36,364 nucleotides of DNA, from IMG/VR virus record IMGVR_UViG_2711768060_000011. The stretch is one strand, 5' to 3'. Positions 1-36,364 of this stretch are shown piece after piece. A model generated the notes under the pieces. It saw nothing but the letters and a program-made list of their open reading frames with translations, was not told the DNA's origin and did not search any database. The DNA comes from a virus. Its lineage: Duplodnaviria; Heunggongvirae; Uroviricota; Caudoviricetes. The number at the start of each line of letters is the position of its first letter. Position 1 is the stretch's first letter. The position numbers were made by a program, and so were the translations under genes.

Positions 1-432
1 ATGGAAAAGACATATTATTTTAATCCCTCTGATTCGGGATTTTATATTTCACCAGATAGCCAAACCATTCCTGAGAACGCTACGAAAATAAACTTTACTA
101 TTTATTCTGAGTTCGCAGGAGTTGCATGGCCTGATGGTAAAATACTTGGTTCAGATAAAAATGGTTTTCCAGCATGGCAGGATGCGCCACCACTTACCAG
201 CGAAGAATTAATCTCAATCGCTGAATCAAATAAACAGCGATTAGTTAATCAGGCCAACGAATACATGAACAGCAAACAATGGCCTGGTAAAGCGGCGATT
301 GGTCGTCTGAAAGGTGAGGAACTGGCGCAATATAATTTGTGGCTGGATTACCTGGACGCACTGGAAATGGTCGATACTTCCAGTGCGCCAGATATTGAAT
401 GGCCTACGCCTCCGGCAGTACAGGCCAGATGA
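1..432 (+). CDS. tail fibre assembly protein (Tfa), second copy convergent with the neighbouring tfa
   Basis: ORF begins with ATG at window base 1; C-terminal ...DTSSAPDIEWPTPP matches the conserved Tfa C-terminal motif (lambda Tfa ...DTSTAPDIEWP); 3' end overlaps the minus-strand tfa by 29 nt. Confidence 0.7.
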   Translation: MEKTYYFNPSDSGFYISPDSQTIPENATKINFTIYSEFAGVAWPDGKILGSDKNGFPAWQDAPPLTSEELISIAESNKQRLVNQANEYMNSKQWPGKAAIGRLKGEELAQYNLWLDYLDALEMVDTSSAPDIEWPTPPAVQAR

Positions 433-1006
433 CATCCGGCGCGGTGCTGATATCTGTTGCCGTCACCGCGTCAATGTAATCCAGCACAGTGTTAAGTCGG
501 GTGGTCTCTGCCTGCATCAGCTTCCGCCCGGCCTGCAATTTCAGTTGAATCAGACTAATGGAAGCCATTGCAGTATCAATCAGTGACTGACGTTGTGCTT
601 CTGCCGCGTCTACTGCGGCGCTATGCTGTGTCTCAGTATCCGTCACCCATTTCTCACCATCCCATTTATCGTATGGCGTTAACGGGGCGATAGTGGTTGT
701 TTTTTCGGGGTAATCACCCGGAGTTGTGATTTCTTTGGCGTCTCCCGTTTCGGTGTTATAGACGATTTCACCGCGATGGTCTGGTACATATTCCCATGAG
801 TTAAAATCTGCAGAGCGGCAGATTGCATAACCAGCTTTGTAGGTGCCTGGAGCATCTAAACAGGAATATGCCGGAATGCCGACACCAACAGCAAGATATT
901 CAGTTGAAGCTGAAATATACTCCCGACTCATGACGTCAAAGTTATAAACAGTAATTTCTCCTGCCATAGTGGCAATTAATTCACTGTTTAATTCTGCGTT
1001 ATTCAT
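404..1006 (-). CDS. tail fibre assembly protein (Tfa)
   Basis: 200-aa ORF ending ...TATDISTAPDVIWPVLPEA (Tfa C-terminal motif); lies immediately downstream of the tail fibre gene. Confidence 0.75.
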   Translation of the reverse strand: MNNAELNSELIATMAGEITVYNFDVMSREYISASTEYLAVGVGIPAYSCLDAPGTYKAGYAICRSADFNSWEYVPDHRGEIVYNTETGDAKEITTPGDYPEKTTTIAPLTPYDKWDGEKWVTDTETQHSAAVDAAEAQRQSLIDTAMASISLIQLKLQAGRKLMQAETTRLNTVLDYIDAVTATDISTAPDVIWPVLPEA

Positions 1007-1551
1007 TATGCAGCCCTCACAATATAGTTAAAAGCGACATTTCGTGGGCGTGTTTCATTCGCACCTGCAGGTTTAGTCGTTGCCGCAACAACACCACCCT
1101 CTGTAATAGCCGGGTTGGGAATTGGGTAATTATCGAAGTCAATGGCTGGAGACAGGGGCGTGATTTGTTTTAAAATCGTGGTGCCTGTAAAACTTCCCAG
1201 AGTCTGGTCGTTAGTTCGTGAAGTCCAGATTCCCCAATAGTGGTTATGACTGACAATCGCACCGTCCTGAAGCGTTAATAATCCCCTTCCGTTATCCACT
1301 CCACGTCCGTCATCCCAGCCACGAATAAACTCACCGCGTAAATCAGGTAATTTATTTGTCGGATAAGCCTTTGCCAGTTCCGGGTATTCTTCAGCAGAAA
1401 AAGCTGCTCCGTTGCATTTCAGCCAGCCTGTTGGCGGAGTGGCTGAAGGCCACGGAACAGGCACACCAACGGGTAATGCTGAGCCTTCTCCCAAACCAAT
1501 ACCCGCGCCGAACTTATCCTTCTGCGCGGTTTTCGTGTCTATACGATGCAT
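1006..1551 (-). CDS. short tail fibre protein (collar/receptor-binding type)
   Basis: 181-aa ORF between a Mu gp48-like gene and tfa; Gly/Pro-rich, resembles short side-tail-fibre proteins of e14-type prophages; start ATG overlaps upstream stop. Confidence 0.55.
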   Translation of the reverse strand: MHRIDTKTAQKDKFGAGIGLGEGSALPVGVPVPWPSATPPTGWLKCNGAAFSAEEYPELAKAYPTNKLPDLRGEFIRGWDDGRGVDNGRGLLTLQDGAIVSHNHYWGIWTSRTNDQTLGSFTGTTILKQITPLSPAIDFDNYPIPNPAITEGGVVAATTKPAGANETRPRNVAFNYIVRAA

Positions 1552-1554
1552 GGA

Positions 1555-2139
1555 TTACTCCGGATATTTAAAAATCACATAGGTATGCGACGGGCAGAGT
1601 TTGTTAAGCACACACTCGACAACGGTGTCGCCCCATATACGCAGCGCGGAATCACAGGGATCGCCACATGTCATCCAGGTGGTGTTGGTGGCGGCTGGCA
1701 TGTTGACCTGCCAGTAATACCGCCATTCAGGCGCATTCACCGCGTCAGTACAGGCCGATGAGCAGGTGAATGTGCTTTTGTCGTATCGCGTGATGTTGGC
1801 ATCCGGTCTGCCCAGGGCAGCAAGCTGTGCAAGATAAAAATTCTCGTTGATGCCGCCCGCCAGGTTAACCTTCGCATCCAGCCGTTGCTGACGCTGGCGA
1901 AGGGTCTGTGTCCCTGTAGGAATACATTCATCCGGCAGGCCGCACAGACGCTCCCAGCGATTTATCAGTTCAGTGGTGGTGCGCGGATCCAGCTCCCGCA
2001 TCAGGGCATCCGCACGCTGATGAACGCGGGTTAATGACGGTGCCGCACCGGCAATCGCCGGATCGCTGGCTGACCACGCCGGACCGGGCGGCAACAGTGC
2101 TGACAACAGACGGATGTAATCATCGTTTGTCACGTCCAT
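1555..2139 (-). CDS. Mu gp48-like / YmfQ-like tail protein (DUF2313 type)
   Basis: 194-aa ORF directly downstream of the baseplate J-like gene, the position Mu gp48 and e14 YmfQ occupy. Confidence 0.55.
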
Positions 2140-3188
2140 GAAATCGCCCCCAGAACCGCCAGTTCATTTTTCGCAATGGTGATATTGTCCGCCGGTGCAA
2201 GCAACTGATGGCTGTATTCCCCGTTCGCACCGGAAATCGCTTCACTAATACGTGACACCTTCAGTTCTCCCTGCGGATAACCATCACGCAGCAGGAACGA
2301 ACGCAACTCCGCGGTGATGGCAGCCCGTATTTCCGGTGTGTCCGGCGTCACACGGATATGAAAATCCACCGTATGTGCCACCGGCCTGAACACATACAAA
2401 TCAGAGCCTGCCACCGGGGCCAGTGGCCCGATATGTTGTCTTGCCGCCGTTTCCGTTGATTCTTCCGGAATGGGATTAATCAGGTCACTGCTGGCAATCA
2501 TCACACCGACAGTCCCCGTTCCCATCCAGTGTCGGTATGTCCATGCGCGGGTAATGCCAGGCACTTCTTTAGCCCAGACGACATAGTCCCCGTCAGCCCC
2601 GCCCTGCGGCGTCCAGTAATACCGCTCAATGACGCGGGCGCGCCACGTTTCCAGCTCTTCAGTATCAAATCCGCCTGTCAGGGTGTCAGCCACACCGGAA
2701 GACGGCAGACCATTCACCGGCGTGACCAGGATTAATGCCGTACCGTCGTCAGCGTTACCGACCGCACCTGCACTTGAGCAGGCGATCGGCACGCGCAGGA
2801 CACCACCGGAGCTGATTGCATCGTCAGTTGTCGTGTACTGCACCAGGTCATCGCGCTGAATAACACTCCCGGCAGTCACCTTCAGGCCATCGCTGACACC
2901 TTCCCAGCGCATATACCCGCTGGCAACCGTGGCTCCCTTGCGCGGACACCGTTTCATCGCAGCATGTCGCGCCAGCCAGGACTCATCGCACAGGTCAGGC
3001 AGCATATTCATTGCCAGATAATCGATGTAACCGTAGACCGTATGCAGCGCCGCCGCATACACCTTTGCCCGCACGTCTTCATCCATGCGCCGGAGCGTGT
3101 CGCTGACGTCCAGCCTGGCGAATAAATCGTTACGGAGCATACTGATATTTTCTGCCAGCGTCGGGCGCTGAAATTCACTGTCCGCCAT
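2130..3188 (-). CDS. baseplate J-like protein (Mu gp47 family)
   Basis: 352-aa ORF in the conserved Mu order P-gp45-gp46-gp47(J)-gp48; size matches Mu gp47. Confidence 0.7.
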
Positions 3189-3603
3189 GCGTTATCGCAC
3201 TCCACAGATCATCAAAAGAAATCATTACCGGTCCGTCACGACGCCAGAGAGTGATACTGTTACCCAGTTCATTAATCCCGGTGCGACGGATATCCAGATC
3301 AATACGGGACACCACGCCGTCATCAATCATCCATTGCAGGCATTCGCGGATATAACCCCTTACCGTCTGCACCAGCTGATTGGTCAGTTTGCTGCGCTGA
3401 AGCAGCCACAGTCGGGAGCCGTAACGGTCATTCTGTACCGCAGGCCAGGTATCCCCCCACCATCCCATCGGGACGTCGGCGTTGTCATCAGGCTCCGCCC
3501 GCCGCCAGGTAAACAGGGAAATCACCACGGCGCGGGTCAGCGGATCCAGCGGTGCGCTGGCGCAGGTGCGTTTACCGTTCACCGTCAGCCACAGTTCCAT
3601 CAT
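3175..3603 (-). CDS. baseplate protein, Mu gp46-like
   Basis: 142-aa ORF between the gp45-like spike and J-like genes; overlapping stops and starts indicate coupling. Confidence 0.55.
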   Translation of the reverse strand: MMELWLTVNGKRTCASAPLDPLTRAVVISLFTWRRAEPDDNADVPMGWWGDTWPAVQNDRYGSRLWLLQRSKLTNQLVQTVRGYIRECLQWMIDDGVVSRIDLDIRRTGINELGNSITLWRRDGPVMISFDDLWSAITHGGQ

Positions 3604-4148
3604 GCCTCCATCGCTTTATCAGGTTTGTCGGTGTTACTGCCCTGACCGTTCTCTCTGTGACGATGCCCGTTATAGGCAAGCCGCATCGCTGACATGGTGG
3701 TGCCGCCGGAGTCGCACAGGTCTTTCACCTGTCCTGTCACTTCCAGGTCCATTTCAAAACGTGCTTCAGGTGCATTGCGAAACGTGATCGTTTTACCTGC
3801 ACCATCCACCACGATCCCCTCCCGGGTCAGCGTCACGGACTGCCCCTGATCGTCATAGACCGCCACCTCACCCGTCTGCAGCCCTTTCAGGCGGTAGCGC
3901 CGGTCCGACACCGTAACAACTACCGCATGAGAACGGTCACCATCCGGAAACAACACCACCGCTTCCGCACCGCTGTTTGCCCTTGCGGTAAAACCGTAGG
4001 GTTCAAGATGTTCAACCCCGGCTTTGGGTTCACCGGCAATCAGGGACACATCCACGGTCTGACATTTCGTGGCGGCACTGATGCTTTTCACCACGGCCCG
4101 CCCAATCAGGCCGAGGAGTTGTCGCTGCATGGCTTCAATCGTCCTCAT
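3600..4148 (-). CDS. baseplate assembly protein V / spike (Mu gp45-like)
   Basis: 182-aa ORF downstream of the hub gene with a 1-nt start/stop overlap; gene V-like size and position. Confidence 0.6.
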   Translation of the reverse strand: MRTIEAMQRQLLGLIGRAVVKSISAATKCQTVDVSLIAGEPKAGVEHLEPYGFTARANSGAEAVVLFPDGDRSHAVVVTVSDRRYRLKGLQTGEVAVYDDQGQSVTLTREGIVVDGAGKTITFRNAPEARFEMDLEVTGQVKDLCDSGGTTMSAMRLAYNGHRHRENGQGSNTDKPDKAMEA

Positions 4149-5227
4149 CAGAACGGGTCCTCCTGTACTCTGGCTTTTTTCTTTTTCCGCGCGCCGGGGG
4201 CTTCGGGTTCAGGCAGATAAGCATCAGGTGGGCCGACACGGATTTCCGTCAGGGTGCCGTTCTGGTCCTGAGTAAACGTGACTTCCGAGACAAGCAGTTC
4301 GGTATTGTCGAAACCACAGACCGGATCAAAGACAATCACCCGCTGGTTGGGCTGCCACAGCGTACCGTTACCCTGTCGCCAGCCCTGCACCACATAGGTG
4401 GTTTCATCCGTCCGCGCCGCCCGTTGTCGGGCTTCAAAGTCAGCACGGGCAATACAGCCTGCCCCCGTGGCCTGCCCTGTCTGCCTGATATACATCGGAC
4501 GGTAACGGGAAATAAATGCGTCCTCTGTGCGGGCCCGCAGCGCGGTGGTGGTGGCCTCACCGAAATCATCGTCGTTTCCGGCACGCTGCCCCGCCACCTG
4601 GTAAACAGAAAACCGCTCCCGGATACTCTTCTCCGTATCGCAGGAAAGGATGTTTTCCCCAAGTACCAGCGCAGTATGTGCCCGCGTTGAGCCAATACCG
4701 CCAATCACCAGCCTGCCGTGCGGGTCGTCGTAAGCCAGTGCCTGCTGCTGACCGAGTATTTTGTTGATTACCTCAATCACCGTTTCACCGTGATCAGGCT
4801 GGACGTCAGGAATAACACCCGACGGCGCACCGTTGTTCACCACCTCAATGCCGAAAGGCGCAGCAAGCGCCTGCGCAATCTGTACCAGCGATCGTCCGTT
4901 AAACTGTGTCGGTTTGGCTGCACAGTCAATCAGGTCAGCGGTCAGACTGCGTCCGGCAATACCGGTGCTGACCGAACGGGCATCGTAACGAACGGGCGTC
5001 GCCTCCACCCAGCCGGTGATCACCAGCTCATCACCAATCAGCACCTCCACTTTTGAACCGTTTTTAATGCGCGGCTGAAGCGTGGTGATACCCTCATCTC
5101 CCGGCCACTGGCGGGTGATCTCCACACTGAAATCCCGCGCCAGCCGTTCAATACCGGCACCGATGCGCACCGATGTCCAGCCATTCCACTCCCGGCCATT
5201 TACCCGTAGCGTGACATTGTCGTTCAT
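4148..5227 (-). CDS. baseplate hub protein (phage late control D / Mu P family)
   Basis: 359-aa ORF after the DNA circulation gene, as in Mu N-P; length typical of gpD/Mu P. Confidence 0.65.
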   Translation of the reverse strand: MNDNVTLRVNGREWNGWTSVRIGAGIERLARDFSVEITRQWPGDEGITTLQPRIKNGSKVEVLIGDELVITGWVEATPVRYDARSVSTGIAGRSLTADLIDCAAKPTQFNGRSLVQIAQALAAPFGIEVVNNGAPSGVIPDVQPDHGETVIEVINKILGQQQALAYDDPHGRLVIGGIGSTRAHTALVLGENILSCDTEKSIRERFSVYQVAGQRAGNDDDFGEATTTALRARTEDAFISRYRPMYIRQTGQATGAGCIARADFEARQRAARTDETTYVVQGWRQGNGTLWQPNQRVIVFDPVCGFDNTELLVSEVTFTQDQNGTLTEIRVGPPDAYLPEPEAPGARKKKKARVQEDPF

Positions 5228-6552
5228 TGCACTGGCACCTTCAGAGGGATCACCGGCACAAATCCGGGATGCGTAATGGCATTACGCCGGATAATGTCCG
5301 CGTCACGCGCCGCGTTATCAAACCAGGTCGCCGCCAGCACCAGCGCGGGTAAAACCTCATCCGGTGTGCGCTGAATAATCCGTGCAGACTGTTCAAGGCG
5401 CGTGTTGATATCCGCATTCAGATCCGCTTTCACCCGGCGCAGCGCCAGAAACAGCGCATCACTGGTTGTTCGGGACAACTCCTTATCAATTGCCGTATTC
5501 AGTGTGTCGCGAATGTCAGTCAGTTCTTCCCACGTCGGCAGGTCAACCGTGTTTTTCACCGCCGGTGCATTGTTCAGTGCCGGATGCGTGACGGAAGGCC
5601 AGCCAGTGCTCTGCGCAGGTGTTGTTGCCTGCCCCACTGTGGCATTCTGCATCACCGCGGAAGTTGTTGGCGCAGGCAATCGGGTGACGGCATACGCCGC
5701 TTCGCTGATTGCGGTCGTACGAAGGGTGCTGGCAACCACGTTACGCTGCTGCGTCGCCGTAGCGGTGGTTTTACTGTCCGTTTTCCAGACGCCGCGCGGT
5801 TGCAGATCGCTGCCGAGGCTGACACCGGAAAGCGTTTTGATCATGGTGACCAGGTCGCTGGCGTTACCATAAAGGCGTTTCCCGGTACGCCACATTTTCT
5901 GCACCTGCTCAACGAAATTTTTGCCTGACGATGGCGGCGGCAGAAGTACCGAGATATCCCCCTGCAACAGCCTGGCGGCATCCGATACGGCAGAATCCAC
6001 CACTTTCATCGCATCAGAAACATACCCAAGCATTGTGCTGGCATTACCGACGACGTCGTTCTGCACAAAATCTGCCACGCCATCGATACTGAAACCACTG
6101 AAGCTGTCACTGATGCAGTCATCCAGTGCAGAACAGGATGACATCAGCGTCTGCGCCGTCGCCGCACCTGAAGTGGGGTAAGAGAGTTCTCCCGCTTCGA
6201 CAAACTTCAGGTCAAAGCGGACAATACGCCCTTCACTCTTCGATGTGCTGACCCGAACTTCCCCATCAACACAGACTTTCAGCTCACCGTAAGTCGGATG
6301 GACAAGCGTGCCGGGACCGGGTTTATTCAGCGCGTCAATCAGGCGATCGCGCTGGTCAAAGCAGTCATCTCCCACCACATAAGCTGTGATGGACGGGCGG
6401 AAAGTGATTTTCCCCAGGTCTTCGGTATAGGGTTTGTCGCGGTTCGGGTATTCGTGCGTTTCCACACGACGACCGGTTCCCGCACTTTCTTCTTCAACCT
6501 TAAACGGCACACCGCGAAATGACGCGTCCTGAAGTCTGTCTTTCCACGTCAT
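5224..6552 (-). CDS. DNA circulation protein (Mu N-like); alternative upstream start at 6594
   Basis: ORF 5224..6594; the Met at 6552 has a GGAG Shine-Dalgarno 5 nt upstream, whereas the first ATG has none and would place a hairpin plus T-run inside the coding sequence. Confidence 0.6.
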   Translation of the reverse strand: MTWKDRLQDASFRGVPFKVEEESAGTGRRVETHEYPNRDKPYTEDLGKITFRPSITAYVVGDDCFDQRDRLIDALNKPGPGTLVHPTYGELKVCVDGEVRVSTSKSEGRIVRFDLKFVEAGELSYPTSGAATAQTLMSSCSALDDCISDSFSGFSIDGVADFVQNDVVGNASTMLGYVSDAMKVVDSAVSDAARLLQGDISVLLPPPSSGKNFVEQVQKMWRTGKRLYGNASDLVTMIKTLSGVSLGSDLQPRGVWKTDSKTTATATQQRNVVASTLRTTAISEAAYAVTRLPAPTTSAVMQNATVGQATTPAQSTGWPSVTHPALNNAPAVKNTVDLPTWEELTDIRDTLNTAIDKELSRTTSDALFLALRRVKADLNADINTRLEQSARIIQRTPDEVLPALVLAATWFDNAARDADIIRRNAITHPGFVPVIPLKVPVQ

Positions 6553-6566
6553 ATAAACTCCGTACA

Positions 6567-6589
6567 TAAAAAATCCCACCGGAGTGGGA
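6567..6589 (-). terminator. terminator-like hairpin plus U-run between the tape measure and DNA circulation genes (possible attenuator)
   Basis: 6-bp stem TCCCAC/GTGGGA followed on the minus strand by TTTTTTAT. Confidence 0.35.
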
Positions 6590-6612
6590 CTCATTAACAG
6601 ATTAATTTTTCA

Positions 6613-8448
6613 TTACCTGCCAAAGCGCGTATAGCCAACATCATGGCTGACATCAAAACCGCTGGATCGCGTTTCCATAACCCGCATACCCGGAGGCGAA
6701 TTCACAAAAGAGACCTTGATCTCACCATCAACTTTTGGCGCAGAAGCTTTGTTAATCATGAAGGGATTCGGGCCTGTGGCACCGGAGGCGTTGTTTGACT
6801 GAGCCGGATCCACCACCGGATAAGGTGTGTATCCCCGCGCCGGTATTCCCGTCCCATAAGCATCATAAGCACCCGCGCCCCACTGCGCAGAGTTAATGGC
6901 ATCGACCGTGTCACCGGAACTGTCGGTAAACCACTCAATAATTGGCTTCAGCTTGTCCCACATATCCTGAAACCACTTAACAACCGGTCCCCAGTTATTG
7001 ATTACCATCCCCAGCGGCGACCAGGCAAAAACCTTCTTCAGAAGTTCCCGGCCAGCCTCAAAATAAGGACCAATGGTTTCCCAGAGCTTCTTGAAATAAG
7101 GTCCTACAACATCCCAGTTAGTGATAATTAATCCCGCAGCCAGGGCTATCGCCGTCGCAATCATTCCAATCGGCGTCATCGACATGATCCTGCTGACAAT
7201 ACTGATGGCACCGCCAACGCCCATCAATCCCAGTTTCAGAATCGCAAGACCGGCAGCAAGCCCGACGACGCCGCGAATAACCCGGGGATTTTCATCCGCA
7301 AACTTCGTGAATTTTTCCCCCAACTCCCCCAGCCATTGCGTGATATTTTTGGCGTCACCAGAAAATGCGCCGCCAATAGCCGCAAGGCCGTTAGTTGCGG
7401 TCCCCGTCATTGCCTCCCACAGGTTGGACAGCGTACCAAGCTGGGCCTGAACACGTTTATTCAGGCTGGCCTGTTTATTCATCTTCTGCTGGATCTGATC
7501 GTAGCCATCCTTTCCTTTATCGATCAGTGCATTGACCACCTGAAGGGTTTCGGCATCATCACCAAATATTGCCTTAAGTACACCTGTTCGCTTAACGTCG
7601 GTCAGTTTTCGCAGCTTTGCCAGTTGCCTGAACATGTTATCAAGACCGCCAAAACTTCCTTTGCCGTCAGTAAAATCGAGCTGTACCCCGAGTTTCTGGC
7701 GGGCCATGACTTTATTGACGTCCCTGATTTTCTTAACGCTTAATCCGGACTGGATAACTTTTCGCAGGGCATTACCTGCCGACTCCCCGTTCATCCCCAT
7801 CTGATCCATCATGACACTGATGGGGGCAAGACTCTGTGCAGCCTGAAGACCGTCCTTGTTCACCATCTTCAGAACAGAGCTGGTTTTAGTGAAGAATGAC
7901 AGCATGTTGGTGTCGTCAACGCCCAGATAAAACGCCTTCTGAATTGTGTCGAACAGCCCCATCATGTCTTCTGAGACCGTTCCGGTAGCATCCTGCATCT
8001 TTGCGGCAAACTCGGCAGCCGCTTCCGGTGTTTTTTTCAGTTGTACCGCAAGATAAGCTGTCGCTTTACCCACACCGCCAAGAATGTTTTCTGCCGGGAT
8101 CCCCTGACGCACCAGCATCTGCATCATGTTCTGAAAATCAGCTGTTGTACCGGGTAGCTGGTTACCCAGGCCAATAGCCAGTTTATTGATGTCCTGAAAG
8201 CGCTTTCCAACCTCGCCGTTCGCATCCATCATGGCGACTTTCAGCCCGGTGGCGGCGTTTTCCTGATCGGCATAAGATTTCAGGGAAAGCGTCAGACCCG
8301 CTGCCAGTCCGCCACCAAGCGCCAGCCCACCCTGTGACGCTTCTTCCGCCTGGCGTTTAAATCCCCGGATTTTCTTTTGCATTTTCGACAGCGCGGGAGA
8401 AAGCCTGTCGACACCGGTGATCAACGCCTTAAGCTCAAATTCAGCCAT
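6613..8448 (-). CDS. tail tape measure protein
   Basis: 611-aa ORF with long Ala/Gly/Leu-rich helical stretches and a hydrophobic segment, downstream of tube and chaperone genes. Confidence 0.85.
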   Translation of the reverse strand: MAEFELKALITGVDRLSPALSKMQKKIRGFKRQAEEASQGGLALGGGLAAGLTLSLKSYADQENAATGLKVAMMDANGEVGKRFQDINKLAIGLGNQLPGTTADFQNMMQMLVRQGIPAENILGGVGKATAYLAVQLKKTPEAAAEFAAKMQDATGTVSEDMMGLFDTIQKAFYLGVDDTNMLSFFTKTSSVLKMVNKDGLQAAQSLAPISVMMDQMGMNGESAGNALRKVIQSGLSVKKIRDVNKVMARQKLGVQLDFTDGKGSFGGLDNMFRQLAKLRKLTDVKRTGVLKAIFGDDAETLQVVNALIDKGKDGYDQIQQKMNKQASLNKRVQAQLGTLSNLWEAMTGTATNGLAAIGGAFSGDAKNITQWLGELGEKFTKFADENPRVIRGVVGLAAGLAILKLGLMGVGGAISIVSRIMSMTPIGMIATAIALAAGLIITNWDVVGPYFKKLWETIGPYFEAGRELLKKVFAWSPLGMVINNWGPVVKWFQDMWDKLKPIIEWFTDSSGDTVDAINSAQWGAGAYDAYGTGIPARGYTPYPVVDPAQSNNASGATGPNPFMINKASAPKVDGEIKVSFVNSPPGMRVMETRSSGFDVSHDVGYTRFGR

Positions 8449-8582
8449 GTGTGCGTTTCTCCTGCTCTATCCTGTTTGCCTGACTGACCAGCAAGGGAAT
8501 TTCACTGATCGGCATATTCAGCAATTCGAAGGGATTAATGCGCCAGTAGCTGGCGCAGTCAAAGAAGCGATCAGTGAGGTAT

Positions 8583-8858
8583 TCAGCCGTCAGGCTTGGA
8601 GGGAAAACCAGCCACAAGCCACGCCGCTGCATTCAGGTCTGCCGGAGACATCTGGTCGACAGAGTTTTGCGGCACTTTCGCCAGCCGCACAATGTATTTC
8701 GATACCACATGCGCCAGAAGTCTGACGGACTCATCCTGATTCATCTGGTAGGGATACCCCAGCTCGCGGACATCTTTCCCGGTGGGCTCATCAAACTCCA
8801 GTACGGAGAGTGTCTCGCCATGAGCGGTAATCGGTTTCTTTAACTCAAGCTCTTTCAT
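8583..8858 (-). CDS. tail assembly chaperone (G-like); possible frameshift extension into 8441..8632
   Basis: 91-aa ORF between tube and tape measure genes; an overlapping 63-aa ORF in another frame runs to the tape measure start. Confidence 0.5.
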   Translation of the reverse strand: MKELELKKPITAHGETLSVLEFDEPTGKDVRELGYPYQMNQDESVRLLAHVVSKYIVRLAKVPQNSVDQMSPADLNAAAWLVAGFPSKPDG

Positions 8859-9214
8859 TACTGGTAATCCCCTTCTTCACCGTGGAACTCAAGATCAACC
8901 GTCCCTTCTTCGGCATTATGGTTCGCTTCGCCGTGCAGCCAGGCAGACGACAGTACATAGACCTGACCGTTCGCCAGCTCGGCAGTGATGGTCATCTCAT
9001 CAGACGAGGTGATTTTGCTCACCGGAAAATTCTTCGGCACCTTGAAGGTCCCTTTAACATAAGGCGCACGGTGAGTTTCCTTGCGGTCCACTGAACCGTC
9101 CAGGCCGATGATGTCATCATTGACCGTCCTGTTCATGGGCACCTCAATGCCGCCGGTCAGCGATAGCTGCTGACCGTCAATTTTGAAATAACAGGTTCCC
9201 CCGATACGGGCCAT
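8858..9214 (-). CDS. contractile tail tube protein
   Basis: 118-aa ORF immediately downstream of the sheath gene (1-nt overlap), Mu L-M like order. Confidence 0.65.
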   Translation of the reverse strand: MARIGGTCYFKIDGQQLSLTGGIEVPMNRTVNDDIIGLDGSVDRKETHRAPYVKGTFKVPKNFPVSKITSSDEMTITAELANGQVYVLSSAWLHGEANHNAEEGTVDLEFHGEEGDYQ

Positions 9215-10710
9215 TATGCGGACTCCTCTGAATACTGAAGACGGAACTGGTTAACCACGGCAAAGACACGCAACTGGTTAACATAGTCAGGCGGGAACAG
9301 CGTGTTCAGGCGGTTCGGATCGCTGGCATCACGCTCCACAACCAGGTACTGCTTAAAAAGTTCGTAGTTTTCCACGATCCCCGCACGCTCAAGCTGACGG
9401 TAGGTTGCCAGCAGTTCCCCTTTGATCACCGCCGGGGTGACAATCGCCTGACCGGGACCAAAGCGGGTACCGTCGCTGGCAAGCTTGTGACGCCCGTACT
9501 TACTGGTAATGACGGATTTCAGTTTGCGCAGTACATACGCACTGGTATGCAGCGTCTCGCTGTCGAGGTAGCTGTTATCCGCAACCCCGTAAGCGTTTTT
9601 CCTGTACGTGGTGACATCACGCTGAATGCGCAGTACCCCGCTTTCGACATACGCCGTTGCCACGCCATGAGACAGCAAGGTCTGTTGTTCGGTCATCGTG
9701 AACCGTTTCCCCTTCGGCGCAGGCTGCATACCCACCAGCTCACCGGTCTGCGTGGGACGTGCCGGATCGTTGCGGATAAACACCGCTGCGCGGGCGGTAC
9801 GGCTTGCCGCCAGCTCGTCGGCAGGCGTCTGGGTGTCTTTTTCGTACCCCGCCAGGGTAATGTGCTGCTGGTTAAACTGGTCACCTGCGGTCACCAGTTC
9901 TGACAGCGTGCCGATCTTTGCCGTATACACATGACCATACAGCTGACGCGCATAGCTCCAGCGACCGCTGGTATCGTTCATCTCGGTCACCAGCGTGTTA
10001 ACGGAGGCCGTGTCGTTGAACGGCAGGCCGATATAATCAAACGGCTCATCCGCCATTGCAGCCACCGCGCCGGTGAGAACCGGAGCACCCGTTCCGGCGG
10101 TACCCGTCGCCACGGCAATCTGTACGCCCGCTGGCAGCACTTCGCCCCCACCAAAGCCGTAGTAATTGAGGCTGACAGGAATTTCATTCCCGCAAAGCCC
10201 CTTATGACGCGCGGTCAGTGTGACCACGCCTGCCGAAGATGAAGCCGTAAACGGCAGGGTCGGAACGGCATTGATGGCATCCTGGATACTGCTGGCAATC
10301 ATCGTGACGTTATCGCCGTTAGTCACCGGTGCCTGCACGCGGGTACGTCCCACATACACATTCACCGTGCCGGTTTCGGTTGCCGCCCCGGTCACCGTCA
10401 GCGTAACCGTTGCCGCCGCGCCTGTGGATTCAGGAACGGCAATCACATACAGCTCGCCAAACGGGTCAGTCTGGCGATAAGCCTCGACCATACGCGCCAG
10501 CTGACTTCCCGCACCACAAATCTGGCGTGCATAGTCTGCCGACGGCATCAGTACCAGACTGTTGGCAACAATCTCTGCACCGTTATTGGCATGACCAATC
10601 AGCAGCGATGCTCCGCTGTCCTGTGCAGTATTCGCCGCCTGGTTATCCATTTCCGCATAAAACAACGGAACCAGCGTATTCGACGGAATGGTGTTAAAGC
10701 TTATCGTCAT
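9214..10710 (-). CDS. contractile tail sheath protein
   Basis: 498-aa ORF, size and position match Mu L sheath; followed by tube gene. Confidence 0.8.
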   Translation of the reverse strand: MTISFNTIPSNTLVPLFYAEMDNQAANTAQDSGASLLIGHANNGAEIVANSLVLMPSADYARQICGAGSQLARMVEAYRQTDPFGELYVIAVPESTGAAATVTLTVTGAATETGTVNVYVGRTRVQAPVTNGDNVTMIASSIQDAINAVPTLPFTASSSAGVVTLTARHKGLCGNEIPVSLNYYGFGGGEVLPAGVQIAVATGTAGTGAPVLTGAVAAMADEPFDYIGLPFNDTASVNTLVTEMNDTSGRWSYARQLYGHVYTAKIGTLSELVTAGDQFNQQHITLAGYEKDTQTPADELAASRTARAAVFIRNDPARPTQTGELVGMQPAPKGKRFTMTEQQTLLSHGVATAYVESGVLRIQRDVTTYRKNAYGVADNSYLDSETLHTSAYVLRKLKSVITSKYGRHKLASDGTRFGPGQAIVTPAVIKGELLATYRQLERAGIVENYELFKQYLVVERDASDPNRLNTLFPPDYVNQLRVFAVVNQFRLQYSEESA

Positions 10711-10864
10711 CGGTATTCACCTTTTTATTCACGCGCCGGATATCACCCGCTGCTTCACGGCGCAGCCAGTAGTTGTTCTCGTCAACATTTCGCCCTTCGG
10801 CGGGCAAAAGGTCGCCGCGGGCAGGATCAGGAACTGACCGCCCTTTAACAGGTTTGACAAACAT
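10694..10864 (-). CDS. small hypothetical protein (56 aa), below the ORF-track size cutoff
   Basis: ATG at 10864 preceded by GAGGA (spacer 5 nt) that overlaps the stop of the upstream gene; TAA stop overlaps the sheath start; fills an otherwise empty 160-bp gap. Confidence 0.4.
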   Translation of the reverse strand: MFVKPVKGRSVPDPARGDLLPAEGRNVDENNYWLRREAAGDIRRVNKKVNTDDDKL

Positions 10865-10872
10865 GAGGATCC

Positions 10873-11433
10873 TCAGGAAGGAAGGGTTATTTCGGTGTGA
10901 TGTTCGATATCGCCGTCAGGCCCGTTACCGGGCTCGAGATAATCAACATCAATCGCCAGCGTTTGCAGTTCATCCAGACTGTTCAGATCATCCTGCTGGC
11001 GGGTATCGTCTTCAGTCAGCTCGCTGATGACCGAAAAATCGAACTGATAAATCAGCTCATGACGATTCAGATCCAGCAGCGTGCCGCCGTCATAGGTAAT
11101 CGGGTTACCGCACGCCTCCGGGTTCCAGCCCAGCAGAGCCTTAAAGAGCATCTGCCGGACATCGTCCACCACATCATACGAGGCAAACTGACCGCGCTCA
11201 TCACGCCCGTTACTCAGTATGACAACCACGGAGAAGCCCTCTTTCAGCTCCTGCCAGTAGTCGGTCTGGCTTTTGTTTTCTCCCGGAGAGTCATCACCCG
11301 GTACCACATACGCCGCCGGGAGTCTCAGCTTTCCGACCTCCGGCAGATTTTTGAACTGGGCCGCGCCTGCCACCCGGTTTTCAAAATACGGACAGCGGGC
11401 ACGCAGTGCAGCAATAACAGGCGTCAGTTTCAT
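10873..11433 (-). CDS. tail-associated protein (putative tail terminator/completion, Mu-type)
   Basis: 186-aa acidic ORF between the head-tail joining genes and the sheath; position-based call. Confidence 0.4.
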   Translation of the reverse strand: MKLTPVIAALRARCPYFENRVAGAAQFKNLPEVGKLRLPAAYVVPGDDSPGENKSQTDYWQELKEGFSVVVILSNGRDERGQFASYDVVDDVRQMLFKALLGWNPEACGNPITYDGGTLLDLNRHELIYQFDFSVISELTEDDTRQQDDLNSLDELQTLAIDVDYLEPGNGPDGDIEHHTEITLPS

Positions 11434-11936
11434 CTGTGTCGTCGCTCCGGCTTCAGTGATTTACGCAATTCCCGCGCCAGAAAATAGCGTGTCCAACTGC
11501 GGTTCTTTTCAAGCGTTTCCACCATGAAGTTATTACGTGGAGCCAGTCGCCAGCCGCTGCCACCGGATGCACCACGATGATGGCTGCGACGACGCTTTGC
11601 CCCTCGCCTCACGCCATAGAACAAAAAAGCCGGATAAAAATCACCGGTGATACGGCGGTTTCCCTCTCCATTACGCTGGTTAGGGGCTATACGTGCCATA
11701 AAACCAGGGCGATGTTTACTGGCTCTGGGTACCATGTAACCAATCGAACGAGCCAGGCGTCCGGTCTGATAACCGGGGTTTTCACCCGGTGCCGACCGCG
11801 CACGGCGCATCACCAGCCGACGGGCATCACGCATATGACGCTGACCAATCGTGACAAACGCCCGCCGGACACGGGCGCGGTTAAAGCGCATCTCCGCGGG
11901 CTGCTGAAAATCAACGTGCAAAAAGGAAGTCGTCAT
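11430..11936 (-). CDS. head-tail joining protein (HK97 gp10-like, putative)
   Basis: 168-aa Arg-rich ORF downstream of the head closure gene with a 4-nt overlap. Confidence 0.4.
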   Translation of the reverse strand: MTTSFLHVDFQQPAEMRFNRARVRRAFVTIGQRHMRDARRLVMRRARSAPGENPGYQTGRLARSIGYMVPRASKHRPGFMARIAPNQRNGEGNRRITGDFYPAFLFYGVRRGAKRRRSHHRGASGGSGWRLAPRNNFMVETLEKNRSWTRYFLARELRKSLKPERRHR

Positions 11937-12321
11937 TGTTGCCTCCGTGACTCTGCCTACATTCGCCCAGCTCCGTACACTCCAGCAGCAGAAAGCGCCG
12001 CGCCCCGTTCAGATCGCGCTGACGTTTCACCCGGTACACACTGTCACCGCAGACCACCTCATAATCAGCGGTGATCCCCCGGCGGTAACGAATGGTGATG
12101 TAATGGGTGATGGCGTCCCCGGTCTGCGCGGTTTCCTGCCAGGTGGTGGCACTGGTCTGGATAACCTTCGCCCATGTCCGGAACGTAACCGGGTATTGAG
12201 GCTCCACGCCAAAGTTATCCGCGGGCATATCCACCCGCAGGCGGATCAGGACGCGTTTATTCAGTTCACCGGGGTCCGGCAGAATGTAGGTTGCGCTGGT
12301 CTGCGCCTGACGAATTTTCAT
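11911..12321 (-). CDS. head closure / head-tail adaptor protein
   Basis: 136-aa ORF following the gp6-like connector gene, canonical HK97-type order. Confidence 0.5.
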   Translation of the reverse strand: MKIRQAQTSATYILPDPGELNKRVLIRLRVDMPADNFGVEPQYPVTFRTWAKVIQTSATTWQETAQTGDAITHYITIRYRRGITADYEVVCGDSVYRVKRQRDLNGARRFLLLECTELGECRQSHGGNNDDFLFAR

Positions 12322-12641
12322 TGCGGAAAGTACCTGTACGGGCTGACAAGCCAGCCAAAACTCTGCGGCATGTCGAGTTTCTCCACTTCCGTAACCGACG
12401 AGCGGTTTTCGTAAAAATGGCTGATAAGCATCAGCATCCCCAGACGAATATCATCCGGCAGGTGCAGCCCGTCCGGATCGCTGTCCGGAATGGTTTCATC
12501 TGGTGCATAGAGCTTCCGGTTCAGATACGTTTCCGTCCGCTTTTGTGCCGCACATGCCAGCAGTTGCAGATGGCGGTCATCAGTATCGAAATCCTCATCC
12601 AGCCGGAGTTGGGCTTTAATCTCTTCCATTGTCAGAAGCAT
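12318..12641 (-). CDS. head-tail connector protein (gp6-like)
   Basis: 107-aa ORF starting MLLTMEEIKAQLRLDEDFD..., typical gp6-like N-terminus; located after the capsid gene. Confidence 0.6.
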   Translation of the reverse strand: MLLTMEEIKAQLRLDEDFDTDDRHLQLLACAAQKRTETYLNRKLYAPDETIPDSDPDGLHLPDDIRLGMLMLISHFYENRSSVTEVEKLDMPQSFGWLVSPYRYFPQ

Positions 12642-12643
12642 AC

Positions 12644-12844
12644 TCAGCCCTCTTTACTGGTCGTGGCTTTTTTCTCTTTTGCCGCTTTACTGCTTTTTGC
12701 ACTGATTCCGCGCTCTGCTAACCCGGCCTGAAGTGCAATCTCCTGCACCCGGGCAGGAAGCGCCCCGTCGTCATACTCACCGGCCTGAATGACCTCAACA
12801 CGCATACCGTCCGGTGACCATTTCAGATCTTGTTTCAGGATCAT
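12644..12844 (-). CDS. small hypothetical head-module protein
   Basis: 66-aa ORF between capsid and connector genes, Lys-rich C-terminus. Confidence 0.4.
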   Translation of the reverse strand: MILKQDLKWSPDGMRVEVIQAGEYDDGALPARVQEIALQAGLAERGISAKSSKAAKEKKATTSKEG

Positions 12845-12863
12845 GATTCTTCACTCGTCAGAA

Positions 12864-12887
12864 CAGGGGCGCGGTTCCGCGCCCCTG
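12864..12887 (-). terminator. strong GC hairpin just downstream of the major capsid gene (partial terminator or mRNA-stabilising element)
   Basis: 10-bp perfect stem CAGGGGCGCG/CGCGCCCCTG with 4-nt loop; weak U-tract. Confidence 0.3.
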
Positions 12888-12892
12888 AGTGA

Positions 12893-14098
12893 TTACGCCG
12901 CTGCAATCTTCAGCAGTTTGATGGCCTGCGAATCGACCAGCATCCCGCCGGTGCGCTTGGTGGTATAAAAACCGACAAACGGTTTATTGGTGTACGGGTC
13001 ACGCAGAATGCGGGTGCCGATACGGTCAACGATGGTGTAACCCCGTTTGAAGTTACCAAATGCAATGGCTTTCGCATCAGCGGCGATATCCGGCATCTGT
13101 TCGTTTTCAGCGATACCGTAACCCGCCAGAGAGGACGGCTGCCCCAGTTCCAGCCCCGGACGCCACAGATAGTTACCCTCGGTGTCTTTCAGCAGACGGA
13201 TGGCAAACAGGCTGTTGTTGTTCATCATGAACTTCGCGCCAGTGCGGTGTGCCTTACGCAGCGTGTAAATCAGTTTGATAATGGCGTCTGCGGTCACCGC
13301 GGTCGCTTCGCCGGATACAATATGCTGAAGTTTGCCGAACGCCCGGACCTTGTCGGTTTCATCAGTGGATTCATACGCCAGGAACCCTTTCGGCTTCTTG
13401 GTGCCATCGCCTGAGGTAAAGGCAATTTCTTCCTGTTCGGCAAATTCGGTTGCCAGCTCGCTGTTGATCCAGGCCTCCACGTTGAAGAAGGCATCGTCCA
13501 GCATTTTCTGGGTAGCCTGCGGGTTGCCGTAGATTTCCCCCATGAGAGGTTCAATCAGCTCCAGTCTGGAGGTGGCAGTCTGGGATCGCGTATCCGTTTC
13601 CCCCACCCATCCGGAAGCCGTACCGCCCAGATTCACCAGTTTTTTGTAGTCGGAACCGCCAACGGTGATCACCGTGGCTTCCTGACGCATCACCACTTCA
13701 TCTTTCAGCAGGTTAAGAATGTTGCGATCCAGTTCTTCCGGCACGGCGTAGCCACCGTCTTCATCGGTACCCACCTGCAATGCCTTACGCTCCAGATCGC
13801 GCAGACCGTCTTCACGGCCTTTACGCAGGAAGCCCACAAACGCCTCTTTATGCTCGGTGGCCAGTTTATTTTGCGCTCCACCTGCCGGACGTTTCAGCTC
13901 AAGCAGCTCTTTTTCAAGGTCGCTTTTGAGATTTTCCAGCTCGCTGAGTTTCCCGTTCAGGGTTTCCACCTGCCCGGCAAGCTTGCCTTTTTCCTGCTCA
14001 ATCGCATCCACGCGCTTGTCGTTCTTTGCTTTGAAGTCGTCAAACTTCTGCTGCAGCTCCTGCGCGACCTGTTCGACATCTTTAATATCAACCGCCAT
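12893..14098 (-). CDS. major capsid protein, HK97 family, with N-terminal coiled-coil scaffolding (delta) domain
   Basis: 401-aa ORF; the first ~100 aa are heptad-like (KLSELENLKSDLEKELLELK), followed by a capsid-fold region; directly downstream of the prohead protease. Confidence 0.9.
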   Translation of the reverse strand: MAVDIKDVEQVAQELQQKFDDFKAKNDKRVDAIEQEKGKLAGQVETLNGKLSELENLKSDLEKELLELKRPAGGAQNKLATEHKEAFVGFLRKGREDGLRDLERKALQVGTDEDGGYAVPEELDRNILNLLKDEVVMRQEATVITVGGSDYKKLVNLGGTASGWVGETDTRSQTATSRLELIEPLMGEIYGNPQATQKMLDDAFFNVEAWINSELATEFAEQEEIAFTSGDGTKKPKGFLAYESTDETDKVRAFGKLQHIVSGEATAVTADAIIKLIYTLRKAHRTGAKFMMNNNSLFAIRLLKDTEGNYLWRPGLELGQPSSLAGYGIAENEQMPDIAADAKAIAFGNFKRGYTIVDRIGTRILRDPYTNKPFVGFYTTKRTGGMLVDSQAIKLLKIAAA

Positions 14099-14112
14099 CG
14101 TATTTCTCCTGA

Positions 14113-14799
14113 TTAGAAGTTCAGATTTTTCAGTGCATTCAGTGCAGAGCCCACATCCTCAGCGTCGCGCAGGGACAGTGCGCCATAGCCCCCGGCCATG
14201 AATGCTTTGGCCTGGGTACGGGAGAGTCCGACATCACGCAGGACTCTTTCGATTTTTTTCTGTTCGGGGATTTCCCCGCGGGCCAGTGCGTTCTTGACGT
14301 CGCTGATCCGCGCCTCGTCGTTAGACGGGAACGTCACCAGGCTGACTTCCCAGAGGTCGATTTCTTTCAGCAGAAAGGCTTCTTTGCTCCGGTCGTATTC
14401 CCAGTCTTTCAGGACGTACCCAATAGAAAGGCCGGTTAACGAACCGGCCTTCATGTGTGCATGTGCGCGTTTTGCGAGGGGATCATCATCAATAAGCAAC
14501 CGTCCCCTGACGTAAAGCCCGACATCGTCTTCCTTCATTTCGGTGTAAACACCGATGGGTTCATCCATGCGGTGCTGCCAGAGCAGCGCAGGTAACGCTT
14601 TTCTGTCACTCCACGCCCGCAGGGAAGCAGCAAATGCCCCGGACATCACCACATCATCGTGGCTGTCCTTTACACCAAAGACGGAGCCATACCCTTCAAA
14701 CTCACCGGAGTCACTGACAGATTTCAGACTCAGCGGTACATCAAGACGTTGTTTCGTCTGCATTGGCGTTATCCTTCTGCTTACCGGCCTTACTGCCAT
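14113..14799 (-). CDS. prohead maturation protease (HK97 / S78 family)
   Basis: 228-aa ORF between portal and capsid genes; the true start may be the internal Met at 14763. Confidence 0.8.
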   Translation of the reverse strand: MAVRPVSRRITPMQTKQRLDVPLSLKSVSDSGEFEGYGSVFGVKDSHDDVVMSGAFAASLRAWSDRKALPALLWQHRMDEPIGVYTEMKEDDVGLYVRGRLLIDDDPLAKRAHAHMKAGSLTGLSIGYVLKDWEYDRSKEAFLLKEIDLWEVSLVTFPSNDEARISDVKNALARGEIPEQKKIERVLRDVGLSRTQAKAFMAGGYGALSLRDAEDVGSALNALKNLNF

Positions 14800-15982
14800 C
14801 GGAGGGTTTCGTGGTCATGTTCATCGGTGTGAGATAGACATCACCACCGGGACGCGGATTCATATCTTCCAGGTCGCGGCAGTCATTGGGAGAGTAAATT
14901 CCCCAGTTGATCCCGGTGGCGTAGGCTTCAAAACGGGACTTCATATCCCCGCGCAGTAACGCCCCGGCGTTAAATTTGGCGTAATAAACGCCCTGCTTAC
15001 TTTTTCGTACCAGTCCGGTGTTGATCCGCTGTTCGATGCGGGTCAGATACGGCACCAGTGAATAGTTGATAAATCCCAGCCCCAGCTCTTCAATATTGTT
15101 GAAGGTGGCGCGATCGGTGTTCTGCACCATGTGCAACGGCACCCGGAACAGACGACAGATTTCTTCAAGCTGAAACTTGCGGGTTTCCAGGAACTGGCTG
15201 TCCTCGGCGTTCAGCGCCATCGACTTCCAGTCCAGCCCCATCTCAAGGATCATCGGGCGGTGAGCATTACCAAGCCCGGTGTGACGCTCCTCAAAATCTT
15301 TCTTCAGGCGCTCATAAGCCTGATCTGACAGCGTCTGCTCTGTACGCAACACACCCGACGTCACCGCGCCATTGCTGAACAGTCTGGCCCCGTGCTCTTC
15401 GGTCGCAGCTGCCAGCGATATTGCCTCGCGGGCATAGGCGATGGGATTCAGCCCCACCAGTCCGTCCAGCGTCAGCGTGCGCACATGCCAGATATCCTCC
15501 TGGCTCAGTACATCCGTGGAGCCATCCGGGAATGTGACCTGATAGATCGGCTCCCAGCTACTGTTAAGCTTCGGTACCACACAGCCGGGATCGACGGGCA
15601 GCAGTTCAGCCACTTCGCCAAATGCTTTCACTTTGTAGGCGTAAAAGTTTCCCCGCAGGCACAGACAGGTGACCACCAGCTCCCAGAACTCCTGCGGCGT
15701 CATATAGCCATTGGGATGCGTGGAGATCAGCTTATGCAGACGTTCGCCAGTGGCTCTCAGCTTCAGGCTGCCGTTCAGGTGATACAGGTTGCAGGGCAAC
15801 ATCCCGACCGACTCCGCCAGCACCCTGACACAGGAAAAAACCGCCGTCAGTCGCATGGCCCGCTGGCTGCTGATCTGCTTTCCGGTATAGGTGTCGTAGG
15901 ACAACCCGATAGCATCCGCCAGCTCTGCTGGCGTGGTCATCGGTGCGTCACTTTTTCGTTGAAATAATCCCGAAAAGAACAC
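14741..15982 (-). CDS. portal protein (HK97 family)
   Basis: 413-aa ORF downstream of the large terminase, upstream of the protease. Confidence 0.85.
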   Translation of the reverse strand: MFFSGLFQRKSDAPMTTPAELADAIGLSYDTYTGKQISSQRAMRLTAVFSCVRVLAESVGMLPCNLYHLNGSLKLRATGERLHKLISTHPNGYMTPQEFWELVVTCLCLRGNFYAYKVKAFGEVAELLPVDPGCVVPKLNSSWEPIYQVTFPDGSTDVLSQEDIWHVRTLTLDGLVGLNPIAYAREAISLAAATEEHGARLFSNGAVTSGVLRTEQTLSDQAYERLKKDFEERHTGLGNAHRPMILEMGLDWKSMALNAEDSQFLETRKFQLEEICRLFRVPLHMVQNTDRATFNNIEELGLGFINYSLVPYLTRIEQRINTGLVRKSKQGVYYAKFNAGALLRGDMKSRFEAYATGINWGIYSPNDCRDLEDMNPRPGGDVYLTPMNMTTKPSDGSKAGKQKDNANADETTS

Positions 15983-16164
15983 TATTTACCTCCGCCGACA
16001 GACGACTGTGTACGGTCAAGATATCGCGCCACCAGCCACGACCAGAACAGGCACAACGCCCCGGCAACAACAAACCCCGCCGGGGGATAAATCAGCCAGG
16101 CACCATACGCCAGCAAAAGCGCCCCCAGCACGCCCACCAGAGGCGCGAGAATCAGCATGTTCAT
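15982..16164 (-). CDS. small membrane protein (hypothetical)
   Basis: 60-aa ORF with two hydrophobic helices between the large terminase and portal genes. Confidence 0.35.
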
Positions 16165-16175
16165 AATTACCTCAG

Positions 16176-17909
16176 TTAAAGCGAGCGGATCCCGTAGGAC
16201 TCAATGTGGTCAGACAACGTGTCTTCTTTCTCGTACAGCATGGCTCTGCCAACCGCCATAATCAGCGCAACTGCACCATCGATTTTGTTTTCCGCCTGCT
16301 CTTTGACGGGCTTCACCACATCATCGTTACCCGGAATGGTTTTGCCGACCACGTTGCCGATACACCAGGTCATGATGGGATTGCCATCATGATGAAAGCG
16401 CCCCGATTCAATTGCCGCTTCCAGCTCTTTCATCGGGTCGGACATGTTGGTGTAGTTCTGAATGATAGTGATGGGGTTCAGGTCTTCATCAGCAAGGTCA
16501 TGTGAGAGCCCGGTCGCCCCGAAGGGGTCGATGGGTGACTCGCTGACCGGGCTGATTTTGTTCGCCGCTTTGGCCTCCTCGAGGATGTAGCGATAATCCA
16601 CCTCCGCACCAGCGGTAACGGTCAGAACGCCCATTTCCACCCATTTCTGAAAGCGTTCGGCTGTCCGGCGATCTTCATTTTTCTCGACGCTGTACACCGT
16701 GTCATACGGTACCCAGAAGCGCGGAGCCACACTGTAGTAATGCGTTTTACCATCAATCTCGCGGGTATAAAGTCGCGCCATACTGTTCATATCCAGCTTA
16801 CGCGCCAGGTCAAAGGCCAGAATGCACGGCTGCCCCTCGAACTGCTCAAGGGTCAGTGATTTATCCTCGCAGCTCTGCCAGCTCACCAGGTTGAAATACG
16901 CCGAACGCGCCGACACCCAGATATTGAGGTGTTTTGTTTTAAAGACGTTTGCCAGACGGGCGTTATTTTTCGCACGCTGCTGCTGACTTAACAAAAATTC
17001 GCGATAAACCGACACGCCAATATTCGGGTTGGCTTTTTCCAGCACCTGCGGGTCGGTCCAGTCATCGCCTTCGTCAACGGTATAGATGATCCCGAACAGT
17101 TCATCGTTGGGTACCGACCCGTTGAGCATCTCGATAACTTCCCGTCGCTTGTCGTAGCACGGCCCCTCAATGTTGTACCCTGCAGTAGTAATGGCCCACA
17201 TCAGTGGCTGACGTCGCGCCCCCATCCCGGTAAGCATCGTGGTGTAAAGCGCATCGGTGGCGTGCTCGTGATATTCATCCACCACCGCACAGTGGGGTGA
17301 TGAACCATCACCGGGGTTACCGATCAGCGGTTCAAACCGCGCGCCATCCTCCGGACGGTTCATGTTTGAGGCGTTAACCTCAATCCCGAACGCTTCCGTC
17401 AGCATGGGTGTGCGTTTACACATCAGTCGCGCCGGGCGAAAGACTTCCCACGCCTGTTTCTCTGTCGTGGCACCGGAATACACTTCCGCGCCAAACTCGT
17501 TATCACAGGCAAAACAATACAGGGCGACACCGGCAGAGATTGCCGATTTGCCGTTCTTACGGGGGATTTCGGTATACACCTCCCGGAAGCGGCGCAGCCG
17601 GGTACCTTTATTGACCCAGCCAAACGCACAGCAGATCACAAAGAGCTGCCACGGCTCCAGCGTGATGGGCATCCTCTTGAATGCCCACTCCCCCTTGGTG
17701 TGTGGCAACAGCTGAATAAATTTGGCGGCCCGTTCAGCCAGGTCCTTGTCGAAGCGGTAACGAAACGACTTACTTTTTTCCGCCATCAGGTCATCAAGAT
17801 GGCGCTGGCAGGCCTGAATCACAAACTGGCAGGCCACAATATTTCCGCGCACGACATCACGGGCATACTGATTGGCAGCATTTACGTTGGGGTAAGATTT
17901 CCGGCTCAT
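16176..17909 (-). CDS. terminase large subunit
   Basis: 577-aa ORF with a Walker A-like GKS motif ([13 protein letters not shown]) and acidic nuclease-type C-terminal half; 4-nt overlap with the small subunit gene. Confidence 0.9.
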
Positions 17910-18409
17910 GATTCGATGATTTTCAGAAACGGGTTAGTGGCTTTCTTCTGCCCCGCCAGGCCAATCAGACGCTGGCGGCTGCTGGGGTCGAGTCCGAGCA
18001 TTGCCCCCGTACTGCTCATCTCGGACTCCTGTTCTTTTTTGGCGGTCAGCTCCGGATTTTTGACCATACCGCCCATTGCACCGGTGATGGTGTTGCCCTG
18101 TCTGGCAATATTTTTCACGGCACGTCGCCAGAACTCGTAGGCCACGCACCACCGCTCAAGCACCGCGAGGTCAGTCACGCACAGCAGGCCCTGACCGCAG
18201 AGTTCTTTAGTTGTCAGTTGCCACATGATCGTAGCGAGAGGGAGATCTTCTTCAGCGAACCACTCCGGTGGCTCAACACCTTTGATGGGCGTAAAAACAG
18301 GTTCATCTTTATTCAGGGCTCGCTTGCCGGGGTTTCCGGCCAGCGCCTTGCGCGCCGTTGGCTTGGGGCGACGCCCGGAACGCCCCGCCGTTCCAGCCAT
18401 ATGCGGCAC
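17906..18409 (-). CDS. terminase small subunit (P27 family)
   Basis: 167-aa ORF with basic N-terminus, immediately upstream of and coupled to the large terminase gene. Confidence 0.7.
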
Positions 18410-18525
18410 TCCTGGTTAAATTTCATTTTTCGCGGGTATAAAAAAACGATGGGGCGGGCAGTCCGGAAGACGTCAGGTCACAGGGATTTGACCCGCCCCT
18501 CCCCTGTGGCAGTGGGAGCTGGTTC

Positions 18526-18876
18526 TTACTTCAACCGTTCACGGGCCGTCTTCGCCTTATGACACGGCCAGCACAGGCTCTGCAGATTGCTGTCGGCATC
18601 AGTGCCGCCATGCGCTTTAGGGATGATGTGGTCAACGGTTTTCGCCTCACGTACCACACCACCACGCAGACATAACTGACACAGTCCTTTGTCACGCTTG
18701 AGCACACGTTCACGGATAACATCCCATTTCGAACCATAACCGCGCTGGTGTCTGGACTGGCCCGGCTTGTATTGCTTCCAGCCTTCACTTTTGTGGCTTT
18801 CGCAATAGCCTGACGGGTCAGTTGTGGTATGGCGGCAGCCGCGAACACGGCAGGCTTTTGGGGTTCGTGGTGGCAT
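18526..18876 (-). CDS. HNH endonuclease (terminase-associated)
   Basis: 116-aa ORF with Cys-rich zinc-binding pairs (CRVRGC, CESH, CQLC, CWPCH) and VDHIIPKAHGG HNH core. Confidence 0.8.
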   Translation of the reverse strand: MPPRTPKACRVRGCRHTTTDPSGYCESHKSEGWKQYKPGQSRHQRGYGSKWDVIRERVLKRDKGLCQLCLRGGVVREAKTVDHIIPKAHGGTDADSNLQSLCWPCHKAKTARERLK

Positions 18877-18906
18877 TAATCGACTCTCTTTACGCTTATC
18901 AATGCA

Positions 18907-18932
18907 TAAAAAAGCCTCGCATCAGCGAGGCT
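18907..18932 (-). terminator. Rho-independent terminator (minus strand) upstream of the HNH gene
   Basis: 8-bp stem AGCCTCGC/GCGAGGCT with ATCA loop, followed on the minus strand by a U-run. Confidence 0.55.
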
Positions 18933-18986
18933 CAGTCTATCCCATGAAGGGAAATATAGAGGCGATTCCGTCCATTGGACAAGCAA

Positions 18987-19012
18987 TAAAAAACCGCCCG
19001 AAGGCGGTTTTT
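18987..19012. terminator. bidirectional Rho-independent terminator after the 192-aa cargo gene
   Basis: Stem ACCGCC/GGCGGT with CGAA loop, flanked by an A-run upstream and T-run downstream. Confidence 0.65.
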
Positions 19013-19015
19013 ACA

Positions 19016-19594
19016 TCATGCATATGCATAATTTTCTTCTGCAACAAGCTTTGCAACCTGTCTATCAGGAAGAAGTAAAACAGCCTGCTCTAGGCTTTGT
19101 TTTTCAGTGAGTAACTCTAAAAATTGGTTGGCTGTTTGCAGAACTTTTGCCACAGACCAAATTGTTAACATAATTGGAAGAGAATATATAATCAACATTA
19201 AACTATTGAAAAGCAAAACCTTATCCAAGATTTTAGCTGATTCTCGTATCGTTGCTATTAACTTCCCGTTATCACATTTCTGAAAAAGTTCAACCTCACG
19301 TTTGATCCTTGCCTGTATCTCTGGATTAGCACTGAGCCGCCTTTGAGCCCTCACTCTGTTGGGCAAAGTCATAAGGTGCAAACGATTGATTGCGTTGTTT
19401 AAGGCCTCATGTACAAGCTCAGCCGCTTGTACATCATCTTTACTTTTATTCGAAATTATTTGATTTCTAACTATATCTCTCAGTTCAAAAAGCTTATTGC
19501 GGTAATGCAAACGAACAGATGGAAGTAGTATCCTTTCGTAAATAAAATGCACTGCTGCCATACATAACAGCACATAAAAAAGCACTGTCAGCAT
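19016..19594 (-). CDS. membrane protein of unknown function (cargo gene)
   Basis: 192-aa ORF with AGGAG Shine-Dalgarno; hydrophobic N-terminal helix and a second hydrophobic segment near residue 130; low GC; followed directly by a bidirectional terminator. Confidence 0.5.
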   Translation of the reverse strand: MLTVLFYVLLCMAAVHFIYERILLPSVRLHYRNKLFELRDIVRNQIISNKSKDDVQAAELVHEALNNAINRLHLMTLPNRVRAQRRLSANPEIQARIKREVELFQKCDNGKLIATIRESAKILDKVLLFNSLMLIIYSLPIMLTIWSVAKVLQTANQFLELLTEKQSLEQAVLLLPDRQVAKLVAEENYAYA

Positions 19595-19799
19595 AGTTTC
19601 TCCTTAGGGATTAATTGTCGCTTGATCCCAGTGGCACTTGTGTTCTCGCCTGTTGATGCAGAGTTTTTTCTGCTCCAATACGACGAGCTTCCACGCTAAA
19701 ACATCTGCGCATCATACTTGCATGCCAAGACCACGCTAGGATAACAATGACACAAAGTCCATACCCAATTAGAGAGTGATCTGCTAAGCCGTCAATAAT

Positions 19800-19997
19800 T
19801 CAATGCGCTAGTATTCCTAATTCCTCTGATGGCATGCGCCAAGCTGCAATCATCAGTACAATACTTATAGTTATAGGCACTAGTTGACCGGTTGTCATGG
19901 CTTTGAGCATCACATCTCGCCATGCCTGAGCAAAACTTACTGAATGTTGCCCTTTACCTGATTTTCCACCTTTGCCCTTTGACTTACCCATTATCAT
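19800..19997 (-). CDS. small membrane protein (hypothetical)
   Basis: 65-aa ORF with Lys/Gly-rich N-terminus and one hydrophobic helix; low-GC island; coding status uncertain. Confidence 0.3.
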   Translation of the reverse strand: MIMGKSKGKGGKSGKGQHSVSFAQAWRDVMLKAMTTGQLVPITISIVLMIAAWRMPSEELGILAH

Positions 19998-20529
19998 CCA
20001 GCCGCGGTTATGATTTTAGGTAAATTCTACAGCTATAAATAACAAAATAAAACATCCACTTACTACATCTCTTCTTCCATTAGCCATATTTCTCACTTGC
20101 AAATCAAGCTTTTTTTGCACAACAAGGCATTATTCTCCTCAACTTTCTATATGTTGTGTCCCAACAGCTAACAAACAACTATCACCCACATCACATATGT
20201 AGGATGCTTAACTTTTTTAAAAGTTCATTATCACTTAACTAAGAACCATATTTTCAGACAATTATCTACAGCTGCCATCCATACTTTGCTGTATGCCTGT
20301 ATATTTTTCTTTGACTACTTATCGAGCTCATCCAAGTAATCAACAGCCGCACAGATAGGTCTCACCCGGTCCCGCCCTGTGTCAATTAACTCAACCTTGC
20401 ATGTCCTACTTGTGCGCAGTTCGTGATCAACGCCACTATCAGACATATGATTAACAGTTTGCTATACCTTGTTGGTATCTTTCGTTGCTTATATCCAGCG
20501 CTCTGCTATAGCCTAGATGTTGAGTCCTC

Positions 20530-20658
20530 CTATTCGTAACGCTTCTGATCAGCGTTCATTTGTACTTCGCTAGTACCGTATGAATATCCTAGACCGAATA
20601 CCCTAGCGGTAGCAGTGCTAAACGCAGCAGCTAGCAAGATAATCATTTCGATACCCAT
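20530..20658 (-). CDS. candidate small hydrophobic peptide (42 aa)
   Basis: ATG at 20658 preceded by GGGAG (spacer 4 nt); translation MGIEMIILLAAAFSTATARVFGLGYSYGTSEVQMNADQKRYE; in an otherwise ORF-poor low-GC stretch. Confidence 0.25.
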   Translation of the reverse strand: MGIEMIILLAAAFSTATARVFGLGYSYGTSEVQMNADQKRYE

Positions 20659-20749
20659 TGTGCTCCCACATCAGAGTAGATCTCAGCAGATTGAACAGAA
20701 TGTGCTAGGAATAACAATTCGAAAAAAGCTATCGTTCAATCCGCCCCTG

Positions 20750-21187
20750 TTAATCCAGGCATTGAGTTCTGATGTATTCCTGTAGGTAATTAACCTGTGC
20801 AGTTATCTTGTCGATTCCACTTCGGAGGCGGTAATAATTGAGTTCAGCATCTGCTGTAAGTCTTGGGCTTTCTCCATCGCCCATGCTGCTGGCTCCGGTC
20901 GTTGACTTTGCACAGGTGGCGGCGACTTGCAGCCGCTTACGCCCAGCAGAAACATCATCACGGAGACTTTCGATAGTCGCGTTAGCATCAGCAAGCTCCT
21001 TTGTATATCTGGCATCGAGTTCTGCTACATCATGTTGACGCTTCTGCATGTCAGCGATTGTGGATGTGGCCTTATCGCGCTGCTCTTTGTAGGTAATGGC
21101 GTTATCACGGTAATGATTAACCGCCCATGACAGGCAGACGATGATGCAGATAACCAGAGCGGAGATAATCGCGGTTACTCTGCTCAT
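20750..21187 (-). CDS. Rz: i-spanin Rz
   Basis: 145-aa ORF starting [34 protein letters not shown], near-identical to the lambda Rz N-terminus as recalled; 4-nt overlap with R. Confidence 0.9.
20803..20958 (-). CDS. Rz1: o-spanin Rz1 (lipoprotein embedded in the +1 frame of Rz)
   Basis: Embedded ORF starting [10 protein letters not shown] with a lipobox before Cys, followed by a Pro-rich tract ([16 protein letters not shown]) as in lambda Rz1. Confidence 0.75.
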
Positions 21188-21660
21188 ACCTCAATCTCTC
21201 TGACCATTCCGCCAGCTTCTTTGAATTTTGCAATCAGGTTGTCAGCCTTATGCTCGAACTGACCATAACCAGCCCCCGGCAGTGAAGCCCAGATATTGCT
21301 GCAACGGTCGATTGCCTGACGGATATCACCGCGATCAATCATCGGTAAAGCGCCACGTTCTTTAATCTGCTGCAATGCCACTGCGTCCTGGCTTTTGGGG
21401 GAGAAGTCTTTCAGGCCAAGCTGCTTACGGTAAGCATCCCACCAGCGTGAAAGAAGCTGATAACGTCCGGCTGCTGTTGATTTGAGTTTGGGGTTTAGCG
21501 TGACAAGCTTGCGAGGGTGATCGGAGTAATCAGTGAAGAGTTCTCCACCGACAATAACATCATAACCGTGGTTACGTGTCGGTTGTCGCCCGTTATCCGT
21601 TCCTTCTGACCATGCCACCATATCGAGGAAAGCTTTACGCTGAGGATTAAGATTTTGCAT
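21184..21660 (-). CDS. R: endolysin, lytic transglycosylase (lambda R)
   Basis: 158-aa ORF ...[45 protein letters not shown]..., near-identical to lambda R as recalled. Confidence 0.95.
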
Positions 21661-21964
21661 TTTTCACCCCTGTCAGTCGTTCCCAGAAGTACGTCAGTGC
21701 AACCGACCCCATCGCACCGCTAATCCCCGCTGTCGCGAGAATCATGTAAATACTGAATCCACTTTCGATGCTAATCAGGCCACCAATAACACCGGTGAAT
21801 CCTGATACCACTATTTGAGCCAGAGCATTTATCCAACTCCACGTTGCTTTACTCTGCTTCACATCTATCAGGTAGCGGACCAGACCGCCCCAACCTGCAA
21901 TGATCAGCAAAACGAGCCAGAACGCTCCGGCAAGGCTCTCTTTTTCGTGCATATGAATAGCCAA
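21647..21964 (-). CDS. holin (three predicted transmembrane helices)
   Basis: 105-aa ORF immediately upstream of and overlapping R; three hydrophobic helices; N-terminus MAIHMHEK has two Met codons (possible dual start). Confidence 0.7.
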   Translation of the reverse strand: MAIHMHEKESLAGAFWLVLLIIAGWGGLVRYLIDVKQSKATWSWINALAQIVVSGFTGVIGGLISIESGFSIYMILATAGISGAMGSVALTYFWERLTGVKNAKS

Positions 21965-22175
21965 TGTTTCGCCGCCGACAAAAGGCCGGGACGTTAAATG
22001 TCAGAATGCAGGCTCACGGGTTAATTTAACGACAAAGCACGGAGTTGATGCTCCCCGCAAGCCTTGAATAAAAAAGCCAGCATATGGCTGACAACAGAGG
22101 GTTAAGCAATGTCAATTCATCAGGCGAAGGCAACAAAAAGCCCCAGCAAATACCAGGGCTAGACAGATATGAATA

Positions 22176-22355
22176 CTACTGTTCTTCTATTTTTTTACTG
22201 GAAATCAATCCACTGGTCATTTCATAACCGTTTGTGTGGCCACAGTAAGGGCAAATAATTGGCTCTTTATCCTTTCCTCCTGGATAGCCTCCACTGTGCT
22301 CCCAATAAATAAACTCTTTATTGCAACTTTCATTACTACATCTTGTATTGCTCAT
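22176..22355 (-). CDS. small zinc-ribbon protein (59 aa), below the ORF-track size cutoff
   Basis: ATG at 22355 preceded by GGGAG; translation MSNTRCSNESCNKEFIYWEHSGGYPGGKDKEPIICPYCGHTNGYEMTSGLISSKKIEEQ contains CxxxxC...CxxC; between the Q terminator and the holin. Confidence 0.4.
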   Translation of the reverse strand: MSNTRCSNESCNKEFIYWEHSGGYPGGKDKEPIICPYCGHTNGYEMTSGLISSKKIEEQ

Positions 22356-22425
22356 TGCATCACTCCCTCAGTAAGTAAGGAAATAAATACATAGCATAAC
22401 CAAATCATTATTCGAAATTTGAGCA

Positions 22426-22451
22426 CAAAAAAAACCCGCTCGATGGCGGGT
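22426..22451 (-). terminator. tR'-like Rho-independent terminator downstream of Q
   Basis: On the minus strand, a 6-bp GC-rich stem (ACCCGC/GCGGGT) followed by a 9-nt U-run, about 110 nt downstream of the Q stop. Confidence 0.6.
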
Positions 22452-22490
22452 TCAAGAAGATTATCAACGGTAGACACACAAAGCCCATCG

Positions 22491-22505
22491 TTAGGATAAT
22501 CCTAA
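22491..22505. promoter_or_regulatory. perfect palindrome TTAGGATAATCCTAA in the candidate late promoter/qut region
   Basis: 15-bp palindrome between the Q stop and the tR'-like terminator; overlaps a possible -35 TTGCAT / -10 TAGGAT pair on the minus strand. Confidence 0.3.
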
Positions 22506-22558
22506 CCATATTTTTTGAAAAATGCAAGAATCATGTCGCCATCTTCGGCGAAAATCAT

Positions 22559-23311
22559 TTATCTTGTCACTCTCCTCAATTGTGTCTCAGCATATGCTTC
22601 TTCCTGCCAGCACTTTGTAACCAGTTTATCAATGACATCTGCATATCCTTTGTACCACTGATAATCCGTCAGGTCTGGTACCAGCTTCTGGACATGATGC
22701 CGCGCCAGTGTGGTTGGTAAACGGCTAAACCGGTTTCCATTGCAACGCCCACAAATCTTATAAACAGGCGTGCCATGAAGCCGGGTCCTTTTTTCATCCA
22801 GGACAATACCTTTACCCTTACACCCTCTGCACGCTGTGCTGACTTCTCCCTTACCATGACAATGCTGACATAGTTCCTTTACCCACTCTTCCTTGATAAC
22901 AGATTCCCCGCTTCTGGATTGTTTCACCACCTCGCGCAATACATTATGAAATCCAGTACCAGCACAATGCTCACAGCGAGCCTTACTTGCCGCAGACCTG
23001 GAATAATCAGCAAAGGCAAAATTCACAAGGTAAGGGATGATCTGTAACCGGATTTCTTCACTCAATTTGTTCAATGTCGGGTTATCCAGTGCCATCGCGT
23101 AATTGAGCAGACCTTCAATCGCAAACTGAGGATCCTGAACGCCAACTTTTGCCAGGAATAAGGTAAACCCAAGCGGTGCTTTCGACTGCACCATCCCCTG
23201 TGCAGCCATCACATCCGTAATCGTTAAACCACCTGAGCCTGTCGCCGGTGCGTCATCACTCAATTTTGGAGATTTTGGGGAGTAATATTTTGGTAAGGCT
23301 TCAAGGTTCAT
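22559..23311 (-). CDS. Q: late-gene antiterminator Q (lambda Q family)
   Basis: 250-aa ORF with YSPKSPKLSD...TDVMAAQGM N-terminus, ADYSRSAA...RCEHCAGTG and CGRCNG zinc motifs, and ...VTR C-terminus resembling lambda Q; followed by a terminator. Confidence 0.8.
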   Translation of the reverse strand: MNLEALPKYYSPKSPKLSDDAPATGSGGLTITDVMAAQGMVQSKAPLGFTLFLAKVGVQDPQFAIEGLLNYAMALDNPTLNKLSEEIRLQIIPYLVNFAFADYSRSAASKARCEHCAGTGFHNVLREVVKQSRSGESVIKEEWVKELCQHCHGKGEVSTACRGCKGKGIVLDEKRTRLHGTPVYKICGRCNGNRFSRLPTTLARHHVQKLVPDLTDYQWYKGYADVIDKLVTKCWQEEAYAETQLRRVTR

Positions 23312-23324
23312 GCTCGTTCTCCAC

Positions 23325-24320
23325 TTACGCCAGTACGCCTATTGCCAGCGCACGATCGATAAAACGAAATATCAGCTCCAACTGGGAGCCATACATCTCT
23401 TCAAATGCCACGGTATCCGCATGCAGCTCGTCGTGATGCTTTCTGCACAAAGGCAACACAAAGAGGTCATGCGCTTTTGTACCCATTCCCCCCTGACCGT
23501 GGCCTATCAGGTGGTGGGGATCATCAGCAAGCTTTCCACAACATGCACACGGCTGTGTCTTAACCCAGCGCGTGTACTTTTCATTAACCCAGCGGCGACG
23601 TTTTGGGCGTAACATAAAAGACTCCGGCGACTCCGGATCCACTTTCAGCGCCAGCACCTTTTTCGCTTTATCCTGGATAATGCTGGTGGCAGGAACCGAA
23701 GGCACAAGGTCACTTTCCCGGGTGACAGACGGCACAACAGGCTTCGGTAATCTCAGTGCCTTACGGGCTGCACTTTCCGGTAAGGCATCCGCCAGGTCAT
23801 TACGAATCAGCCACCAGCACAGTTCCGGCATTGTCACAACGTGACTATCATCAAAACCGAGATCCCGACGCACAACAGACAACACCCAACGGGCACAGTT
23901 ATCCGTTGCCATTGATTCCAGCCGTTCCGTGAACTGATCGCGCAGCTGGTTATCGCAGTGCCAGCAGAGACGGATTGCGCCCGGAGCGTGCCGCATTGTG
24001 GTCATGTTCTCGCTGTGCCAGTCGGAATGAGGCCACTGGCAGCCTTTTTCACGAAGTAACCAGCTTTCAAGACATTCCACCCCACCAGCACGACGGATCA
24101 CTGCCTCATTGCGGAACACGGCCCGAACGGCAGGATCATCCGCCAGCGGTTGTGATGCCGCGGGAACGGCACCACTGGCGAAAGATGAATAACGTTCCGG
24201 CTCAGGCTCCAGCAGGACACGCCCCTGCATAAACAGGGGCATCAGCTCTGAACCGGGCCTGAACAATACGATCCCCATACGCGGGGCAATTTCAGGGGTC
24301 AGTAGTGCTCTCACAGTCAC
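23325..24320 (-). CDS. DUF968-type protein with C-terminal HNH-like zinc motif
   Basis: 331-aa ORF; C-terminal CACCGK...HHLIGHGQGG...CRKHHDELH motif; position upstream of Q as in Qin/Rac-type prophages. Confidence 0.55.
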   Translation of the reverse strand: MTVRALLTPEIAPRMGIVLFRPGSELMPLFMQGRVLLEPEPERYSSFASGAVPAASQPLADDPAVRAVFRNEAVIRRAGGVECLESWLLREKGCQWPHSDWHSENMTTMRHAPGAIRLCWHCDNQLRDQFTERLESMATDNCARWVLSVVRRDLGFDDSHVVTMPELCWWLIRNDLADALPESAARKALRLPKPVVPSVTRESDLVPSVPATSIIQDKAKKVLALKVDPESPESFMLRPKRRRWVNEKYTRWVKTQPCACCGKLADDPHHLIGHGQGGMGTKAHDLFVLPLCRKHHDELHADTVAFEEMYGSQLELIFRFIDRALAIGVLA

Positions 24321-24321
24321 C

Positions 24322-25164
24322 TCAATGAACGGTATCGAGCAACTTTAACAGCTCGGGGAATCGGGATTCGAAGAAATGCGGCTGCGTCTCGCGCGGATTT
24401 GCGGGACTGGTGATGTTCTTGCCGAACATGCAGCCTTTCGCCGTCAGCGACCAGAATTTTTTGATGTTGTTAATCGCGGTACGGCTGTATCGTTCGCGTT
24501 GTTCAACGATCCCCAGCTTCACCATCTGGTGATATGCCTGATTAGCCGTCAGGCGGATACCATACTGTTTCAGCAGTGCACTCAGCGACAGCGTGGGGCG
24601 ACTTGAGCCATCAGGCGCGTCAGCAGGAGCATCAATGGCATAGCGCGGTGCCAGATTCGGTAAGCCAACAGCCTCCTGGAGTTTCTGACAGGCACCAAGC
24701 ACTGATGAGTTAGACAGGTTTAATTCCCGGCGCATAAAGTCCAGCAGGATCACACCAGCCTGCATCTTGTCAGCAGCCTGCCCAGATAATTTTTCCGGTG
24801 CGCTGGTTACCATATCGAAAGTACGGATCACCTTCAGATGGAATGACGAGCTGATCCACATTGCATAGGCATACACCAGTTCTTTGCAGACATACGTCCC
24901 CTGGTTATTTCCGCCATTAATGACGCTAACTGGTTGATTTTGTTCCATAGGCGGAATTCCACCCTCGGTGAAAAGTTGTTCAATCAATTCACAGGTTTGC
25001 TTATTGGAGAGCCAGTATTTCGGGCGGTTTTTTTGTTCTCCCCCGGCTGCCCTGTGCAGATCGTTCAGGCTGTAACGCCCATAAGCATCACGACGAACTT
25101 CAATACCATCAATGACCATCAGATTATTCATACTTCGTTTCTCCTCTTGATCAGGCGGCTGCAC
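24322..25164 (-). CDS. KilA-N domain protein
   Basis: 280-aa ORF; N-terminal ...IDGIEVRRDAYGRYSLNDLHRAAGGEQKNRPKYWL... resembles KilA-N/Bro-N domains. Confidence 0.55.
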   Translation of the reverse strand: MQPPDQEEKRSMNNLMVIDGIEVRRDAYGRYSLNDLHRAAGGEQKNRPKYWLSNKQTCELIEQLFTEGGIPPMEQNQPVSVINGGNNQGTYVCKELVYAYAMWISSSFHLKVIRTFDMVTSAPEKLSGQAADKMQAGVILLDFMRRELNLSNSSVLGACQKLQEAVGLPNLAPRYAIDAPADAPDGSSRPTLSLSALLKQYGIRLTANQAYHQMVKLGIVEQRERYSRTAINNIKKFWSLTAKGCMFGKNITSPANPRETQPHFFESRFPELLKLLDTVH

Positions 25165-25540
25165 CCGCCGTTTTCTCGTACTTACTGATAGTGATCTCGA
25201 CCTTCCCTTCCGGGATAACCGGTCCCCACTCCACCAGCATTCTTTTCACCTGACTGTCGTCTTCCCACACACCCGCGTGGGTCAGGGCGTCAAACAGCGC
25301 CTTGTTATAGTTGTCCAGATCGCGGATCCGGTTATCCGGAGGAAACAACACGATCTCCACTGAAGCAGGTGCCGACGTTGGTTTCGGAAGACGACGTAAC
25401 TGCTCAACTATTGCTGCGCACGCCGCGCTCTGGAATTTGCGCCCCGCCGCGCTTATCAGGCTTTTACCAGCAAACGCCCCTTTGTTAGGGTGTCGCCAGT
25501 ACGTATTCACGCTGGGCGGGAAAGGCAGGATCAGTTTCAT
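25151..25540 (-). CDS. rusA: Holliday junction resolvase RusA
   Basis: 129-aa ORF with PPSVNTYWRH and RDLDNYNKALFDALTHAGVWEDDSQV motifs characteristic of RusA. Confidence 0.85.
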   Translation of the reverse strand: MKLILPFPPSVNTYWRHPNKGAFAGKSLISAAGRKFQSAACAAIVEQLRRLPKPTSAPASVEIVLFPPDNRIRDLDNYNKALFDALTHAGVWEDDSQVKRMLVEWGPVIPEGKVEITISKYEKTAGAAA

Positions 25541-25863
25541 ACTTTCAGGCCTCTCTCATGTAACCAGTGGGTTGCACGCAGCCTGGCGTTTTCCTCACCG
25601 GCAAGCAGTGAGCGGATAATCCAGACAGCCTCGCTGTCGTCGTCCTTCACCGCGGTATGAAGCGTTATCCCCCGGGCCACGCCACGCTTTATCGTGATGA
25701 CGCCTTTTTTCTCCAGTGCGCGAAGATGCTCCACCGCTGCATTCACTGAACGGTATCCCAGCATGGTTGCCACCTCCTGATTGGTTGGCGGGAAGCCTCG
25801 TTCTTTCTGGTAAGAAATCAGCATATCCAGCACCTGCTGCTGGCATTGAGTTAATGTCGTCAT
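25537..25863 (-). CDS. LexA N-terminal DNA-binding-domain protein (no peptidase domain)
   Basis: 108-aa ORF MTTLTQCQQQVLDMLISYQKERGFPPTNQEVATMLGYRSVNAAVEHLRALEKKGVITIKRGVARGITL aligns along the LexA N-terminal winged helix (LTARQQEVFDLI...[46 protein letters not shown]). Confidence 0.7.
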   Translation of the reverse strand: MTTLTQCQQQVLDMLISYQKERGFPPTNQEVATMLGYRSVNAAVEHLRALEKKGVITIKRGVARGITLHTAVKDDDSEAVWIIRSLLAGEENARLRATHWLHERGLKV

Positions 25864-26513
25864 GCCACCATCTCCCTGACCAGTTTTTCCGCCTGCTGGC
25901 GAACCTGCGCCAGAAAGGCCTCACCACATGCCTCAAGTTCATCGCGCCCGATGTAGCTGATTGCCGGTCCCTTCCAGGTCTTGTCAAAAACAGCAATAGC
26001 ACCAGAGAAAAAAGCTCCTGTCGGTATCTGCTTCTCGTCTTTCGGGATAAACCAGACAGGCAGTTCAAAACCAATACGCCCGCGAATAAAAGCAATATGA
26101 TCTGCATCTTCCGGCCACCACACTTCGCTGGTGGCAGCTTTGATCAGGAAAACATAGCGCCCGCCCTTATCACGCATGGCACTGGCATGTTTCATGATGT
26201 AACGCATGCCGGTGATGTATTGCCCCTCATGCTGACTGGCGCGGCTGTATGGAGGATTACCAAAGGCAGCACCTTTAAGCTCCGCAAGGCGTTCTGACCA
26301 GTCATGCGCCAGCGCGTTGTCTTCCGCCGTGTAATACGCGGCACATTTGGCGTTATCACCGTCAGTGAACAGATCCAGAACAAACGGGCCAAACAGGGTG
26401 TTAATTCCCCAGAAAATGTTGTCCGGCGTGCGCCACTGATCACCCACTTCCTTCAGTTCATGGGCTGGTTTGTTCCGCAGTTCCACCAGCTCCTGGCAAT
26501 ATTTATTACTCAT
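25860..26513 (-). CDS. DNA N6-adenine methyltransferase (phage Dam-like orphan methylase)
   Basis: NPPY catalytic motif (AAFGNPPYSRA); start chosen at the ATG that overlaps the upstream TAA stop by 1 nt (TAATG); the ORF track extends 11 codons further. Confidence 0.75.
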   Translation of the reverse strand: MSNKYCQELVELRNKPAHELKEVGDQWRTPDNIFWGINTLFGPFVLDLFTDGDNAKCAAYYTAEDNALAHDWSERLAELKGAAFGNPPYSRASQHEGQYITGMRYIMKHASAMRDKGGRYVFLIKAATSEVWWPEDADHIAFIRGRIGFELPVWFIPKDEKQIPTGAFFSGAIAVFDKTWKGPAISYIGRDELEACGEAFLAQVRQQAEKLVREMVA

Positions 26514-27007
26514 TAAGCCCCCACGTAATTCCCTGACAGATACCACTCATCACCCGATACAGCGCGCTTGCTGCTTTTCCGTAAACACTGCTCACGACGC
26601 GCCAGAAAATTGTTTCGTTCTGGCTGGGAGTGGCTTTCACGGAATGCCGCCATCCACACCGTTGCAGCACGACGGTATAAGCCCCTGGACTCCAGTTCTT
26701 CCGCCTGGCGGGTCAGGCACAAAATCACCCGGGGATCGTTAGTGCCGACATAGAAATTGCGCACAGGTCTGGTTTCACGAACTGGTTGTGGTTCCGACTC
26801 CTGCGCTCTCTCAGTCAGGCGCGGGAAATGTCTGCGTGTATCTCCTTCACAACGGTGAGCCACACGCCCACTCTGACGTAACTTGCTTGCTGACTGCAGA
26901 ACGCGCTGCCGTGAGTAACCTGCAAAAGCATCCGCAATGTCTCCGGAAGTACACCCCGGATGGGCTTCAATGAATTTCTGAACATCATTCAAAAGACTCA
27001 TAATCAC
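26513..27007 (-). CDS. hypothetical protein coupled to the replication initiator (possibly PerC-like regulator)
   Basis: 164-aa ORF overlapping the O-like gene stop by 4 nt; contains ...AEELESRGLYRRAATVW...; family assignment uncertain. Confidence 0.35.
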   Translation of the reverse strand: MIMSLLNDVQKFIEAHPGCTSGDIADAFAGYSRQRVLQSASKLRQSGRVAHRCEGDTRRHFPRLTERAQESEPQPVRETRPVRNFYVGTNDPRVILCLTRQAEELESRGLYRRAATVWMAAFRESHSQPERNNFLARREQCLRKSSKRAVSGDEWYLSGNYVGA

Positions 27008-27945
27008 CCCCTGAATCCTGCTGGGATCTGGCTGTAGTCCACGTTGTCGTAACTGGCTTTGAAGTACGGGTCTTCGCGTTTTTCGGTGTACGTGCTGACG
27101 GACGGCGATAAGCGCAGGGAAAGCTCATCCCATTTTTCCCGCAGCTTCGACGGGCTGAGCACGTTACGGCACCAGAACGGATCGCGACTGACGCGGCTGT
27201 ACATCTCGCAGATTTGTTTATGAGTACGACCATCCTGCACACACATCAGGCGAATTTCGTTTGCCCAGGCTGTCCAGTTCGGTTCTTTGGGACGAACCAC
27301 CTCGCCGTCACATTCGGCGGCATGCTCGTACAGGGCGATGATTTTTTTCCAGAGCCACTGTGCGCAGGTCAAATCATCCTGCGTCCCCCACTGGCGCTTT
27401 TTAGGGCTGAATACAACCGCATCAGGATGGCGAGTTAAAAAATCCTGTTCATCCGTCTGCGTGTCCGGTTGCGAAGCGTCCGGACGAGAAGGTTTTTTAT
27501 CTGACGGATCATGTTTTGATTTTACTGACGGATCCCCGCCAGATTCTGACGGGTGAAAACCCGCTTTTTTGCCAGATTTCGACGCATCAAATTTTGACGG
27601 GTCAGATTTTGATGCGTCAGATTTTGACGGGTCAGAATCTGACAGTTGAGAAAATGCCGCTGCCTGAAGCTTCGCAACGTTAAGCTGATAAACATTCGAC
27701 GCATTGCGGTTACCCTGGCGACGCGCCTTACGCGTTAACCAGCCTTCTGCTTCCAGCCGTGCGATAGCCGTTCTGACGGTACTCATCCCCGCGCCAATCT
27801 GACGGGCAATGGTTTCAATTGATGGCCAGCACACACCTTCGTCATTACTGAAATCAGCCAGGCGGGCCATAATTGCCACGCTGGATAACTTCATGCCTGA
27901 TGCAGCGCAACCATCCCATACATAGCCGGTTAATTTAGTGCTCAT
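27004..27945 (-). CDS. replication initiation protein (O-like) with internal origin iterons
   Basis: 313-aa ORF; N-terminal HTH (...WPSIETIARQIGAGMSTVRTAIARLEAEGWL); central SK(S/F)D(A/P)SKSD peptide repeats encoded by 15-bp DNA iterons; first gene after the CII-like module. Confidence 0.7.
   Translation of the reverse strand: MSTKLTGYVWDGCAASGMKLSSVAIMARLADFSNDEGVCWPSIETIARQIGAGMSTVRTAIARLEAEGWLTRKARRQGNRNASNVYQLNVAKLQAAAFSQLSDSDPSKSDASKSDPSKFDASKSGKKAGFHPSESGGDPSVKSKHDPSDKKPSRPDASQPDTQTDEQDFLTRHPDAVVFSPKKRQWGTQDDLTCAQWLWKKIIALYEHAAECDGEVVRPKEPNWTAWANEIRLMCVQDGRTHKQICEMYSRVSRDPFWCRNVLSPSKLREKWDELSLRLSPSVSTYTEKREDPYFKASYDNVDYSQIPAGFRG
27498..27645. repeat. iteron array (candidate replication origin) inside the O-like gene
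   Basis: About eight imperfect direct repeats of a ~15-bp unit (consensus near TCAGATTTTGACGGG), four in perfect tandem register at 27589-27645. Confidence 0.6.
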
Positions 27946-27954
27946 GACCGACCT

Positions 27955-28293
27955 CTATTTCCCTGAATTTACGACGAAACTGTTCGAGCGGACTGAAGCA
28001 TTCATGCTCATAACCTTCGCGGAGGTAGATAACCCGTTGTGTTTCCGGCTCCCAACGAATGACTCTGACGAGCACTCCGTAGTGATCTTTGAACCAGCGG
28101 TTAACTTGTCGCAAAGGACTGTCTCCTTCTGCCGGTTGAAATCACCCACAGCCCACTCTGCAAAGCTGTGGGTTACAATTTCCCTGTCACCTGGTACATT
28201 CACTGCATAGCAATATTCCACCTTCGCTTTTCCACCCGGTACAGGAAGCGCAATCAGTTGCGAGCGACGGTAGTGTGTTGTTAAACTGTTCAT
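27955..28293 (-). CDS. hypothetical early protein
   Basis: 112-aa ORF between the CII/YdaT-like and O-like genes. Confidence 0.4.
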
Positions 28294-28880
28294 GCGTTAG
28301 TTTCTCCACAACCAGAAGCAATCGACGCCACGACGCCCGGAGCTGCACACTCGCGGGCGTCATTACTTTCTGAAATGCAAAAAATTTTGTAGACAAGTGC
28401 TGCATGCTCCTGCAGCTTCGAAATTGAGAGATACAGCTCGTCGTTAATTGCTGTCTTCTCATGCGGTTCCACTACGCCGTCTTCGATTGCTGAACGAATC
28501 TGTTTTGAATAACTGCCGATCTGTTCAATGACTTCCAGCAGACGCTGGTTAATATCGGCGTTGTCCACATCCTCGACGTCAGGAAGAGACACAAAGACGC
28601 CATTTGCAGACTGCGCCACAGCATCAGCAATGAAGTGAGTGCCACCAGCACGCTGTAAAACCATTGCCCATCCCAGCGGGAAAATCTGATCGCCATCTGC
28701 ACGAAGGCGGTTGAATAAAGCGTTCTCTGTTACATCCAGCCAGTCAGCGGCTTCAGCGTAACCCCCCGGCAACGCCGCGATAGTTTTTCTGACAGCTTTC
28801 ACGTACCACTCAGGCTGTTTTTCTATTTTCCAGTGATGCTTACCCACGGCTATCTCCTTAAAACTGTGGTTACTTTTCAT
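28290..28880 (-). CDS. CII/YdaT-like phage regulatory protein (putative)
   Basis: ORF 28290..28952; start placed at the internal Met (28880) to limit overlap with cro; immediately downstream of the cro-like gene. Confidence 0.45.
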
Positions 28881-29118
28881 CTGATGAATCTTTAATCTTT
28901 TGAAAAATATCTGGACGTAATTTTTCTTTTGATATGCCAGTGGTCTTTTCAATGAATATCGAGAGCTTTGCAGGGGGACGCTTTTCTCTGTTCAACCAGT
29001 TCCAGACATGTTGTTGCTTTACTAAATGACCGCTGCTGGCTGTGAGCTTCCGAGCCAATTCTGATTGACCACCAGCCAGAGCGATTGCCTCCGATAAGGC
29101 TAATTGCTCAGGTGTCAT
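28870..29118 (-). CDS. Cro/YdaS-like HTH regulator
   Basis: 82-aa ORF divergent from the cI-like repressor; HTH-like segment SELARKLTASSGHLVKQQHVWNWL. Confidence 0.7.
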   Translation of the reverse strand: MTPEQLALSEAIALAGGQSELARKLTASSGHLVKQQHVWNWLNREKRPPAKLSIFIEKTTGISKEKLRPDIFQKIKDSSDEK

Positions 29119-29138
29119 AGCTTTCTCCTTTTTTGGTA

Positions 29139-29230
29139 GTTAAGTTGTTACGAGCTGCAAGAATACAACATTAACAACTTTCACCACAACTTTTAGGTGT
29201 TGGAAAGCTAAAACATAAAGTTGTAACCTC
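29139..29230. promoter_or_regulatory. right operator/promoter region between the divergent cro-like and cI-like genes
   Basis: Three copies of AAGTTGT(T)A in both orientations (TAAGTTGTTA 29141-29150, TTAACAACTT 29171-29180, AAAGTTGTAACC 29217-29228) within the 135-bp divergent intergenic region. Confidence 0.6.
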
Positions 29231-29253
29231 ATCAAAAAAGAGAGGGATATGTT

Positions 29254-29940
29254 GTGAAAACACTGGCAGAACGATTAAAGATAGGTAGAGAGAAAGCTGG
29301 CATGAGCCAAGCTCAACTAGCTGAAAAAATTGGACTTTCACAACAATCTGTAGCCAAAATAGAGAATGGCGAAACTCTACAACCGCGCAAAATTAAAGAA
29401 ATTGCAAAAGTTTTAGGTGTATCACAAAAGTGGTTACAACTTGGTATTGAAGACAACGCATCCATACCTGATCTTGTTGTAAAAGAAGCAGAAAGCACCG
29501 CATTAGACCCCGATATTTTCGTAAACATTCCTGTTTTAGATGTCGAGTTATCGGCAGGTAACGGATGTCTGGCTGAAATAGTTGAATCAGCTATTGACTG
29601 GTTTCCGTTAAGAAGAGCAGATTTGAGAAAATCTGGCGTATGTGCATCTAATGCCAAGATCGTACAAATATGGGGGAACAGTTTATTACCGGTTCTCAAT
29701 AATGGAGATCTTGTTGCCGTTGATATTTCTCAAACCGTTCCTATTCGTGATGGCGATCTTTATGCCGTACGAGATGGTGTATTGCTAAGGGTTAAAATAC
29801 TTATCAACTTACCTGACGGTGGCTTGATTCTTAGAAGCTTCAACAAAGATGAGTACCCAGATGAAATACTCACCTTTGAAGATAGACGAGCCAGAATTCA
29901 TGTTATAGGTAGGGTATTCTGGTCATCGCGAACTTGGTAA
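29254..29940 (+). CDS. cI-like prophage repressor (HTH_XRE plus S24 LexA-type autopeptidase); GTG start
   Basis: N-terminal HTH (MSQAQLAEKIGLSQQSVAKIENGE), Ala-Gly cleavage site (LSAGNG), C-terminal S24-like Ser (GNSLLP) and Lys (LLRVKIL); AGAGGG Shine-Dalgarno before GTG at 29254. Confidence 0.9.
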   Translation: MKTLAERLKIGREKAGMSQAQLAEKIGLSQQSVAKIENGETLQPRKIKEIAKVLGVSQKWLQLGIEDNASIPDLVVKEAESTALDPDIFVNIPVLDVELSAGNGCLAEIVESAIDWFPLRRADLRKSGVCASNAKIVQIWGNSLLPVLNNGDLVAVDISQTVPIRDGDLYAVRDGVLLRVKILINLPDGGLILRSFNKDEYPDEILTFEDRRARIHVIGRVFWSSRTW

Positions 29941-30942
29941 TGCATCGAAAAGCATTTCTTCAGAAATAATTTTAAGTTTTGCACCATTATCATCCCTATA
30001 AGATATAGCCTTTTCGATCTTCCTTCCGTGACTAGAGAATTTCCAATCACGGGAGGAAAGCGTCCCAATTACTAAAAAATCCAACTTTTGAGTAATTCCA
30101 CTACTGATGTTCCCACCAGCATTTTTAATCAAATTTTCAACTACGGCTCTCTTTCCTGCAACAAAAGTGCCTGTAAGACAATAGGTTTTACCCTCTAACT
30201 CTATCGAAGCCCCTACATCAATAGGCAGCCTGGTCGCCAAACCATCCACCACCCCACTTTCCAAGTCACATCCTGTGAAGTCTACTAATGCCTTATGTAG
30301 AGTTAAACTCTCATCTTCAGTAATAACACCATCTTTAAGAATTTCCTTTACAAGTGCATAAAGTTTTTTTCCTGGGTAGTTGTTCTTCAAAGCTCCATTT
30401 TGCTCAAGCCACCAATTAAGATATCTTATTTCTTCTTGAGTTAAGTTCCGATCAGCAATTAATCCTTTACATAGTCCATTAAGTAAATGGACATCTACAT
30501 CCTTGGAGTAAAAATCAATTTCAGGGATATCAAGAATTTCCCTCTGTATTTGGAGAAGGCTATTTTTAAGGTCATCACGTTCTTCTGATGTGATTATTCC
30601 ATCCGCAAGAATATCCGACACCCGAGCAGATAGACTTTTTATAACTCCATTATTGATAATCTGCTTTGCTTCAAGTAACCATGTATCTAAGTAAAGAACC
30701 TCCTCTTCACGGACAACTCCATCTGCAATGATTCCATCAATGATGCTAATCAAGTTAGCAAATAACTTGTCCCGGTTTCGTGTAATTAAAAGCGTAAAGC
30801 GCGTCTTCCATACAACCTCCTTTTTTTGATAATCCTTGCGCTCCTTGGCTACTCGTTCAAACCACATAAAGTTGTTGGCAACATTCAAAACCACAACTAA
30901 ATTACAACTTAAAGGTGTTAAGACAACGAACAGGCAGGACAC
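29923..30942 (-). CDS. repeat-containing protein with C-terminal BRCT domain; likely true start at ATG 30867
   Basis: C-terminal ~90 aa (KTYCLTGTFVAGKRAVVENLIKNAGGNISSGITQKLDFLVIGT...) resembles the LigA-type BRCT domain; four ~45-aa repeats sharing ...L.DG.IT.EE...L...L; the first codon at 30942 is GTG and the N-terminal extension overlaps operator-like motifs. Confidence 0.6.
   Translation of the reverse strand: MSCLFVVLTPLSCNLVVVLNVANNFMWFERVAKERKDYQKKEVVWKTRFTLLITRNRDKLFANLISIIDGIIADGVVREEEVLYLDTWLLEAKQIINNGVIKSLSARVSDILADGIITSEERDDLKNSLLQIQREILDIPEIDFYSKDVDVHLLNGLCKGLIADRNLTQEEIRYLNWWLEQNGALKNNYPGKKLYALVKEILKDGVITEDESLTLHKALVDFTGCDLESGVVDGLATRLPIDVGASIELEGKTYCLTGTFVAGKRAVVENLIKNAGGNISSGITQKLDFLVIGTLSSRDWKFSSHGRKIEKAISYRDDNGAKLKIISEEMLFDALPSSR
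30866..30930. promoter_or_regulatory. OL-like operator cluster upstream of the plus-strand early operon
   Basis: Same motif as the right operator region: AAAGTTGTTGG (30868-30878), CCACAACTAA and ATTACAACTT (30891-30910). Confidence 0.5.
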
Positions 30943-31016
30943 CCACGAAGTAGCCCGCCCGGTACGTACGAAGACCGGGATGATTCGTTAGCGGATGATT
31001 TCAGTGGAGAGAATAG

Positions 31017-31325
31017 ATGAATGAGCAGGATTTGAAGCATGTGATCGCATTGTTGCTGGAAGACGCTAAACGTTTGCAGCAGATAGAGCCAAATGCAGGC
31101 ACTGAGGCCCGTATTTTGTTAGCAAAACAGGCATTAAAGACTTGCGGGGCGCAAGATCCTGATCGAACCAAGTTCATGAATTTCATGGCTAACACGATCA
31201 CCCCCCTGCCATGCAATGGAGAGAGGGTGAGCCGTGTTTATCACGACACAATGGTTAAGGCATTAAGAATCGAGCTTGATGGGCTTAGGCGTAAGATCGT
31301 GATGAACAAAATCGTTGCCAACTAA
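31017..31325 (+). CDS. hypothetical early protein (first gene of the plus-strand early operon)
   Basis: 102-aa ORF with GGAGAG Shine-Dalgarno, starting ~90 bp after the OL-like operator cluster. Confidence 0.4.
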   Translation: MNEQDLKHVIALLLEDAKRLQQIEPNAGTEARILLAKQALKTCGAQDPDRTKFMNFMANTITPLPCNGERVSRVYHDTMVKALRIELDGLRRKIVMNKIVAN

Positions 31326-31604
31326 GGAAGCAGACGGAAGTAAGCATGCGCTTTGTTCAAATTTGCAGACAAATATATTTGCGTCAACACCAGCACTGTT
31401 AGCAATGGAAAAAGTTTGATCAAGGATTTGTTGGCAGTTCATTGTGCTTTTGAGGATATATCCCTCTGGAATCAGTCTGCAGCAGCTATCGTCAGACTCT
31501 TTGATTGTTTTCTGGTACAGAAAGTTAAGCATTAATTCTTCAAATTTTTTGGTCTGTTCGGCTGTTGCTTCAAACAGACGAACGTGAACATAAAACTGGT
31601 TCAT
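31263..31604 (-). CDS. hypothetical protein (antisense to the early operon; coding status uncertain)
   Basis: ORF 31263..31640 with internal ATG at 31604 preceded by AGGAA; AT-rich; 3' end overlaps the plus-strand 102-aa ORF by 63 nt. Confidence 0.25.
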   Translation of the reverse strand: MNQFYVHVRLFEATAEQTKKFEELMLNFLYQKTIKESDDSCCRLIPEGYILKSTMNCQQILDQTFSIANSAGVDANIFVCKFEQSACLLPSASLVGNDFVHHDLTPKPIKLDS

Positions 31605-31883
31605 TAGGTTTCCTTGCTGGCTGTGTGAGAACTCCAGCATACCACCGAGCCTGAAGTGGTGAAAAGACAGGCAATAGTTTCATTGCTGTGTGTAGTCTTG
31701 GCGGTACCAGCTTGTACCCTTGCTTCCGGCTGGTACCGTCCTTTTTACAAAACAGAGAAGAGCATCACCGGACGACGGGCTCATAACCCAATCCATCCGG
31801 GCGGCGGCCACCACAGGTGTTCTTCTCTGTTTTGTGGAGAAACTAATAGGCCTTGCAGGGTCGATATGATGAGGAGCAGCAAA

Positions 31884-32246
31884 ATGGCTAGCGAACGCAG
31901 TACTGATGTACAGGCATTTATCGGGGAGCTGGACGGCGGCGTATTTGAAACCAAAATCGGCGCAGTTCTCAGTGAAGTCGCTTCCGGTGTGATGAACACG
32001 AAAACCAAAGGTAAGGTCTCGCTCAACCTGGAAATTGAACCATTTGATGAGAACCGTGTGAAAATCAAACACAAACTCTCATATGTTCGCCCAACTAACC
32101 GCGGGAAAATTTCCGAAGAAGACACTACCGAAACGCCGATGTATGTCAATCGCGGTGGTCGCCTGACTATTCTGCAGGAAGACCAGGGACAATTACTGAC
32201 TCTTGCCGGTGAACCTGACGGAAAACTCCGCGCAGCAGGTCGTTAA
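31884..32246 (+). CDS. YfdP-like early protein
   Basis: 120-aa product from ATG 31884 with GAGGAG Shine-Dalgarno (ORF track starts earlier at a poorer start); size and neighbourhood match CPS-53 yfdP-yfdQ-yfdR as recalled. Confidence 0.55.
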   Translation: MASERSTDVQAFIGELDGGVFETKIGAVLSEVASGVMNTKTKGKVSLNLEIEPFDENRVKIKHKLSYVRPTNRGKISEEDTTETPMYVNRGGRLTILQEDQGQLLTLAGEPDGKLRAAGR

Positions 32247-32311
32247 TATCGTTCTTAATAAACTGATTATTTATCTCATCACTGAATATCTTTGTATAGT
32301 GAGGACTTATT

Positions 32312-33136
32312 ATGTCTCAGAACTTAGACGCAACCGCAATTAATCAAATCCATGCCCTTATTTCTGCTCAGGGTGTTAATGAAATTATCAGTAAGATTGG
32401 TGCCGACGCAGTGGCATTACCTGAAAATTTCCGCATTCATGATCTGGAAAAATTTAATTTAAATCGCTTCCGTTTCCGTGGTGCGCTTTCCACTGCCAGC
32501 ATCGATGACTTTACCCGTTATTCTAAAGATCTTGCAGATGAAGGCACCCGCTGCTTTATCGATGCTGATAATATGCGTGCCGTCAGTGTGCTTAACCTGG
32601 GTACTATTGATGAACCAGGTCACGCAGATAACACCGCCACTCTCAAACTGAAAAAGGCAGCGCCGTTCTCTGCTCTGTTGTCTGTTAATGGCGAGCGTAA
32701 CTCCCAGAAGTCACTGGCAGAATGGATTGAAGACTGGGCCGACTACCTTGTGGGCTTTGATGCTAATGGTGACGCTATTCAGGCAACAAAAGCGGCTGCG
32801 GCTGTCCGTAAAATCACGATTGAAGCAAACCAGACCGCTGATTTTGAAGATAATGACTTCAGCGGCAAACGCTCCCTGATGGAGTCTGTCGAAGCGAAGA
32901 CCAAAGATATTATGCCAGTGGCATTTGAATTTAAATGCGTTCCGTTTGAAGGTCTGAAAGAACGTCCGTTTAAATTACGCCTCAGCATTATCACTGGCGA
33001 TCGTCCTGTACTGGTTCTGCGCATTATTCAGCTGGAAGCAGTGCAGGAAGAAATGGCTAACGAATTTCGTGATCTGCTTGTTGAGAAATTCAAAGACAGC
33101 AAAGTAGAAACCTTTATTGGTACTTTCACCGCCTGA
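32312..33136 (+). CDS. YfdQ-like protein (DUF2303 type)
   Basis: 274-aa ORF with Shine-Dalgarno, between the YfdP-like and HD-domain genes. Confidence 0.6.
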
Positions 33137-33148
33137 TTTCATTACTGC

Positions 33149-33170
33149 AAATGCCCCTGCGGGGGCATTT
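33149..33170 (+). terminator. hairpin between the YfdQ-like and HD-domain genes (possible attenuator)
   Basis: 9-bp perfect stem AAATGCCCC/GGGGCATTT with TGCG loop, 13 nt after the YfdQ-like stop; weak T-tract. Confidence 0.35.
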
Positions 33171-33263
33171 ATGGAAACGTAATTAACTCAATAATCGCCG
33201 GATGGTGAGGGCTTCCTTTTACCAGAATTCAGCGCGGTGCAGTGCATATACGTGGAGAACAAA

Positions 33264-33800
33264 ATGTCATTTATTAAAACTTTTTCCGGGAAGCATTTTT
33301 ATTATGGCAGGATAAATAAAGACGACATCGATATTAACGATATCGCGGTTTCCCTTTCAAATATCTGTCGCTTTGCCGGTCATCTTTCGCACTTCTACAG
33401 CGTCGCCCAACATGCGGTTCTTTGCAGCCAGCTGGTGCCGCAGGAATTTGCTTTTGAAGCGTTAATGCATGATGCAACAGAAGCGTATTGCCAGGACATT
33501 CCCGCACCACTGAAACGCCTTCTTCCTGACTATAAACGGATGGAAGAAAAAATAGACGCCGTAATCCGTGAGAAATACGGGTTACCTCAGGCTATGAGCA
33601 CGCCCGTGAAATATGCCGATCTCATCATGCTGGCAACCGAACGCCGCGATCTCGGGCTTGATGATGGCTCTTTCTGGCCAGTATTGGAAGGTATCCCAGC
33701 AACAGAGATGTTCGAAATTATTCCTCTGGCTCCTGGCCATGCCTACGAGATATTTATGGAACGTTTTAAAGAGCTGCATAAGATACATAAGCAATCCTGA
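33264..33800 (+). CDS. HD-domain phosphohydrolase (YfdR-like)
   Basis: 178-aa product from ATG 33264 (GGAGA Shine-Dalgarno); HD motif (EALMHDATEAY) plus upstream His residues (AGHLSHFYSVAQHAV). Confidence 0.7.
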   Translation: MSFIKTFSGKHFYYGRINKDDIDINDIAVSLSNICRFAGHLSHFYSVAQHAVLCSQLVPQEFAFEALMHDATEAYCQDIPAPLKRLLPDYKRMEEKIDAVIREKYGLPQAMSTPVKYADLIMLATERRDLGLDDGSFWPVLEGIPATEMFEIIPLAPGHAYEIFMERFKELHKIHKQS

Positions 33801-33840
33801 CAGCGAAATTAACTAGTGAAATAGTTTTGTAGCAAAAGAA

Positions 33841-34101
33841 ATGAGGTTATCAAAAATGCTTCAAATGCTGACACTTGAGGAATGGGCTGCGGAAAAATTT
33901 AGGAGTAATCCTCCAAGTGTGTCCACATTGCGTCGTTATGCTAAGCAGAATTTATTTTGTCCACCGGCAATGAAACAAGGTCGACTATGGCGAGTACGTG
34001 AGGACGCAGAGTTAGTTGGGGAATTAGTTACTCCTGTCATCAAGAAAAGTGATTCTATTATTCTACAAAGGATTTTAAGTAATGGCAGCCAGACCACGTA
34101 A
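33841..34101 (+). CDS. excisionase (Xis-like DNA-binding protein)
   Basis: 86-aa ORF immediately upstream of and overlapping the integrase start by 20 nt. Confidence 0.5.
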   Translation: MRLSKMLQMLTLEEWAAEKFRSNPPSVSTLRRYAKQNLFCPPAMKQGRLWRVREDAELVGELVTPVIKKSDSIILQRILSNGSQTT

Positions 34102-35212
34102 AAATAATGTTTCAGTCCCGAACTTGTATCCACTTTATAGTAGAAAAGTAAATAAAGTCTATTGGCGATATAAACATCCAGTGACCGGGAAGTTTCATTC
34201 TTTAGGCACAAACGAAGCTGAAGCCATTGCTATTGCCACTGAGGCAAATTCACGCCTGGCTGAGCAAAGAACCCGGCAGATTCTGGCTATCAGTGACAGG
34301 ATCGCAACCAGCAAAGGAAAAGCAATCACAACGTCAACCTGGTTAGATCGCTATCAAGCAATCCAGGATGACAGACTGGAAAGTGGCGATATAAAGCTCA
34401 ACACCTATAAACAGAAAGCCAAACCAGTATCCTTGCTCAGGGAACGAGCAGGAATGAAATTAATTTCATCAGTTGATGTAAGGGATATAGCGCAATTGCT
34501 TGACGAGTATATCACTGCCGGGCAACCGAGGATGGCGCAAGTAGTCCGCTCCGTTCTAATTGATGTATTCAAGGAGGCACAACACTATGGGGAAGTCCCT
34601 CCGGGCTATAATCCAGCACAGGCAACCAAACAACCCAGAAGAAAAATTACCCGACAACGGTTAAGTCTTGAAGAATGGCAAAAAATCTTTGATATCGCAG
34701 ATGCCAGTCATCGTTATATGGGGAATGCCATGCTGTTAGCACTGGTTACCGGCCAGAGGTTAGGTGATATCTCGCGTATGAAATTTAGCGATATTTGGGA
34801 TGATCATCTCCATGTCATCCAGGAAAAAACCGGGAGCAAAATCGCCATCCCGCTTTCTCTTCGTCTCAACGCGATTAACTGGAGTTTACGCGATGTAGTC
34901 GCCCGCTGCCGTGACTATGCAGTCAGCCCATACCTTGTGCATTTTTTTCGTACCACTTCACAGGCTGAACGTGGCGCGCAGGTTAAATCCAATACATTGA
35001 CGACGAATTTTAGTAGAGCGAGAGATTTGGCAGAAATTGACTGGGGTAATGGCTCACCAGCAACATTCCATGAACAAAGGTCTTTATCTGAACGTCTGTA
35101 CAAAGAACAGGGGGTAGACACACAAAAACTACTTGGCCATAAAACGCAACAACAAACCGATCGTTATCATGATGATCGGGGAAAAGATTGGATGTATATC
35201 CACCAGTTTTAA
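34082..35212 (+). CDS. int: site-specific tyrosine integrase (lambda Int family)
   Basis: 376-aa ORF; C-terminal LLGHKTQQQTDRYHDDRGKDW resembles the lambda Int C-terminus (GHKSDTMASQYRDDRG) with the catalytic Tyr. Confidence 0.9.
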   Translation: MAARPRKNNVSVPNLYPLYSRKVNKVYWRYKHPVTGKFHSLGTNEAEAIAIATEANSRLAEQRTRQILAISDRIATSKGKAITTSTWLDRYQAIQDDRLESGDIKLNTYKQKAKPVSLLRERAGMKLISSVDVRDIAQLLDEYITAGQPRMAQVVRSVLIDVFKEAQHYGEVPPGYNPAQATKQPRRKITRQRLSLEEWQKIFDIADASHRYMGNAMLLALVTGQRLGDISRMKFSDIWDDHLHVIQEKTGSKIAIPLSLRLNAINWSLRDVVARCRDYAVSPYLVHFFRTTSQAERGAQVKSNTLTTNFSRARDLAEIDWGNGSPATFHEQRSLSERLYKEQGVDTQKLLGHKTQQQTDRYHDDRGKDWMYIHQF

Positions 35213-35250
35213 CTATGAACCTCTTCAAAAGACTCCCTATAAACTATGAA
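35211..35250 (+). repeat. direct 9-bp repeat AACTATGAA (two copies) immediately downstream of int
   Basis: Copies at 35211-35219 and 35242-35250 in the AT-rich int/DUF262 intergenic region. Confidence 0.25.
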
Positions 35251-35311
35251 TATTGAACAATTTTATTATTGATGTAAAATAACCCTCCTTTTCATAGTCA
35301 GGAGAATAGTC

Positions 35312-36364
35312 ATGAATACAAATGTAGGGCAGATCACATTAATTGATCTAATTTCAATGCTTGAGAGAAAAGAACTAATAATTAACAAGGATTATCAGCG
35401 CGGAAATGGAATATGGCCACCATTTGCAAAGAGTTATTTCATAGACACTATTCTAGAAAATTATCCTTTCCCCAAAATATATTTATATCAAGCATTTGAC
35501 AGGACAAACGAAAGGCCAATTAAAGAAATTGTTGATGGCCAGCAACGAGTAACAACTCTCGTTGATTTTTATAAAAACAAATTTGCACTTACTTCGGCAT
35601 CGAAGAAGTATTCTGGCATGTATTTTAATGATTTGCCCGATGATGCAAAAAGATGTTTTATTAGTTATCAAGTTGAAACATCCACAGTTTATTCAGCAAG
35701 CAGGGCTGAATTACTCGAAATGTTTAGACGAATGAATGCTTATACATCTCCACTAACATCAGCAGAAAAACGGCATGCTACTTTTCAAGGTGCATTTAAG
35801 TGGTATATCGTTGAAAAAGCAGATACCCACGCTGAGCTTTTAGAGATTTATAATATATTGTCACCCAAAATATTAGCCAGAATGGGTGATGCAGAATTTA
35901 TCTCAGATATGGCAATACTCATTGATAGAGGGCTTTGTTCAAAGTCGGCACCTGCAACCGAAGCTATTTATAAAAAATACGATGATGATTTTCCTTTAGA
36001 GAATATCTATAACGAGAGAATTGATTATTTCTTCAATTTATTGGCGGAAGATTTTTCCGAATTACGTAATTCATTTATGATGAAATCGTATGTTGTTCAC
36101 TCATTATTTTGTGCTATTACCGCATTAAAATTTGGTTTCCCCGGAAGTGATGAACTTGAAAATGAACTCGGTTTCACGGCTAACCCAAACTTTGATGTAA
36201 ATCCTTCCCGTGTAATTCCGATTCTCTTAGAGATGGCTGATGCCCATGAAATTCAGGACGAAGATGGCCCTTATGCAGCCTATGTAACAAGTTGTTTATC
36301 ATCAACAACCAAGCTACCACAACGAACCACGCGCACAAAAGAACTGATTAAAGCATTCTTATGA
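35312..36364 (+). CDS. DUF262 (GmrSD N-terminal / ParB-like) domain protein, stand-alone
   Basis: 350-aa AT-rich ORF with AGGAGA Shine-Dalgarno; N-terminal DYQRGNGIW and DGQQR motifs diagnostic of DUF262; no HNH/DUF1524 motif seen in the C-terminal half; stop is the last codon of the window. Confidence 0.75.
   Translation: MNTNVGQITLIDLISMLERKELIINKDYQRGNGIWPPFAKSYFIDTILENYPFPKIYLYQAFDRTNERPIKEIVDGQQRVTTLVDFYKNKFALTSASKKYSGMYFNDLPDDAKRCFISYQVETSTVYSASRAELLEMFRRMNAYTSPLTSAEKRHATFQGAFKWYIVEKADTHAELLEIYNILSPKILARMGDAEFISDMAILIDRGLCSKSAPATEAIYKKYDDDFPLENIYNERIDYFFNLLAEDFSELRNSFMMKSYVVHSLFCAITALKFGFPGSDELENELGFTANPNFDVNPSRVIPILLEMADAHEIQDEDGPYAAYVTSCLSSTTKLPQRTTRTKELIKAFL

Follow-up and report, generated by a model that had tools for sequence, protein, structure and literature searches.

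Lambda and 434 are the closest described systems for the locus examined here. In both phages the repressor bound at OR2 blocks pR and stimulates pRM, and in lambdoid phages Cro and CI use common operators. The Gln-Gln-Ser residues of the 434 repressor read the outer ACA(A) bases of the operator ACAA-N6-TTGT. Lysogens of lambdoid phages typically express the accessory genes that lie between cI and pL, rexAB being an example. The combination of a nutL site and an N-type gene is not universal among lambdoid phages.

The stretch of DNA analyzed, referred to as the window, is 36,364 nucleotides long and carries a lambdoid prophage integrated beside icd. The gene order is a cro-like gene on the minus strand, a 135-bp intergenic region harboring OR, cI on the plus strand, a convergent gene for a BRCT-domain protein on the minus strand, the operator cluster studied here, and an operon on the plus strand. 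The Cro-like regulator (28870–29118, minus strand) belongs to the YdaS family and is encoded by the first gene of a rightward-type operon; a CII-like gene is present as well. The CI-type repressor (29254–29940, plus strand) combines an HTH_3 domain with an S24 peptidase domain. The plus-strand operon, which a preliminary description of this DNA had proposed to end in xis and int, was confirmed. Its first open reading frame (31017–31325, plus strand) encodes a polypeptide of 102 amino acids belonging to PHROG 12693, to which no function is assigned, and is followed by yfdP, yfdQ, yfdR, xis (33841) and int (34082). Since cI is co-oriented with this early-left operon, as in the lambda-type layout, OL and pL are expected just past cI and the accessory gene.

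The closest solved structure to the N-terminal domain of the window CI is the phage 434 repressor (E 3.7e-14). Helix 3 of CI, with the sequence SQQSVAKIENG, aligns to TQQSIEQLENG of 434, and the first residues of the recognition helix are Gln-Gln-Ser in both. This QQS recognition helix is conserved in all CI relatives. By analogy with 434, a repressor carrying such a helix fits an ACAA-type half-site.

The preliminary description had drawn attention to an AAGTTGT-type motif that recurs about 1.7 kb from OR, and this recurrence was confirmed and goes beyond chance. The heptamer AAGTTGT is found at 30869–30875 on the plus strand and at 30904–30910 on the minus strand, with the one-mismatch form AAGGTGTTA at 30912–30920, and four copies occur in OR (29142–29224). 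In the window as a whole the heptamer is weakly enriched, with 10 copies against 4.9 expected, a level reached by 3 of 100 shuffled sequences. The true recurring unit is a 15-bp dyad, ACAAC-N5-GTTGT. The informative search for it was the one allowing one mismatch, which gave 6 matches in 36 kb against 1.27 expected, a number reached by none of 100 shuffles. Four of the six matches are located in OR (29186 and 29210) and OL (30861 and 30904). When up to two mismatches were allowed the dyad was not enriched in the window (22 matches, 16.3 expected). Over the 36 kb, no 70-bp segment is richer in OR-derived 8-mers than 30859–30928, which holds 12 of them; in 200 simulated sequences the mean maximum per 70 bp was 5.6 and the highest value was 10. 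The 12-mer ACATAAAGTTGT is common to the OR operator at 29210–29224 and the distal operator of OL. The second-best 8-mer peak, the palindrome AAGTGGTTACAACTT inside cI (29428–29442), was rejected as a by-product of coding, with synonymous sites varying freely among relatives.

At OR, the operator ACAACTTTTAGGTGT (29186–29200) is positioned between the −35 hexamer of pR (reverse complement TTGTGG) and the −35 of pRM, and the operator AAAACATAAAGTTGT (29210–29224) lies inside the pRM spacer. The pRM promoter consists of a −35 hexamer TTGGAA (29200–29205), a spacer of 18 nt and a −10 hexamer TAACCT (29224–29229), which is kept as TAnnnT in alignment A5. The distance between the pRM −10 and the operator at 29186–29200 is 23 nt.

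The left cluster contains two dyads as well. The OL-distal operator ACCACATAAAGTTGT (30861–30875) is a 15-bp dyad with one mismatch to ACAAC-N5-GTTGT and is situated between two back-to-back −35 hexamers. On its right side this is the −35 of pL, TTGGCA (30875–30880, plus strand), which is TTGACA in 38 of 42 unique related contexts. The −10 hexamer of pL, TAAATT (30898–30903, plus strand), follows after a 17-nt spacer; it was recognized by conservation, and a consensus scan independently called TTGGCA-17-TAAATT on the plus strand. From these hexamers the pL start site would be at about 30910–30911, where it is covered by the second dyad, the OL-proximal operator ACAACTTAAAGGTGT (30904–30918). 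An extra half-site ACAAC (30893–30897) is conserved and adjoins the pL −10. The OR arrangement is alike, with the order ACAAC-N6/7-ACAAC-N5-GGTGT. A third dyad, sought between and beside both sites at OL and at OR, was not found, and only conserved half-sites occur there. The distal operator overlaps the −35 of pL by 1 nt only, the end of the dyad being the first base of the hexamer, and in view of this small overlap repression of pL may rest mainly on the proximal site. The centre-to-centre distance of the dyads is 43 bp at OL and 24 bp at OR, and cooperativity at OL may differ from that at OR for this reason.

To compare the cluster among relatives we used a search with CI, which yielded 85 loci with repressors that are 57–100% identical. 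These originate from E. coli prophages, IMG/VR contigs, contigs labeled Providencia, Proteus and Serratia, and one contig labeled Pseudomonas. The OR 8-mers of each locus, traced downstream of cI, were densest at 850–930 bp past the cI stop codon in nearly every case, just beyond the BRCT gene. In a class with a CI of about 93% identity, in which the BRCT gene is a remnant of 45 codons, the 8-mer peak is found at 145 bp past the cI stop. Overall, about 80 related immunity regions have the cluster at the equivalent place, past cI with or without one cargo gene.

A footprint alignment of 16 lineages (A3) revealed the following block order: the start codon and ribosome binding site of the minus-strand gene, ATCCTT, 17 variable bases, AATCAA or GTTCAA, the distal operator, and TTGACA, followed by about 12 variable bases, ACAAC and then TAAATT, and the proximal operator. 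The spacers change in sequence, not in length (41 of 41 and 42 of 42 unique contexts). The distal operator is invariant or nearly so in the 16 lineages, over a range of CI identity of 57–100%, and the pL −10, either TAAATT or TAGATT, is located exactly 22 nt past it in all 42 unique contexts. The proximal operator occurs as ACAAC-TTAAA-G(G/A)TGT or in the flipped form ACACC-TTAAA-GTTGT; the flip to ACACCTTAAAGTTGT was found in 8 of 43 unique contexts and the perfect palindrome was never seen. Flipping without passing to a perfect palindrome is the behavior expected of a two-fold symmetric protein site that is kept at intermediate strength.

We consider the region 30832–30918 to be the left control region (OL/pL) of an E. 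coli lambdoid prophage with a 434-like repressor, with a probability of about 0.85. The OL/pL assignment of the preliminary description is well supported by the comparison, through the OR-type dyads, the conserved promoter and the same placement in about 80 immunity regions. The region follows the 3′ end of cI, is inherited together with the immunity region, with a module boundary at about 30992, and repeats the operator motif of the OR of the same phage. Judged from the sequence, its operators coincide in part with a sigma-70 promoter that is directed away from cI and into the xis/int operon. Next to pL there is no nutL with an N-type antiterminator gene; the first open reading frame is the one of 102 amino acids and it is preceded by a different structured leader. 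In the proposed mechanism pL, flanked by the two 15-bp dyads and with the half-site beside its −10, would drive the early-left operon. CI dimers would bind the dyads of OL and OR and shut off pL in the lysogen, and release of pL would follow RecA-stimulated self-cleavage of CI. Cro is expected to use the same operator sites as CI.

Two other explanations of the cluster were considered. The motif might recur by chance or composition, without a regulatory role, and in favor of this the heptamer is marginally enriched, the dyad with two mismatches is not enriched at all, and a look-alike exists inside cI. The dyad and 8-mer statistics of the window argue against it, as does the observation that both dyads and both hexamers are kept base for base down to a CI identity of 57%, with scrambled spacers in between. 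Chance recurrence is effectively refuted by these comparative data. The cluster could also be an operator for another regulator, Cro only or CII, to which CI does not bind: genes for Cro-like and CII-like proteins are present and sequence alone cannot name the bound protein. This explanation appears very improbable because the half-site ACAA(C) suits the 434-type QQS helix of CI, because pRM and pR, at which CI has to act, are flanked by the same sites at OR, and because of the operator sharing of Cro and CI in lambdoid phages.

The gene to the left of the cluster encodes a BRCT-domain protein of PHROG 3989 (29923–30811, minus strand), with the BRCT domain at the C-terminus. In the window a 2-bp deletion near 30777–30780 disrupts it, and the reading frame from the ATG stops after 18 codons. 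The deletion joins the remainder of the BRCT frame to an upstream frame that runs from a GTG at 30942, giving an open reading frame of 339 amino acids that lacks a ribosome binding site. In relatives the gene encodes 292–296 amino acids (296 in the closest ones) and starts at an ATG that matches position 30811 of the window. This start is preceded by a strong AAGGAGG ribosome binding site, AAAGGAGGT (30809–30823 including the ATG, minus strand), and is supported by the starts of the relatives and by PGAP annotation. An intact gene of 292–296 amino acids is present in about 65 related loci, and the segment is undeleted in each of the 47 complete E. coli genomes in which it occurs. The deletion is either a frameshift private to the window or an error of sequencing. 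The earlier claim that the cluster overlaps the start of the BRCT gene is therefore wrong: the 339-residue frame is a frameshift artefact and the cluster lies 50–107 bp upstream of the real ATG. With the start at 30811 the cluster belongs to promoter DNA, outside the coding sequence. For annotation, the 339-residue BRCT frame should be treated as a frameshifted pseudogene with its true start at 30811. The protein gave a weak match to a PADLOC candidate (PDC-S48, E 2.4e-7). Homologues of 73% identity or more lie, in every case, convergent to a gene of this CI family. A literature search for the prophage BRCT gene returned nothing relevant.

The DNA between the distal operator and the BRCT gene contains a second set of conserved hexamers, in leftward orientation. 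The −35, TTGAAC (30855–30860, minus strand), abuts the distal operator and is TTGATT in many relatives. The −10, AAGGAT (30832–30837, minus strand), was recognized by conservation and is separated from it by a 17-nt spacer. Of 41 related contexts, 35 have a TGn extension just before the −10; the window has CGC at this position. In each of 41 unique contexts the −10 is located exactly 23 nt from the distal operator, which equals the distance found between pRM and its operator, and the distance between the −10 and the ribosome binding site varies through indels. The place of the −10 is thus set by its distance from the operator and not from the start codon, in the manner of a promoter element. 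Where the gene has been lost, the −10 reads AAGGGT and lacks the TG, a drift that is consistent with relaxed constraint. We conclude that a conserved weak leftward promoter probably serves the BRCT gene. As in pRM, the promoter would be a weak one, with its −35 abutting an operator whose centre lies some 42 bp upstream of the start site.

The preliminary description had further proposed that repressor binding at the cluster gates both the early-left operon and the cargo gene. Since the conserved leftward promoter abuts the distal operator, dual gating by CI remains plausible, in the form of an operator that is shared between back-to-back promoters. Control of the cargo gene may, however, have the opposite sign to the repression implied earlier because the geometry matches that of pRM, which is activated by repressor in lambda and 434. 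The distal operator would then most likely be bifunctional: it would help to repress pL, and a repressor bound to it would contact or stimulate RNA polymerase at the cargo promoter, with the consequence that the BRCT gene would be expressed in the lysogen. Such activation by CI is a tentative proposal, to which we give somewhat less than an even chance. If it is true, a pRM-like circuit has been duplicated at OL and ties cargo expression to lysogeny. Confirmation of the shared operator would reveal a way in which prophages couple accessory or defence genes to lysogeny without placing them in the cI operon.

Repression in both directions, as first suggested, would make the cargo an early lytic gene that is silent in the lysogen. 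The distal operator does abut the leftward −35, so that a bound protein could occlude sigma region 4, and a promoter with an extended −10 may need no activator. The 23-nt distance between operator and −10 is nevertheless that of pRM, which must work with CI bound nearby, and in A3 no dyad covers the leftward −10 or start site. Together with the lysogenic expression that is typical of accessory genes in this position, exemplified by rexAB, this makes double repression unlikely. The leftward promoter could also be real but constitutive and independent of CI, in which case the shared operator would act on pL alone. Extended −10 promoters can function without a good −35 or an activator, and the TGn found in 35 of the 41 unique contexts fits such a promoter; on the other hand, the invariant operator-promoter distance (41 of 41), set against the indel-variable distance between the −10 and the ribosome binding site, suggests positioning relative to the operator. 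A constitutive promoter is possible, with the odds against it. Of the two signs of control, activation of the cargo promoter by CI from the distal operator appears the more likely. The wider proposal that combines a bifunctional distal OL operator with a pL leader representing a cis-acting structured RNA family is held with reservation, and we regard it as a working model that has the odds somewhat against it.

This leader is the most unusual thing in the neighborhood. It is a conserved structured element of 63 nt (30926–30988), predicted to be part of the pL transcript and supported by strong covariation. Helix P1 pairs 30926–30930 with 30984–30988 and helix P2 pairs 30958–30962 with 30975–30979. 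In an alignment of 40 distinct sequences (A4), 96.3% of the helix cells are paired, compared to 70.3% in shuffles, and 9 of the 10 pairs change on both sides. The covariation score was 0.649, against 0.149 for shuffled alignments and at most 0.13 when partners were slid by 1–3 columns. P1 switches wholesale, with CGAA/TTCG, CATC/GATG and CCACC/GGTGG versions, and the loops are almost invariant. The wobble pairs comprise 5 G-U cells and 7 A-C cells. The position after promoters and the co-oriented downstream genes favor a location of the leader on the plus strand. Rfam gave no match over the leader in searches with 5-kb and 131-bp segments at E values up to 10. Elsewhere, at 31687–31741, a weak DicF-like Rfam match was observed (19.4 bits, with a gathering score of 48).

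The same leader is present, unannotated, in SfV, SfII, SfIV, ST64B, ZF40, YeP1-3, phiNP, mEp460, AH07 and others, and these phages share none of the operators of the window. Many prophages have the leader too. In SfV and ST64B it is located about 80–120 bp past cI, ahead of yfdP/Q/R-type genes. Loci gathered with a conserved core pattern fell into 57 different upstream sequence families. A promoter match in at least 9 of 12 positions was found in 30 of these 57 families and in none of 57 control segments. In 31 of the 57 families the −10 of the best match ends 20–31 nt upstream of the conserved GGCAGG, compared with 29 nt in the window. The leader appears to mark the 5′ end of early-left transcripts across immunity types, which places pL exactly at the cluster.

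A reading of the leader as a nut- or put-like element was considered and rejected: neither the window nor the related loci have a second copy, and none is found downstream of pR. A covariance model (R1) detected one leader copy per phage and gave no match in HK022 positions 21–33 kb, the region that holds the put sites. An obligatory downstream partner was not found either, with yfdP and yfdQ occurring in 39% of the loci and yfdR in 54%. Literature on the leader sequence and on leader RNAs of ST64B and SfV yielded nothing relevant. The simplest guess is that the leader acts in cis on the early-left transcript, with protein-independent antitermination, protection from Rho and transcript stabilization as candidate functions. 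The element is widespread, covaries strongly, and is associated with more than 50 immunity regions, at what would be the 5′ end of early-left transcripts in many enterobacterial temperate phages.

The leader also belongs to the unit that is exchanged between prophages. Homology of E. coli genomes to the window typically breaks at about 30992, which indicates that cro, OR, cI, the BRCT gene, OL and the leader are exchanged together as one module. Megablast of the immunity region against phage records gave a 49-bp match only, and no sequenced phage in the collection carries the region. The best match of the window CI among CI proteins of sequenced phages was below 45% identity. The locus thus represents an immunity type without a representative among sequenced phages. 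The copy in the window may be decaying, considering its weaker pL −35, the weaker extended −10 of the leftward promoter and the frameshifted BRCT gene. The operators, the promoters and their register are now defined precisely enough for the direct design of footprint and reporter experiments.

The comparison with the described antitermination elements and accessory genes shows similar positions with different components. Like lambda nutL and HK022 putL, the leader is a structured RNA that is predicted to open the pL transcript and that is kept in phages with different immunity regions. It differs in having no boxA or boxB, in occurring as one copy per genome and in the absence of an adjacent N-like protein. 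The BRCT gene resembles rexAB and sieB of lambda-type phages and stk of 933W in being a non-essential gene of the immunity region that is co-inherited with the repressor. Its product is instead a protein with a C-terminal BRCT domain (PHROG 3989) that has a putative defence role at most. The accessory gene is also on the opposite strand with a predicted promoter of its own, whereas rexAB is co-transcribed with cI.

For the repressor and its operators, 434 is the nearest relative: no PDB entry matches the CI N-terminal domain better, and Gln-Gln-Ser and the outer ACAA/TTGT bases are shared. The 14-bp operator ACAA-N6-TTGT of 434 is replaced here by a 15-bp site, ACAA-N7-TTGT, at all four positions, and Gln33 of 434 is a Lys in the window CI. 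The arrangement of the leftward promoter corresponds to that of OR2 and pRM in lambda and 434, a weak promoter being back-to-back with a strong lytic one and the centre of the abutting operator being about 42–43 bp upstream of the predicted start site. Going by this geometry, the arrangement at the present locus is found at OL and would serve a cargo gene rather than cI. Compared to lambda OL/pL, the region is likewise downstream of cI, repeats the OR motif and contains a strong promoter that reads away into recombination, xis and int genes. The distance to OR is about 1.7 kb, versus 2.4 kb in lambda. Lambda has three 17-bp operators, whereas two clear dyads, 43 bp apart, and a half-site are found here, and a different structured leader takes the place downstream of pL where lambda has a nut site and the N gene. 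The region is an ordinary kind of phage switch, a lambdoid OL/pL, of a previously uncharacterized immunity type with 434-like operators.

The BRCT gene, a minus-strand cargo gene lying between cI and the left operator OL, is put out of frame in the window by a private 2-bp deletion at about 30777-30780 (within 30770-30785). From the true ATG, at 30811, the reading frame in the window runs for only 18 codons before a stop. All 47 complete E. coli genomes that carry this segment and about 65 related loci lack the deletion, so the frameshift reflects either a pseudogene or a mistake in assembly. In a class of relatives with a CI about 93% identical (loci L036-L046, L049-L051 and L073), an internal deletion has cut the BRCT gene to a 45-codon remnant, and due to this shortening OL lies only 145 bp past cI. 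The same loci show drift in the −10 element of the leftward OL promoter, the predicted minus-strand promoter of the BRCT gene: the element there reads AAGGGT.

The −35 element (30875-30880) of the plus-strand early-left promoter pL is TTGGCA in the window and in the E. coli relative RM7190, with TTGACA in most relatives. In the window the extended −10 of the leftward promoter (30838-30840) is CGC, and relatives have TGC. By these motifs both promoters are predicted to be slightly weakened in this lineage. The 3' ends of cI (plus strand) and the BRCT gene (minus strand) overlap by 18 bp (29923-29940), and no terminator is evident between the two genes. Transcripts started at pRM, the predicted cI promoter, would therefore collide with those from the leftward OL promoter, also predicted. 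In the early-left operon, ymfI (31263-31640, minus strand) overlaps the 3' end of a plus-strand 102-aa ORF (31017-31325) by about 60 bp, and transcripts from the predicted pL would pass antisense through ymfI.

Within cI, the near-palindrome AAGTGGTTACAACTT (29428-29442) resembles paired operator half-sites. It was rejected as an operator: the segment codes for KWLQL and its synonymous positions vary among relatives, so that the similarity is a chance by-product. A weak DicF-like Rfam match at 31687-31741 (plus strand; 19.4 bits against a gathering score of 48, E 0.93) is probably noise. The 245-bp ymfI-yfdP gap in which it falls is a plausible location for a prophage sRNA.

Directly after int and facing icd, a plus-strand DUF262-type gene (35312-36364) runs past the window end. 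Its PADLOC matches are to the models NsnA (E 8.5e-32) and PD-T4-2_A, and it is likely defence cargo at the prophage end.

Downstream of pL, two strongly covarying helices with near-invariant loops point to a structured leader RNA of 63 nt (30926-30988, plus strand). No Rfam family matched this element and no existing annotation of it was found in the phages that carry it. It occurs once per genome, a short distance 3' of a predicted strong promoter (match at 9 or more of 12 positions in 30 of 57 upstream families), and is also present in SfV, SfII, SfIV, ST64B, ZF40, YeP1-3, phiNP, mEp460 and many prophages.

Follow-up and report, generated by a model that had tools for sequence, protein, structure and literature searches.

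The yfdP-yfdQ-yfdR genes of an Escherichia coli e14-family prophage as a probable early-left segment of two separable units

The gene block and its prophage setting

The window analyzed here, a 36,364-nt stretch of viral DNA (IMG/VR record IMGVR_UViG_2711768060_000011), carries three consecutive genes, yfdP, yfdQ, and yfdR, which are listed together with the neighboring features in Table 1. An original prediction made from the letters alone held that the three genes match their namesakes in the E. coli CPS-53 prophage in length and order, and comparison with the K-12 MG1655 proteins bore this out. The lengths (120, 274, and 178 aa) are equal, the order is the same, and global alignment gave identities of 98.3% for YfdP (118/120), 98.9% for YfdQ (271/274), and 90.4% for YfdR (161/178); the 17 positions at which YfdR differs lie mostly in the C-terminal region. 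At the DNA level, the block is 96.5% identical to that of CPS-53 across 1,905 nt. YfdP matched the phrog_204 profile at 1.2e-49, and PF27127 (YfdP) is a precomputed annotation on its homologues. YfdQ matched PF10065 with 306.6 bits (cutoff, 26.6; 1.7e-91), its residues 7-272 covering profile positions 2-269 of 269. The spacer between yfdP and yfdQ is 65 nt. The mechanical open reading frame of yfdR starts at GTG 33237, and the 178 residues are counted from ATG 33264. An N-terminally extended YfdP (a 196-aa frame from GTG 31656 with a signal-peptide-like start) was rejected because the leader indels of other prophages and of Citrobacter phage phiNP are not multiples of three; it was also disfavored by the family alignments, which start at about residue 5 of the 120-aa form.

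By megablast, 3,012 of the 5,426 complete E. coli genomes carry the block, whose genes RefSeq labels there as yfdP, "YfdQ family protein", and "HD family hydrolase / 5'-deoxynucleotidase"; the top match, at 99.9%, was E. coli O91 RM7190. Judged by sequence, yfdP, yfdQ, and yfdR in the window are near-identical copies of catalogued E. coli prophage genes. The icd-integrated prophage of RM7190, in which intE and icd adjoin and which has a full set of head, tail, and lysis genes, is 99.98% identical to the window, and the window itself appears to be an intact e14-family prophage at icd with a contractile tail.

Table 1. Features of the yfdPQR region, with positions in the window
Feature	Position	Strand	Properties
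Putative left operator/promoter (OL/pL)	30860-30920	+	About 1 kb 5' of yfdP; repeats in common with the cI/cro intergenic region; function inferred
Hypothetical 102-aa ORF	31017-31325	+	phrog_12693; first plus-strand gene past the putative pL; same strand as yfdPQR-xis-int
Terminator-like hairpin T1	31700-31746	+	12-bp stem GGCGGTACCAGC / GCTGGTACCGTC, 17-nt loop, one C, then TTTTT; read from the sequence
Leader hairpin H2	31742-31840	+	25-bp stem, structured loop; ends 44 nt 5' of the yfdP start codon
yfdP	31884-32246	+	120 aa; Pfam PF27127 (YfdP), phrog_204
yfdQ	32312-33136	+	274 aa; DUF2303, PF10065, phrog_210
Post-yfdQ hairpin	33149-33170	+	AAATGCCCC-TGCG-GGGGCATTT; perfect 9-bp stem, 4-nt loop; starts 12 nt past the yfdQ stop codon
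yfdR	33264-33800	+	178 aa from ATG; HD-domain 5'-deoxynucleotidase family, phrog_318
xisE excisionase	33841-34101	+	Pfam Exc 1.8e-12; RefSeq xisE, RefSeq start equivalent to 33856; next gene 3' of yfdR
intE integrase	34082-35212	+	Arm-DNA-bind_1 7e-37, Phage_integrase 4e-18; end of the early-left arm

The gene order runs from cro (minus strand) and cI (plus strand) through operator-like repeats to the 102-aa ORF, yfdPQR, xisE, and intE (all plus strand). The cI-like protein carries HTH_3 and Peptidase_S24 domains. The yfdPQR genes thus share their strand with cI and int and fall between the repressor-operator region and xis-int, which is the lambdoid early-left (pL) layout; the arm is interrupted by two opposite-strand genes, a BRCT-domain gene and ymfI. 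The repeat ACATAAAGTTGT occurs at 29213, in the cI/cro intergenic region, and again at 30864, in the putative OL/pL, and the repeats CACAACTTTTAGGTGT / TACAACTTAAAGGTGT are found at 29185 and 30903. The window has 10 ACAACTT half-sites, seven of which fall within 29142-29442 and 30869-30910. A sigma-70-like match on the plus strand at 30875-30903 is a weak match to the consensus promoter. The description of the cluster as an early operon agrees with the position of the genes in a putatively repressor-controlled early-left arm, from which we infer the timing of expression. According to a 2025 survey, lambdoid early-left operons commonly carry the cluster, in which yfdP and yfdQ lack a known function (PMC12315714). 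None of exo, bet, gam, recT, and erf was found in the early-left arm of this prophage. The window contains 13 Chi sites, 11 of them in one orientation.

Hairpins upstream of yfdP and downstream of yfdQ

Two hairpins precede yfdP. T1 was retained by the consensus fold of 52 distinct leader sequences. The RNA fold of H2 has an energy of -57.7 kcal/mol (z = -3.3), and about 75 of 80 E. coli prophage loci carry H2 ahead of yfdP, as does phiNP. K-12 CPS-53 lacks it, having lost the leader hairpins (homology begins 19 nt before the yfdP ATG), whereas the T1/H2 leader of the window is intact. The pairs of H2 are mostly invariant, so that covariation lends weak support; the only changes seen were one-sided or, in a few cases, double and specific to phiNP, too few for covariation to prove the RNA structure. 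A scan of the whole window with Rfam gave no family at its gathering score. A likeness of 31687-31741 to the small RNA DicF (RF00039) was rejected: it scored 19.4 bits against a gathering score of 48 and was restricted to the terminator stem, the 5' half of the segment is not conserved among prophages, and no DicF-like match was present in the six related loci examined.

The hairpin that had been predicted between yfdQ and yfdR is present exactly as described, with five G-C pairs in its 9-bp stem. First-order Markov simulations predict about 0.9 perfect hairpins with stems of 9 bp or more in the window, which has six distinct ones. The tail of this one, ATGGAAAC, is not T-rich, the only Ts lying inside the stem, and a terminator scan made no call at 33149-33170, where no T-run or proper U-tract follows the stem. 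A very stable hairpin lies just 3' of yfdQ in five of seven diverged phages. At the same position, hairpins of different sequence were found in phiNP, Vibrio phage 34E29.1, Xanthomonas phage Tabio, and a metagenomic phage, each ranking in the top 0.15-0.35% of the 36-nt windows of its own locus. Within E. coli the hairpin is invariant (73 of 82 loci), and for this reason shows no covariation. It is most likely a leaky terminator or a 3'-end stabilizer that separates the yfdPQ unit from yfdR, and in that role it would cause YfdP and YfdQ to be made in greater amounts than the products of the downstream genes.

Relatives of the YfdP-YfdQ pair and of YfdR

Among the closest known systems is CPS-53 (KplE1) of K-12, which has the same order, gene lengths, and yfdQ-yfdR spacer as the window, including the hairpin in that spacer. 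CPS-53, which lies at argW, continues with yfdS, yfdT, and torI, whereas in the window, at icd, yfdR is followed by xisE and intE without yfdS or yfdT. The same triad is found in the early-left operons of lambdoid phages without a Rec module, namely Salmonella phage ST64B (sb35-sb37), phage LLS (gp37-39), and phiNP (PMC12315714), and in SfV (orf29-31; PMC4776307). The phiNP proteins are 61, 58, and 66% identical to YfdP, YfdQ, and YfdR, and phiNP has the leader hairpins and the post-yfdQ hairpin in common with the window; it differs in carrying methyltransferase and 3'-5' exonuclease genes between yfdR and xis, and the sequences are 35-40% diverged.

In all of the 94 fetched loci, which cover nine diverged lineages, yfdP stands immediately 5' of yfdQ on the same strand, either 55-80 nt apart or with an overlap of 4-8 nt. 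By tblastn, YfdP occurs in 180 and YfdQ in 184 phage records with nearly identical host breakdowns, and phages with the pair infect at least seven genera of Gammaproteobacteria (Escherichia/Shigella, Salmonella, Citrobacter, Vibrio, Xanthomonas, Pseudomonas, and Acinetobacter). YfdP and YfdQ thus appear to form an obligate, always adjacent phage gene pair. The pair occurs without YfdR in the examined Vibrio, Xanthomonas, Stx, and metagenomic phages. In phiON-2011 it is directly downstream of RecT and exo; in Vibrio phage 34E29.1 an RNase_T-type exonuclease is upstream and SSB downstream; and in a metagenomic phage a Gp3-like protein is downstream, with primase and helicase divergent. These neighborhoods point to a place for YfdP-YfdQ among phage DNA replication and recombination functions.

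The one structural relative of YfdQ is PDB 9o7m, "YfdQ Protein", from a Xanthomonas phage (MET23-P3-like). It is a DUF2303 member along its full length, is about 38% identical to the YfdQ of the window, and was matched at 5.7e-44 with a single sequence and 2e-58 with a profile. The related Xanthomonas phages have a yfdP homologue 5' and a hairpin 3' of this gene, as in the window; the 43-kb source genome has no adjacent YfdR, whereas in the window yfdR comes next. The 9o7m entry has 36 identical chains, and by analogy with this homologue, known here by its chain count only, YfdQ would assemble as a large homo-oligomer. Apart from 9o7m, YfdQ found no fold relative in the PDB, and in particular no Rad52-, RecA-, or Gp2.5-like match; its structure model is of moderate confidence (pLDDT 76), and the protein is acidic (pI 5.0). 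A profile search of the PDB for a YfdP partner chain gave chance AcrB matches only, and neither YfdP nor YfdQ has a recognizable fold. The diverse YfdP alignment holds no conserved stretch for a degenerate-pattern scan, and a literature search found no functional study of either protein.

YfdR, named 5'-deoxynucleotidase in K-12 RefSeq, matched phrog_318 (deoxyribonucleoside 5' monophosphate phosphatase) at 7e-106 and PDB 2gz4 at 2e-13. E. coli YfbR, an HD-domain 5'-deoxynucleotidase and dCMP phosphohydrolase, shares with it the conserved HDA(T/S)E...D(I/L)P.P.K and (Y/Q)AD motifs, and the Pfam and NCBIfam matches are weak but specific; the two are only 25% identical. YfdR residues H69, D70, E73, D78, and D119 align with the metal-binding/catalytic residues of YfbR and are invariant across K-12 YfdR, phiNP YfdR, and YfbR, while the first His of the metal-ligand motif (H50) was placed by eye only. 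YfdR scored below the curated cutoffs of PF12917 (YfbR-like; 25.1 versus 25.9), PF13023 (17.4 versus 22.5), and NF003009 (20.5 versus 122), and is a member of the phage subfamily phrog_318 rather than a YfbR equivalog or orthologue. Phosphatase activity on dNMPs is reported for K-12 YfdR through citations. According to PMC4776307, which cites Zimmerman et al. 2008, YfdR binds nucleotides with far less affinity than YfbR does, so its true role may lie outside nucleotidase activity.

YfdR-like HD hydrolases were found in 331 phage records, mostly Bacillus, Caulobacter, Rhizobium, and jumbo phages; the commonest hosts listed for YfdP-YfdQ include none of these, and the two host ranges are quite different. 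On this comparison, YfdR is distributed independently of the pair, and yfdPQR would be two functional units rather than one.

Proposed course of expression and competing explanations

Overall, we consider it probable that yfdPQR is a segment of a pL-type early-left arm in an intact e14-family prophage and is composed of two separable units. An SOS-cleavable cI-type repressor probably holds the arm silent. On induction, transcription would start at the operator/promoter region around 30860-30920 and pass through the 102-aa ORF and the structured leader, presumably reading through T1 and then H2, into yfdP, yfdQ, the post-yfdQ hairpin, yfdR, xisE, and intE. YfdR is predicted to be a YfbR-type, metal-dependent HD-domain phosphohydrolase with dNMPs as substrates, and its main action in this prophage would be on the nucleotide pool during lytic growth. 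Its effect on DnaA-dependent initiation may be a mild dampening at most, because YfdS and YfdT, the partners needed for a measurable block, are missing.

The original prediction went further and named the cluster a candidate host-takeover module, citing reports that YfdR-type HD-domain proteins bind DnaA and inhibit chromosomal replication when overexpressed. This account of the literature was broadly right. K-12 YfdR binds DnaA domain I via Phe46 (Noguchi & Katayama 2016, PMC4776307), a surface that is used by DiaA and DnaB (PMC4776307), and SirA on Phe49 of Bacillus subtilis DnaA is its analogue (PMC4776307, PMC5448010); the DnaA-targeting proteins lambda P, B. subtilis SirA, and E. coli DiaA and Dps have no sequence or fold relationship to YfdR. 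Multicopy yfd genes inhibit initiation at oriC, and yfdQRS or yfdQRT in multicopy does so both in vivo and in extracts (PMC4776307). Given this evidence, YfdR, aided by YfdQ, might occupy the Phe46 patch and displace DiaA and DnaB, so that chromosomal initiation stops while the phage replicates, and both the near identity of the two proteins to those of K-12 and the early-operon location of the genes are consistent with such a takeover. However, the effect of K-12 YfdR is moderate in vitro and in vivo needs YfdQ plus YfdS or YfdT. The minimal active set is yfdQ and yfdR with yfdS or yfdT; no suppression of hda-185 was obtained with pBS17, a plasmid that carries just yfdQR; yfdP is dispensable for the inhibition; deletion of yfdQRST had no initiation phenotype; and the authors allow that the initiation effect may be an overexpression artefact (PMC4776307). 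No YfdS or YfdT was found in the whole 36 kb (tblastn, best E = 0.30), and with yfdR followed directly by xisE and intE, the experimentally defined inhibitory set is incomplete here. According to a census of IMG/VR, yfdS and/or yfdT are present in 64 of about 80 E. coli loci, which puts the window prophage in the minority with neither. The many phages that carry YfdP-YfdQ without any YfdR also speak against the takeover module. The gene identities and the K-12 literature behind the proposal stand, whereas the missing partners and the division of the three genes into two units do not fit it. Shut-off of host DNA replication by the window genes is thus weakly supported, and we regard the takeover reading as unlikely.

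More doubtful still is the idea that YfdP-YfdQ is an unrecognized recombination or DNA-repair/protection module replacing the missing Rec module of a Chi-rich prophage. The lack of exo, bet, gam, recT, and erf in the arm and the number and orientation of the Chi sites would suit it, as would the RecT/exo, SSB, and exonuclease genes beside the pair in other phages and the large oligomer expected of YfdQ, which recalls annealing proteins; a yfdQ deletion is also reported as MMS- and H2O2-sensitive in work cited in PMC4776307. Against this, ArgO145 has the pair together with a complete Rec module (PMC12315714), the pair follows directly on RecT and exo in phiON-2011, it is not universal among Rec-less phages, and YfdQ lacks a fold match to Rad52, RecA, or Gp2.5. 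YfdQ as a RecT-like annealing protein was rejected outright (hhalign probability 0.07%, no profile similarity).

A further, rather improbable proposal is that YfdP-YfdQ is an uncharacterized two-protein machine for phage DNA replication or host interference. YfdQ would then form a large assembly, possibly of 36 subunits and possibly bound to nucleic acid, with a fold unlike the rest of the PDB, and T1, H2, and the post-yfdQ hairpin would act in cis at the RNA level to set how much of it is made, for instance through control of read-through or cleavage by RNase III.

Least likely, and in our judgment very improbable, is that the genes serve counter-defence or nucleotide-pool manipulation, with YfdR removing dNMPs or signaling/toxic nucleotides and the acidic, highly oligomeric YfdQ sequestering a host factor, so that the phage is shielded from host immunity. 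Anti-nuclease genes are common in early-left accessory regions (lambda Gam and Ral; P22 Abc), and HD phosphatases resembling YfdR occur widely among virulent and jumbo phages, two points that count in its favor; yet no result points to a specific target, the literature search found no paper linking yfdP, yfdQ, or yfdR to anti-defence, and none of the three proteins had a PADLOC match, a weak test since that library holds defence rather than anti-defence proteins.

For the reading of the locus as an early-left segment of two units, the consequences are ones of scope. The genes are already named and annotated and occur in more than half of complete E. coli genomes, so that finding them adds little, and the idea of replication inhibition was published in 2016 for a gene set that is incomplete in this prophage. 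The cluster would really be two units, an obligate YfdP-YfdQ pair and a separately mobile predicted dNMP phosphatase. Among early gene modules that still lack an explanation, the pair is one of the more frequent in temperate and some other phages, and one member now has a solved structure (9o7m).

Identity of the yfdP-yfdQ-yfdR block

The original prediction had recognized three consecutive plus-strand genes as yfdP-yfdQ-yfdR, and a protein comparison bore this out. Alignment of the translated proteins with those of CPS-53, the cryptic prophage of E. coli K-12 MG1655, gave identities of 98.3% (YfdP), 98.9% (YfdQ), and 90.4% (YfdR) at equal lengths (120, 274, and 178 aa), and the DNA was 96.5% identical across 1,905 nt. 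By megablast, the block was found in 3,012 of 5,426 complete E. coli genomes, where it is annotated as yfdP, YfdQ family protein, and HD family hydrolase or 5'-deoxynucleotidase. Family searches showed that DUF2303 (PF10065) covers YfdQ at full length (1.7e-91), and that YfdR has weak YfbR-like/HD matches in Pfam and a strong match to phrog_318 (deoxyribonucleoside 5' monophosphate phosphatase). YfdP matched phrog_204 and, via precomputed annotation, PF27127 'YfdP'. The identity of these genes is nearly certain and their physiology much less so; as prophage genes they are already catalogued and very common.

YfdR retains H69, D70, E73, D78, and D119, the positions aligned with YfbR's catalytic residues, and it matches the HD protein of PDB 2gz4. 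AF2 modelled YfdP with confidence (pLDDT 91.5) as a three-stranded sheet carrying two helices, and the model had no meaningful PDB neighbour; a proposed HU/IHF-like nature of YfdP was not supported by structure comparison. For YfdQ, a sequence search found PDB 9o7m ('YfdQ Protein'; 36 chains, one sequence), an entry missing from the Foldseek PDB library used (entries to April 2026) and for which our literature search found no paper. Since the example YfdQ chain is C, the entry may have a different component as chains A and B. The 9o7m protein comes from a Xanthomonas phage and is 98.8% identical to a protein of Xanthomonas phage MET23-P3, and the YfdQ of the related Xanthomonas phage Tabio is 38% identical to that of the window.

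Features of the window
Feature	Position	Strand	Description
Inverted segment	1-1499		adjoins pinE in the RM7190 genome
Five perfect hairpins, 9-10 bp	12864-12887; 14428-14451; 16370-16392; 18989-19012; 19409-19434		18989: symmetric, terminator-like, AAAAACCGCC-CGAA-GGCGGTTTTT
cro	28870-29118	-	divergent from cI
cI-like repressor	29254-29940	+	HTH_3 and Peptidase_S24 domains
BRCT-domain protein gene	29923-30813	-	296 aa; between repressor gene and putative pL
DicF-like stretch	31687-31741	+	19.4 bits (gathering score 48)
Terminator-like hairpin	31700-31746	+	U5 run
Leader hairpin	31742-31840	+	25-bp; -57.7 kcal/mol for 161-nt fold, z = -3.3
yfdP	31884-32246	+	120 aa ORF
yfdQ	32312-33136	+	274 aa ORF
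Hairpin between yfdQ and yfdR	33149-33170	+	AAATGCCCC-TGCG-GGGGCATTT
yfdR	33264-33800	+	178 aa counted from ATG; GGAG 8 nt upstream of start
DUF262 protein gene	35312-36364	+	just past intE; runs off window end

The early-left arm of the prophage

The window was 99.98% identical to a prophage integrated beside icd in E. coli O91 RM7190. This prophage carries intE/xisE, a cI/cro switch, replication and nin-type genes, lysis genes, terminase, an HK97-type head, a contractile tail with baseplate, pinE, and mcrA, and is apparently an intact e14-family member. Positions 1-1499, which are inverted relative to RM7190 and adjoin pinE there, are the Pin-invertible tail-fibre segment in the other orientation.

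Seven of the ten ACAACTT half-sites of the window lie in two short regions, 29142-29442 and 30860-30920, and the operator-like repeats of the cI/cro spacer, including longer shared repeats, occur again in the second region, approximately 1.6 kb to the right. These clusters probably mark the OR and OL operators of the S24-type repressor. Because the repeats and half-sites recur there together with a weak plus-strand sigma-70 match (30875-30903), OL/pL was placed at the second region. The putative OL/pL is followed on the plus strand by a 102-aa ORF, a structured leader, yfdP, yfdQ, the hairpin, yfdR, xisE, and intE, an arm interrupted by two opposite-strand genes, the BRCT-domain gene and ymfI. 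By analogy with the lambda pL operon, this architecture supports the prediction that yfdPQR belong to an early operon, here a putative pL-type one. According to a 2025 survey, early-left operons of lambdoid phages fairly often contain the yfdP/yfdQ/HD-phosphatase cluster (PMC12315714).

Two genes of the window have PADLOC matches. The BRCT-domain protein weakly matches PDC-S48, a candidate defence protein (2.4e-07), and its gene looks like cargo expressed in the lysogen. The DUF262 protein matches the PADLOC defence model NsnA (8.5e-32) and is probably anti-phage cargo where the prophage ends at its attachment site.

Putative RNA structures flanking yfdP and yfdQ

The hairpin between yfdQ and yfdR was present exactly as predicted; the window has six perfect hairpins of 9 bp or more, this one included (approximately 0.9 expected by chance). 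It is invariant within E. coli, which is uninformative either way. Strong stem-loops of unrelated sequence lie 3-20 nt past the yfdQ stop in phiNP, a Vibrio phage, a Xanthomonas phage, and a metagenomic phage, each among the top 0.15-0.35% when all 36-nt windows of the locus are ranked; the hairpin is weak in phiON-2011, and one contig, whose yfdQ is overlapped by the following gene, lacks it. No U-tract follows the stem in the window. We infer a leaky terminator or a 3'-exonuclease barrier, which would raise yfdPQ expression relative to downstream genes, consistent with a protein required in many copies.

The yfdP leader (31700-31840) holds two adjacent strong stem-loops, possibly an attenuator or RNase III site. 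Approximately 75 of 80 E. coli prophage loci have both together with yfdPQR, and so does Citrobacter phage phiNP; in K-12 CPS-53 both are deleted. SrsR is reported to bind in the K-12-specific yfdO/yfdP spacer. The overlapping sub-threshold likeness to the prophage sRNA DicF is limited to the terminator stem (TTGGCGGTA.CAG ... CCG.CCTTTTT), and the 5' part varies from one prophage class to another, which makes homology with DicF improbable. In the Stx phage phiON-2011, Rfam sRNA-Xcc1 scored above threshold (65.4 bits, gathering 53) at 7391-7480 of the locus, near the antirepressor gene and unrelated to yfdPQR.

The YfdP-YfdQ pair and its possible roles

Distant metagenomic YfdP homologues (32-38% identity) always had a DUF2303 gene directly next, often with a 4-8 nt gene overlap and with no HD gene after the pair. 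This adjacency also holds in annotated phages: the pair is followed by YfdR in phiNP and by a 471-aa protein in Xanthomonas phage Tabio, is preceded by RecT, exo, and one hypothetical gene in phiON-2011, and lies between an RNase_T-type exonuclease and SSB in Vibrio phage 34E29.1. By tblastn, YfdP and YfdQ matched 180 and 184 phage records with almost identical host breakdowns, and YfdR-like proteins matched 331, mainly Bacillus, Caulobacter, Rhizobium, and jumbo phages. These neighbourhoods and distributions argue that YfdP-YfdQ is an obligate pair and that YfdR is an independently mobile enzyme that happens to lie beside it in enterobacterial prophages. The block would then be a two-unit segment of the early-left arm, which we regard as the best overall account and a reasonably probable one.

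The original prediction read yfdPQR as a candidate host-takeover module acting through DnaA and replication inhibition. This reading rests on a single overexpression study, in which yfdQRST was isolated as a multicopy suppressor of hda-185 (Noguchi & Katayama 2016, PMC4776307). The minimal active set was yfdQ and yfdR with yfdS or yfdT; a plasmid with yfdQR alone was inactive, yfdP was dispensable, yfdQRST deletion gave no initiation phenotype, and the authors concede that overexpression may be artefactual (PMC4776307). No YfdS or YfdT homologue was found in the window, leaving the published inhibitory set incomplete. Among E. coli prophages, 64 related loci carry yfdS and/or yfdT after yfdR, and only 4 or 5 pass directly from yfdR to xis-int as the window does. 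The observation is confirmed, its interpretation is partly supported, and host takeover seems unlikely.

Less likely still is a cryptic recombination or repair role of the pair. Its neighbours in other phages and the sensitivity of yfdQ mutants to MMS (and H2O2; cited in PMC4776307) favour such a role, as do the lack of an exo, bet, gam, recT, or erf module in the early-left arm and the 13 Chi sites (GCTGGTGG) across the window, 11 on the minus strand. However, the pair coexists with full Rec modules in other phages and resembles known annealing proteins neither in fold nor in profile. The survey lists yfdP and yfdQ as genes of no known function. It regards hidden recombinases as improbable here, since phage ArgO145 has the cluster alongside a complete Rec module; the window fits the survey's Chi-rich 'no Rec module' class of lambdoid phages (PMC12315714). 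A counter-defence role of yfdPQR, with nothing specific in its support, is very improbable.

Phage SW1 production is reported to require yfdQ. What novelty remains is that of the uncharacterised YfdP-YfdQ pair and of the conserved RNA-like structures on either side of it.

Follow-up and report, generated by a model that had tools for sequence, protein, structure and literature searches.

DUF262 sensors are, to our knowledge, mechanistically understood only where they are coupled to DUF1524 DNA nucleases, as in GmrSD, BrxU and SspE. The DUF262 domains of these enzymes bind DNA or DNA modifications, and the binding and hydrolysis of NTP switch the attached nuclease (PMC10952713, PMC12065111). 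DUF262 proteins also drive other effectors, in Menshen, Dazbog and PD-T4-2. Menshen was reportedly described by Millman in 2022 and was treated again by Li et al. in 2025 (PMC12065111). It consists of NsnA, which combines a ParB-DUF262 domain with a helical ParBDB-type domain, the ABC ATPase NsnB (AAA_15 and DUF3696) and NsnC, which has an inactive PIN N-domain and a nuclease C-domain of the BECR or another type (PMC12065111). PD-T4-2, from E. coli ECOR65, was listed as 'DUF262, HEPN' and comprises two ORFs in 1540 bp, the second encoding a B protein of about 165 aa with an HHpred match to HEPN_RiboL-PSP (97.8%) (Vassallo et al., 2022; PMC9519451 Tables S1-S3). Its deletion in ECOR65 strongly increases the plaquing efficiency of T4, and its activity against T4 has been confirmed in the native strain as well as in K-12 (PMC9519451).

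Here we compare with these systems a DUF262 gene, gene A, that lies at the end of a 36,364-nt Caudoviricetes sequence (IMG/VR record IMGVR_UViG_2711768060_000011), the whole of which is referred to as the window. A sequence-only reading had described it as a stand-alone gene next to an integrase. We find that gene A is probably the first gene of a two-gene moron operon of an e14-type prophage, comprising a sensor NTPase and a predicted HEPN RNase, that would convert a DNA cue into RNA cleavage and block superinfection.

Gene A encodes a DUF262 NTPase with a helical C-terminal domain

Gene A is a 350-aa ORF on the plus strand (35312-36364), annotated as the same 350-aa CDS in RefSeq (WP_001095712.1), and its TGA ends on the last base of the window. 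The features of this region are as follows.

33841..34101, plus strand: xisE excisionase, overlapping the start of int (Pfam Exc, E=1.8e-12; RefSeq xisE)
34082..35212, plus strand: intE, lambda-type tyrosine integrase of the e14-like prophage (Pfam Arm-DNA-bind_1, E=7e-37; Phage_integrase, E=4e-18; RefSeq intE)
35213..35311, plus strand: spacer between int and gene A, 99 bp (from the sequence)
35312..36364, plus strand: gene A, ParB-like NTPase (DUF262/GmrSD_N) with a helical C-terminal domain (WP_001095712.1)
35354..35785, plus strand: DUF262 (ParB/Srx-fold NTPase) domain of gene A, residues 15-158 (Pfam envelope)
35393-35416, plus strand: motif I of gene A, YQRG..W, Y28-Q29-R30-G31 and W35 (from the sequence)
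35534-35548, plus strand: motif II of gene A, DGQQR, D75-G-Q-Q-R79 (from the sequence)
35723-35737, plus strand: motif III of gene A, FRRMN, F138-R-R-M-N142 (from the sequence)
35792..36361, plus strand: all-helical C-terminal domain of gene A, about residues 161-350 (DSSP of the AF2 model)
36364..36364, plus strand: end of the window on the gene A stop codon; the operon runs on (downstream sequence of matching E. coli chromosomes)

Residues 15-158 match Pfam GmrSD_N/DUF262 (PF03235) at 72.5 bits (E=6.7e-20), well over the 33.2 bits that the family's gathering threshold demands, and the same Pfam scan gave no DUF1524/HNH match and no nuclease match anywhere in the protein. Three motifs, QRxxxW, DGxQR and FxxxN, are listed for DUF262 (PMC12065111). 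Gene A has them all, as Q29-R30..W35, D75GQQR79 and F138RRMN142, and each is invariant in an alignment of 24 homologues of 46-85% identity. In a wider alignment of homologues Q29, R30, W35, D75-R79, F138, R140 and N142 are invariant (44/44), and Y28 and R139 are kept in 42/44 and 38/44, respectively. The Pfam match and the conserved motifs bear out the initial description of a 350-aa DUF262 product carrying QRG and DGQQR motifs.

The AlphaFold2 model of gene A (pLDDT 86.5) has a ParB-like alpha/beta N-domain followed by a helical C-terminal half, in which DSSP assigns helices only and pLDDT is mostly above 90. Within this half R338 and R341 are invariant and position 313 is conserved as an acidic residue (40 E and 4 D among the 44 homologues). 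It has no nuclease motif, as had also been noted from the sequence. It is probably DNA-binding and corresponds to the domain called 'ParBDB' in NsnA, GmrSD-M and SspE-M, which binds DNA (for the domain concept see PMC12065111). The best solved-structure matches of gene A are BrxU (7p9k), SspE (6jiv) and ParB-type proteins, all aligned over the N-terminal part only, and the ParB-fold CTPases ParB, Noc and KorB are among its structural neighbours. We predict that gene A is the sensor or regulator of the two-gene system.

The gene occupies an exchangeable slot inside the prophage

The marked AT-richness that had drawn attention to gene A is confirmed, its GC content (0.356) being below that of both the structural genes (0.55) and the window as a whole (0.507). 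It begins after a gap of 99 bp from the int stop codon (35212), with a Shine-Dalgarno sequence AGGAG at 35300-35304, 8 nt before the ATG. A consensus scan of the spacer also picked out a promoter-like site, TTGAAC-16 nt-TAAAAT (~35253-35280), which as a promoter of the cassette's own is only suggestive; sites of this kind are no more numerous in the spacer region than shuffled expectation.

Some 165 bp from the 3' end of icd, extending to the stop codon, are present at both ends of the prophage with few substitutions. The far end carries a 168-bp icd pseudogene (icdC) after pinE and mcrA, and the e14 feature annotated in K-12 has its first base 165 bp within icd. Because the icd 3' end is found at both ends, as in e14, the cassette is phage DNA lying between intE and attL. 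This settles whether gene A belongs to the prophage or to its flank: the cassette is inside the prophage, in an integrase-side slot bounded on the left by intE and on the other side by the icd-embedded att site. A phage-database record that might have shown the cassette in a free phage, ON470584.1 ('Escherichia phage vB_EcoM-689R6'), was rejected as such, being a partial prophage prediction that includes host icd, rluE, nudJ, mnmA and hflD.

In K-12 e14 the same icd-intE slot holds ymfD, ymfE and lit, the last encoding the Lit cell-death peptidase. Lit is the protease classically associated with T4 late-gene exclusion; its gene and the present cassette share the physical slot and are unrelated in sequence and mechanism. 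Prophages with an integrase ~94-95% identical at the DNA level carry in this slot either a DNA adenine methylase and an AAA ATPase or an AAA ATPase and a 187-aa protein. These alternative cargos (loci L084-L086) match defence models, namely PD-Lambda-5_B (361 bits) and AriA/PD-T4-4_A/PtuA/HEC-04-type ATPases. The suggestion that a start about 100 bp after int is an anti-phage hotspot position thus holds, and the icd-intE slot of e14-like prophages, home of lit, joins the prophage defence hotspots with exchangeable cargo. The cassette has both marks of moron cargo, lying within the prophage boundaries and at a position that varies between related prophages. With mcrA at the far end and the cassette at the int end, defence-type cargo sits beside both att sites.

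Gene B, a HEPN-fold partner, begins just past the window

The xis-int-DUF262 segment recurs at 100% identity or nearly so in nine complete E. coli chromosomes, where gene A is followed on the same strand by a second gene, gene B (216 aa; WP_021519677.1, annotated 'hypothetical protein'). It starts 8 bp after the gene A stop, 9 nt past the end of the window (locus L001, 14574-15224), and the two ORFs together span 1712 bp. Beyond it come the icd terminator and then the phage-borne icd 3' end on the opposite strand, on the attL side, with no further gene between gene B and icd. The label 'stand-alone' was therefore an artefact of the window edge. The sequence-only reading had also allowed for either a single-domain variant or a split system whose other half lay outside the window; the partner does exist, but it is a HEPN-fold protein and not a DUF1524/HNH nuclease.

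Gene B has no significant match in Pfam, PADLOC, NCBIfam or, by profile search, PDB sequences; it is all-helical, with no DUF1524/His-Me signature. A homologue search returned 62 proteins of ~216 aa, one of them labelled 'Abi-like' by its source. The family is marked by R152-N153-x3-H157 (R152-N-A-C-A-H157 in gene B), of which R, N and H are invariant in 30/30 family members and again in 44/44 orthologues with a mean pairwise identity of only ~30%. This RNxxxH motif fits the HEPN Rx4-6H pattern, as Rx4H, and the alignment further contains an R-x-E-P-T-W-G-D block and several invariant Trp residues. The best structural matches of gene B are HEPN toxins of type II/VII toxin-antitoxin (TA) systems: the HEPN toxin of HEPN-MNT (7ae2), SO_3166 (5yep), YutE and an AMPylated HEPN toxin (8xdj) are matched, as are TTHA0636, HI0074 and the C-domain of kanamycin nucleotidyltransferase, with the HEPN domains of Csx1/Csm6 lower among the matches. 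When the 30 family members were scanned singly against Pfam, five matched Abi_2 weakly and two matched HEPN_RiboL-PSP weakly (best E=0.0038, below the curated threshold).

A gene B profile run against 1.84 billion representatives found 810 clusters at E<=1e-3. Among the best 150 of these the full-length clusters are ~210-220 aa and the others fragment-like, with no longer, multi-domain relatives. We conclude that gene B is a stand-alone protein with a HEPN fold and a catalytic-type motif, and that its sequence family is uncurated. Where HEPN domains carry Rx4-6H they act as dimeric endoribonucleases on tRNA or mRNA and stay off until infection, as for example in DARNA, and from its fold and motif we infer that gene B is likewise an RNase. 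In one strain, S1-JOR-02-A (NZ_CP145634.1), an A6 run in gene B has an additional A that shifts the frame at about residue 99, ahead of RNxxxH, and RefSeq has no CDS at this place; the change reflects either a sequencing error in the homopolymer or a true loss of the effector.

The two genes are paired, diverge together and move as a unit

A related integrase is present in ~500 of 5426 complete E. coli genomes, and the cassette in nine of the 5426, always with both genes, in a single chromosomal copy and with at least 99.9% identity. PLSDB, searched for carriage on plasmids, has no match to gene B. Relatives of gene A (28-77% identity) were collected at 80 genomic loci, which come from Gammaproteobacteria, Betaproteobacteria, Alphaproteobacteria, Bacteroidota, Acidobacteriota, Nitrospirota, Cyanobacteria, Chloroflexota, Planctomycetota, Verrucomicrobiota and Spirochaetota, and from Saccharimonadales and Thermoplasmatales MAGs. 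A match to the partner HMM lies downstream on the same strand in 77 of them, adjacent or overlapping at 75 and at ~1.6-2.1 kb in the other two, where the neighbouring gene A match is truncated; the remaining three loci, which lack a partner match, are themselves truncated matches or run into a contig end. In IMG/VR gene A is directly upstream in 9/10 gene B loci, the tenth being cut by a contig end. Pairwise identities of A and B are correlated (r=0.92, a value reached in 0/999 Mantel permutations), which indicates that the pair is inherited and diverges together, without shuffling of effectors. The correlation also reflects common descent, and alone it is no proof of physical interaction.

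An independent delimitation of the mobile unit as two genes is provided by an integron cassette. In the V. cholerae superintegron (locus L088, CP053809.1 360661-377707) gene A (8001-9047) and gene B (9050-9700) lie exactly between consecutive ~132-nt attC-type repeats, at 7795-7926 and 9702-9833. This 17-kb array contains nineteen such repeats, the DUF262-HEPN pair being one cassette among them, and a neighbouring cassette (483-1232) encodes a Bro-N/BstA_C protein with a BstA-like abortive-infection signature. Elsewhere the pair is found in a P2/186-like prophage of Serratia, directly after the CI repressor, and beside Mu-type tail genes in Pseudomonas protegens, where gene B (locus L090, 9051-9702) is present and was left uncalled by the annotator. 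The second ORF of PD-T4-2 in ECOR65 ('No ID') is a further case of a small HEPN partner missed by gene callers, so that annotation-based surveys undercount such pairs.

Proposed function and relation to PD-T4-2

We regard the cassette as most likely a candidate anti-phage system built like PD-T4-2. In the mechanism that we propose, gene A would sense an infection cue on DNA, which may be phage DNA as such or phage DNA that is modified or in some other way unusual, with NTP binding and hydrolysis acting as the switch. In the absence of infection gene B would be kept inactive; once licensed, it would cleave RNA, either tRNA or mRNA. Translation would stop and the superinfecting phage would be blocked, probably at the cost of the infected cell, that is, by abortive infection.

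Both PD-T4-2 and the cassette are two-gene E. coli operons in which a DUF262 protein is encoded first and a small HEPN protein second, with no DUF1524 in either. They differ in size (1540 bp and a B protein of ~165 aa, against 1712 bp and 216 aa) and in their profiles. The PADLOC PD-T4-2_A model matches gene A with E=9.5e-14 and 49 bits, over residues 12-184 only (profile 42-220 of 363) and more weakly than NsnA does, and PD-T4-2_B is not matched by gene B even at E<=10, nor by any of the 30 family members, although the two weak HEPN_RiboL-PSP matches among these are to the Pfam family given for PD-T4-2B. The comparison is one of profile models with a published description. We file the cassette as probably working like PD-T4-2, through a DUF262 sensor and a HEPN effector, and not as a demonstrated member of that system.

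The best PADLOC match of gene A is in fact NsnA (E=8.5e-32; residues 7-255, profile 50-281 of 385), followed by PD-T4-2_A and a type II REase-associated model, with a negligible match to SspE (E=0.019). NsnA shares with gene A the ParB-DUF262 domain followed by a helical ParBDB-type domain and the QRxxxW, DGxQR and FxxxN motifs. Unlike Menshen, the cassette has its effector, a HEPN protein, encoded directly after the sensor and lacks an NsnB transducer. This leaves room for a further reading, which we put forward tentatively and rate at somewhat under even chances: the pair may form a distinct, widespread and unnamed 'minimal Menshen-like' anti-phage family, unrelated at family level to PD-T4-2, in which an NsnA-type NTPase would sense phage DNA and directly license a HEPN RNase with no ABC-ATPase transducer, an independent wiring of DUF262 to an RNA effector. 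A literature search found no paper describing this DUF262-HEPN pair.

Other described systems were compared and set aside. Dazbog (DzbAB) is represented by no Dzb model among the PADLOC matches of gene A (E<=1) or gene B (E<=10). WonAB and GrwAB of WASA V. cholerae were rejected as the Vibrio homologue, WonAB being an ABC ATPase with a PD-(D/E)xK nuclease and GrwAB having DUF1524. Of the HEC systems (Payne et al., 2024), HEC-05/06 resemble GmrSD and contain DUF1524, HEC-08 combines HEPN with zinc fingers, and neither kind corresponds to this pair. DARNA/PD-T7-3 is a single-protein HEPN system and serves as a mechanistic analogy only. Gene B is longer than the minimal HEPN toxins by ~60-80 residues and, with its R-x-EPTWGD block and invariant Trp residues, belongs to a family separate from the HEPN toxins of HepT/MntA and from the Abi-type HEPN proteins (Abi_2/AbiD-F, RiboL-PSP, DARNA/PD-T7-3).

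The cassette is an uncharacterised variant of a known architecture, a compact experimental candidate that holds no surprise for specialists. With one sensor and one HEPN effector in 1.7 kb, native to E. coli and independently delimited by an integron cassette, it offers a tractable model, and among the DUF262-driven systems a compact version in which to ask what a ParB-like NTPase detects and how it switches on an RNase. Present detection models would see in it only an orphan 'NsnA', which is a gap in defence-system annotation.

Alternative explanations

The strongest competing explanation is a TA or addiction module, in which gene B would be a HEPN toxin, gene A its protein antitoxin, and the pair would serve mainly to stabilise a prophage or integron cassette. 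The structural matches of gene B to type II/VII toxins speak for this, as does the carriage of this tight two-gene operon by mobile elements and by an array of integron cassettes, common settings for TA modules; the possibly inactivating frameshift of gene B in one strain also fits a toxic gene. However, gene A, at 350 aa, joins an NTPase whose catalytic motifs are fully conserved to a domain of the DNA-binding type, which is far beyond the complexity of an antitoxin. The known HEPN antitoxins are MNT nucleotidyltransferases, as in HepT/MntA (type VII), and no MNT antitoxin stands beside gene B. Finally, the gene order, with the large regulator first, and the hotspot position match sensor-effector defence systems. 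We consider a TA module unlikely as the main role of the pair, while noting that TA and abortive-infection roles are compatible and that this explanation overlaps in mechanism with the sensor-effector operon that we favour.

A second alternative is that gene A is the orphan NsnA of a degenerate or minimal Menshen system, either left over from NsnABC or working with a distant NsnB and NsnC. The NsnA match and the shared architecture would suit this. Against it, there is no NsnB-type ABC ATPase between int and icd or in the Vibrio, Serratia and Pseudomonas loci, no adjacent NsnC gene in any of these or in E. coli, and gene B, which has no PADLOC match to NsnC, folds as HEPN. The pairing of A with B is moreover kept across phyla and moves as a self-contained cassette, and we think a Menshen remnant quite improbable.

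Marginally less probable again is a split type IV enzyme of the GmrSD type, in which gene A would be GmrS-like and a DUF1524/HNH partner would cut modified phage DNA, which is essentially the GmrSD/BrxU/SspE kinship that had been proposed for gene A from the sequence. A partner does exist beyond the window, DUF262 is common to GmrSD, BrxU and SspE, which supply the best solved-structure matches, and the N-terminal NTPase domain with a following helical domain is a genuine likeness. Those enzymes, however, cut or nick DNA through a DUF1524 His-Me nuclease; the cassette has none in cis or in a neighbouring gene, and its effector, all-helical with a HEPN fold and an invariant RNxxxH, is predicted to cleave RNA. 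Gene B is the only gene before icd, the V. cholerae cassette contains only these two genes, and the PADLOC match to SspE is, as given above, negligible. At the level of predicted domain content this reading is already refuted, and the earlier interpretation as a whole is partly supported.

The least probable alternative, a housekeeping role for a ParB-like gene A in prophage partition, replication or transcription control with gene B as an accessory, draws on the ParB, Noc and KorB structural neighbours but is excluded by the rarity of the cassette (9 of the ~500 E. coli genomes with a related integrase) and the unrelated cargo in the same slot of sister prophages, and is further opposed by its atypical GC, its occurrence in integron cassettes and unrelated prophage types, and the lack of identified parS-like or HTH features.

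Other accessory genes of the prophage and its relatives

Several further observations concern the slot and the prophage that carries the two-gene operon. In locus L084 (5903-8542) the Dam-type methylase that matches PD-Lambda-5_B adjoins an AAA ATPase (HEC-04/AriA/PtuA-like), and this neighbour differs from the ParB/HEPN protein reported for PD-lambda-5. The int-icd slot of loci L085 and L086 (5937-8023) encodes an ABC ATPase with AriA/PD-T4-4_A/NsnB-like matches and a 187-aa protein with no PADLOC match, possibly a further two-gene system of this hotspot that is still uncharacterised. At its far end (locus L003, 4085-5978) the prophage has pinE, mcrA, encoding a 5-methylcytosine-specific type IV endonuclease, and the icdC pseudogene. 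At the start of the window two tail-fibre-assembly ORFs (1..432, plus strand; 404..1006, minus strand) are inverted relative to the prophage of RM7190 (L003, 2520-3525), which is identical in other respects; this fits flipping of the Pin (pinE) invertible tail-fibre segment between strains.

Within the window a low-GC stretch (29001-31000) includes a gene of GC ~0.40 on the minus strand (29923-30942), a BRCT domain-containing protein in RefSeq, that adjoins and overlaps an XRE/CI-type repressor gene (29254-29940) and may be another moron or exclusion gene. Additional accessory genes may also be present in two low-GC islands (0.40-0.44), at 19001-21000 and 22001-23000, in the lysis and late-regulation region; these islands contain small ORFs such as that at 19016-19594 on the minus strand.
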